Positions 1-64,000 of a stretch of 64,000 nucleotides of DNA are shown piece by piece (the stretch's first letter is position 1; each line of letters starts with the position of its first letter). The position numbers and the translations under genes are program-made. The notes below the pieces were generated by a model. The model was not told the origin of the DNA. It ran no database searches and was given only the letters and a program-made list of their open reading frames with translations. The DNA comes from Sphagnum compactum (lineage: Eukaryota): contig OZ234493.1 of the NCBI GenBank assembly GCA_965153455.1, forward strand, positions 3,720,001 to 3,784,000. Direction: 5' to 3'.

Positions 1-199
1 CTACCAAAATCAGACACCCAAATTGCAGCAAAAGACACAAAATCACATAGTACCAGATTGCAGAAAAAAACACACAGCAGACATAGAGGGAGGGAGCTCG
101 GGGCACAGAGTCAGGTTGAGTCACAAAGCCTGTGGGGGGGAGTCTTTTTAATGTTTGTTAACATTTTACCAGAATTTGTTTGTCTGTTTTGTTGTAGAT

Positions 200-1331
200 C
201 TTGCCTACATGTTTTTATTCTGCTTTAGTTTCATTTGCTAGAATAAACTTCAACTCAATATGGACTAGCAAGGCTCATATAGGACCAGTCAAAAATTTCA
301 CAGATATTGTGCCTTCAATAATGTTGTTACTTTTAGTATCTTTGACATCAAAATGGACCTCAGAAATAATATTTGATGGGGGGGGAGGGGTACATTACAT
401 TTGGTGTGGGGGTCCGTTTGCTAGGTGCCTTATTCTGTTCCTTCATAACTGAAGATGCAACTGGCAGCTCAGAACCTTCTGACTCCTCTGCTTCAGAGTT
501 GTAGTCGCTGCTACATGAAGTGTCGCATTCACTAGATGCTGCTGATGTCGACGACCCTTCCTCTTCCACCACATGACGATGTGGTTTTCCAGCATTCCTA
601 GTGCTCCTCCTCTTGCTTTGGTGTCCAAGTGTTCTCCCATCCACCACCTTTTGGGTGGACTTCTTATTTGTCTTCTTCCTCCCTTGCATGGTTGCTGAGT
701 CCATGAAGTGACGACTGCCAAGTGACCGAGTGTTTCCAAAATACAGCAAAGGAGTAATTAGTTTGGACTAAGACTGTCTCAATAAGCACATGACCACTAA
801 CTAGCATACAAACCTAATTTTAAGCTATGCATGTAGTAAATGATCACCAGGAACCCTATTTCATGGTAGCACCGAACACATCGATTTCAAACCCTAAACC
901 CTAACCCCATGAAAAATTAGAATAGATTGGAATTTGGAGAGTAGCTACAATCTAACACTAGAACAAAGATTATTGAAGCGTGTTCAAACTATTTGCGTAT
1001 ACACAAAACTCACGCACGTAGTCGGACTTCCAAACTTTTTCATACAGTGCAGGCAATGGAGATTGCACGATCCACTACTGAATTCTGTATGGTCCTCTCC
1101 ATTTATGCATGTGAAAACAAGTCTAAGAAGAACTCACAATTCTTGTGCGCTTCCTTCAACTTCTGCAAGTCGTTGTTTGAGTTGAGCAACGCGCTTGTTA
1201 CGTGCTAAAATGTAGGGGTTTAGCGTTGTTTCTTCGGGATCAGTATCCACCGTTCCTGAATCGTGACCCACTGTACCATCAGCATCACTGATGACTGCAT
1301 TTTCGTCACGCTCCATCTGTACCTTACTCAA
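200..1331 (-). pseudogene. Decayed spliced ORF of unknown function, possibly the second (TnpA-like) ORF of the CACTA element
   Basis: Minus-strand ORF pieces 1331-1134 (…NPYILARNKRVAQLKQRLAEV, followed by a GTGAGT donor) and 749-360 (basic then Ser/acidic tract) with stops. It runs divergently from the transposase. No diagnostic domain recognised. Confidence 0.3.
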
Positions 1332-2499
1332 ACAACTAGCCTTATGTTGGTCTTGCCTTAGAAATGCTAATTGTTATGGTATGCCACAAGCCTCCCCAAT
1401 GCTTCTACTCTTCCAAGTCTAGAAAAATTGGTTTTCTTAGAAAGCCTGACAACCTTTGCAGTTTGAACTTGAACATGTTGAGCCCACACACAAGCATTTA
1501 GTAGCTGCAAATTCCCCAGTGTAGTACAAACCCTCATTTATTATGGGGTACCTTTTAGAAAGTTACAACCAGTTTTATTTCTTTACAAGGGTGTGAATAG
1601 GAGCCTAACAAGGAGCATGTTTTGCACATTAGGCTGATACTTCTGATTTTTCAGTCTGTAAAGTTCATGCAGTTTGTAGCAGTTTGTAGTTCATCAGTAT
1701 ATGAAATGTGTGAGTTTAGAGCTAGTTCAAAAATCAATACTTGGCAAATAAATTGGAGAAACAGACCGGTTCCGACAAATGACAAGGATGATTTCAAAGA
1801 GCAGTAGTAGCCACCCACCCATGGTGAAAGTTTCTTTCATCTTCCCTTTCAAATTTTGTTTCCCTGCATTATACTCTTGCACCTGCACATCTTCAAATGC
1901 AATCCTTTGAAAGTTTCTGCAAGAAAGTGCATATGCGCATAACACTTCATCATGATATGTGCATGTGATGTTCCGGTTTGCTCAGCTCTACATACTGTTT
2001 TCAAAACATGAGCTCCTGATGGTCACATTTTCTTGTTTGCAGTTTTCAATATCTGAGCTCCTGATGGTCACATCCTTCTTTGCTACATTATGGCATCTTG
2101 TTGCACAAAGAATTGCATTAGCAGTTCAACCTTTGTGTCAACTCAAATTTTGATTGTATGGTCCTCAGTGAAGAGTAATATTGATTGTACAAAAAGGAGC
2201 TTCTGTGTACAGGTTGACAGACACTATGTGAATGACATTTTCACAGCAAGCTTGAATTACTCATCAGAGAGAAAGCAAGAGAGAAGTCTTATGAGCTGGT
2301 CTATGGCAAAGCAGAAGATGTCCTTTGACTTTGTTCTGAAATTTGTTTGGAAGTTCTGCTTCACAATATGTTCCACTGAAGTCTCTTGGTACAGCAAACT
2401 TTCCCAAATCCTTATTCCCATCTCTTTCTCTGCCTTTCTCCACCATGGTAGCTTCCGTAAGCTTGGAGATTGTTTGGTTATATGAGAGAGGCTACTACT

Positions 2500-2822
2500 T
2501 CTAACTACTTCACGGGCTAATGATCTATGTGCTTCTGCATACTCCAACGATAAGGTTAAGCAATTGTGGACCAATGTTGGGCATAAGTACAAACTATTGC
2601 AATTCCTTGAATTCATGAATCATGAGGGCAGGTGATTACTTGCTGGCCAATAAATGATTTAAGCCCCTTGTTGGCATAAGGGTCCTCAAAGAGACTTGTT
2701 TCAAATTTGACCAGAAGAATTCTGGCAACAACATCATCACTCCGTGACACTGGGATGTTCCCGCTTTTGACCTCATATGTCAAGTTGCTGATGAACTGTT
2801 CGTACATATAGGGCACCATTAC
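2500..2822 (-). pseudogene. Glycoside hydrolase family 3 (beta-glucosidase/exo-beta-glucanase) fragment: one exon plus the start of the next
   Basis: VMVPYMYEQFISNLTYEVKSGNIPVSRSDDVVARILLVKFETSLFEDPYANKGLKSFIGQQ (2822-2640, TGCAG acceptor and GTAATC donor), then AHRSLAREVVRS. This matches the plant GH3 pattern MIMVP…IPMSRIDDAVxRILRVKFxMGLFExP…HRxLAREAxRKS. The rest of the gene is absent. Confidence 0.8.
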
Positions 2823-4141
2823 CTGCAATCCACCAGAAATATCTATTAAATACTGCAGAACAAGCACTTAGGTGCAACATCAACTTCAAATAGTGGATGG
2901 AACACAGTAGGAGTCTTAGGTTTGCTGCAGGCTTCATGGGACCAGCAAAACAGAAAACATAGCCACACACTAGTCTGGCAGCTGGGTCACACCTCAGGCC
3001 CTTCTCAAGCCTTGCCAAACTACTCTACAACAATTCTATAAAGCAAGGGACATTACCTCAAAGCAGCAACCAACAATTGTCAAGGAAAATAAACTTTGCA
3101 AAAACACAAACCTCTACTTTTCCCAGCTATCACCCAATATCAAGGTATAATAAACTTTCAACTTTCAGCTGAAAGCATGCTTATTTCTCTTTGTTAAAAC
3201 AGATATTGCTTGTGCCTTGTTGAAGGAAGGTTTAGAACAGGTAGGGTAGCATGTGCAGCCAAAAAAAGTAGCCTGAGCCAAACTTGCTCAACTTCATGAA
3301 TACCCTTCCTTCTTTGCAACTGCATTTCAGGACCAGGGAGGCAAAAAAAAGGTTGATTAGATTGTTCAGCATGGATTCACAGTATTTGAAGGGGCTCTCA
3401 AAGTATTGCAATGCATTTAACTAAGTCAAAAGCTCTCCAATTTTCATAAACAATAGTCAATTAGAATGGCTGATTGTTGCCTCAAACCAAGAGTGCTACC
3501 AATTCAGTACTAAATTTCGTGCTTAATTCTAAAGATGGCAAATGAAGAAAATCCACTGAAATTTAGCTGTCGACATTTCAAATCTTCAAATTTAATAACA
3601 TGACGGCAACCAATAGCAGCATGAACGAAGAACACCAAGCCTAAGAAATGAGAAAAACAAGACCAAAACCAAAACTGAGGAGCAATTTGAACAACAATGG
3701 CTATTCATATGCATGTTCAAGTACCTTCAATAGCAACATGTATGGAATTGAACACCTACCAGAACATCCCCATTGCCTTCATCAGCTCCTAGCAATAGGT
3801 GGAGGTTAAGGTCAAACATTAGCCAGTGTACTAACATTCTATCAGAAGAAACGTTTGGCAGTAATGGACTAACTCAGCCATCGTGCTGCATGGCTGAACA
3901 AAACCTAAAAGAGAAGGGGAAAACCAAAAACCCAAGAAGAAAGCAAAGCTCAACAAAACCTGAAACAGAAGAAGACCAAACAATCTAAGGAGAAGAGCTA
4001 CATAACTTAAAATCCACATAGCTTGAGAGTCCAAATTTGCAGTTACTTAAAAGATGAGAAAAATCTCTACAACTTCTCTTGCATGCAACTCCAAAAGGGA
4101 AATCGTGTAGTGGGAAATTTGAATAGTGTGCAAGGATATAC

Positions 4142-5334
4142 CTCTCAACACCTCGTATCTCTTTAGATCTTCACGAGGCCATAATACTTGCTCAATATAT
4201 TCAAAGCACCTCCGTGAATTCACTACAGAACCTGCAAGTTGTTGAAGCCCACCATTTCTTCTCAGATATCCATCTATCTGTGCATGGTCCAAATGAAGAG
4301 ACAGCTTCCCAACAGGACAACCCCAACACCCTATGCACAAGGGAAAATTGTGAACATGTCCCCCCAAAAGAAAATAAAACCACCAATTGCCAATTGCACA
4401 TATTGTTACCTCCTGCAGGAAGTTCATCATCAAACCAACACGCTCCTGGCAGGAGCAATGAAGTGTCTTGACTCTTTGGAGCACAAACCAAGTGAGCAGC
4501 GAGTCAAGACACTTCATTGCTCCTGCCAGGAGCGTGTGCGAGGGTTGTTGTAACTGTGCTTCCAGTGTGTTCAGATAAAGCTGCAAGAGTTGGTTCACCT
4601 GGTCCTCACTGAATGCAGTCTTGAAACTCTCAACCAAGTACCTAAGCAGCACAATAATGTGCGATCTCACTACAAGATCCCCCCCCCACCACCACATGCA
4701 CACAAAAGGGTTTAAGAAAAAACCACCCACTTTCTTCCAGGTATTGAAATTGGGCTCAGCTCATCATAACAATGGCAAATTATAAAGGAATCATCGGGGT
4801 GTTGTCTTATGTTCTCCACCTTCTTCTTCCAAAATGGAGCACAATCACTTTACACAAAGAGGAAGACATAAAAGAGGAGGAAAATGAGGAGAAGGAGGAG
4901 GAGGAAGAAGAAGAAGAAGAAGATACTGATGAAGTTACTGCAATGAAGAGGCTGAAAAAACAGCAGACGTTACCTTTGATGATGATGAGAAAAACTCACC
5001 ACAAGGAATACAAGAGTAGATCTGATTTTAACGAATTCATTGATTGATTCACCATAGCAAGAGGACTGATGGGAACCTACTTCATGAACATCATGTGTAC
5101 ATAGATCTTGAAAACAGGAAAAAAGGGTGAGAACTGTTTTCAAGCACATGTTCCATGTGATTTTGCTTGCCGAAACTCAACAATCAGCACATTGGTAAGT
5201 CCCCAATCCACCGCGAAGTTGGGAGGCTGCTTCGAGTGCGAAATGCTCCATTCCAGCAGCACAGTAAGGGGCTTTAATGCTGCTGCTTGGACACCTTTGA
5301 CATCATCTCTCCGGAAAATTCTTAGACAATGTTC
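4142..5334 (-). pseudogene. Fragment of DNA-dependent protein kinase catalytic subunit (DNA-PKcs/PRKDC-like) N-terminal HEAT region, several exons, disrupted
   Basis: Collinear exon peptides EHCLRIFRRDDVKGVQAAALKPLTVLLEW, LLQLYLNTLEAQLQQPSHTLLAGAMKCLDSLLTWFDDELPAG and CFEYIEQVLWPREDLKRYEVLR resemble, from memory, vertebrate DNA-PKcs …FLGELKTQM…LAGCLKGLSSLLCNF…[21 protein letters not shown]. Splice sites are present. A 53-bp insertion frameshifts one exon. Confidence 0.65.
4438..4537. repeat. Perfect 37-bp inverted repeat with 26-bp spacer
   Basis: 4438-4474 acacgctcctggcaggagcaatgaagtgtcttgactc is the exact reverse complement of 4501-4537. Confidence 0.95.
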
Positions 5335-5692
5335 CTGGCGAGCAAGAAGGCATATTAGACAGAGACAGACAGCCACCCACCCACCCATCAGCCACACTGT
5401 TAATAAACAAAAGCACCAAGAATTCTTCGTCTTCAGAACCCTACATCCTAAAACACAAAAACAAAAAAGAGCAAAAGAAGAAGAAGAAACGCACTTCATT
5501 CACTCACTCACCCCTCGGCACCATTTGAGCAGAACTACTGATGCTACTCAGCCTCATTCATAGACAAGGTCATTCATGAACCCTAAACTGTATCTGATTT
5601 CACCCTAGCGTGTTCTTTACATCTAGTTTGGAAATATCAGTTCCCCACTTGTTCTCTCCTCTTCATTGTCTCCAGTTGCAGCAGGTGAGGTA

Positions 5693-6743
5693 CCCAATAG
5701 AGTGTGGCTGGACTGCAAATCCACTAATTCACCTGAATCTTTCTTTGAAGCTGTCTTCATTGCCTAATATGCACAACTCTCTTGCATGCTTGGAGCATGT
5801 AATGTCTTCATACAAGAGTTCAAGTGGGTACCTTTGCCAGTAGGTAAGCTGGTTTTTTCTTCATCCAAATCATTGACCCCTTGTGATCCTTCTGTCTTAG
5901 CTAGTTCTTCCAGCTGTTCTGTAGCATTACAGGTTCCATTTCGAGATACTGGATAGTTCTCATAATCCAACTACTCTACCTCGTTATCTGAGGCAACAGA
6001 GAAAGGAAGAATTGGAACATTAAGATGCACATATTCACCCACACCATCAACTGTCACCAGCTCCTTTGCAGGGACCACAAAATTCTCCTGCATAGTTGGA
6101 GCATGACTTGGATTGAAATTCAGGGACACCTCAGCAGATGTGTCTCCAGAGCTCTCATCTTCTTGTTTCTCAGAAGTTTCCACTGGGTAATCCCCTGCAT
6201 TGTCTAGCATCTGCTTGGAAGCAACTGGGTGATTGGTGTCAGCTGCGGAGACCATAGTTTGTTCCTCACAAGGTCTCTGCTCCTTCTAGTTTACCTCAGT
6301 TTTAGATCTGTCATCCCCTGGCATCTCCAGATTCCTCTCAGGGAGGAGCCCCTCAGAGATGTCCAGTGTTCCCACTGACATAACTGTATCACAATTTTCA
6401 GCTTCAAGAGATGTACAAAGTTCATCAAGACAGTTCAGATGTAACCCTTGTCCTTCAATCTCTTCCAACTTTGGCTCTTCTGCAGGAAATGCAGGCTTAT
6501 GCTGTAGAGTTGGAGCAGGTCTAGTTTCAAAAAGAGGGGACATGTGGGCAGCAGCAGCAGCCGATTCACCAGCTATGTCCTCTTCCTGCTTACGGAGATT
6601 GACTTCTCCCATGACAGGTATTGCAACTCTCTCATCTTCTGCCATATCAAATTTTCCATCGGACACATTGTTGGATCTATCTAATTCCTCAGCTGCCTCA
6701 GATGTATCATCATAGATCAGATGACCTCTGAGAGATGCAGGAC
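5693..6743 (-). pseudogene. Captured large exon (about 1.05 kb) of an unknown acidic, low-complexity protein with three in-frame TAG stops
   Basis: CTTGCAG acceptor ends at 6744. ORFs 6666-6286, 6255-5971 and 5970-5764 share one frame, separated only by TAG. Internal repeat motif resembling xxSHAPT(M/L)QE recurs. Donor near 5692. Confidence 0.55.
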
Positions 6744-7441
6744 CTGCAAGACCAACGCATCAACTAGCACAACATGAGGAACCCCTCTTGAAAGCCATTT
6801 CACATGCAAAACCTGTCCTTGGAATGTAGGTGACTGCCACATGTTGAAAATGGAGATAAAGGTATGAGATGCACAGTTGTATAAGACTTTTGTGATGAAT
6901 TGAGGTCAATGGAAGGAAAGATTTTTGTCTGGAATTGATCTCCACTTTGTGACAGAGGGAGCTAATGGATGTGTTTTCAATGTTCTATTTGGTGATTGGT
7001 GGCTGTGGTTGCATTTCAGGGGTCATGCCTCCCTCAGCTCTTGATCACTTGAGTATGTATCTCTGATGTACTTTTCCGGATTTTTGCACGAGGTGTGAGC
7101 ATATTATCATCTATTTAATTGTACCCACTGCCATTCACAGTGAAGAGGATGATGATGATTATGGTACTCACAGGCTGGAAAAGACACAACATTTGTTACG
7201 TTGCACGATTTGGTGGAGATTGTCCATGGAACCACATTCATACATTTCATTGTCAAGACTCCAACAGTTTGAAGATTTTATCTGAAAGCTTGCAATTAGG
7301 ATTTACCTGATTGGATATCTGAGTGCAAGTTAGCATTTCCTGGTTTCATAACAGTGTGATGTTGTCCAATTTCGCCACTTACTGTGAAGGAGTTCTGGTC
7401 AAGATTTCTTGTCATTCCATCATTATTTGAGGGAAGACATA

Positions 7442-10400
7442 ATGTCAATGCCTTTGGATGACCCAAGAAGGCAAAAAGCAAGGGATGACAAGTTGTGGAA
7501 GCGGGAGTTCACATGGGCCACACAACATGGGGTGGACAAGATGCGGTGTCCATGCGCCAAATGTGAAGGAACGGGCAGAATGGTTTTACTTACGACAGTT
7601 AGAAACCACCTAATCCTAAATGGGAGGCATCCACTATTTAGAGTGTGGAAAGGCCCAGGCCCAACTGACCACTCTGATGAAGAGTGGGTTGAAGCAAGCA
7701 GGGCAGCAGTAAACCCAATGGGAACAGAGGTGGAGGTGCAGGTAGTGGATGAGGCTGTGAATGTGAACCAACTTTTGGATGACCTATTCCAAATGCCAGA
7801 GGAAGAACATGAGGTTGAGAGGGTTGCAAACTTGTCCTCAGACCATAATGTAGAGGGAATGGAGCTAACAGGCATGGTGCAGAATGCCATGCAGATCATG
7901 GAAGAGTTAGCAGCATTGCCTGAAAGCATGCCCGACCAGAATAACCATGATAGGGGACAGGGGGGTGTGGACAATCACATGGGACTAGGTGAAACAGGGG
8001 CCCCATCAGTAGCAAGTGATGATGACATCTCAACTGAGGCCAATTATCTACGGGAAGCATGTCAGCCTTTGTACAATGGTGCAAGGTGCACGAAGCTAGC
8101 ATCAACATTACTGTTGATGAATGTTTGCACAGTACATGGCATATCCAACAAGTTCATGGATGAGTTATTAGCACTCCTTCATAAGCACCTACTGCCAAAG
8201 GATAACCTTCTGCCACCTAGCATGTATGCAGCTAAGAGCCTTACTAGGAAAGTAGGCCTAGACTACAAGCACATCCATGCATGTGTGAATGGCTGCATTT
8301 TATTTCGGAAGCAATATTCTACATTGGAGGCTTGTCCAAAGTGCGGGGCTACTCGGTACAAGAAATTTGGCACGTCTTTTGTTCCACAGAAAGTTCTACG
8401 GCACTTCCCCTTAATTCCTCGGTTGCTACGTATGTACCGAGCTCGATAGACATCAGAGATGATGACATGGCATGCTAGAAACAAGAGCACAGATGGGAAA
8501 GTTCGCCATGTGCCTGACAGCAAAGCATGGCAACACATTGATAATACATGGCCTGATTTTGCAATTGAACCTAGAAATGTAAGACTAGGTTTGGCCACCG
8601 ATGGGGTGAACCCTTTTGGGGACAAAAACAATGCTTGGTCCACTTGGCCAGTATTACTCCTAATCTATAACCTCCCACCATGGCTAGTCACAAAGAAGTT
8701 CTTCATGCTCTTATCTATCATAATTCCAGGGCCTGAGAGTGTTAAGAGTGCAAACTTTGATGTCCTAATAAGTCCTCTAATTGAAGAACTCCAAGAATTA
8801 TGGGAGGGGGTTAGAGGGCTTGACATACTACAACCTATAGGTAGAAGGCAATTTTTAATGAGGGCCATATTGATGTGGACGATTCATGATTTTCCAGGGT
8901 ATGGCTTAGTTTCTGGATGCCAACATCAGGGTTACAAAGCATGCCCTCCATGTGGATCAAGGACAACTAGTCGATGGTCAAAGGAGTTGGGAAAGGTAGT
9001 GTTTGAAGGAAATCGGAGGTGGCTGAATCGAAATCACCCATATAGAATTCATCCCATTGCCCAACATTTTAATGGTCATGAGGAGTTAAGGGGAAGGCCA
9101 AATATAATAACAGCTGCTGAGGTGAAAAGACAAGCCCACGCCACTGAAAAGTGGGTGGCTGCAAGAAATGTGTTGGGGGCAAAAGGGTGTCCATCGAGAA
9201 GCAGTGGGATGAAGCGTTTATGTGCATTCTGGGGTCTGCCATATTGGGAGGTGAGCATGAATTATTCAGCCCACCCACCTCAATTGTGTTACATGTTTAG
9301 GCCTGTTGAGTTTTGACCTGTTTGCTGATCCAAGGGTGATCATTGGTTTCACACTTTTTGTTTTCCAATTCACAGCTTTTAGACCCTTTTTCTTTCTTGT
9401 GCTTCCTCCCTCATTTGGCTCATCTATGTCACAACCCCCTCATTTTCAATACAGTGTTACCTTTCAATGCAGTTGCTCGTTGTATATTTAACTACTCTGC
9501 TTAGGGACTCTTCAATCAGTCCACTGCCCTTTAGATTCAGTTTACTTTTGCACTTGGCTATCCAAGAAGTATTTACCTTCTTATTCATCTTCATGTGAAT
9601 ATCTGGAACACAAAGTGACCAATTCAGACACCTGGTTGGCTCATGTAATTTTCTGGGATTCAGTGTACTACATGAATCATTGAGTATTTTGGGAGTGTGG
9701 AGTTATTGATGAGTCACAATCTGTTATTCCTCACTCTTATGAGAACTCCCTTATTAGTGTCATTTTCACTCATCAGTCCAGTCTTCCATGATTCATTTCA
9801 TTCCAACTGTATCATTGTTTGTGACTCAAGAAGGCCTTTTCTTATCAGGATTGATGATGGAAGACCCAAATTAGGGGTTGCCAAAGAAGCCCAAAAATGT
9901 CTCGTGTTCTGGCCAGATTTTTCTCCTCCTTTTTGCTCCAAGGATTCTGCTTTTTTTTCAAGAAATGATGAATTGGTCATGGTAACTTCAAGCAAACAGC
10001 TTGTGCATAGAAGTCCATAGAAGAAAATTGTGCTCCTTGAGGGCCCTGGAGTCCAGGTGAGGTTGAAATGGTGTGGGCCATACTGGTGGCACAGCTGCAG
10101 AGCATCTGCTGGTCTTGTCCATGGGTGACCGGCCCTCTAGATAGTTAACAAAGAAGATGAAGCAATTAAACTTGGGTTCTCAACCTCCTAGGGATGGAGT
10201 CAACCTCTGGGACTTTGTGACTCCATCAGTACACTGATCATCTTAGAACCTTGATGTGCTGTGAAGCATAATAGGTTAGTCCCTATGTTGCTGGAAATTG
10301 GGAAATATGGTTCCTTGTATACACCATTACTGTACCTCTCCAAAATCATTCTGGGATATTGCAGTTTGGTTTTGCTATATCTATGCATATTGCACATGCC

Positions 10401-13400
10401 CTTTGCTACGTGCAAGCAACTGGTGGTCATGATGCACTGCTGCATATGCAAATAGAAGTTATTTTCTCAATTGCTTGACAAACCTCTCTATTCCAGGAGT
10501 TGAGGTGGGTCAGGATGTAGAAAAATTGTGTGTGAATTCAGGCAGGATGCCATCCTGCGTAGTTTACTCAAGTATGACTTTGTCTGAAGATGCAAAGTAA
10601 CGTGCAGAATTGACTACCACTACATTGAATGTGCAACAACATTCATATTGAGTGAGGGACAGCTTGTATTATGGACCCTTATCACTGCCATTATGACCAG
10701 ACTGAAATCCATGGTGACTCTTCTGAGAGCCCTTTGTCTAGACTGACTGTAACACCACTATTCTGTTTGGATTTGTCAGTGTCCAATTGTTCAACACTGG
10801 ATGATACCATGGATTTCTGATCCAGCTGGTTTCAACAACATTAAAAGATGCATCTCATCATGATAGCAAAATGTGTAAAATTTGCATCTTTCTCTTTCAG
10901 TTCACGCTCCATCTGTCTCGCCCTCAATTCACCCTCCAGAATTCTTTTTACTTCATCATTACCTTTCTCACCCTCTTTATGAGATCCTTCTGAAATGTTC
11001 TTACTGGTCTTGGCTGCTGTTGCTGTGACATAAATGTTTGCATCATCTTCGATCATATCCATAGTCTCCCTTGATTGGTTTTTCTCACTGGACACATTTT
11101 TGTTTTGTTGCATGGTCCTCTGAAGCATGTTCGGCAGCCATATTTACATCCACTGGACTATGCTGTGTCATCTGGTCATTATCCAGTTCAGTACTTAAAA
11201 CTCTTTGGTCATGAAGTGTGTTTTGTAGCATTGGGGGATCATCGTGGACTTTTATGTCTTCCAAAGCAGATTCAGTCTTTTGGTTCTCATCCTCTAACTC
11301 CATGTCTAGGAGATCATCAGCCTCATCCTTTAAGTCCACCCAGATCTTGTCTTCAAGTGCGATTACCTGTTCTTCATCATCTTCATCATCAAAGGTTTCA
11401 AAAGACGCTGTATCAAAGGGACTGTTTACTGGGACAACTGAGGCATGAAGTGGTTCATTTCTGGAATCAGAGATAAGTGCAGAGTCTTGGGGTGGGCAAA
11501 CATATTTTTGGTCCCTGTTAAAATTTGTCAATTTGTGAGATTTCAATTATTGGGTGGCATCATTATATGGGTGTTTACATCTTGGTATAGTAGTTCCCAG
11601 GCACAAATTGTGTTAATATTACCATTGTTTAACCGAAATGGTGGTTGCTGCAGCATTTATTCATCAGGCACACGTTAGATGTGATGCACATTGAGAAGAA
11701 TGTTTGTGAGAGTATGATCAAGTTCATATTTGGATTGAAGGACACAATCAAGGTTCGACGGGACATGGAAGTGTGTGGAATCCGAGAACATCTATGGTTG
11801 AAACGGGATCCTCAAAGGCCGGGCAAGATTTTTAAACCTGTTGCCCCCTATGTCCTTAGACCAGAAGAGCTCCAAACTTTCATGAATAGGTTAGCCTCTT
11901 TGAAAGTGCCAACAAATTATTGCGGCTCATTAGGAAAACATATCATGGATAAGAAACTTGGGTTAATGAAGAGCCATGATTGGCATGTTTTAATGCAACA
12001 ATTAATGCCTCTAGCTCTAAGGGGCCTAATGGATGCTCAGGTACGTTTAAGTTTGATGCGCCTTAGTCGAGTGTATCGTAACATATGTGCAAAGGTTTGG
12101 GATCCAATTGACCTACCAACCCTAAGGGAAGATGTAGCAATCACTCTTAGCATGCTTGAATGGGAATTCCCGGGAGCATTTTTTGATGTGATGTCACATT
12201 TAACATTGCACATTGTAGAAGAACTAGACATTTGTGGCCCAGTTCATACTCGCTGGATGTACCCAATAGAACGGGCCATGAAGGTTTTCAAAGGTTATGT
12301 TCGTAATAGGTCAAGGCCAGAGGCTTCCATGGCAGAAGGTTACATTTTGGACGAGACAATTGGGTTTGTCACCGAATATCTACAAGATTTCCGCCATGTT
12401 CGACATAGAATCTGGGATGCAGATGAAGAGGAGGGGGTTTATGGTGAAGTTGTGGAAGGGGCTGCCACAAAGTTGACTCTGGACCCTGTAACACGAGATG
12501 TGGCACATCAATATGTGATGACAAATGTGGCATGTTTAGCACCGTGGGTTCGGTACACAACCCTTAACCCCTTAAACCCCTGTTGGAAAATTGTAAAGAG
12601 GTCATAGATGCATGGGTAAGTTACTTTCTTGTTGAACAACTAACTAAAATTAATAAACTTAATGTGGGGCTTGGCTATTGGGGATGCAACATGTATGAGC
12701 AGAAAACAATTCGGATAAGGCAGTTAAGAGCAGAATTTGAAGCACAATGGCAGATGGGGCATAGAAAAAGAAGCAGGCATGTGGAGTTTCCACCAGAGCT
12801 CCAAGAGGTGCAAAACTTGGCAAGTTGGGTTCGTGAAGCAATTCGGACCCATATCGCACAAGGGGGCGTGCTTGAAGACCAAGATGCACTCCATCTATCA
12901 GTTTCGCCATCCCCTTTTGCTTCAAGGTACACAAGAATGAAGGCATATGGAAATCATTACAGAGTTTCTATAAATACCACTGACAACACAAGTGCCACAT
13001 ACGATTCTGGAGTTGCATCAGTTTTCCATCAAGAGCAGCAGTCAACAAAAGGTACGAGACTTGGGGCGCTTCAATATGTGGGGATATTGAAGGACATAAT
13101 TTTGCTAGACTATGGCCCTATATCCCAACCAGTAATATTGTTCAAATGTGATTGGGTAAGAAATGGATTAGACAGATGGGGGAATCCCACATATAAGCGT
13201 GATGATGATGGGTTTTTGTTGGTAAATTTTCGACAATTGAAAGCACGGGTTGATGAACCTTATGTATTTCCAGCCCAGGTTCAGCAGGTTTTTTATGCAG
13301 ATGACCCTAACATGCCAGGATGGAAGGTTGTCCTCCACAAAGAACCAAGGTCCAAACGCATCCTAGTATCTGATAGTGATGAAATTACCATGGTAGACAA

Positions 13401-13551
13401 CTTAATTGGAGTAGATGTGCCTCTGGAATTTCCAGAGGTACCAAGGAACATGGCACTTGTTGGTGCAATTGAATTGACTGGAGGTGATGCAATTCTAGCT
13501 GCCGAAGAGCTTCAAAGGTCATCTGGTGAGGATGAAGTTGGCCTTGAATGA
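7442..13551 (+). mobile_element. CACTA/En-Spm DDE transposase (TnpD-like), 3 exons, about 1189 codons, one nonsense codon
   Basis: Exons 7442-9250, 11654-12552 and 12690-13551. Motifs: transposase-associated CPCxKC…HL…G; IHACVNGCILF…CPKCG; KVLRHFPLIPRL; RNVRLGLATDGVNPF; WPVLLLIYNLPPW; WTIHDFPGYG…CPPC; LPYWE|HLFIRHTLDVMHIEKNVCE; MKSHDWH; HLTLH; WMYPIER; ILFKCDW…EPYVFPAQVQQVFY. TAG at 8447-8449 is in frame with both flanking ORFs. Confidence 0.95.
9292..11605 (-). pseudogene. Decayed coding-like host sequence (unknown acidic/coiled-coil protein) inserted antisense into transposase intron 1
   Basis: Minus-strand ORF pieces 11546-11085, 11128-10841 and 9995-9798 with protein-like composition, stops and frameshifts. 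The block is bounded by direct repeats aattgtgtta at 9282-9291 and 11606-11615. Confidence 0.6.
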
Positions 13552-13943
13552 ATAGTTGTCTTATGGGGATCTTGCAGTTCTTGCCACACGTATTTCAAGA
13601 GCTACAGGCACACAGGTAAGTGTCCTTGAGCTGACTTTGTAGGCACTCACTACAGGATCTGCTCCCATGTTTAGAGCTGAAACATATTTATGAGTCGTTC
13701 TGATGGTATGGGCTTCCTGGAGATATTGCAGATCCTTTGAAGATCCTCTTTATGTGCTAACCGCCTTTGGATTCTGAATGTAGACAGGTTGCACCCAGTG
13801 GTAAAAAATTTAATATCTTACTACAGTGTTATTTGCTTAACACAAATCTCTCTTTGGCAAGAGAAAGAATAATTAAGGCCCTGATTAAGGTCCTAATTAG
13901 GCTACTAATCACAAATGATTAGCGAATGGGGTTGATTAGTATT

Positions 13944-14030
13944 TGTGTGTGTGTGTGTGTGTGTGTGTTGTGTGTTGTGTGAGAAGGAAAGCGCATGGTG
14001 TGTGAGCTGAGCTGAGCTGAGCTGAGCTGA
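13944..14030. repeat. (GT)n microsatellite followed by (GAGCT)5
   Basis: Directly visible. Confidence 0.9.
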
Positions 14031-15459
14031 AAGGTCATCTGAGCTTGAGGGTTTTCTTGAAGCTGGGGCTTATGGGATTTCAGAGACATTGGTTGAAGAG
14101 CCAGTGGAGGATAACAAGATGTGCTTGTGCCACTATGTGACTGCTATGATGTGGTTATGTTGTTGCTAACTGGTATTTTTTTCAATGTCTAGGTACCTGT
14201 TGCAGTTGGGGGAAGTGGTGATGTTCATCATGACTGCCTGAAGTGCTTGATAAGCAATAAGGATAATTCCATTACAGAGGTTCATGAATGACAAGTGCTG
14301 AACAAGCAGGGTTTTGTGCACAATGTAAGAGGGACTTATGTTTGCTTGATATTTGGTGCTGATTGGTGGGTGCTGATCAGATACAGCAAGAGTGCTGTAG
14401 CCATAAAAGAAATCTTTCCAAAGATGCAAGACTTGCAATCTATGAAGTAATGAGGTAGGATAACTCTGTGGCACCATTTGTGGTGCCTAGGGTGGTGGGA
14501 AGACAACAGCAGCATGGCTGCGACACATAGGCTGGAGGCAACAACGTTGAGCAGTATTGATGGAATTTCTTTTACAACATTGTTAGGACACTTCAGAGCT
14601 GAAACTCAATAGAAACAGGGCTGTGATGAACTTTATGGATTTAGAGATCTATTCTGGCACAAGCTGCATTCATATACTTGGTTGCCTTCCAAGCATATAC
14701 ACAGTTGGAAGAGGACTAATGTTATACTGAATGAGCATTTGGATCATTCCGTTTGCAAATGCAAGTAGCTCACAGAATACCATCAATTGAGCAAGCATGA
14801 TTTTAGGAGGGCTGGAGCATGTATAGACCTCTTACCGTGAGGATTTAAGCATTGATGAACAAAGGTTCATTTCAGAATAGAGAGATCTTGTTTATTGAAA
14901 TCATCTGATAACTGTTTGATCAGTTCTAATTTCAACACGTGCATTATATATGATATTATCCTCGAGTGCTCAACTGAATTGAGATCTGCCTTAGTGTAAT
15001 GAGTTGGGTCAGAATTCCCAGTTGCTACAATGAAATTTGACACTGTTTAGCTGATGATGTTTGCCTCACTTAGAACATCTTGATTGTTCGAAATTTTATG
15101 TTTTCATAATGACGACACATAATCTCTTCAGTTGGAAATGAGGAGCTTGTGGATTAGTAGTCATGAGCAGCAGATATTGCTCGCTTTGTTGTCCCTCACA
15201 TTCGGTCCCTATGACAGACAGTACCAGAAAAAAACAGGTGTACTTGTAAGGTATTATACCAGGACTAAAGAGAGCTTGGTCTTGATCTTCCTTGTTTGCA
15301 GGGGAGTCCAAATTACACTCTTCCTCTCTATTTCGCGTCTATGGCTCCACCGAACTTTGTTGTTACTCTTGTGTTGTGCCCACAAAATTCTGATAGAGAA
15401 GAATTTTTTCTTACTGAATAATATCAGGCAGATTTGCAGAAGCGGAGGTCATCATCATA

Positions 15460-16213
15460 ATGGGGGAAGCCACATACACTCCCAAAAACATCTTGATAAC
15501 TGGTGCAGCAGGATTCATTGCATCTCATGTTGCCAACAGACTGATGCGCAACTACCCACATTACGAGATCGTGGTGCTAGACAAGTTGGATTATTGCTCC
15601 AACTTGAAGAATCTGTTGCCCTACAAGTCCTCCAAGAATTTCAAGTTTGTGAAAGGTGACATTGGGAGTGCAGATCTTGTGAACTACCTTCTCATTACTG
15701 AGGGTATTGACACCATTATGCACTTTGCCGTCCAAACTCATGTCGACAACTCATTTGGCAACAGTATTGAGTTCACAAATAACAACAACTATGGGACCCA
15801 TGTGTTGCTGGAGGCATGCAAAGTGACAGGCACTGTCCACCGCTTCATTCATGTGAGCCCATATGAGGTCTATGGAGAGACTGAGGCTGATGCAATTGTT
15901 GGAAACCATGAAGCATCACAGCTGCTTCCCACAAATCCCTACTTAGCCACCAAGGCTGGTGTAGAAATGCCGGTGATGGCATATGGCCGCTCATATGGGT
16001 TGCCTGTCATCACCAGACGAGGCAATAATGTGTATGGACCAAACCAATTCCCATAGAAGCTCATTCCCACATTCATTCTTTTGGCCAGGGGAAGCCCCTC
16101 CCCATCCATGGAGATGGATGTAATGTGCGAAACTACCTGTACTGTGAAGATGTGGCTGAAGCGTTTGAGGTTGTGCTGCACAAGGGAAGTGTTGGTCATG
16201 TTTACAATTTTGG
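15460..16213 (+). pseudogene. RHM: UDP-L-rhamnose synthase (RHM-like) UDP-glucose 4,6-dehydratase domain only, truncated pseudogene
   Basis: MGEATYTPKNILITGAAGFIASHVANRL…DKLDYCSNLKNL…HFAVQTHVDNSFGNS…GNNVYGPNQFP*KLIP…GKPLPIHGDG…YLYCEDVAEAFEVVLHKG…HVYNFG. TAG at 16054-16056, a frameshift near 16090 and the conserved HVSTDEVYG changed to HVSPYEVYG. The C-terminal epimerase/reductase half is missing. Confidence 0.9.
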
Positions 16214-16458
16214 GGAATAGAGGGAAGGAAGTGTGACTATGGACAGTGTGAAACCGCCGAGAACTCCCCGAAAGGCAGGGTTTGTTTCTCCAAGAGCTTC
16301 TTCTTCTTCGTAGCTGTCTCTTCCTCCCAGTTGTCGTAGTTGTGGCTCTCCTGCTCCTGCTGCTACTGTTGTTGTATGGACGCATTGAGATTTGCAGCTT
16401 CGTTTTTGCTGCTGCACCTGAGACTTGAAGGACTTGAAGTTGTTACTACTGTTTCCAT

Positions 16459-18707
<2,249 letters not shown>

Positions 18708-19339
18708 ACATTCTGTAGTTGGCTGTAATAACATTTGTGAGCAAGAAATTATGTATTGAGTGAAGTTAGGGTTCAGATAAAGCTTCTTATTCTGAGATAT
18801 TCTTTGGGTAACCCTTTCCAGGGTTTGCATATTGTCTGGTTATGGTTGTTAAGGGGGACAATAGCATGTGTTTTCATGTCTGGTTTCTGATGTGTGCTTT
18901 AGTCACATGTCTACCCATCAGGACTATCAGGGCTGACTTTGGAACCAACTCATGCATTACATGGACTATGTGCCATGAGACCCTCACTTGTACTGGATAA
19001 TTGTTGGAATAAAATAGATTATTTCCACATGTCAAACCCACATATTGTAATCTTGAGGGGATTAATTGGACCTTCTTGTTGAATACACATATACATTGTT
19101 TTGCTTCATCAAGTGATAAACTATTGTAAGTAAAATTGATATCTTCAGTTGTAAATTGTCTTCTAAATGTTTGTGGAGCAAGCTACTAAAAGTTGGGGAT
19201 AGATACATTATTTTAGGTGTGGCAAAATAGATTAGGTTATTTTTCACCTATATCCTAAACCTTATCAATGGGATTGTCATTTGTAGGCAACCCTAATCCT
19301 AAACATGCCTAAAAAAAATGTGTACCTAGCTTACCAAAA

Positions 19340-19556
19340 GACCATAGTTGGCATATTTTGGTTGCACATGCAACTATGAGTATATACATATCAATGATAT
19401 ACGATGATATATCACAGAACTCATCCAAAGGTTGGGATGAAGGCGATTATAGTGTGCACCATAGTTGCATACACACCCAAAAAGGGCGCATAGTTGCAAA
19501 AACAGTTGCATGCGACAGGCAGTTGCATCCCAGTTGCATGTGGTGTGGTTGCATAT
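19340..19556. repeat. Cluster of short AGTTGCAT / ATGCAACT motifs
   Basis: catgcaacta, atagttgcat, tagttgcaaa, cagttgcatg, cagttgcatc and ggttgcatat within about 220 bp, resembling transposon subterminal repeats. Confidence 0.55.
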
Positions 19557-19880
19557 GACAGAATTTCTAGTAGTGGAAGTTCTTCCCATGTTCATGCCTG
19601 AAACTTTCTTGGAGCGGTTTATTTTCATTTGGGGACGTGAACAATGCTCCAAAACATCTGGCCAAATTTCCCTTAGGTTTCATTATTAGTTGAAGGATTT
19701 GAAACGAGTGTATTATGCTTGTCCTGGACTACCTTATGGGAAGGAGGATCAAACATTGCTGATTGACAATGAACCTACCAAAGTGCTTTAGAATCCTAAA
19801 TGGATTGGTCTTTTTCTTGAATCGTTCAAGGGATAAACGTTGTCAAAGAACAAGGTGCAATGGTTGGACCTCACATCACG
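19555..19880 (+). pseudogene. FCP1/NIF-like HAD phosphatase-domain remnant
   Basis: FIFIWGREQCSKT…*LKDLKRVY…YGKEDQTLLIDNEPTKVL*NPKW resembles the plant FCP1-homology pattern FxWxxxxC…LKEL…NTLLxDDSPYKAxxNP. In-frame stops. Confidence 0.5.
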
Positions 19881-22015
19881 TTTGTGACCACCATTGTTTG
19901 AATTGCTTTTAGTCGAGACAGTTTGAGTTCATTATGATTGTATGGTTAAATATTCTAAGTCTTCTTTGAGTTTGTTTTCAGAAAATTATTATTGGTTTGT
20001 CTAGTATATTGATAATGATAATGGCGATGTTCGCAAATAACCAGCCCCTTTTAGGTATGGAGTTTGAATCATTTCATTTTGGAAATTAGTTTTTTGTTAT
20101 AACTTTTCTAAGTTGGTATTTGTTTTCATTAGCCTTGCTTGCTAATATTTGACTTTTGTTTGTAATTGGTTTGGATTACTGTTCGCAAATTGTGCGACGA
20201 TGTTTGTAACTTTGAAAGGGAGAAAATGATGTTGGTCATTCAAGTTTTTTTATTTCGAGATGCTACCAATGTGGTGACACTTTTGACCATGGATAAGCAT
20301 AAGACTTCTAATTTTACAAGGATTTGACATTATATTTCAAATTATATTTCAAATTTAGATTGTTTAGGCTGTTTATGCTTTTTACAAATGTTTTCATTAT
20401 TAATAGTGGATTGATTCTTTTCAAAATTCTTTAAGAAATCAATGTTATTTGTTTTCACAACCTGGTGCCCACCATATTGAATTTGTATTTACAAAATTTT
20501 TAATAAATTTTGTTTTATCGGTTAAAATTTTAGTGTGATCTATGTAAATTTTTCTTTAACATGAACCCACCATGGTGTTGCTAAAGTTTAATTTGTAAAC
20601 ATATTTATAAATGTTCATTTTTTTTGAGCTTTTCCTTTCGATCTTGGTGTCCACCAAGTGATTTATAATGAAAGTTTGAATAAATATAACATTGTCAAGT
20701 TATTGTTTGGATTTTTAGACTTTTGTAAACTTTTAAATTCATTAAAGATGTGTTTAATTTCTATTAATTGATTAAAACAAGGAGGTTTTATCAACTAATT
20801 ATTGTTTAGGTGATTTGCACGAGGCATTTCAAGGTTCAAACTTAAAGTATATAAGAAGGATGACAGAACATGAAAAGCATTAGATATTTACATTCCATAT
20901 TCATTTTCTGAATCTTTAATGTATAAACTCTGATTTTTTAATATAGTTTTGTATTTTCACTACAAGTTGAAGTACTTATTGACATTGAGTAGTATCTATT
21001 TGTTTAGAATTTAGGAAAGGAGATTTGCATCAACATTTTTATATTTTTCAAACTTGGAAATCATTTTTTTTTACTTGGGGAAATGAACTAATTATTACAA
21101 TTCTGATTTCTTGAAATTGTAGCAAAACAAGTACATCTTGTAGGATTGTACACAGATTTTTAGATTTCAAATGTACTTGTTGTTTTAGAATTTGTAATTG
21201 AAGAAGTTGCGAAGTAAGGAACTAATGGGCATATAGAAAATCCTGTTAATAAGGAAATATTAAACTTTTGAATGACATGGGAGCGACAAAAGTACGTTCG
21301 AACTTGTACCAAAAATGGTAAGAATTACTTTACAAACTTTAGGCCATATATCTTTTTTTCAGTAGGTATTTTAAGTCATTTTATGAGCAAACCATAGGTA
21401 CCTCATTTGGAGGCAACCAAATGAATGATTTGGTACCTAAAAGGTACAATAGATTATGGTATACTCTTTTGAATAGGAGGATAGGAAAGGGGAGAGCTAT
21501 CTTATCCAGAACATATTACCTTGATGCTTATTGTTGCACCTTCTTGTAGATTTATGTCGTAATGTTGCAACAATTATCGCAATATCTATGTATCCTAGTT
21601 TTAATCTTGCATCATGGAAAAGTAAAACATCGCAATACTACCAGGATATGGTAGTAGAAGAATATGGAATGTAGCGGATTGAGTTCTTTAATGTTTCGTT
21701 TCATCGTTTCTATGTGCACAAGCTTCTCCTGGACAAGCAATTGTTACACATAGCTAGGAGTTTGTCTTTGTAGTCACCTTTACCAATTATTACTGGGTTT
21801 TTTTTTTCAAATCGATTATTTGCGACATGGATTCCTTTATCTAAATTTTCCTCATCTTTGTTTTCATCTCTTATTTTGTGTTTGTTCGATTATTTAAACC
21901 TTTTTTCTTGATCATGTCTCCAGGTTTCGTTGCCTTTCATATGCTCTTTCATGAGTTCCTTTTGTGTGATTATGATCTTCCAGTACTGTACCATGGTTCA
22001 CACTGATTTCTTGAT

Positions 22016-23306
22016 CTAATTTTTCTCCTCTTCAATTTTGTCTCTTATTTTGCTTTCTTTTGATTTTTTGAACCTCTCCTCTTTATCATTCCATTCTCCT
22101 TCTCGTGTTCTTTGGTGTGTTCCTTTTATGTCCTTATGATCTTCTGATACTATACCATTGATTAGCATGCACTTCAAAAGTTGTGGGGTTAATAGTGCAA
22201 CGAACTCAAATAGATCCCATTCAAGTTCAGCATGCTTCTTAACCCGATCAATCACGTCTTGTTCATTGTGACAAAGTCGAGCCAAGGGGTTGTTCAAGAC
22301 TCATGCACTCATGGATGCATGGTCTTGACATTGTGGCCCATTGTGTTGAATAGATAGACATTTGGGCTTCCCAAGCTTTGTGAGAATATCATGATGTTGT
22401 ACCCACAAATGACATACAAGGTTGTACTTGGTGGTGTATGTTACATCACAATTGTCCACCCTACAAAACAAACTTACCTTCATATCTAGCCCATAATACC
22501 TCCTCTTTGACAACTTGGGGAGGGGGGGGGGGGGTGGCATCATCCTCTACAACAACAAACCCCAAAAGAAAAAACTTGATGAGGATATTAACATTATGAG
22601 CAAGGGTTGAAAAATGCACGACAAAGGTATTGCAAAACTAGGTGAACGTTGGGCAATGTTAGAAGAAGGTATTGTAACCATTACAATGCTTGAAATATGC
22701 AAATGAAGACACAATAAAAGACCCAAAACATTGGGATATTCCATCTTGAAGTCTGACAAAAAAACCCCACCCACCTTTTCACATGGAGAAGGAAGGTGGG
22801 GCACAAAAATTTGATTAATAAAGTAAAATTTATCACTTATACAAGGGAGCAAAATAACATGTTGCATTTGCTCCTCTATTAGAGAAAAGAAATTCTTACA
22901 CATTTTCCTTTACCATAACAACAAATTTTTTAATTTCAGCCTCCATTGTAGTATAATATGAAAATGTTGTAGTTTTTGACTCAACATTGGTTACCACCAT
23001 ATCCTGCACAATAGTTGCATCAACACTTGCTTCCTAATGTTCTTCCAATATTGCTAATTGAGCCATTACATTTTTTGGCACAACATTGGCTACCACTGCA
23101 TTTGCCAATTCAATTACTTTGTCAACATTTGCATCATGATGTTCCTTTTTTATCATTGTTGAAATTGTTTGAATTTTTGCCTCAATGCCTTTTATTGGCT
23201 CTTCCATTGTTGTTAATGTTACTATTACTAACTCAAAAGGTGTTTCAAAATTTGTGCCAAAGGATGGTTTAACTTGATTTTTCTTCAAAATTTTCCAAGT
23301 TTGCAT
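22016..23306 (-). pseudogene. Decayed ORF containing one C2H2 zinc finger, probably repeat-derived
   Basis: FCRVDNCDVTYTTKYNLVCHLWVQHH (C-x4-C-x12-H-x4-H) in ORF 22543-22301, continuing in frame after a stop into 22297-22016, with further broken ORF pieces upstream. Confidence 0.5.
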
Positions 23307-24019
23307 CCTTTAAAAAAAAACAAAAAAATTTAAAACATAACTAATGAAGAAAAACACTAAAAATACCCCAGAAATGACAATTAAAAAAAGGTGGTGGTAA
23401 GGAGGTGATAAACAAAAAAAGGCCCCAAAATAACCAATAAAAATGAAAGATGAAAAAAAATAAATAGGAAAAAAGGAAAAAAAGGCTTCCCTTTCCAACA
23501 ATGGCAACTCCTATACACACCTAGCTTGCCAACCCCTCTTAAAAAGAAAAAGAAAAAAGAAAACACATACAAACACAAAAATACAAAATGAAAAGAAAAA
23601 GGAAAAAAAACTTACTTCTTCTAGTGATGGCAATGGAGTTGTTGTGTAGGATGTTGTTGTTGGAGTTGGAGTTGTTACACATTGCTACAATGAAGAAGAA
23701 TTAAAAGAAAGAGGAAGAAAAAGTTGATGTGCGTTACTACAACAAAGGAAAAAAAAAAGGAAAAAGAAGAGGAAGAAGAAGGTGATTCGCTTTAAGGTTT
23801 AGGAGGGAGGTTGGTTGTAAGAAGGAGATATGTAGCTAGGAGGGGGTAGGTAAAAGGGAGGGGGGGGTGAGTAGGAGGGGTAGGTAGGATTTGACAGTTG
23901 GGGGTTAGGGGGGTGGTGAAAGAAAGAAAAAAAAAAAAACCTTTTGCAAGTTTCATCCACGCAATTCAAAAAACATGATTGGTGTAATGTGGGTGCTGGG
24001 TCACTCATGCATGTCCATT

Positions 24020-24830
24020 GCGCTTCGAATCGCCTAACAAATTAATTCAAAATCATCCATCTATGCAAAGTATTGGCATTAGTTTCTATAGATGTTAAAG
24101 TGGCAAAATATGTTCACATCATGGTAAAAGTTTAAAAACTAATGTCTATGTAGATTAATGGGAGATGTGATGAAAAACAACAATGTTGTTAAACATAAAA
24201 TAAGTTTTCTTATAACCATTGAACCAAATATTGTGTGTTTCATTTTCAAAAGCTTCGAAATTTCGATTCTCATTGAATGCTCAGTCAATGAACACAATGC
24301 ATTTGGTAATTCTTGCAATTGGTTAATTAAAGTAATTTTCTTTTCAACTATAGGTTAATTGGATTTCATCCACAAGTGTTTCATTAATGCACAATGCAAT
24401 GAAAAGTGCATCATTACAATGAATTTTTGGACCAATTCCACATGAAGATATCACACATGATAACATTTTCATGTTTCATGAACAAAATGAAGTTTATAAA
24501 ATGATGTTTATGGTTATTGATTTTAATGGTCTCTTTAATAGAATAGGAATCTCATCCAATAGACCTATCATGGGTGGTATTTTTAGGCAACACATGAGAT
24601 GCCAAGTTTTCAAATCCAATTAATGTGAAATTGGTCAAGTTCTTGAATAGTATTGGTGTGGTACATATTGTGGCCAATACATTTCAAGTTCATCAATAGT
24701 TAGATCTTAACCCTCTCTTCCATCCCATGTGTGTTGAAAAAGTTTCCAAAGTTGGTAACAACATATGCACATTCAAAAAAATGGTAATCTTTCTATCCAT
24801 GTCATCAAACATTTCATTATCACTTGCAAA
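24020..24830 (-). mobile_element. PIF/Harbinger DDE transposase remnant (highly degenerate)
   Basis: Minus-strand translation across stops and frameshifts gives …MWNWSK…NDALFIALCINETLVDEIQ…KCIVFID*…WFNGYKKTYFMFNNIVVFHH…NLLGDS, resembling Harbinger GCIGFIDGT…NGRKK…YLLGDxGY. Confidence 0.6.
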
Positions 24831-24832
24831 AA

Positions 24833-25724
24833 TGTTAGAATGTTTTTACGTTGGGCTTATAAGCAAGGTTTGGGGTATGACAAGGGGTAGGGGGGAAAAA
24901 CCAAGTTGTTCCAATATTCAATAAACTTGCACAAGTGTGGGAATCAAGTGAAAGAGAGTGAATCCCAACACTCCCAAATGGATCTTCACTTTGGGAGTTG
25001 GGAATTTGGGGGTGTATGAAATTTTTGAAACAAGGTTTTGGGAGCCAAAGCTTTTTCAAATTAGGTTATCTTTAATCAAGTTAAAAATGTCTTAAAAATA
25101 AAGTAACTAAAGTGAGGTCACATTCCTGGATCAAAGACTTGAAACATAAGTTAATTGAAGGGTTGGGAACCAAATTGCCAAAATGACTCCCAATCATTAA
25201 TTTGTTAAATAAAGGGGTCATATCAACCCCTATTTGGGAGCTTGATATGTCTTGGACAATTCATTTCAAAGACTACAACTATTCCTTTGAGAGCTTTATA
25301 ATTAAAAAAGAAAAACAAAAGTTATGAATCCCTACTGGACTAACGACTTGACAATTTTGAAACTATTGCATGGGATTTTTAGAAAAATATGTCATTTAAA
25401 TGTGGCCCCTATAATGAGTTGTAGATCATATTATAAAAAGAAAGTTGTGATTCCTTTTAAGTCTAGGTTATAGTTCATTAATACATCATTTTGCCTCCAA
25501 ATTATAACAAGGTCACCTTCTCTTTTTGGGTTGTCCAATTTGACACGATCATGAACTCAACTTAAAAGTTTGTTTTAGTCCCATCCTTTAATTCACATCC
25601 CCAAACTCCCACATTCTCTTTTACCTTAGGGGTTTGGCAATGCACCTTGGGTTTGCATTCCTTTCCAAAATTGTGAAAACATGATTTAACCCCAATATCA
25701 TTTAACAAACTTAAAGGTGTTTCA
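24833..25724. mobile_element. Possible degenerate solo LTR
   Basis: About 0.9-kb block beginning TG and ending CA, abutting the Harbinger remnant. It contains gtgaatcccaacactcccaaatgg…cactttgggagttgg, which resembles moss LTR-type repeats from memory. No clear target-site duplication. Confidence 0.3.
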
Positions 25725-26752
25725 TAAAGCTTGAAGAAAACTCTACTTTTTCAAAAAGATGAAAAAAAATGAGAAAAAAGAATGTGAAAAATCTTAAGAA
25801 AAAGACCAAATGAAAAAGAAAAAGAATTGAGAATAAAAGCTCCCATTTAATCCATTGAAAGTTCAACACCCTAGGGGGGTCACTATGTGTTTATTTTTCT
25901 CATAATGTGCATCAAAAAGGTTATTGTGTAGGGGCAATATGTGAGGAAACTTCTAAATTTTCCATCTTATTATTATCTAAAATTTTAATATCCACATATT
26001 TAAACCAACTTATATTTAATTTAAATTTGATGTTTGCATTGAATTTTGGCATTATATATTTGTTTGAATTTTTAGTTTTAGTTGAAAGCATGAAAATTGA
26101 TGAAAAAAGTAAAGTGATTGTGTAAAATAAAAATAAATATCATGCATAAAATGTTCAAATTTAGTTTTAAAAACACATCAACAAAATTTAATATTAAATC
26201 TTAGTTCAAATGATGAAGACCATGTTTAACACTCACAAAGTTATTATAAACAATAACCATTTGGTTTATTGCCATGAAAAAAATACCAAAAAAGAAATGG
26301 AGCTTTTGAGTTTCAACACTAAAGCAAAAAGTGTGTCCATTGCAAACAAGTAAGTGGAACACCAAGCTCTTACATCCATATTTTCATCAACTCGTTGTCT
26401 TAACAAAATAAATATCACCTCATTAATTGCTATCTTTTTTATTATGAAATTTTAAATATAATTACACCTTTTCCATCTTATTAATTAAACTTACTAAACA
26501 ATTAATTTCTATGATAAATCTTTGTATATGTTATATATTTAATTTTAAAAAATTAATGCATATCTTATATATTATTTATATTTGAATGTTAAGAATAAAC
26601 ATGATCTTATTACAAAACTAATTGAATTATTATTTTTATTCAACATCCAATATGTAAAACCTTATATTTTGACTTACTCACATAGTTATTTAATTAAAAA
26701 AAAGTTTTCATAAATTTCTCGTGTATCTTTGTCATTGGTAACTTTCTTAACA

Positions 26753-27547
26753 CTAGTGGTAACCTGCCTGCAAGGCACGACACGGCACTGGGAAAAAACT
26801 GGGAGTCCAAAGGAGACCCCAAAGAACCCCATACTCACAAAAAGAATCACTGCAGCACCTCACGGTAGACCACATTACAAAATCATCCATCCAGAACTCC
26901 TAATTGGATAGAATTATATAAATACATAATATTTCATCCACATCATCAATCCATCCAGAACTCCTAATTAGATGGAACTCTAAATACGTAATATTTTCAC
27001 CTGCATAATCATCCATCCAGAACTCCTAATTGGACGGAATTACAAATATATGATATTTCATCCAAATAAATCACCATGCAAAACTTATCATTAGACGGAA
27101 CTTACGAGTACATAAATATTTCATCCACATAATCAATCCATCCAAAACTCTAAGTGGACAAAACTACAAAAATCTTTAATATTTCATCCACAAATCATTC
27201 CTCCTAATTGGACGGAACTACAAATACATGATATCTCATCCTCATAACCACCCATCCAGAACTCTGAGCTCAGTGGACGGAACTAAAAACGTATAATATT
27301 TCATCCACATAATCACAGAACTGTCGGGTTTTCGTGCACAGAACTGCCGGGTTTCACGAAAACCCAGAAAAGAGGAGCCAGGCAGGTTTTTGGGTGGTTA
27401 TTTTACTTTTACAATTTGGGATCTGGGTTTCAGGACCTCGACCAGACGGACAGGCGGGTCCCGATCTGGGTTTCAGGACCTCGACGGACGGACAAGACCT
27501 CGACTTTCAGGACCTCGACGGACAGACAAGTCACTTTATATATAAGA
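26753..27547 (-). mobile_element. Non-autonomous Helitron (795 bp) with internal ~60-bp tandem array
   Basis: On the minus strand the 5' end is A|TCTTATATATAAAG at 27547 and the 3' end is a hairpin tgcct-tgc-aggca followed by ggttaccaCTAG|T at 26753. Inserted at an AT site with no TSD, the canonical Helitron signature. Confidence 0.85.
26880..27320. repeat. About 7 degenerate tandem units of ~60 bp (catccatccagaactcctaattggacggaac…atatttcatccacataat) inside the Helitron
   Basis: Directly visible periodic repeat. Confidence 0.85.
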
Positions 27548-27573
27548 TTTAGACCATTGTTGAAGAAAGGGAA

Positions 27574-27611
27574 AAACCCTAAACCCTAAACCCTAAACCA
27601 TGTAAAACCCT
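27574..27611. repeat. Interstitial plant telomeric repeat (AAACCCT)n
   Basis: aaaccctaaaccctaaaccctaaacc…aaaccct, just outside the Helitron 5' end. Confidence 0.85.
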
Positions 27612-28776
27612 CGAGTGAATGATGGCTTTACCCGAAAGAATTGCGCCTATGCTCAACTTGCATCATGTGAGGCTTTACTCTCTACCCTTGAAGCATTTGG
27701 TTGATTTGGATGTGATTTTCGTGTTATTAACCACCATTTAAAGCGCGTTAAAGCTTTTAGACCTAAAAGTCATCAACTCTTATTCCTTTTCCTTTTCTCT
27801 TCCTCTCCCAAAGGAGCAAAGCAATTTGACTTTGAGATGGGACCAATTTTGCCTTATCAACTAGATATGTGGAAAAATACACAAAAGCAATCCCATGTTT
27901 GGTTCCATGGGGTCCACTACTAACTACCCTTTGAAGCTTTCTCCCATCCCTAAAGGCTTTTTGAAAAAAAAAACCTAACTAGGGTTAGCACAATACACCA
28001 TTCCAAAGTGTCAATACATCAAGTGGGGGAAGGGCAAAAACACCCCTTCAAAGTATAGGCAAGAACAAAAGGGGGGGGGCAAAACTCACTAGCAAAACAC
28101 AAACTACACTTCACTTCACTTCACCCCCAACACATTCTTTCCTTCAAATTGCTTTGCAAATTGTCCCTTTTCTTTTTTCATAGAAAACCCCAAGCCCAAG
28201 TTGCCTTTAAAAATTTATTTAAAAAAATAAAAATAATGAAAAATAATAAATAAAAATAAAAGACCCACTCTAGGTATGACAAGCAAGGACAATGCCAAAC
28301 AAGCAAACAAAACAAGACCCATTTTAGGCAAAGCAACAAAGGACTAAGGCAAATAAGCAAACAAAAAAAAAAAAACAAGACCCATCCATACCTTATTAGG
28401 CAAAACAATAAACAAAAAGGATTATGTAAATGCCAATTTTTTATTAGAAAAACCTCACGTTAGGCATAATAAACAAAATAACTATGGCCAAAAAAAATTA
28501 AATCCAAACAAAACAAGACCATTTTAGGCATAGCAAGTAAGGAAACTTTGGCAAAGCAAGCAAACAAGCCAACAAAACAATATAATTATATAAATTTCAC
28601 TATTATGCCCAAGAGTCCAGACCAAAAAAAAAAAGTAATAATTATATAACTCCACAGTCAAGATTGGAAAATAAATTATTAAAAAAAAAACCCCAAAAAA
28701 AAAGAAGAGGAGAGAGAAACAGAAAGACTCAGAGGGAAGGGGGAAAAAAACAAAACAAAAAAAAACAAACAAAAGA

Positions 28777-28807
<31 letters not shown>

Positions 28808-28824
28808 GTTAGAAGAATTATTGA

Positions 28825-29042
28825 GTGGGTGGGTAAATAGGTAGGTAGATAGATAGGTAGGTAGGTAAATACTAGATAGTACCTAAGCATGACAAGTAGG
28901 TAGATAGATAAGTAGGTAAGTACTAGGTACCTAAACATGACAAGCAGGTAGGTAGGTAGGTAGGTAGATACTAGGTAGTACCTAGGCATAGCAAGTAGGC
29001 AAGTAGGTAGATAGGTAGGTAGGTAGGTAAGTACTAGGTAGC
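28825..29042. repeat. Degenerate (AGGT/AGAT)n tetranucleotide array with higher-order ~55-60 bp units
   Basis: ggtaggtag tracts interrupted by repeated tactaggtac / cctaagcatgacaag motifs. Confidence 0.8.
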
Positions 29043-30188
29043 TAAGCACGGCGTGCACGCTACATTCCTGAACCGACACGCTTACATCTATCTTTTTGTG
29101 TTTTTTGCTGTGTCTCTTGGGGCGTGTGTCGCAGTAGCAGCGGCTGAATTGCTGCGACCCGCTGCTGATGAAGGAACACTGCGCTTGCTTTACGATGTTT
29201 GTCAGATTTTTTTTTTCTCTTTTTCGCTTTTCTCACCGCCTGCTGTCTTCTTCGCGTGTTCATCATCATCACCACCACCACCACCACCACGCCAATGATG
29301 GTCTTCGCGCTCTATCTATCTATCTACCTATCTACCAGTCCTCTCAATTCTCAAGCGTTTTGTTTTGGCCCAAATTCTTCTGATCAAACTTGTGCCTGAA
29401 GATCATCGGTCATAGGGTTTTTTTTTTGGTTGGCCTTTAGTAGCGGTTTTCTTCCAAGTTTTCTCGTTACGTTTGCTATCTTTCAGTAGGAAGGAAGGAA
29501 CGACGTTGTTGAAGTTTTTATGGTGTGGGATTTTTTATTTATTTGTTTTGGTTGGGTCCCAAACGTGGACTTGGACTTGCGGGGGTTTTCTATTTTGGGG
29601 GCGTTTTGGGTTTTCACAGACAGTTTCTTTCGTTCCCAGTTCTGAGGTACACTACTACTACTACTACTTTACTTGCGGCGGTTGCTCTGTCTGTCGGTAG
29701 ATAGATAGCCGGGACACCCACCCACCCATTTGCGTGTTTCTTTGCTGTAAAAGTCGCTCTTGTAGCCTCGTTTTCTGTTTCAATCTGGGGCCCTTGCTTG
29801 CTTCCGCAGATCGTAACCAGGAGGAGGACACTCTCTGCGGTATCAACTGTTGTGGCAATGACTCTTGGAAGCAACTTGAAATTGAGCAATTGAGTTTGCT
29901 TCATAATCTTCTACATGGAGAAGGGTTTGGATCCTGGCAGTGTGCGGCATAGTTCCCCATTTCCATGAAGAGGTGGTACCATAAGCTATGCAAAGCTAGC
30001 TGACCCACTATGCAAAAACAGCTGGCTGACGCACCACCCATTCGCAGCATTCTTGTCTTCATCTTCCTCTTCATCCCAGCATTTGTGGAGGAAGATGGCA
30101 TTTGCCAAGGGTAGCCAAAACAGGGACAAGAACAAGTAGTGGAGAGACAACAAGGAAGGTGTTCTAGTAGTGGTGGTGAGTTATTAGG

Positions 30189-33100
30189 ATGGGCAATTCC
30201 TTTGGTTGCTCGGCGTCCGGCGAGCGATTGGTTTCTGCAGCTCGAGATGGAGACTTCCAAGAGGCTCAGGCACTCTTGGCGTGTAATCCGCGGCTTGCAA
30301 AGTACTCAACTTTTGGTGTGCGCAACTCCCCCCTCCATTTCTCTGCTATGCAGGGCCACAATGAAGTTAGTTCCTCTATGTCCTTAAAACCCTTTGTTTC
30401 CTTTCTTTGTCTTTTGGAAGATCAAACTTCTCTGCTGCCATTCGGGTGGTGGTTTTCAAGAGCTCATCAACACAATGGAATTTTTTTTCATGTTTGGGGC
30501 AATGATGGAATGAGATGCTGCTCATTAAACCTGGAATAATAGAATGGCATTCCTCAGACTAATTGAAAGAAAACCCTAATTGCTGAGGAGAAAGCAAGCA
30601 CACAGGTGCACTTCCTCAAGTCTTCTTTCAATTTGACATACCTATGGCACCAATCTGCCAATTTCCAGATGTCAAGGGTTGTTGCTACATGTGCTGCCCA
30701 TGCCTTGATTCACATGTAAGCAGATCCTATTGAGACAGCCATTGCCTGAAATAATCACTGTGCCCATTCTTGTGGCAGAAGTGAAATGCTGCTGATGTTG
30801 TGAATTACGGGGAAGAAGTCTATTGTCCCAAGGACAACTGACTCACTGTCTAACCATGTCTGCCCTACCAGATTGTTACATTGCTGCTGGAGTGTGGAGT
30901 TGAAGTCAATACCCGAAATTATTGTGGACAGGTATGGAGGACTCATCTTTTGGCTAGCTATGTTGTGCAGTATGTTTTGTGTTCCATCATCATCTGCTGT
31001 GTTTCTTAGCAGTTTCTTAGCAGTCATCTTTGTCCATTTGCTCTCGATTCCCCAGCTTTTCTTATATCTTGTCAAATTGCTGCTGTTGCTAATCAGGGAT
31101 GTTCAAGAGTAGTTATAATTGAAAAGCAGAATTACATACAGTTTAAACAAGATGCTGCTGTCCTTCCAATTCTTCTGAGTCCCTTTAGAAAAAATTCTAG
31201 TTCTGTTCTCTTTTCTCATCCTCTTCATGTTGGTTTGCTTTAATGTATGTTTTTCCTTTTTCTTCTTCACTTCTGCTCCCTTCTCTTTTTTTGTCCATTT
31301 CTTTCAGGTTTTGTACTGCCCTCATGTTTGTGTGGTCACCAGCATCAGGGCTGAGTGAGTCTTCTTTCATATTACTTTGGGTTTGTTTGTGACAGAAACT
31401 TAGGATTTCGATTGATATTTGCTAACGCCTGCTGTTAGGAACTGACAAAGCCAGTGGGGAAGTTATGACAGTTAGTTGTACACATTGCTGTTGGGTGTTC
31501 ACTGAACATGCAAGAGAGACAGTCACTCTTGATTGTATCATTTTTGTTCTGTTGATGTTCTCTTCAACCTGCACATTTTCTGTTGTCATCTGTTTTAGCT
31601 TGGTCTGGAAATGTCATTGATCCTAATATCGGTCCATCTCAATGTTCATATTCAGTTTGAGTCAAATGGAAAGTATACGTAGGCTTGACAGGCATGGTTG
31701 TGATAAGAGCTGTTAGTGGCTAGGGTCGAACAGTCTCAAGTCAAGCTTAGGATATCTGGATGATTTGGGATGATTGGAATCGGGAAACTTGCCAAAGTTT
31801 TGTTGGCACTAGTCTGAAGGAAATTGTTTGGGATACTGCATGTGATCTAGAGAGATATGTTGTTGCCCCATCAACCATCACAATGCAGTTGGTGACAGGG
31901 TGCAGAATGCATTTGTGTGTTAGCATGTAGTTTTGTCAAGTTTGGCCGATCACACTCTACGAGATTTGAAAAGCTAGAATGAAAGTTCCAGTGATTAAAG
32001 GTTTTGACAGGGATGTGGAGTTTCCACATTTGGAATCTTTGAATAGAAACTGTTTCAAATGCTTCTTGATCCAAAGTGGGGGAGCTTTCCTAAGCCCACT
32101 TTATCCTCTAAATTCTTCCTTGATCTCAAAGTTCTTCTTTCTTGTCTATGTTCTTCCTCTTTTTTTCTTCTTTGGGTTCCATGTCTTGCCTATTTTCCCT
32201 TTCTTATTCAGTTTGTTTTTGTGTTCCTCTTTTTCCTTGGGTTTTTGGGTCTTCTCCTTCTCTTTTGGACCTTTTAGATAATAAGCCTTATTATTGGGTC
32301 ATTTCTCAATCCTTATGAAGTTATTGTGTCAAGTTTAGCCTCAGAGTGTGCCTTGCACCAGTTGGGTTTCCTGATTGGAGAACTTTTGTTTCAGAGCTCT
32401 CTGAGCCTCTTTCCTGTACTTCAGATGTGTCCTGTACAGACATTTACCAACGAATGATGTAACCATTTTGTATGTGGACAACTGCAGACTGCATTGATGC
32501 AAGCATGTCGTTATGGACACTGGGAGGTGGTGCAGACTTTGCTGCTGTACAAGGCAAATGTAAGCAATGCTGATCACAATTAGCATGTTGATTTCTTAAA
32601 ATGGATATATAGGCAGTCCATACAAAGATGTTAGGAGGTATCTGATTTGAGACTGCTGTGTTAGTTACAGGCATCCGATTTGTACACTCTTTTAATAGCT
32701 AGGAAGTTTATCTCTGGCAGTACCACTTTTGTAAAGTCATTGACAGGTCATTCTAGATAACAGTTTTACCTTGCAGACTAAGGAGAGAAAACCCATGTGG
32801 AATCCGACGTTAGCATGGTTGGTGATTGCTATTCATATCCGATCTCAGCAGCAGCTCATATTCCTATATTAGGGTTTCTGATATTAGTTTCCAATGCAGA
32901 TTCTGCCGACATTCATGCAGCTAGTGGGTCTGGTATGGACCCTTGACCACTCAATTGGTGGTTTTTCAGGTCAACAGGACTGACTATCTGAATGGCCGCA
33001 CTGCTCTTCATTTTGCTGCTGTGAGTGGGCATGCTCGCTGCATACGCCTAATTGTTGCCGACTATGTTCCTAGTGTGCCCTACTTATGGAACAGTTTGCA

Positions 33101-36100
33101 ACCCGCAAACAAAGAAGAGACACCATCTATGAAGAGCTACTTAGATCAAAGGTCCATTACCACTGATTTGCTTTGAGTTTGGTATGGAAGAGTATCCTGA
33201 ATTATTGAAACCTAGATAGAGGAGTAAAGGTTTGTCTCTAGTAAACAAAGCTGGTGGAGTGATGAGAAGGAAGTCAGAGTATTATGCAGTTTATGCAAAA
33301 TGTATGGATCTGTTCTGCATCACCATCCTTATCAGGAGGAAGTGACATTTGCAAGGCCATTTCATCATGAGCCAGACTGATGTGATACTTCAAATCCTTT
33401 CATAGCACTAAGGTGTGCAATGCATGCAATGAACTGTTAACCCATTGCCTAATTCTGGGATATACCCTTCAGAAGTTGGCACGTTCTTTCTCTTTCTCTC
33501 TTTCACACACTTTTTTCCCATGGCCATTCCTCACTCAAAATTGTGGGTTTCATTTGCAGTTCTCTAGCCAGGGTTGTGAACAAGGCAGCTGATGGTGGCA
33601 TCACAGCTCTTCATATGGCTGCACTCAACAGTCACACTGAGTGTGTGCAGTTGCTGCTGGACTTAGCTGGCAATGTCTCTGCAGTCACCGTTCAAGATGG
33701 CACTACTATTGACTTGATAGGTACTACTGGGGGTCTCTTGATGATGCTGAAAGGGGTGTTGGAAGATCAATCATAATTTTTTTGTGTTTTTCGTTGTGGT
33801 GGAAGTGTATGTGAACTGAGGTGCATTAGTGTCAAAACTTGTTGTAGTAACCTTGTCTGGTTCCATGTTCTCTTCTTGTACACAAAAGAAATGCAAGGGA
33901 TGGCAGCATTGAGAGGGAATGTATCATTGATGCAGTAAGAGCATCTCCAGTGGTGTTCAGTATGTGACCCTACAAAAATGTTTTTCACATACAAGTTAAC
34001 TTATTTACTGTTTTCCAACCTCAACCCATAAAACTAAAACTGGGACTACAAAGAGGTGAGAGACTAATAATAGCAAACTGCCTGGACCAATCATTATGAT
34101 TGGCCAATTAGAAACAGGGAGCAGCATTCATATCATATTTATTACAATCTTCTCTGCCAGATGTTAGGCTTTGCTGTTTTACCATCCTCAACAAACTGTG
34201 GAAAATTGCTGTGCCAGACCAGCATGTTTTGACTTTTCTTCATCCAATCTTAATTTGCAGGGTCATATACTGAGCACCGGTATACTGGAGTTGCTCTAAG
34301 TTCCTCATTCTATGGTTAATTAACCGGACTATGTTGTGGGAGCATTTGCAGGGGCAGGTAGCTCTCCACTCCATTATGCGGCCTGTGGGGGTAGTATTCC
34401 CTGCTGTCAGGTGCCATTCCAAATGTTTACTCAAATACTACTTGATCCAATGGTCGGTGCTGTTACTATGTGCTGCTGGGGCATATGCTTCTTCTATTGG
34501 TCCTTATGTTCTCATGAAGAAAACTTGGTGCTAAGATCAATAACACTAATGAGCAATGCGTGAGCTGTTTCTTCCTTAATTGGAGTTTTTGGAGTGAACA
34601 AATGTGCTGAAATACATGTTTCCTGCCCAGTTCATTATCTTAAGCTGGATTGTCTGTGTTTCATCAGGCTTTGATTGCAAGGGGAGCAAGTCGAAGTGCT
34701 CATAACTGCAATGGGTATATTTCCTGCTATTTCGGCTGACTTTGTTTTGTCATTTATGGAATATCTCTTTGAGCATTGGTAATGTAGTTTGATGAGAGAT
34801 AGTCCTGAGGTAGATGGGCATCTGGATTTATTCTTGAAACTAATGCTTGTGCCAATGGATGGTGGTGATGTTGTCATGATATCAGGTGGACAGCCTTGCA
34901 GGTTGCACGTCTATGGCGCCGCCACTGGCTAGAGCCTCTTTTAGCCCCCGATTGTTCATTGACCATTTCACCTTTCCCTTCTTCTCGCTACCTGGCACTG
35001 CCCCTTTCCAGTATCATGAAAATTGCAAGGTTAACAAAGTCTCCTGTTCAGCCCTCTGAAAGTTGAAGGCAGCATAGCTAGACCACTTAGGCTTCCTCAA
35101 ACAGATACATGTTGCAAATTTTTCAAAATTTTTACTGAAAGGGTTAAGTTTTAGAAAAAATGCAGGTTTATTAGATTACTTGCACTCATGGCATTCTAGT
35201 AATGATTGGGTGTTTACTTTGTTATACAAATCTGGTTTCTCGAATGCAATTGTTGTAGTAGAGAAACCTGTGCTTATCTCTGGTGGCATGGCAGGGAATG
35301 TGGGTGGAGACTTGACATGATGCCTGTTGATTCTGATCCATGTGCTGTTTGCTTAGAGCGACAATGTACAGTTGCTGCAGAAGGTTTGTGGTCACCTCAT
35401 TTTCCTGTCAACCTTACAAGATCTCCCACCCTAAAACCGTAAACCCTAATACCCACTGTACAATATCTGCATGGGGCATGAGATGGGAACTCTAGTTGTA
35501 TGATGAGATGGGATTTGTTTTCTGCAGCTTTGTGCATTTCTCAAAGGACTTCAAATCATGTCTTGCAGACACCCATTTTATGCATCTCTTAGGATGGGAG
35601 ATCAATTTGATGTTTCCAAATCTGTGGTTGCAAAATTGAATTAATCACACTGGCATGCACCTTTGTGGTGATGAGGCAGGTTGTGGGCATGAGCTGTGCA
35701 CCAGATGTGCTCTCTATCTCTGCTCCACAAACACAATCCCTGCAACGGCATCAAGTCCTACAGGGTCTATTCCTTGTCCTCTCTGCAGACATGGCATAGT
35801 TTCCTTTGTCAAGCTTTCAACCACTATGTCTCTGAAGGAACTGGCCAAAGCAAATATGCCATCTCTAACTCTTTGCACTGCTTGCACCATGGAAGCGTCT
35901 GAGTCAAATTCTGCAAGAGCTCTCCTCCAAAAGGGTGAGCACAAAGGTGGCTGTGGCATCTCTCCTCTACCGTCTACTGCAACGAGGCTGACTTGTCCCG
36001 GGTTTTCATCTCTAAATTGTCCAGGAGGTTTTGGATCCAATGGTGGTGAGAATTCTGGCTCCATCTCCCCCACAGTAACTTGCAGCGGATTTCCGAGGTC

Positions 36101-36392
36101 TGACTCCAGGTCTGAGGTCAGATCTGATGATTCAACAACCCTTGAAAGCCTTGCTTGGCCTTTACCTTCACGAGTCCCAGTGTTGCGACCCACATCTGTC
36201 AGCAGCACACCCCATACCTCAACAACAGAAGTGCACACTGCAGATGTGCCTTCAACTTCAAAACCTTCATGCAGGCATTCACAACGACAATTTCCAAGGT
36301 CCAAAAAGGTGCCTGCCAAAAGGTCATGGGCGAGAAAGCTTCTTCACTGCAGTAGCTACTCAACCTTGAGGTCATCCTCAAGTCGGGAGTAG
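30189..36392 (+). CDS. XBAT32/33-like: Ankyrin-repeat C3HC4 RING E3 ubiquitin ligase, XBAT32/XBAT33-like, 10 exons, about 567 aa
   Basis: Exons 30189-30365, 30872-30931, 32488-32559, 32970-33151, 33560-33720, 34352-34410, 34668-34714, 34886-35029, 35295-35383, 35680-36392, all GT-AG with consistent phases. N-terminus [22 protein letters not shown]; ankyrin motifs [63 protein letters not shown]…CPLCR. Confidence 0.95.
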
Positions 36393-38322
36393 GAGTTGTA
36401 TGTGTGCCACTCTCTCTATTTTCTCCTCCCTCTTGTTGCACTTTGCTTCCTCCCTTTTGTGACTGACACATTGCTCACATGTATTGGCAGCATGAAAGCA
36501 ACACTCGGTGCTTTTATCAGTGTTGTCATTTTGTGCACTTCTGGTGCTTTGTCTTTGTCATTCCAGCCTGAGTTTCACACCCATGTCCCCATCGTGGGAT
36601 GACTGTGAACCAGCTTGAGGAGGTTGATAGGGACACTATAATGCCCTCTAGCAATTTGCAGAGATGGCCATTGAGCACATCTCATACCCCCCTTTTACTC
36701 GGTGTTTACCAGGGGTTTAATCATCACTGTCAACAGCATCTATTGTTCAATTTTTCACTTGAAAAAGATGCATGTTTCTATTCAATTCAGATATTTCAAA
36801 GTTGTTTTCAGGTGTTGGGTGTGTGGGTGAGCAGCAAAACTTTTATCTGCCACCCTCAATTTGTGAAGCTCTGATGGTAGAGCAGCAGAAAAAACAAGGT
36901 ATACTAATGTTTGGCAGACACATTGTTGTGTGTTTTGTGACAACTTTTCTTAGCACTTTTGGGTTCAAGTCTAAGCTACATGAACATGGCATCCTAGCAA
37001 GTTAGTTTATGCTTGCACGCTAGGGAAGCAGGAAGATGGTGAGTGTAAGTCTGATTTAGGTCTAAACTGTGAAGTGGGAGTCATAGTGCACCTAGAAGGA
37101 TGCTGCTTGTACACTTGGGTAGCAGTGAAGATAATTGAGTGCGTCAGCTTCTGACTACTATCTTTTGCCCTTTTGCTTTATTTCTGAGCTGTGAGAAGCA
37201 GGGATTTTTGCAACTATATCTAAGCTTTAATGCTTTTAGGGAGGGACAAGATCATGAGTACTCAGCACTTTGCATTGGCGTAAGCTCTAATCTGTGAAGT
37301 TCAGAACTTTGCCTACAGCAGCTATACATCACCTGGGAGGGACAAGACCACAACTGTCAGTGTGCACTCTCCACCTGCAGGTGAAGAAGCATCCCTCACT
37401 CCCATTTTCAGTTTTGAATCCTGAGTGCAGTTGGCAGATCAGTTCTCTGAAATGGAAGTAATTCTCACCACCTTTGATGCTTTTCTGGTGAATTTTTGCA
37501 CCCTGGCAAATGTTTTTGGGAGAAAATTTGCAAAAAATCTGTTTTTTTAAAGTGGAGTTTTAAGTTTGCTACCATGTATCCAATTGAAGATCGTTCATTG
37601 GGTATCTAGCAGTGATGTTTGTGGTTCTTACACCAACTGTAAGGCATTATACAATAGAAACAAGGTGTTGGCATGTGAGCCCCCCTCTTGCATTGACAGA
37701 CAGATGTAATCACACACACCATCAAACCACATTCAAGAATGCTTGTATGCCACCTAGGCAAAAGAGACAATTGCAAGGCAAGGGTTCAACAAAGCAAACA
37801 CTTGGGTCATGAAATGGAAAATGTGGATTTGGCTTGGTAATTTTTAGCAAACATTACTTGTATTGTGTTATTGACACCCAAGAATCCCAACAAATCCTTT
37901 TTCTATTTCTCCCATGTGTGCAACTCTTCATTATCATCATTAAAAGGCACATCAAATTCAACAGCTTCGTAACTGATGTCATTATGTGATGAAACTCCGT
38001 GATGGTGGGTCTCTCTAAATAGAAAATCCCCAAGCTCAACGAAAAGGTTTGTAATACGTGTTCTAAATTGCCATTAGCCAATACTTATTCTTTGATGAAC
38101 ACAAGATGAGACCATCATTCTTAAACCCATTCTAGTACAAGAAACAAAGATCAACAAGTATGAAATTGGGTGGGGATGAGTGAACAAACTCGACTAACAT
38201 GCATACTTTTGTCCAAGACAACTAAGCCTTTGAATATGCTTTTGGCATGGATGCTCATTATGATGATGCCTTGACATTTAGTTATTTGGATGCATGGTTT
38301 GTTAATTATAAACTACTTATTA

Positions 38323-40633
38323 AGGTGGATTCACACCTAATTTTAAATCAATGCTAAGTCAATGTTAAGTTCTCTTGAATTTTAGGTGCATTCACATATA
38401 AAATGTTAGCTAACATTGCCGATGATGTGGCATCCTAAGTGGCAAGTGGTGTTAGTTGATGTTAGCATTAAGGGTAGCTAACATTCAATCTTGATTGAAT
38501 CTTAGATTTTAGACCTTTTCAATGTCAAGTAACAAGGCCAAAAATGGCCATTTAATTTCACATTAGCTAGCACATATTTACAAGATAAACAAGAGGGGGG
38601 GGGGGGGGGGGGTGGTCTAGATCCCACCTCCTTCCCACTTACCGCCCACATGAGCAACCCAAACCCCTAGTTCCCCCATTTCTTTACACACTGAGTATGC
38701 TCACAGTTCAAAGAATCTCAAGAAAGTTCACACCAACCTCTATTGGACACGAAATGTTTGAATTCTTCTACTGATCATGAAATCTTTGCATTCTATGCTA
38801 CTTTTTTTTCTACAACCATGGAACAATTTTGGTGGTATCATCAATGATTTTGAAGAATGCGAAGATAATTCAAATGTCTTCAAGAAGATCATGAAATATT
38901 CTTTCAAGCCTTCCTCAATTTCTTCAATTAGTTTGCATGAATCAATTTGTCTTTAATGTTTATAGAAATAACAAGAAAATGTTAATAGATTTCAAGTAGT
39001 TATTTAGTCAAAGAAACAATAAGCAAAGAAACCTTGAAATTGAACAATGTACCTTGAAATATATATCAAGCGTTGCTTGTAGTTTTCTATTTTATAAGGG
39101 TTGTGTTCATTTGCATAAACAACAACACAAAGAGGTTTTGGTTTTGATTATTGCAAAGAAGGATGAAACATTGCAAGGTTGGACCAAGTGGATCCTAGAG
39201 ACAAATTTGAAACACCTATGAAAAAATGGAAGATCATATCAAAAGTGGGGATGAATGTAGGTTGTTATTAGCACCTCCAAAATAGTCCAACTTGTGAAGA
39301 CAAATGGGGATCTATTTCAAGCAATTTTAAAAGGATTACATGTCAGGTACTAGACACAATGAAGACTATTGGGCCTTGAGTCCTCAAGAGAAGACATCAT
39401 TTCATTTCCTTCACCACTTTGGCTGTGAAACATATGAATTGATCTAGGGGTTCATGGGGTGTAGATTTACCTTCAAGCTATCACATGTTTGAGATTTGCT
39501 AGATGATGGAGATGCCATTTATGAAGTAAGTGGACACATTCCAAAACATGCAATAAATTTGATCGATGGTTCAATGATTAAACACACCGAAGCGTATGAC
39601 TAGATCTACAACATTGTGAATGCTCAAACAAAAACCATGAGTTTAGGTATGATTTTCTTATTTGATTCTATGATTCCATTGCCCATTTGAATATCAATTC
39701 TTGAACCCAACCAATTGCCAATAGTTGAGCAAAGCCCTAGACACATCCATTTGTCTATGGCCCATCAAAACTAGGTCCCCATAATCTTGCAAACAATCAC
39801 TGTATTTGTTCAAATGCTAATAATCCCATAGAACCCAATAGTTGCCACTATGTAGAACACTCAAACACCCATCTTGTAAACATGACAACTTCCACTATTT
39901 CACAAACCCCAATCTCCACTTCTACATAAAATCCTCCAACACCCAATTTAGTTAAACAAAAACCTCCAACACTAAGTTTTGGAAACAAGGCCCAAAATCC
40001 CCAAACACTAGATTCAGTAAATAAAGTCGTTCAAAATTTAGGAGGCAATATGTTGGAAGTACTAGAGTGAAACAAAACTATTCTTCAGTTCACAAGAGCA
40101 TGAAAGAAACTACAAAGAAAAGGAACAAGATGTTAAGACAATCAATAGATCATATAAATTCCACCAACTTGGAAATGATGGAAAGACAATTTGATTATGT
40201 CAAAGCAAGAAATATAATCACCAATTCCCCACAAAACAATATGGTTAATGCAATTCTTAGTTTAACCAATGTGTTGAGCTCAACATTTGTAAGAGATAGT
40301 GGCAGAGTTGTGCGATTGACGGAGGATGCTATGAAACAGCCTCAAGACGACATGCACTTTTGTCAAAGACATGATGACAAGCGCCAAACTTTTGCCAAAA
40401 GGAATGCAATGCCAAAAGGAATGCAATGATGGTGTTACGTACCTTTTTGATGTGAAGGCATCATGATGTTAGGGTTTCTAGAAAGGCAAAGATAAGTAAC
40501 AATGCTCATATGTGAAAATGCAACATCAACGAAGGACCATCATTTGCTAACATGTAAGTGTGGCTTTTAACGGCTATAATAGTGTTAAGGAAACTTAACA
40601 AATTTTCACTTAACACTAGGTGTCAATCCATCT
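38323..40633 (+). mobile_element. PIF/Harbinger-like non-autonomous element with TIRs, TTA TSD and a decayed Myb/SANT (trihelix-like) ORF
   Basis: Left TTA|AGGTGGATTCACACCTA and right TAGGTGTCAATCCATCT|TTA (15/17 inverted match, 3-bp TTA duplication). Internal remnant around 39150-39480 reads DKFETP…PTCEDKWGSISSNFKR…YMSGTRHNEDYWALSPQEK. Confidence 0.75.
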
Positions 40634-43021
40634 TTAGATGCGCATGATTCACATTTGTTAGATAACCACACTTGTGATTGTCATGCGATATTAATCATCC
40701 AAATGGCATACTAGCAAATTGTCTTTGCAAAAATACCTCACATGTTGGGTGTACACTTATCACATAATATTTATTGTTAGTTGCGAGTGAATGGTGGATG
40801 ATAGTCATTGAAAGAAATCAATTTACCTACTATATGATCTAATCAAATGTGTAAAGACCTAATCAAAAGTCCAACCCACTAATAATTTTACGTTAAATGT
40901 TCAACAATCATTATATATTGCTTCAAGAACAAAAATAACTTTCATGTCATTGAAAATCATGATTTCAAACCTAACATTTGGTTGAGCTCATAGTGAATGG
41001 TGCAATTATAACTCACATACACACAATTTCAAGAACATCTTGCCATCCCCTCTATTTGTTGTTGTTTTCAATAGTCACCCCAATCGCCATTTGCCACTTT
41101 TGGTCTTTTAATAAATGTGAATAGTAGGAACTTGAAAAAGAAACCCAACATCAATTTGAGCTTCACAATCTTTAGTGTAGCTATAATCTCTTTGATTTCA
41201 AAAGCATCCATTCATAGGCTCTATTTCGATTATCACCCATATCAACTATTTTGAGTTAGCTAGTGCTCATTAAGTTAAATTATATGCAAGTTGAGACAAC
41301 TATCAAACCAATAGGTGCAGCATACATACATGAATTTGTAGAATTCCTCTTTGAATTGAGAGGTAGGAAAATCTTCAAATTTGTTTGAAGTGGTTTGAAC
41401 ATTTGTTACATATATATGGAGTGATTAGGAACGTTTTAGGCTAAACTTGATTAGTTTCTTAAGCGAGCCATTAAGAACAAACATCTGACAAACAATACAA
41501 TTGTTGTTGAGATGAAATGCAAGTATTGTACTTTATTTTATCACTAGTTCCAAAGCTCACAAGGCTTCAGGTATAATTATACCATTAGCTTGAATTCATC
41601 AAGGTAAAGTCTATTAGAGTCATATGAGAAAGTTGGATTTCGGAATTGGATCTATGATCATCCCTTGCATGACAGTTTGTATCTAATTTATTGCATGTAG
41701 TTTTTTAAAAGTTGTTTATAGGCTATTGTTTATGACACATACATATATTCATTTTTATCAACATACGTTACACGATGTGATTGATATGTTATGATTTATA
41801 TTTCTCATAATTGATTTCCATTGGTCATAATCAACATTTTCATGCTAGTGTTCACTACCAAAACTAAGAATGTAACATGTTAAAGAAAGAAAATAGAGCT
41901 ATTAGAGTTATTGTAGCAGTTAAAAAATTAGGAAATTACATACCACAAACCTGATTTTGCCAATAACTTTTTTGTGATTTATGAGGAAATTACCAATCTA
42001 ATATTTTGAGGTACTCCACCCTAATTCTGGGTCCACAAAAATTTAATAATTAAGAAAGAGAAATACAATAATTTTAAATTTTAAAATATTTAAAGCCCAA
42101 AGAGCCAAGAACCAATGGCAATTTAACCGTACTTATCATCACACAAATTTGATTGGTTATAGCTCTAGTAGTCAAAACAAGTATCATCATTGAATAGCTA
42201 GATGCTATCACTTGAAAACATCATGTTGAGCCCGTTGAAGGACAACAATTGACACTAAGGGAGCTTTGCTTGGAAGGTGTTCATTAACCAACCAAGGATT
42301 GGTGATGGTGTTGGAAGACATTACCACAATTATTTAGGTATTAGGTGGTACTTGAAAATTCATAAATGTATGTTTGTATCTGTATAAGCATCAATTCATA
42401 CCCATTCAAATTCCAAGTTAAATGTAAATGATAAAACTACATTAAAACATACACTTTAAAAATCCAAAACCAATCAAAAGTGCTACCATGTCTACCCTTA
42501 GAACAAAAGGAGTGATTTTTAAAATAATAATAAAAAACTAAACAGTACGCTCAATTGAAAAAACCTTTCACATTTACTACACACCGATAGCACTTACAAC
42601 CCAAGAAAAAAAAAAAAAAAAAAACACTTTTTACTAGCATTTTCTTTACAAGCATCAACCGTCCAATTATGTGTACATAAAATGTCCATAACACAAATTT
42701 ATCTTACAATGACAAGTTCACCTCTGTAGGTCTCTTCACCTTCGGGTGCATCATATTTTTCACTCACATTTTGGAAATTCTCTACTTGAGTTAATATATT
42801 ATGTTACAAGGATTGCTTGTGTACATACCACACACACTACCGAATTAAATTTTGCATGCATGGTTTGTTGTTATTGTTGTTCTCCTTAAATATGATCACT
42901 CAAATGATTTCGTGTCATGGTGTATTTAGATCAATAATCAGATTTTTAGTTTGGATTATATTCTGATTTTGATGATGATTTCAGAGAGTGTGAAATCTTC
43001 TTTCATTCAAACATAAAACTA

Positions 43022-43857
43022 TCATCGAATAAATAGACAGCCAAGGGTCCATGGCAGTTTGCCAGTTCTTCGCATGCGTTCAGCATCAGAAGCTGCTTTG
43101 GCTGCCTTCTCTGCTCGCTTTGCTTCAGCTACAGCTTTTTTCTCTTCCGCCTTTCGATGGGCACTAGCCATCTCATTTTGCAATTTTTCCAAGGCTTGCG
43201 CTCTCTTTGCCTCCAGCTTCATCTGTGCCCCACAAGCACAAGCAACGGTAGAGAGATTTCACTTCATCCGCATCATCATAAGTATTTCCAACAAAATGTC
43301 ATCATAGCCTAAGACCTGAGTAAGCTTCCACATTGACAAAATGAGCAATTATTTCACTACCAACAAAATGCATGCATCCCAGTTTGTGAGTGCTTTCATT
43401 GGATTTTGAATGAATTCACTGAACTCTAGAACAAAATGCATCCCAGTTTGTGAGTGTTTTCATTGGATTTTGAATGAATTCACTAAACTCTACAACAAAA
43501 TGCATCATCCCAGTTTGTGAGTGCTTTCATTGGATTTTGAATGAATTCACTGAACTCATTGAACAGGACCTAATAATGGGAAGATCCAACGAGTTCATTT
43601 CTCCACTGAACAGGCACTAGTGAACTGTACTCACATTTTGTAATTTTCAAAAAATTTCCAACTAGTTTCTTCTAACTTTTGAAAATTATTTTTTCTTTCA
43701 CGATTTAAGATTATTCTACTATGAAATAGTCAATCTAAGTAGTGAAATTTTATTTAGATCATATCCGAAATTCAACACCTCAGCTTCATGTTTTCACAAA
43801 AGTAGGTGTCAACATTTAAAGGATTATCACTAATATATCGATCCGATAAAATAATAT

Positions 43858-43894
<37 letters not shown>

Positions 43895-45948
43895 CTTAAG
43901 AGTTTTTGGATCCATTTTAGGTCGGGAACAATGTAGGATTTTACCTCCACTTGTTGCAATGAAATATTGGCTCTTGCGCGTTGATGGTCCTCCCAAGCAT
44001 CAATCTTTGTTTCCTCGCGTTTATATCTGTTTTTCAAAAACTTGGAACAAGTTAAGTCTCAAAAACTGTAAGACAAAATTTTATATTAAATTTTTTTAAA
44101 AAATAAAAAAATCTTTCATGAAAACATTATTATATGCCAACAAATTTTTTTTACTTCATGTTGTTTTCTGCATCCAGAAAATTTATTGATTTAACATATT
44201 AATCTTGGATTTATTAATTATTGTTAATTGAAGATTATGGGGCAAAAAAACTTGATGTTTGATTCTGCATTCAGAAAATGATGATTTAAATCTTAAATAA
44301 AATAAAATAGACATTTTAATGCTTAAATAAATTTTTTCTATAAAAAATTAAAGAAAAAAAAGATAGCAATTTCAATGTCAATAAAATAATAATAATAATA
44401 ATAATAATACCTGTTGCTAAGCTTGGAGCATTTGGCTCTCTCCCAAGCAGCTGCCTTTGACTCCACCTTGTGTTGCTTCACTTGCAGCAGCACAAGCTGC
44501 ATTGGTGTAAGCTCCTCTGCTACCACTTTGGAGCTCCGGGGAGGAAGACCACCACCACCACCACCACCACCATTGTTGTCATGAGCTTTCAGCTTTGGAG
44601 CTACAGTGGTGATGTTGGTGGTGATGGGTATACTCTCCAAGTTCTCCTCCAGCTTCTGTTGTGCTTCATGACTAGTGTAGTTGTTGTTTCTAGTCATATT
44701 GCTTGGAACTGTAGCTGTGATGGCATGAGCAGTTGCTACCAGAGGTGGTGGCTGTGGCACAAGTGTAACAACATGATGATCTGGTGGCCTGATCAGCTGC
44801 TGCTTCATCTCTTCTTCAGTGGACTTACGGTCTTCTTGCAACTCACGGGGAACCAGTACACTTGCAACATCTGGCTGGTGGTGGTGGTGGTGGTGGTGGA
44901 GCAAGTAATTCTTCGACTTCATAGTCCGAGGAGGTTTAAGAAACAGCAGCTGTGGAGAATTTTGATGTTCAGTACAAGATACAAACTCTTCAACTGTGTG
45001 AGCTTCGGATACAGCTTCTTCTTGATCTTCATCTCCTGCACAAATGCTGTAGTAATTCGAGATGTGGTCGCTATGAATGCCATCTCCATCTACTGCAGCA
45101 GCAGCAACAGCAATCGGTTGCTGATGATTATGCAGGCGAGGAGCAGCTGTATCGACAGCCTGAGCTGCTGCAGCAAGCATTGCTCTCCACTCAGCACCTA
45201 AGCTGTAATCACTGCCTGTGACAGATGATGATCCTGCAGGCAAACCCTCCTGCTCGCTGACATCACGCAGATGATGGATTCTTCTGTTACTTAGCGCCGG
45301 AGTCGTCGTCGGAGGTCTGTAACGCTCGCCACTGTGAAGCTGATACACATCCGATTTAGCTGGTTGCGAATTGGGTATGTGTGTCCTGGCAGCAGCTTTG
45401 GGGGGCGAGATATCTCTGGAGCGTAATTGTTTGATAACCCTTCCCGATGATCGCAGAGTAGTCGAGGGAACATCGCGACTAGATGTAATTGTAACGGAAT
45501 TAGGCAGACTAGTGCAACCTGAGCCCTCCTGGAAGCTGCTGCTGCTGCTGCTGCTAAAGGAACTTCGTCCCTGCAGCAGCTCGTTAGCAGCAGCAGTAGT
45601 CGCCGGCGCGACAATATCAAGTTGTTCTGGACTTGACGACGACTCCAGCCATGCCTTCACAGCCTCTAGGGATTTGTTCAACCTCTCGGGACTCACTTGT
45701 CCTCGCTGTAGTTGCTGCTCCCGCTGCTGATCCAAGTGGTGGCCGTTGCCGGAGCGGAATGTAACGCCGCGGTTTGCGGCTTGCTTTTTGCTGTTAGTAT
45801 TGACGAGCTTGTTATAACTGACGCCGCTGTAATTTTTTTGCTGAGAATTAGCAGAGATGCTGCTGCTGCTGATGCTGTGGTTGTTATTGTTGTTGTTGTC
45901 AGGGATCTGCACTCCCAGAGATTTTGTCGCCACTTGCCTCACTGACAT
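43022..45948 (-). CDS. REM: Remorin with long disordered N-terminus, 3 exons, about 606 aa
   Basis: Exons 45948-44411, 44026-43945 and 43222-43022, phases consistent. Remorin_C motifs KAAAWERAKCSKLSNR|YKREETKIDAWEDHQRARA…MKLEAKRAQALEKLQNEMASAHRKAEEKKA; C-terminal anchor-like GKLPWTLGCLFIR*. The start is the first in-frame ATG; an upstream exon is not excluded. Confidence 0.9.
43365..43557. repeat. Three near-identical ~63-67 bp tandem units in remorin intron 2
   Basis: catcccagtttgtgagtgctttcattggattttgaatgaattcactgaactc repeated three times. Confidence 0.9.
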
Positions 45949-47980
45949 CCTAAACGCAGGAAGCAATTTTTTGTCAACCAACTGCTAGTGCCAAGTTCAA
46001 CCTCCGAATCGATGGATCAATGCTTGCTTGCTGCAATCTCTTAGAGAAACATAGCCACCGCACCCGTTGTCAAGAGAATATTGTCAACAAGCTAGTGCCA
46101 GCATTAAGTTCCAAAACCAAATCTATCAATAATGCTTGTTACAGAAACATAGCCATCGCCGTTGTGATCGAGAGAAGAAAAGGATCAGGAGAGTAACTAT
46201 AACCCCCTCATTACAAAATCACTAAAAACAAAAAAACAACAAGAGACACAAAGCTCCCTCCCCAAGTCGATTCTACAAACTTCCAAAGTTCCTAACTAAA
46301 AGAGAGCCATGATGCGACAAATGATGGAGCACAAAAAAATCACGAAACCAAAATCAAAATCCCAATGCAGCAGCAATTGGAGTCACAAATCCCAGACACT
46401 ATCAATCAATCAATCAATAATCCATGCATCATCACAACAACAAACACTCTAACACAAAGACCCTTATAGATCCACCCAACTCTCCAAACAAACATATACA
46501 ATTTACCCAATTATAAGATTCAGCAACAATTCAAACATTTGTACACTAGATCCAAGATTTGGCAACAAGATATGATGATGATGATGATAGACCTCATGTG
46601 CTGGCTGCTGCACTTGTTTCTCTACCACAACAACAAGAAGTAGTTCTACTGAAGATCTTAATTTGCAACAACAACAAGAAGTTGTTCTACACAAGATGTT
46701 AATTTGCAACAACAACAACAACAACAACAACAAGTTGTTCTACTCAAGATGTTAATTTGCAACAACAACAACAACAAGTTGTTCTAGTGAAGATCTTAAA
46801 TTTGTTGCAACAAGGAGTTGGAAGTGGAGAAAGAATTGGGAAATTTCGGAGAATTTTGGGGATTGAAGATGATGATGGTTGTTTCATGTGGGGTACTGAT
46901 ATTGTTTTGGAGGTGGCTTGCTTTCATAAGTTCTCCTTCTTCTTCTTCTTCTTCCTCTTCTCCTTCTTTTCCTTGTTTTTTTTTTCTTAATACAATTCAT
47001 TATTATTATTATTATTATTATTTCGAATTTCTTTTTAAGTGACTTTTATTGGCCAATTGCTTCAAGGCACCTTGATTTTCAACCCTCTGAATCTGCCACA
47101 CCTGGCAGCTAGCCCATGTGTGTTTTTTCTAATTTTATAAAATAATCTTATAATTATTTTTTAATTTATTAACTTTTAAATTCCCCAAAAAAAATTTGTG
47201 GGTTTTTAAAAAAAATAATTGGGGATGCTTTGGGTTTTTTAAAATTTATTTATTTGCAATCTTGTAAATTCTTTTCGAATAATTTTGCTTTTTTTTTTTT
47301 TGGTGGGGGGGAGGGGGGGAAATTCTCGCCAAATTTTGGACCACTGATTTAAATTTTTTTTTTTTTTTCTAGTGCCAAAATTTTCACAAACTTTCCATTT
47401 TTTTAATTTCGGGCTATTGTTCACATGAGTAGTGAAATTATTCAGAGTGTGTATGTAGTAAGTAGGCTATGATAATTCTGATGATATTTCAACAAGTTCA
47501 CTTTTTCTTTTTCTTTTTTCTATTTTTCACAAAAAAAAAATTTATTTCACTATTTTGAGGATTATTATTTGAATGACAAAAAACTGACCTTACTTAGAAG
47601 TAAGGTATAATATAATAGTATGTAACTTTTTTTTTTTAGTACAATTAATCAAAGGAATACAATTGGGGGAGGGGGGGGGGGCCATCAAATTTTTATTGGA
47701 TTTTTGAATTTTTATTGGATTTTTTTATTGTGATTGTAATTAATTGATATTAATTATTAATTATTAATTAATATTAAATTAATTTATTAATTTAGCCAAA
47801 AATAAATATTATTTTATTTATTTGGGTGTTGAGAGTTTTCTTTGTGTTTCCTTCCAAATTGTCAATCATTCCAAAGAAGATTTTTTTCCTTCCCTCTAGC
47901 AAAGCTATTGAGGTAATGGCATCTGGTGTAACCCAAATATCTCCAAGTGGCCAAGGCCAGGCCATGTGTATATCTCGGAT

Positions 47981-48239
47981 GTTGTTGTTATGTCACGCAT
48001 TTATGAATGAATGAATGAAATGAATGAATGTTTTGTTTGTTTGTTTGTTTGTTTTGTTTTGTAAGTTCAACACTTTGAATCTAGATTTTTAGGATTTTGA
48101 GTTTTGGGTTTTGAGTTTTGTTGTTATGTCACGCATTTATGAATGAATGAATGAGTGTTTTGTTTGTTTGTTTTGTTTTGTAAGTTCAACACTTTGAATC
48201 TAGATTTTTAGGGTTTTGAGTTTAGGGTTTTGAGTTTTG
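47981..48239. repeat. Tandem duplication of about 120-140 bp containing (GAAT)n, (GTTT)n and telomere-like tails
   Basis: ttgttatgtcacgcatttatgaatgaatg…gtaagttcaacactttgaatctagatttttagg present twice. Confidence 0.85.
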
Positions 48240-49937
48240 AATTCTCTACTTTCCTTCCCTTCTTCTTCTTCTTCTCCTCAAGTAGGTGTGTAGATTTCCA
48301 TTGCCAAGGGGGGGGGGGAGAGGAGGAGGCTTCACAAGTGTTGGTATTTTAGCCAAGTGTTGTGACCTAAGTGATTGAAAAATCCATTGTATAAATATAT
48401 ATATTAGGGGATGCCTATTATTATTACCCAAGACTTTTTAGAAGATCCCTTGATTTGATTTAGTCTTTTATTACAACAGGTTCTTTTGAGAGGATTTTTT
48501 TTAAAAAAAAAGGTTTTAAACTAAATGGGGGTTCTCCTTGGGGAGAGGGGAGAGATTTCATAATTTTTTTGATGATGGGCCAACCATATGGCCCCATTGC
48601 AAAAAAAATATTTAAAAACATTTGTGTTTTGGGATGGACCATAACTAATTAAATTAATTAATATGAATGATGTTTGAATAAAGTTAGGAATAAAAGTTCT
48701 ACTTAAGCAATGAGATGGGGGGCAAAATGTGGCATTCAAGATATTTCTTGAAGTAGCACCCACCATAGTCTTATATTAGTAAAAAAAATGCTAATGTTTG
48801 GGGGAATATCAAAGTATCATGAAGTTTTTGTGAAGGGCAAATCAAAATAAGCCGATTACAAAAATAAAATAAAAATTGAGCTTTGGTATGCACCCATTAC
48901 GAATTAATATGGTTCCAAAACATTTACATGAGGTCATGTAAATGTATGTCACAAATATTTGCTATTAGTAAGAATCTTGTTTTTATATGAAGAGATTATG
49001 GGTTTTTGAAATTATTTTAGGTCAATAGAACATGCTGGTACAATAAAAACATATTTAATGTTTTTTTCTTGCCTATTAGAACATGGAAAAACACACTATC
49101 AAAACATGCAAAATTGTGTAGTTTTATGCAAAACTAAAGAAGGGCACAAAAAGACACGTTGAAATGAACGTTAAACAAAGTTTCATTGGGGTATTTAATG
49201 TCTCCCAATCTTTTGAAATCATCAACACAACATCATGAATGGCCCTTGACTTAGTTTTAGTTTTCCCCATGACAAGCGTCATGTGTTCAAGGATGGGTAC
49301 ATGTGGTTTGGTATCATCATCCATAATATAATAATATTGTTTGTTTTTAATTGTACCCTTTTAATTTAACTTTGTTGGTTGTGTTTTTAAAATTCATTTC
49401 CACTAAAATATAGTAAGCACCTTACAATAACAATTTGTTGGTGATAAGGTGAAAATGCCAATGTAATAATCCATCCCGACACTTGCATCATAAAAAATTA
49501 GTCAACTTTATTAATTGGAGCTCCTTCGACTAGTATTAATGCACAAAGTAACAATGTCATTAAAAAGTTCAATGTTGTGGGAAAGTGTTCTTGTTTGTTT
49601 ATTTTTTGTTTCTTTGCTTTTGTTTGTGTTTTTAATGTTTGTTGATTTGTGTTTTTGATGCCTAAAAATTATGGAATTGCATGCATATTCATGAGTTCAT
49701 GTCAATATGAACATTTTATTTGATCATGCCATGCTTGGAGTATAGTCAATGATTCACACAATAAAAGACATAAATAAAGGAAGATGTCCTTATTTATAAA
49801 TGTAAGTTTCAAATTTGAATATTTTTGTTTGACATATAACAATGAAAATATTATTTGTGTGATGTATGCGAACATTAAACATTATCTTCCAATAGATGGA
49901 ATTCATTCATAATGTTCATCTATAATTTTTATCTAAA

Positions 49938-50155
49938 TCATAGTTAATTTTTAATTAAGTTCTAACTAACTTCAGTTAAATCTTAGTTAATTCCTACTTA
50001 AGTCCCAGTTGAGTCTTAGTTAATTCGTAATTAAGTTTTAATTAACTTTTAGTTAAGTCCTAATTATGTTTAGTTAACTCCTAGTTGACTTTTAATTAAG
50101 TTCGAATTAAATTTTAACTAAAATTTAGTTAATTCATAGTCAACTCCCAATTAAG
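49938..50155. repeat. Degenerate ~11-bp-period AT-rich array (tagttaa/taattaa cores)
   Basis: Successive units such as tagttaatttt, taattaagttc, taactaacttc, agttaaatctt, agttaattcct. Confidence 0.7.
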
Positions 50156-53100
50156 AAGGTTCCCAAGAAGCTTCATTACTTGATGCACACATAGAAGCCT
50201 TCTTAAAGGCTTTCTTGAGCGAAGTCCCCAAAGGGGTATAAATAAGAATAGGACCCCTTACTTCTTTCAGTCTATTCAACACCAGTTTTAAGCACAATCT
50301 TGCACCATAGCCTTGTCATGTTCTTTTCATGTTCATGTTTGCATATGTTAGCATAATAAAAATTCGTTTTCATCTTTGTTTTGCACATTTCGTGTTCTTG
50401 TTCTTAGTTTTTGTGTTCTTGTTTTAAAATCACATAATCTTGTTTTGTTCCTTGTTTAAAAGTTAAAGTTAAACCTTTCCTTTAACTTTTGTTCTTGTGG
50501 TTCTTCGTGTCCTTGAAAATTTGTTGTGAACATAATTTTAAGATTCTATTATGTTCAATTTTTGCCTTCAAAACAATGGTCATTATTTGAATTTCTCATC
50601 ACTTCCATAATATACCAAACCAATTTACATCTTTGATGCATTTGCGACATGGGTTTAAGGTGTAGGGCTTACATAATTATCAATCGAGGACAAATTCATG
50701 TACAAAACTCAAATGTTGAAGTTTTTCACCATGCAATTCAAAATAATTGAAAATTCTTATGAACAAGATTACAAACATTCATGTGGAATTCATGATTTTC
50801 AATGATAGAAAATTTCTTTCAACAAATTTTTGCAATTAGCTTCCACATGTTAAACTTTCTTTCAAGCTTATTGATGATATTTATGATGGTCAACTCATGT
50901 TATTACAATGTTTTCCTACCAACGTTCAACCCATCTATTAATGAATTTTGCACAAATCCATGATCCTCCTACCATTCTTTAATGGTGGGTCAACACATGT
51001 GAAAATGGGAACATAAAACAATTGAAGCACCATGCAAGTAATCTATTCAAATAATTTATTCACACAAAATTTAATGCTTCCTCCTTTCACCATGCTAAAA
51101 ATAGGTTATTTTTAGAAACATTTAACTTAAAGTTTGACCTAATTCTATGTAGATATTGAATGGGGCTTCTTTTATAAAGCCTACTAAAACCCCCATCCCC
51201 CATCATTATAGCAAGGATGGAGACCAATGATTCTAAAACTATAATTGACCATTGATGTTAGGAATTCGTGAGATTATTGATTGAATAGGAACCAACAATT
51301 AATATATTTATATATATTTCTAATGCATTGGAGTTCTATTTTTGTAAACTTGCTAATTTAATGTTTCAAAAATAAGGAATACATTATTATGTCCCATTCC
51401 CTAATAAATATGTTTTTTGTTCACTTTTGTAATGGACATATTAAAGTTTTGAAAACAACGTTGAAAATCTTGATAGTTGTGACAACACATACAATATTCT
51501 TCTTCTATAGGTCTATTTCATTTGACTTATTTATCTAAAGAATTACTAATCACATACATTGGAAACATATATTAACAAATTAATCATAGGACAAATTAAT
51601 CTAGATCACATAGGCCTAGACATATTGTAAATTCTTTTAAATCTAGTATATTTGGTGCACAAAGCAAAATAGTTTTCTGATTAGAAAACACATAGTTCAA
51701 GATTGAAAACATTGTTGCAAAAACTTTAGTGACATAGAAATAATTGCATTTGTCATTTTTCAACAATGTAGTAGAAACTTTTTAACAACAATCCAAATTG
51801 TAATGCATTAAGGTGAAGGCAAAATTGAGTAAAATAACCCACTTCGCCTTTTGTTGCAATTACAATGCACATTATGAAAAATTCAATTAATTCATTACAT
51901 TACAAATCCAACTTATTATTTTCCATAACTACGAATGAATCATGATACCATTTGTTTACCATGGATAAAAATCCCGTGATTAAAATTTGACCTAATTACA
52001 TGTAAATATTAGATGTGAAAAGTAATGATGAATTTGCTTTTGCCCAACCTCCTAACATCCATCCATCATTCAATAGTTGCATCACAAATTTAACTTACAA
52101 TGAATTAAGGATGAAAATTGTGTAAAATTCAGTCATTCATAAGTTTGTACATTTTACATACAAATGTTATGCATTCAAAACACGTTTGACACATAGATAA
52201 ATGTGTTGACAAATGAAATATGAACCTATGAGTTAATGAATGTCACATGAATTTTACTTTTGTTTATTAACTTGTGCTTCAAATGTGTTTTCAATACACG
52301 ATATCAATGTGTGAAACATATGGATTATGAATGAACAAATGTTGCACAATTTTCATTATTAAGTCATGAAAGGTTAAATTCGTGATGTGAATCATCAAAT
52401 GTAATATTTGTTAAAAATGAAATTATAATAAATCAAGTGTCACAAAAAAAAACAATAAACAAAATTTTTAAAAGTTTCCCAAAAAATCTTTGAGTAATAT
52501 GTTTATAAGTTCTAAAAGTTTTCAAAAAGATCCGTGAAAAATATGTTTGGAAATTTTTAATAGTTTTTAGAAAGATCTTTAAGAAACATGTTATTTTTCA
52601 ATTATAAAAATATCCATGAAAAATATGCTTAGAAATGTTTTTTAAATGTAGAATTAATATAAGCTTTTTTTTTAAAAAAAGAACAATTAATGGAAGTTTT
52701 GAAAAAAAGTGATTGACAAAAGCTTATAGAAAACATGATTGGTGAAAGATTTTTAAAAATGTAATATTTTAAAAAAAATTATTTAATGTAAATTTATAAA
52801 AGGCTTAAATGGGGGAACTTTCCATATTGACAATTTTTTAAAAGGTTCCATAGTATAACAAAAGGTTTAAAGGGCATTACCTTTCAATCTCACAAATGCA
52901 CATTATGGCCTTTGTACATTTCATGCATAACTTACATCATGTTTTATTCGAACAATAAAATTGTTTAGCTTTTACTCATTAGCGAGTTTTTTTTGGCTAA
53001 TTAAATCTCTGTTTTTTTTTAATCAAATTTTGTTTTTGCTTTGTCCTTAACACTAAGCTTAAATTTTGGTTGAAAGTGAAAAAGGCAACTTGTGCATTTC

Positions 53101-53765
53101 CAATGATAATTTATGTGAACTATGTGAGAGGTTTGACATGTGCAACCTTTGTACACTTATGTGAAAGGTGTCACCTATGCATTTTTAGTGAAAAGAAAAG
53201 ACGATATGTTTCCAAAAAAATACTTGACACAATTGAATTTCCAATGAAAAGACAAAAGGCTACTTGTGCAAGATCATGAGTTTCCAATGAAAAGAAGTTC
53301 AAACTAGACCTATGTGAATTGCTTTAACTATGAACCAAACAAGGACAAGTAGATGCATGGAACCATTGTTGCAAAGAGAGGAGGAACTCAAAAAGGGGAA
53401 GAGGGTGACACACATAAGAAAGTGGCAACAAGGTCATTTATTGGGTGCTCATCCATATTAGCCACCGCCATCGCCATTCTTTAAGGCTTATATTTGCATG
53501 CATGTATGTTAAGGAAGATGATTTTGTTTGTTGAACTCAAAAGCTATTGTTGCATTACTCTTACAAAAGCTACTATGAATGCTTTTTCTTCTCACCAACT
53601 TCCTCTTCCCTTATTTTGAGTTTGGGTCCTAGAGATTGTGGGACTTTAAGGAATCGAGCACATGACTAGGTGAGACCTTTAAGGATATCAAAATCTATCA
53701 AACCTTTCAAATTTTTGAAGTTTTTAAAGTGAATTCAGAGGGCGGTACCTTGCACAAAATTCATG

Positions 53766-54098
53766 GTAGCCTCACAAGATGGTTTGCAAGATCTGAAAAG
53801 GCGCATCAACAACACTTCCAGGAAAAATATACAAGTGCAAACAAGTATGGCTTTGCTAAGAAGCAAACCAAATCGTTAAACACTTTCTTGAGATTCAAAA
53901 AAACCAAAATGCATTTGCTCATAATAATGTGTAGCCTCACAAGATGGTTTGCAAGATCTGAAAAGGCGCATCAACAACACTTCCAGGAAAAATATACAAG
54001 TGCAAACAAGTCATGGCTTTGCTAAGAAGCAAACCAAATCATTGAACACTTTCTTGAGATTCAAAAAAACCACAATGCATTTGCTCATAATAATGTGT
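53766..54098. repeat. Near-perfect 165-bp tandem duplication
   Basis: gtagcctcacaagatggtttgcaagatctg…gctcataataatgtgt at 53766 and 53931. Confidence 0.92.
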
Positions 54099-54592
54099 GA
54101 TCCCTGGTAATAACTAAGAACTTGAGATATGTCAGTGTGATATTACAGCATTGTAATGAAGCTTCACCAACACCAAAGCCAATGTTGACAATATTCGTTT
54201 CTTCTTCCTATCAGTGTTTTGCCAAATCCATGTCGTGCAATCAATGGAAAATGAATGATTAACAATGAAGTCAATAATGATGTCATGAATCTATACTTAA
54301 GGAACATGATCATGCTGCAAAAGTTGTGATCAAGGCCAGTAGTCTCTCCACATGTGGCTTCTTGCCATGGCATAAGTCCCAGATATCTCTGGTTGTACAT
54401 TTGAGCACAAGGTATGCAAGCAACAAGATTTGCAAAATCATAAAATACAAAATGCATGATTTGGGTCATCATGCAAAATCTTCTACCGTCGACCTCTGTA
54501 TCCAATTCTCAGCAAACTCTAACACAAAGAAACACCCATCCATGACTTGAAACAAGAAACCATCTTGTTCCTTCTTGAGAGCTTCCAAAACC

Positions 54593-54945
54593 AGCAGCAG
54601 CTCGGGTGTGATTGCAACGATTAGGGTTTCAAAGCGAGAAAAGCTTCTTGACACGAGTAACTCTGGTGTGATTGCAACGATTAAGGGGTTTCAGAGCTAG
54701 CTAGAAGAGCTTCTTGACACGAGCAGCAGCTCCGGTATGATTGCAAGGATTAGGGTTTTCAGAACTCGAAGAGCTTCTTGACCCGAGCAGCAGCTCCGGT
54801 ATGATTGCAAGGATTAGGGTTTTCAGAGCTCGAAGAGCTTCTTGACCCAAGCAGCAGCTCCGGTATGATTGCAAGGATCAGGGTTTTCAGAGCTCGAAGA
54901 GCTTCTTGACACGATTAGGGTTTCAAAGCTGGAAGAGCTTCTAGG
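54593..54945. repeat. 64-bp tandem array (about 5.5 copies), most units carrying a telo-box (TTAGGGTTT), upstream of RpoT
   Basis: agcagcagctccggtatgattgcaaggattagggttttcagagctcgaagagcttcttgac at 54722, 54786 and 54850, with more diverged copies at 54593, 54656 and a partial copy near 54913. Confidence 0.88.
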
Positions 54946-55281
54946 GTTTAGGGTTTTTCATTCTTGTCAGCTACAGCATCTCTCTTTTCCTGAACCCTAA
55001 CATGCTTCTGCTGCATCTATTTTTGGTGCCTTCAAGCTCACTCAGAACTTGTGTTTAGGGTTTAGGGTTTGGGGTTTGCATTCTTCTCAGCCGAAGCATC
55101 TCTCATTTCCTGAACCCTACCCCCCCCCCCCCGACTTTTTTTTGTGCATCTATTTTGGTACCTTCAAGCTCTCTGTGATACTCGCTCCGTCACCGACCTG
55201 ATTATGTGGTTCTTTCTATTACAGTGGGTTGGAGCTTAGTGGAAAGTTGACGGGTTTCTGGTTAAGTTTTTGAGGGGCGGC

Positions 55282-58200
55282 ATGTGGAGGGCGGCAGCAC
55301 GGCAGCTGGCAAGGAAAAGATTAGAGCAACGCAGATCCTCTGAACATCATCATAGTTTTCCTTTTGTTTCAAACCTCAGTGAACGTCGAAAATTGGCAAG
55401 CTCGGCACTAGCAGCAGCAGGTCATATAATAAAAAAGGGTGGAGACAGAGAATCGTCTATTATCGATTCCCACTGGAGCAGTCTTCAAGCATCCACAACA
55501 AGCTCAGCTTCTTCTGGCCTCCCATTATGCCCTTCTTCTGCAACAGCAGCCTCCTTGTTACCTCCTCGCACTCGTGTAGATGAAACCCTAGATGCAGCCC
55601 TTTATGGTCTTGTGAATCTTCCATGGCTCTTCTTGCAAAGCTTCTCAGGCCAAGATAGCATAAACCATTCTTATCCTGTCTCTAGTTCTAATTCTTCCAA
55701 GGCCCATGCTGTTGCTGGCTTGGATTACAACCGGGCATTTGTCAGTGTAGCCGAGGCAGTTGAAGATGATGATGAAACCGAAGGGGAATTGGAGACTGAT
55801 GTGCCATTTTCAAAAGAAGGAAAGCGCTCTACTACACCAGCACTGGATGAAGCAAAGAGACTCCGGAAAAAACAGTATGAACTCCGGAAAAGGCAGTTGA
55901 AGGTTGAGACTGAAGCCTGGCAGAAAGCCGCAGAAAACTACAAGGAGCTGATGCTGGAAATGTGTCGCAAGAATCTGGCACCCAATTTGCCGTTTGCTCA
56001 ATCTTTGCTCCTGGGTTGGTTTGAACCCCTGAGGTACACAATCATATCAATCGATACCTCTAACCCTAATTCTTGACCTACTTCTGAACAATGGGTGTTA
56101 TGTACATTCTGCAGTTTCAAATTGGCAGCACAAGCCTTTTATGTAACTCTCAAGTGCTAATGTTTGTTCCCCCAGGGATGCAATTCAGCAAGAGCAGAAA
56201 GAGTTTGAGAATTTGGAGTTCAGAGAGCACCGCTCAACATATGGCCCATTCATGGCTCAGCTGCCAGCAGATATGCTTGCAGTCATAACCATGCACCGCT
56301 TGATGGGTCTTCTTATGAGTGATCAGGAACATGGCTGTGTCAAAGTACTCATTGCAGCACTCCAGATTGGAGAAGCTGTTGAACAAGAGGTTCAACCCTA
56401 AACCCTAAACCTTAATGGTCTTTCTGCAGGTATTCCTCTGGATCTTAACATTTTTGGGAATGGGATCACTGTTGCTGTATCCTGGACAATGAAGTGACGG
56501 GGCTCTTGCAGGTCAGTATATTCAAGCTCATGAACAGCAAAAAAAAGTACAAGAAAAAGAAGAAAAAAGACTTGAAAGCAGCAGGCCATATCAACACTTC
56601 TGAGACTTTGTCTCGACCTGAAACAACAGTAGAGGATGAGATAAAGTCTACCAAGTTGCAGAAAAAGATTCAGAAGCTGGTGAAACAACAAAAACTTCGC
56701 TTGGTTGGGAGTATTTTGAGACAGGCCAGTAGTGAGGAGGCCTGGGGTCCAGCTATTCACGCCAAGGTAGGGAATTGTTTGTTGGGTCAACCTTGTCAGC
56801 TTTTTTTGTACTATTTTTGATACAAGCATGCAATAAGGTTGCAGACATCCATCTGATGGAGACATGAAGTGTTCTGGTGAAAATCTACTGAGATTTCCAG
56901 GGTGAGGGAGATCAATGTATACAATAGAATGATAGAATTGTGCTTCAAGGTCTAGCAGATCCTAAACCCTAAACCCTGGGCTTCTAGGAGACCCAGGGAC
57001 TGTTATCACAGGCTTATCTTTCAGATCTACTTGGTGCCTAGCACACCAGTATTAATAGTGTACAGTGCATTGACTCAATCAATGGCACAAGTACTTAGGT
57101 TTCTGCTTATGGAGAGGTTGATCATAGCAAGCTACAATCTTTGACATATGGAGTTGGTCAGAAGGCAGGAAGGAGTAGACATAAGTGGCTCTCTACAGTT
57201 GGACCTGTTAACCAAAACCTTCAAGTCCTCAGGTTGGCAGCAGGTTGCTAGAGCTGATGTTGGAGACAGCCTTTGTGCGGCCACCTGCGGATCAAAATGC
57301 TCATGATGTTACTGAGCTGCAGCCAGCATTCAAGCACACACAAAAAAACTATCCTTTGAAGAGCAGGTAAGCAATAATGTAGCTCTTACAGTGATGATGA
57401 CATAACTTACCTTGCATAGTTTGGGTGATGTCTATAGTATCCAGAGTTTTCATGCTATAAACCACACTTGATAGTGAGGACTGAATCAGAGGTTATCTAG
57501 CTGTGTAAAGCTTGTCTGAACTGTTACTGAGGTTGCTGTAATGATTGTTAACAAACTGAATTTTGTGCTTCTTTGTACCGTTACTGTTGTTCAACACAGT
57601 TCTCAGGTTTTCTTTCATTGTCAATGTTCTTTATTGTTCAGTTTCCTGTTTGCTGATGTGTAGTCAATGTGAAATCTCTGTAACCTGACTATTTGGTCAT
57701 CACTCAATTGTATTCAGTTTGACTTAAATCATACGTATCAAGAAGTTCTCAGTTCTGATTAAGGTACATTTCTTCTCCCTTGCAGTGTGAACAGGATATA
57801 TGGTGTCATAGAGTGTGATCCCCTGGTTCTTAGGGAGGTCGACAAATCAGTAAGTGTTTCCACTGTTTATGATTGATTTGTCACTTTTGAAGGACTGATT
57901 ATTTGAGACATGTCTGCATTTACTTCATCTCATAGCTTGCATTCTGTAGCAGAAGAATGTGGTTAGGAATACTTGTGGATGATGTTTGGTTGACCTGAAT
58001 CATTGTTTGGGTTCTTTCTGGTTGGCAGGTGCGTCACATGGTGATGCCCTACATGCCCATGTTGGTGAAACCTAAACCTTGGAAAGGGTAAGTCCTGATA
58101 GCACAATTTGCTACACAACTGCACAGTTTTCTCTCTTTTTTTTCTTCCTTTTTTTTGGGGCAATGCTTAACTTGTTTGTTTCTTTTTGTCATGGGTTCAC

Positions 58201-61200
58201 TGAGCACCTGCAGCTGGAGACACCCAAAAGGATGCCTGTATATATAAAGTAGTTTTGTTTGATTGCACAGGTTTTATGAGGGGGGCTACTTGTGTTTGAA
58301 GTCATCCATTATGAGAACACATGGTGCAAAGGAGCAACGGGATACAGTCATGGATACTCCACGCAGGAATATGACACAAGTTGTAAAGGTAATCCTCAGA
58401 TATGTTCCCCAAAACTTGTACTTATAATAGATTTCCTCACTTGATGTTGGCGTGTGAGTCTGTCAGGTTCTGTCAGGGGATGGTCATGTGCTCTAACATA
58501 TGCTATCTCTGGTTGCATTGTAGGCACTTGATGCACTGGGTGAAACTCCTTGGAGGATTAATGGAAGAGTCTTGGATGTTTTGGAAAGGATGTGGAGGGA
58601 GGGTGGACGATTAGCAGATCTTGTTGATCATTGCAATGTATTGCTCCCTCCTTACATTCCATTGCGAACAATATGTTTTTGCTCGCCAATTTCTATTTAA
58701 ATGGAGATAGTGGTCTCAAGCAAACAAGTTCAGTCTCAAAGAGAGATACTTAATTTTAAACCGTTCTTCTATAATTCAGAACCATCAAGGTAACATTCTG
58801 CTGATTTTTTGGGCGGGAAATCAATTGTAAACTGAATACATGGTGTCTGCTTTACTTTCATAGGTTCCTGTTCCTGATCGACCAAATACTGAGGATGCAA
58901 TTGAACTTCGGGACTGGAGGAGGGCATCTGCCACTGCTAAACGTATCAACAGTGAGCGCCACTCAATGCGTTGTGACACCGAGCTTAAGCTTGCAGTAAG
59001 TACCTAAATATATTCCTTTAGACATTGGGCTTTATGCTTTTCTCAGGGACATTATATATAGATTCTGCTATAGCTTTCTCTTTGCGACTAGTCATGACCA
59101 AAAGATCTGTGGGCTAGGTGGCACGACAATTACGGAATGAGGAATCCTTCTTCTACCCCCATAATTTGGATTTTCGAGGACGAGCCTACCCAATGCATCC
59201 CCATCTCAACCACTTGGGATCGGATATGTGTCGTGGGATTCTTGAGTTTGCAGAGGGCAGACCATTGGGCCCAAATGGGCTTAAGTGGCTGAAAATTCAC
59301 CTTGCAAACCTGTTTGGAGGGAAAGTTGGGAAGATGGCTTTTCAAGACCGTGTTGCATATGTGGACAACCAGTGGGAGAAAATTGTCGATTCTGTTGAGA
59401 GACCGTTGGATGGGCATCGGTGGTGGCTTGAGGCTGAGGATCCATTTCAGTGCCTTGCCACCTGTATGGATATTTGTAATGCAGTGGCCTCAGGACACCC
59501 TGAAACATATGTGTCATACTTGCCTGTGCATCAGGTATATAGCTTTCACACATGTCTGTTGGTTTATTGAAGTATTTTGTGACTCAGTGATGCCAAAAGA
59601 GTTCATCAAGTCCATAAATTTCCTTCTCAGAAGCTACCAGACTGGCACCCATTGGCAATAATAACATATGTTTTCCTTGAGTTTGCAAAAAGGCCCTGTG
59701 TATGCCTTTCAAGCCGTGTTTGCCGATGACTCAAGTGTGGTGTGTGGTGCAGGATGGATCATGTAATGGTCTGCAGCATTATGCAGCTCTAGGGCGAGAT
59801 AGAGTGAGCAGCTCCACTTAAGCAACTTGTCCTCTCTCCAAATTTGCTTTTGGTTTTAGTACAAACTTAAGAGTATCGTACTGCATCATGGAGTTCCTTG
59901 TGTTTAAACAAGCTTGCTCATTTTGCTTGCAGCATGGAGCTGAATCAGTGAACCTCATTGCAGGAGACAAGCCTGCTGACGTTTACTCAGGCATTGCTGC
60001 CAGGTAGGTTTCTGTCTGTTCTTTGATGCATTCGATATTAGGCCGAATTTATGCTGTTTGTGTTCTTCATGTTTCCTCCGAGTGTGTGGTGTACTGGCTA
60101 GTCTATGGTCCATTCAGTTCTTCTCAGAAGTACAAAATGATGTGTTTCCATTGTAAGGTTATAATGAGGCTTGTGGTTTCAAATGCAAACTTCTGTTCTT
60201 ATGTTGAGGTTGCCTGTCCTTTCATTGGACAGAGTTCGTGGCATAATGGAAAAAGATGCACTAAAGGACCCGGCAACCAACAGGAGTGCAGCAAATGCAA
60301 GGCTTCTGCTTAATGAGGTATTGGGGGGGCTTGGCTGCCAGTCTCAAAACTGTTTTAGGTTTAGGGTTTAGAGTTTAGGGTTAAACCTTAAGCCCTAAAC
60401 CAATTATCTATTTTAGATATGAGTGTAGGCTTAAGGTTAAGAAATTGGTTTGGTCAATCCCTGCTGTAACCATATCTTGGTTTTGGGGCAGATTGATCGG
60501 AAGCTTGTGAAGCAAACGGTAATGACATCAGTCTATGGAGTTACCTTTGTTGGTGCTCGGACACAGATCTTGAACAGGCTCAAGGAAAGGGACACCACAA
60601 TGGACCAATCTGTGATGTATAGTGCAGCTTGCTACGCTGCCAAGGTAAGCATTAAATATTTTTGCTTTTCTTGCCTGATTGAGAAGGATCCTCATCCCTG
60701 TTAGCTGGATATCCTGTGATGGGAGATGTACATTCTATTTTGCGTAACACTTCCCCATCTTGTTAAGAGTACAAGAGTAAATGATGCGGTTGTAATTTTT
60801 GCATAGACAACATTGGATGCATTGGGGGAGATGTTTAAGGAGGCACGGTGCATTATGACCTGGCTTGGCGATTGTGCAAAGGTGGGTCTTCCTTTTTGTT
60901 GTAAAAACTGGTTTTTATAACTAGACCTCCTTGACATGAATGTTGTCCCCAATGGCCTGTGGTGCATGCCAGACCCCGGTTTTAGTTGCTGCCTTGTATT
61001 GTGGTTCTTTGGCCTGTTCATGCACCTATCTTGAGTAGAGCACTACCAGACTAATGTGCTTTGTAATAATTTCTTGGGTGCAGATAATTGCATCAACTGG
61101 GCAGGCAGTCAAATGGAACACACCATTGGGGCTTCCAGTAGTGCAGCCTTATCGGAAGCCAGGAAGACACCTCGTATGTCAAAAAGCACAATTCCTTGCC

Positions 61201-62457
61201 CCTCTTTACTTTTGCTTTTCAATGCTGAAGAGAAAACTTGTGTCTGTCAACTGTCACAGCTACAACACATAAGTGCTTCAACCACCATCTGTACATTTGT
61301 CAACAAGCCATCTTGTTCATGTAGTAGTGTTCCCTTGGATTGGTAAAAGGGATGTCAGGGACTTGGTCTTTCGCTCTCTTTGAAGTTGCTTGGAATTACG
61401 TTTTGCAGGTGAAAACATCATTGCAAGTACTGGCCTTGAGAAATCTGGATGCTGATCAACCAGTATGTTATCTTTCTCTATGTCCATTTCTGCTGGTTTA
61501 TTGGCTTGATGATGTAGTACTTACTGCCTGAGTTTGCTCCTTTTTCTCCTTTGGCTGTTGGGTTGATGAGTTCTTTATTTGTGTTTTACTTTAGAGTGTT
61601 TGAAAGTAAAAGTTGTGTATGGGGGAGCAGGTGTTGGTGCAAAGACAGCGCAGTGCTTTTCCTCCCAATTTTGTCCACTCGCTCGATAGCTCCCACATGA
61701 TGATGACAGCTCTTGCTTGTAAAGATGCAGGTCTTCTTTTTGCAGGTAATCTGCAATCAAATGATCATCTGATTCTTGTTCTCTTTTCATGGTTTTAGTT
61801 AAGTGTTTTGTCTCCTTTTTACTTACAAAATGGCCTTCAGTTGGCCAAGCGAGAAGTTTAGATAGATTCAATGTGTTTTAGCTGGTGGCTGGGGATGGAA
61901 GAATCACTTGAGGAGGGTTTACTTGATTCTGATTTGTACAGTTACTGGGTCCAGGTGTACATGACTCATACTGGACACACGCCGGGGATGTCGAGAAAAT
62001 GAACCACCTGCTCCGAGAGAAGTTTGTGGAACTCTACAGTAAACCAATTCTTGAAAATGTGAGTTTGAACTTTGTTGGTGAGAAAGCTTAAATGCAGTGT
62101 TCTCAAATATCACAGATATCATGCCTAAATGTGCCTGGTCATATGACATTTTCCTTCTTTGGGGCACAGCTGCAAGATTGAACATCTTGGTTGTAGGTGC
62201 AATGCTCAGTTCACTATGGTGAATGCCTGAGGGCTGCCTAGGGATATGCATAGGATTTTGTAGTGCTTTCTGTTCAATCCTTTTCTCATCTGGAGAATTC
62301 TGATGGAAACTTGCAACTGATTGCATTTTTGTGTTGTGTTGGGCAGCTACTGAGTGATTTCCAAGAACAGATGCCTAATTTGAGTTTCCCTGAGGTTCCA
62401 GAGCGAGGCTGCCTTGACCTGGAGGAGGTGTTAAAAGCAACTTATTTTTTCAATTAG
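55282..62457 (+). CDS. RpoT: Nuclear-encoded phage-type (T3/T7-like) organellar RNA polymerase, 20 exons, about 1055 aa
   Basis: Exons 55282-56033, 56176-56389, 56512-56766, 57233-57366, 57786-57849, 58029-58087, 58271-58388, 58524-58637, 58864-58995, 59118-59534, 59753-59803, 59933-60003, 60233-60317, 60492-60644, 60807-60881, 61084-61173, 61409-61462, 61631-61745, 61955-62058, 62347-62457, summing to 3168 nt in frame. Motifs [13 protein letters not shown], motif [13 protein letters not shown], motif [25 protein letters not shown], motif [11 protein letters not shown]-terminal YFFN*. Arg/Ser-rich N-terminal transit peptide. Confidence 0.97.
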
Positions 62458-63146
62458 AAGTTTCAACCTAGTCATTAGCCCCTCCTCCAGTGCATTCTTC
62501 AGCAACCCTAATTGCACTTGTTATTTTTTCAAACAAGTCAGTACTGCAGCAGTAGAGCCAGTTCAAGTCATCTTCACCCAGTCAGTGGATCTTGATTACT
62601 GCTACATATTGAAGACCTGAGATAACTAGAGGTTAAGGGACTAGAAACTGATTGCTGTTAGATATTGAAGACCTGAGACCAGTAGAGGGAGTTTTATGGG
62701 AATGGAGAATTGCCCCTATGCTGCAATCTATAGAGAGCACACCCAATTACAATTTTGGCTTGTGGGTAATGTTCTGTCAGGACATGGTCGATGATCATTC
62801 CTTTGTGAGAAAATGATGAATTCATCAATATGCTCTTTTTGAGTTTATGTGGTCAGACATCTGTCGACAATTCTGTTTTTTCTTCTATAGCCTTCACTGT
62901 GCAATTTACCAGTTATTGTCTCCTTGCTCTCATTGCTATTGTGTCCCTACACTTTATATATGAATACTGCAAGGTTAACCTGTCCAATTGAAGCCTGTCC
63001 TGGTGCAGATGCACAAAATAAGAGGCAACCAGTTGGGTGTGCCAAGCCTCATTTAATTGATGGATTTAATTGCTGTCTGATGAGATTGGAACATGGATAG
63101 GGTGATGCAAATAATTATTATTGAATACACTTTTTTAAAACACAAA

Positions 63147-64000
63147 TCACCATTGCATGTTACTTGATTGTTGTATGAGGGAGCCACCATCTCGGTGAAC
63201 CCTAGCTTGCTCTGCAAGGGACAGTGCCATTGCTAACATCATTTGCTCATCAAAGCTTTCAGGCACCACCACAGCACCCTTCGCTCCTGCATCCATGCTT
63301 GTACTACTTTCACCATCTCTTCTTTGTCTATTAAGTTGAATATCTGGTGCCTCCCATGCTAAGTCTGATGCAGATGGAATGCTGTGAGAGAAACTTGTCC
63401 CAATTTCCACTTGCTCCAACCTTTGATCACCTGCCCATCTACTCATTGATGGAGCAGCCCTGTATTCCCACTGTCTTGAGCTCACCCAATTGGCTAGTCT
63501 GTCACTGGTATTTGGATTCTCTGAGTCCCTGATTGGGCTTGCACTCTCCCCCTCCCTCTGTGACTTCAAATTCTCTATCTCTGTAGACATCCTTAACATT
63601 CTTTCCCTCTCATCCTTCACCTTTTGCAGCCCTAATTTTCTGACAGCTGACGAACCAATGTGCTGCCTCCTTTGAAGTGGCTCACTTGGGGAGGCAATCT
63701 CAAGTTCCTCCTCCCCATGGAGTAGTACCTCACAGGCTTGATTTGTTCCAGCAACTTCTTTCCTTAGAATGACCACAGCAGCTGGATCAGGTGGCAAAAT
63801 GCTGACAGTTGATTGCTGCGCAGCAGATGTTGTGTCACCCCCAGCAACTTGCCTTTCAGCCAATGCTGCAATGGCACCTGCTAATCCACCAGTAACTGAG
63901 CTACACCTCCGGGGAGCCCGCACTTGGGTTTCAAGAACTGACAGTGGTGGTGATGGCGGTGGCAGAGATGGTAGCAAAGGAGGGGGTCGTGAAGGCATAA
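63147..64000 (-). CDS. DA2/GW2-like: 3' exon of a DA2/GW2-like RING E3 ubiquitin ligase (5' part outside window)
   Basis: Open frame running from the window edge to TGA at 63147. Contains SSVTGGLAGAIAALAERQ and the C-terminal VVVPESFDEQMMLAMALSLAE characteristic of the DA2/GW2 family. Confidence 0.75.
   Translation of the reverse strand, partial: MPSRPPPLLPSLPPPSPPLSVLETQVRAPRRCSSVTGGLAGAIAALAERQVAGGDTTSAAQQSTVSILPPDPAAVVILRKEVAGTNQACEVLLHGEEELEIASPSEPLQRRQHIGSSAVRKLGLQKVKDERERMLRMSTEIENLKSQREGESASPIRDSENPNTSDRLANWVSSRQWEYRAAPSMSRWAGDQRLEQVEIGTSFSHSIPSASDLAWEAPDIQLNRQRRDGESSTSMDAGAKGAVVVPESFDEQMMLAMALSLAEQARVHRDGGSLIQQSSNMQW

Follow-up and report, generated by a model that had tools for sequence, protein, structure and literature searches.

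The transposase gene and its first intron

The window analysed here is a 64-kb stretch of Sphagnum DNA, in which a decayed CACTA (TNP2-type) transposon of Sphagnum carries a filled intron within its transposase gene. The ORFs flanking the insert were identified by Pfam as TNP2-type transposase. They matched Transposase_21 (PF02992; E 4.9e-69), DUF4218 (PF13960; E 4.6e-33) and DUF4216 (PF13952; E 8.8e-13), the TNP2 domain set of a CACTA (En/Spm) transposase, and also Transpos_assoc (PF13963) at an E-value of 1.2e-5, which is under the Pfam cut-off. On the plus strand, the exon 1 region (Transpos_assoc-like, then Transposase_21/TNP2) extends over 7388..9250, exon 2 (DUF4218) over 11654..12552 and exon 3 (DUF4216) over 12690..13551. 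These limits were drawn from the Pfam matches, for exon 2 also from contiguity in homologues, and for the end of exon 2 and the start of exon 3 from the RNA joint 12552->12690, found in one contig of RNA run X17 with a side of 29 letters. The window letters at the exon 3 acceptor are AA. Upstream of the gene, an antisense ORF at 6289-6759 gave no usable match in the protein atlas search.

The first-pass annotation of this DNA had placed an intron donor GTGAGC at 9251 and an acceptor TGCAG ending at 11653, and both are present in the sequence. It had also joined LPYWE to HLFIRH across the intron. Homologues back this join, in which exon 1 ends with GLPYWE and exon 2 starts with HLFIRHTLDVMHIEKN. 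The transposase protein search gave 5532 representative proteins at E <= 0.001, and the homologue comparison was made with 24 representative proteins, 18 of which match both exons while the remaining six stop before exon 2. LPYW-x is followed directly by x-L-x-x-RH-x-LDVMHIEKN in all of these 18 homologues, and the exon 1 and exon 2 matches adjoin without a net gap in 14 of them. RNA joining 9250 to 11654, which had been proposed as a check, was found in one X17 contig with GT..AG borders; however, its short side has just 28 letters, and the contig would appear identical if it were derived from a copy without the insert. The splice donor is intact in seven of seven filled copies and the acceptor in three of three.

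Makeup of the intron and the donor gene

The first 53 positions of the intron (9251..9303, plus strand), which include the donor GTGAGC and the first copy of a repeated 10-mer, are native and common to the empty form of the intron described below. They are followed by one odd base (9304) that departs from both the donor gene and the empty form, and then, on the minus strand, by 13 nt of donor-gene intron (GTCAAAACTCAAC, 9305..9317) and by piece 2 of a donor-gene exon (9318..9413), which is antisense to the transposase. A stretch of 1467 bp, here called Y (9414..10880), was seen by comparison of loci to replace 111 bp of the donor exon, and piece 1 of the same exon follows in antisense (10881..11497), delimited by blastn and by comparison of the junctions. 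The rest of the intron (11498..11653, plus strand) contains the second 10-mer and the acceptor TGCAG and is native, at least 11495-11545 being common to the empty form; the two letters GC at 11496-11497 belong to both piece 1 and the empty form. The earlier description of a single 2.3-kb antisense host fragment was thus right about antisense host DNA, but the host DNA consists of two pieces of one exon with 1467 bp between them.

As the first-pass annotation had noticed, the insert is coding-like on the opposite strand, with minus-strand ORFs of 153 aa (11085-11546) and 100 aa (10841-11143), into which piece 1 is divided by a 1-nt insertion at 11107. Its finding of no TIRs, LTRs or poly(A) also stood, since there are no terminal inverted or long direct repeats and no run of A or T at the ends. 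Pfam searches with eight antisense or Y ORFs gave no match, and Y has no long ORF. Neither blastn nor tblastx detected further copies of the insert elsewhere in the 64-kb window. The stretch 10083-10128 in Y matches other G+C-rich contigs and could be another captured scrap or come from another organism. In some bins of X15 and X17 there was little or no RNA cover across Y, which we regard as neutral.

Judged by sequence comparison, the captured pieces are attributable to a single large exon of an RRM-domain gene that is conserved among mosses. Two loci, L005 (genomic) and L006 (spliced, with an open frame of 628 aa), match 11497->10881 and 9413->9305 at 93-96%, and both hold an uninterrupted 111-bp coding stretch between the two matched pieces. 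In blastn, L005 10720-10828 aligned with window 9413-9305 at 95% (5 substitutions in 109 nt) and L005 9993-10608 aligned with piece 1 at 93% (40 substitutions in 616 nt and one gap). The 13 nt at 9305..9317 are present in L005 and spliced out of the mRNA-like contig L006. These captured nucleotides are donor intron, which identifies genomic DNA, and not mRNA, as the template. A candidate splice acceptor of an antisense gene at 11490 was dropped, as the exon of L005 runs uninterrupted there.

Annotated versions of the donor gene exist in four Sphagnum species (94-97% identity), and it has relatives in Physcomitrium and Ceratodon. The name "RRM domain-containing" is that of UniRef, and Pfam RRM_1 on the donor protein has an E-value of 0.044, under the cut-off. 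An atlas search with the donor protein gave just leads at the 0.83 level, to streptophyte RRM proteins. The Physcomitrium protein aligned over residues 83-621, and this alignment spans the captured part, which at the level of protein similarity argues against derivation of the RRM exon from a transposon.

The empty form and the insertion junctions

A form of the intron without the insert was found in several sources. One contig of the X15 RNA library (n=1, side 50) joins 9303 to 11495 through 20 other letters, and identical letters form the loose end (28 letters) of one contig in DNA run X2. The junction letters had no match in a collection of viral contigs, where moss DNA would hardly be expected. 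Among the 15 listed members of a 172-member cluster of related ORFs, four (P0058, P0077, P0081 and P0088) read through MFRPTIQQGI, and P0058 and P0088 continue to FVNL and a stop, which corresponds to window 11495-11540. Before diverging from the window the empty-form ORFs read EVSMNYSAHPPQLCYMFRP. As for the remaining listed members, P0087 is of the filled type, one diverges right after the donor and nine stop short of the junction. A short-intron version therefore exists, as had been expected, on the evidence of one joint, one contig end and four read-through ORFs. The expected length was 79 nt. The arithmetic behind this value holds (2403 - 2324 = 79), but the joint from 9303 to 11495 through 20 letters makes the empty intron about 232 nt long, and none of the 15 listed members has the ORF tail of a 79-nt intron with a single 10-mer.

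The homology to the donor gene and the homology to the empty form end at the same two places, and the junctions lie at 9303/9304 and 11494-11497. The filled form is without the 20 nt of the empty form and its flanks are not duplicated. In other words, target bases were lost and no target duplication was made, as in filler DNA. Junction microhomology amounts to 2 nt (GC) at 11496-11497; there is none at 9304, where the one odd base stands.

These junctions are not those that had been proposed. The 10-mer AATTGTGTTA does occur at 9282-9291 and 11606-11615, with no third copy on either strand of the 64-kb window, and it had been read as a target duplication or as repair microhomology. However, homology to the donor locus ends at 9305 and 11497, 13 nt and 108 nt inside the 10-mers. 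There are four perfect 10-nt direct-repeat pairs within 9200-11700, this pair being one of them, and when the window was shuffled 100 times, 13 of the shuffles had two or more occurrences of the 10-mer; the pair is no more than chance expectation. The first 10-mer is intact in seven of seven filled copies and the second in three of four. The empty form still encodes the first (PPQLCY); the second was not seen in the empty form, whose known sequence covers only part of the intron. Where a short perfect repeat is found close to the two ends of an insert, the borders of the insert may still lie elsewhere.

Filled copies and their decay

At least eight distinct filled copies were found, differing by 2-7%, of which six have a double form and two are of the window type. 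In the double form, found in six related copies, Y is followed by part of the exon for a second time, and there the 111 bp are in place. The double-form junction has TGG-type microhomology and is common to eight loci. Y is colinear in L001, L003, L004 and L008, and its part 10290-10880 is covered by seven distinct sequences with differences of 2.0-5.3%. When the 15 loci carrying the antisense ORF were compared, 11 had it in transposase context, L005 and L006 were the donor gene, and L010 and L014 were rearranged pieces sharing the double-form junction. A one-piece capture, that is, an exon fragment with the 111 bp and without Y, was not found among these 15 loci. The tree of the 458-bp exon piece is star-like with weak supports, so that the order of the forms cannot be read from it. 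The donor and the other copies were taken from metagenome contigs, public protein sets and run contigs, which may mix several Sphagnum species, and thus some of the copies could be orthologues and not paralogues.

Stop codons occur in every filled copy with full exon cover. The window has one in exon 1, an in-frame TAG at 8447-8449; position 8447 is C, not T, in all four sequencing runs compared, and the corresponding residue is H in P0077. Exon 1 has five stops in L008 and one in L013. In exon 2, stops are found in L002 and L007, and L002 is also split across three frames. Capture left the coding sequence intact, since the cargo is intronic and the splice sites were retained. The intron had been called a safe cargo bay, and the kept splice sites and a later multiplication would agree with this; given the stops in every filled copy with full exon cover, the idea is no more than a possibility. 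The homology between the window and the other copies ends at 5510. The filled form appears to have multiplied after capture. Since no element ends, no matching pair of CACTA terminal inverted repeats and no target duplications were found around the gene or in the related loci compared, we infer, and do not observe, that it spread by transposition.

Origin of the insert

We suggest, with a probability of roughly 0.8, that the intron of a CACTA transposase was broken and repaired with mosaic filler from the RRM gene, and that the cargo-bearing element then multiplied. The break would have occurred in a transposase intron of about 232 nt, and its repair would have lost 20 nt without making a target duplication. 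The repair would have copied the exon in antisense, starting near codon 330 in the L006 frame (628 codons) and running 13 nt beyond the exon end, probably with template switching; the filler is a mosaic, with Y (1467 bp) taking the place of 111 bp of the exon. The filler has a recognisable ectopic genomic template, with 93-95% identity to the RRM exon and 13 nt of its intron. The window form would most simply be a deletion derivative of the double form, produced by recombination between two 78-bp repeats, so that the double form may have come first. The element would have multiplied after the capture, with its exons intact at that time. Of the two mechanisms offered by the first-pass annotation, target duplication and templated break repair, the latter is the better one.

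A free donor fragment may instead have been joined by plain end-joining, with Y added by a later, separate repair and with no template switching. We hold this to be possible, if somewhat unlikely. Microhomology is minimal, with 2 nt at one junction and nothing at the other, and one base is untemplated, which would suit it; the exchange of 111 bp for Y also follows the delete-and-fill pattern of the first event. However, the twice-copied exon of the double form and its microhomology junction are easier to obtain by repeated copying of a template, and the simple one-piece insert that could be expected is absent among the 15 loci.

It is very unlikely that the long filled intron is ancestral and the 232-nt form was derived from it by deletion. 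Filled copies are indeed numerous, and a deletion could in principle have left the 20 letters found in the empty form as filler. However, both ends of such a deletion would have to coincide exactly with those of the donor-derived block. The source gene of the fragment is conserved in other mosses, and therefore an empty state must have existed. In addition, the empty copy P0077 retains a 639-aa open exon 1 frame, whereas the filled copies are decayed.

We give very little credence to the view that the insert or Y is an independent multicopy transposon, such as a MULE or a Helitron without obvious ends, which landed in the intron. Relatives of the antisense ORF in 23 clusters at 80-92% identity could be expected from such an element, the source of Y was not found, and contigs of X6 and X15 link parts of Y to other sequence (at 9547, 10083 and 10128). 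Against this, the insert has neither terminal repeats nor a target duplication, the target is short of 20 nt and, where Y stands, the exon is short of 111 nt, and the loci outside the shared transposase context are rearranged (two) or the donor gene itself (two).

Finally, an insertion of 2324 bp between the copies of AATTGTGTTA into an ancestral intron of 79 nt, with the 10-mer as target duplication or microhomology, is extremely unlikely: the repeat is perfect, near both intron ends, present just twice in the window and largely intact in filled copies, but the donor homology stops short of both copies, the empty form diverges at 9303 and 11495 with the first 10-mer retained, the 79-nt form is missing among the 15 listed members, and the same 2.5 kb hold four such pairs.

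Relation to known captures

The event that we favour, break repair with filler from a host gene, is a gene-fragment capture by a CACTA element, which is a known kind of event. In the portions of the reports drawn on here, Tgm-Express1 of soybean (PMC1947982) and Pack-CACTA of Arabidopsis (PMC6379663) are CACTA elements carrying pieces of host genes. As in the moss, the pieces contain both exon and intron and come from the genomic DNA of unrelated host genes, and the cargo exists in multiple copies. However, these elements are described there as non-autonomous, with host fragments between their ends and no transposase gene, whereas the moss cargo is antisense and lies within the intron of the element's own transposase. 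The capture model outlined in PMC6379663, with two neighbouring elements and aberrant excision, misfits the internal delete-and-fill junction. Pack-TYPE elements, as defined in the parts of PMC6379663 and PMC8903248 used, are non-autonomous, lack a transposase gene and have an interior of host DNA. The moss element carries a host-gene fragment, but transposase exons flank its cargo, and we therefore do not class it as Pack-CACTA.

Closer to the moss case, coding CACTA elements of Chenopodium with Transposase_21 carry short host gene fragments, none of which, in the portion of PMC8978399 drawn on, is in the coding sequence; they all lie in the 5' region ahead of ORF 1. That portion also names filler DNA or abortive gap repair (Rubin and Levy) as the mechanism of capture. 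In contrast, the moss fragment is in the intron that separates the Transposase_21 exon from the DUF4218 exon, and its empty site and donor were identified.

Filler DNA at plant double-strand breaks has reportedly been described by Gorbunova and Levy, by Salomon and Puchta and by Wicker et al. in 2010. The moss insert resembles it in that few target bases were lost, no target duplication was made and the inserted DNA is ectopic and, as is sometimes seen, mosaic; very short microhomology, present at one junction and absent at the other, may be a further likeness. It differs in that the filler is long (2.2 kb, and about 2.8 kb in the double form) and the repaired transposon later multiplied. Among the papers listed in searches of the CACTA, Sphagnum and filler-DNA literature, we found no report of a capture inside a CACTA transposase intron.

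According to the part of PMC9946827 used here, CACTA elements make up 6.8% of the Sphagnum genome, more than any other classified repeat class. The intron could be a tolerated site for cargo, in which the antisense RRM exon is co-transcribed and forms dsRNA with the host mRNA, leading to small-RNA cross-talk or "camouflage". We consider this unlikely; RNA libraries do contain sequence of the host gene as well as of parts of the intron. If it were true, the antisense cargo would tie the silencing of the transposon to a host gene through small RNAs, or would camouflage the element. The case is unusually complete for a capture, in that donor gene, empty and filled sites and derived forms are all identified, and it would be one of delete-and-fill repair inside an intron and not of transposon-style insertion. 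It provides a bryophyte example in which the cargo was taken up within the transposase gene and the exons were left untouched.

Results

Names of related proteins, and the labels of the sequencing runs that contain this stretch, indicate peat moss (Sphagnum). Between about 7388 and 13551, the plus strand holds the pieces of a TNP2-type (CACTA) transposase, recognized from open reading frames and Pfam. These are a Transpos_assoc-like part (7388-8449; E 1.2e-5, below the family's own cut-off), Transposase_21 (8450-9250; E 4.9e-69), DUF4218 (11654-12607; E 4.6e-33) and DUF4216 (12568-13551; E 8.8e-13). Intron 1 has the signals claimed for it by the first-pass annotation, GTGAGC from 9251 and TGCAG up to 11653; exon 1 ends in ...GLPYWE and exon 2 starts with HLFIRHTLDVMHIEKN. 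A search of exon 1 against 1.84 billion representative proteins gave 5532 matches at E <= 0.001, and 24 of the proteins listed, chosen for a match reaching the end of exon 1 and most of them longer than that match, were compared with both exons. Both were matched in 18 of the 24, and in all 18 LPYW-x was followed directly by x-L-x-x-RH-x-LDVMHIEKN; the net gap between the two matches was zero in 14, with exact abutment in three (P0144, P0147, P0177). The remaining six proteins stop short of exon 2. One contig of RNA-library run X17 joins 9250 to 11654 with GT..AG ends (shorter side, 28 letters), and this joint was found neither in the other RNA run nor in the two DNA runs. With 18 homologues that match both exons and one 28-letter RNA joint, the exon join is borne out well by homology and weakly by RNA. 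The X17 joint fits a long-intron as well as a short-intron copy, because the spliced read is alike from either. At the next intron (12553-12689, 137 nt), one X17 contig joins 12552 to 12690 (side 29); the window reads GT..AA there, and thus its acceptor may be mutated.

On the minus strand, a 153-aa ORF (11085-11546) without a Pfam domain had relatives (80-92% identity) in 23 clusters. The DNA around these relatives, taken from metagenome contigs, made up 15 loci (L001-L015), all compared with the window. In this comparison, L005 and L006 turned out not to be copies of the transposon. L005, part of a 95-kb contig, carries a gene with a 401-codon open exon, in which the counterpart of 11497->10881, then 111 bp, then that of 9413->9305 run unbroken; L006 is a spliced, mRNA-like version of this gene with an open frame of 628 codons. 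Annotated versions of the gene are known from four Sphagnum species (94-97% identity); UniRef names it an RRM domain-containing protein, with Pfam RRM_1 reaching only E 0.044 here. Because it also has relatives in Physcomitrium and Ceratodon, and the alignment with the Physcomitrium protein covers residues 83-621, the captured part among them, the transfer went from the gene into the transposon. The captured segment runs from mid-exon to 13 nt into an intron of the donor gene; L005 has these 13 nt and L006, being spliced, has lost them, so the template was genomic DNA. The captured fragment differs from L005 at 40/616 nt and 5/109 nt in its two pieces (10881-11497 and 9305-9413), and a 1-nt insertion at 11107 breaks its reading frame.

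The 10-mer AATTGTGTTA occurs at 9282 and 11606 and at no other place in the window. It had been taken for a 10-bp duplication bounding the cargo, and this is refuted, since the empty form (related copies without the insert) departs at 9303/11495 and homology with the donor locus stops at 9305 and 11497, short of the two 10-mers by 13 nt and 108 nt. Within 9200-11700 there are four perfect direct pairs of 10 nt, this one included, and the word occurred at least twice per window in 13 of 100 shuffles.

Across 7300-13700, contigs from four runs (two DNA, two RNA-library) were aligned with the window. In RNA-library run X15, one contig connects 9303 with 11495 through 20 different letters (side 50), and in DNA run X2 a contig end at 9303 has the same 20 letters, then window 11495-11502. 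Protein tails agree independently with this junction. They are gene calls of the prokaryotic style, which continue past exon 1 into intron sequence. From their 172-member cluster, 40 members were read and the 15 listed ones examined. Four of the 15 (P0058, P0077, P0081, P0088) have the empty form, ...PPQ(L/M/P-L)CYMFRP followed by TIQQGI..., and two of these go on to ...FVNL and a stop, as in window 11495-11540. The filled type is represented by P0087 (...MFRPVEL); of the remaining ten, one diverges straight after the donor site and nine stop before the junction. The empty intron would be about 232 nt long (53 nt native 5', the 20 other letters and 159 nt native 3'), assuming that the remaining part is colinear. 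A short-intron form does exist, at about 232 nt and not at the 79 nt expected, and its joint is 9303 to 11495. The first 10-mer is retained in the empty form; the second lies within native intron sequence, beyond the part that the empty copies cover. The filled form is without the 20 letters and its flanks are not duplicated. GC at 11496-11497 (2 nt) is common to filled form, donor and empty form, and base 9304 fits neither donor nor empty form.

Between the two donor pieces, the window has 1467 bp (9414-10880, here Y) replacing 111 coding bp of the donor. Y holds short ORFs only; it has no Pfam match, and neither the rest of the window nor the remaining sequence of the loci contains anything that matches it. 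Its segment 10083-10128 matches G+C-rich contigs of DNA run X6 and of X15, which diverge from the window on the left side and on both sides, respectively; it may be another captured gene scrap or come from another organism. L003 is of the window type, colinear across both intron ends, and L001, L002, L004 and L007 are colinear over the whole extent each reaches. Six loci (L008, L009, L011, L012, L013, L015) have a double form, in which 9336 is followed by a second copy of 11342->10881, the intact 111 bp and 9413 onward, with a TGG-type overlap at the junction. This junction is common to L010 and L014, which are further rearranged pieces. Because it is without the 111 bp, the window type cannot be ancestral to the double form; most simply, it would be a deletion between two 78-bp repeats of the double form. 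We infer this order, which the star-like 458-bp tree does not settle.

Part of Y (10290-10880) is covered by seven sequences including the window, with pairwise differences of 2.0-5.3%, and the six double-form copies are 3-6% different in the exon piece. This gives at least eight distinct filled copies (six double-form and two window-type), a count from metagenome contigs that may mix paralogues with Sphagnum orthologues. A nested insertion (L002 ~2329, L013 ~4159; window-equivalent 10282-10286), which has TG...CA ends with ATAGG on both sides and looks like an LTR retrotransposon, may have divided a single copy into what are here L002 and L013. Element ends were found neither in the window nor in the fetched loci.

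Among filled copies, the splice donor is kept in 7/7 and the acceptor in 3/3. The window has an in-frame TAG (8447-8449) between the Transpos_assoc-like part and Transposase_21; 8447 is C in all four runs, and the corresponding residue of P0077 is H. Exon 1 has five stops in L008 and one each in L013 and L012. Stops occur in exon 2 of L002, which moreover falls into three frames, and of L007. The empty copy P0077 is open through exon 1 (639 codons). The present cargo-bearing copies are dead, and filled copies may have been moved by the transposase of empty copies.

Homology of the window with L008 and L014 ends at 5510, and these two still agree mutually beyond; the window copy is truncated or interrupted on its 5' side. 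Antisense in the element's 5' part, on the minus strand, 5971-6759 holds two acidic ORFs (104 and 157 aa) common to L008 and L013 of the same element family. They gave no Pfam hit and no Atlas lead, and may represent a further captured fragment. Directly upstream of the element region, at 4438-4537, two perfect 37-nt inverted arms enclose a 26-nt loop. By eye, we take ORF 15418-16056 to be like a NAD-dependent sugar dehydratase/epimerase (GAAGFIASH motif) and ORF 17194-17469 like a ubiquitin-conjugating enzyme.

Discussion

The capture cost target bases and produced no target duplication; its template was ectopic genomic DNA, microhomology was minimal, and the product is a mosaic with the template copied twice. 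In plants, filler DNA left where double-strand breaks have been repaired shows such a pattern. Most likely, the cargo would have been captured by synthesis-dependent repair in which the template was switched. A less likely route is that a free donor fragment was simply ligated in and a second event brought Y; a plain one-piece capture product was seen at none of the 15 loci. A Chenopodium CACTA study cites filler-DNA break repair as the capture mechanism (PMC8978399). The suggestion that the transposase intron is a safe 'cargo bay' is compatible with the data, because the cargo's place in the intron and the retention of the splice sites meant that capture did not alter the coding sequence.

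It is established that CACTA elements can capture fragments of host genes (PMC1947982, PMC6379663, PMC8978399). Tgm-Express1 is described as carrying five gene fragments (PMC1947982), and Pack-CACTA elements are reported to be mobile in Arabidopsis (PMC6379663). By its published definition a Pack-TYPE element is without transposase (PMC6379663), and the Sphagnum element, which has one and carries cargo in its intron, is therefore not Pack-TYPE. In the Chenopodium coding CACTA elements, as that study describes them, the captured fragments are all in the 5' region, outside the coding sequence (PMC8978399). CACTA is given as the largest classified repeat class of Sphagnum, at 6.8% (PMC9946827). 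The kind of event is already known. The present case differs in the site of the cargo in an intron of the transposase gene, in the bryophyte host lineage and in the completeness of the record, with donor, empty site, filled site and derived forms.
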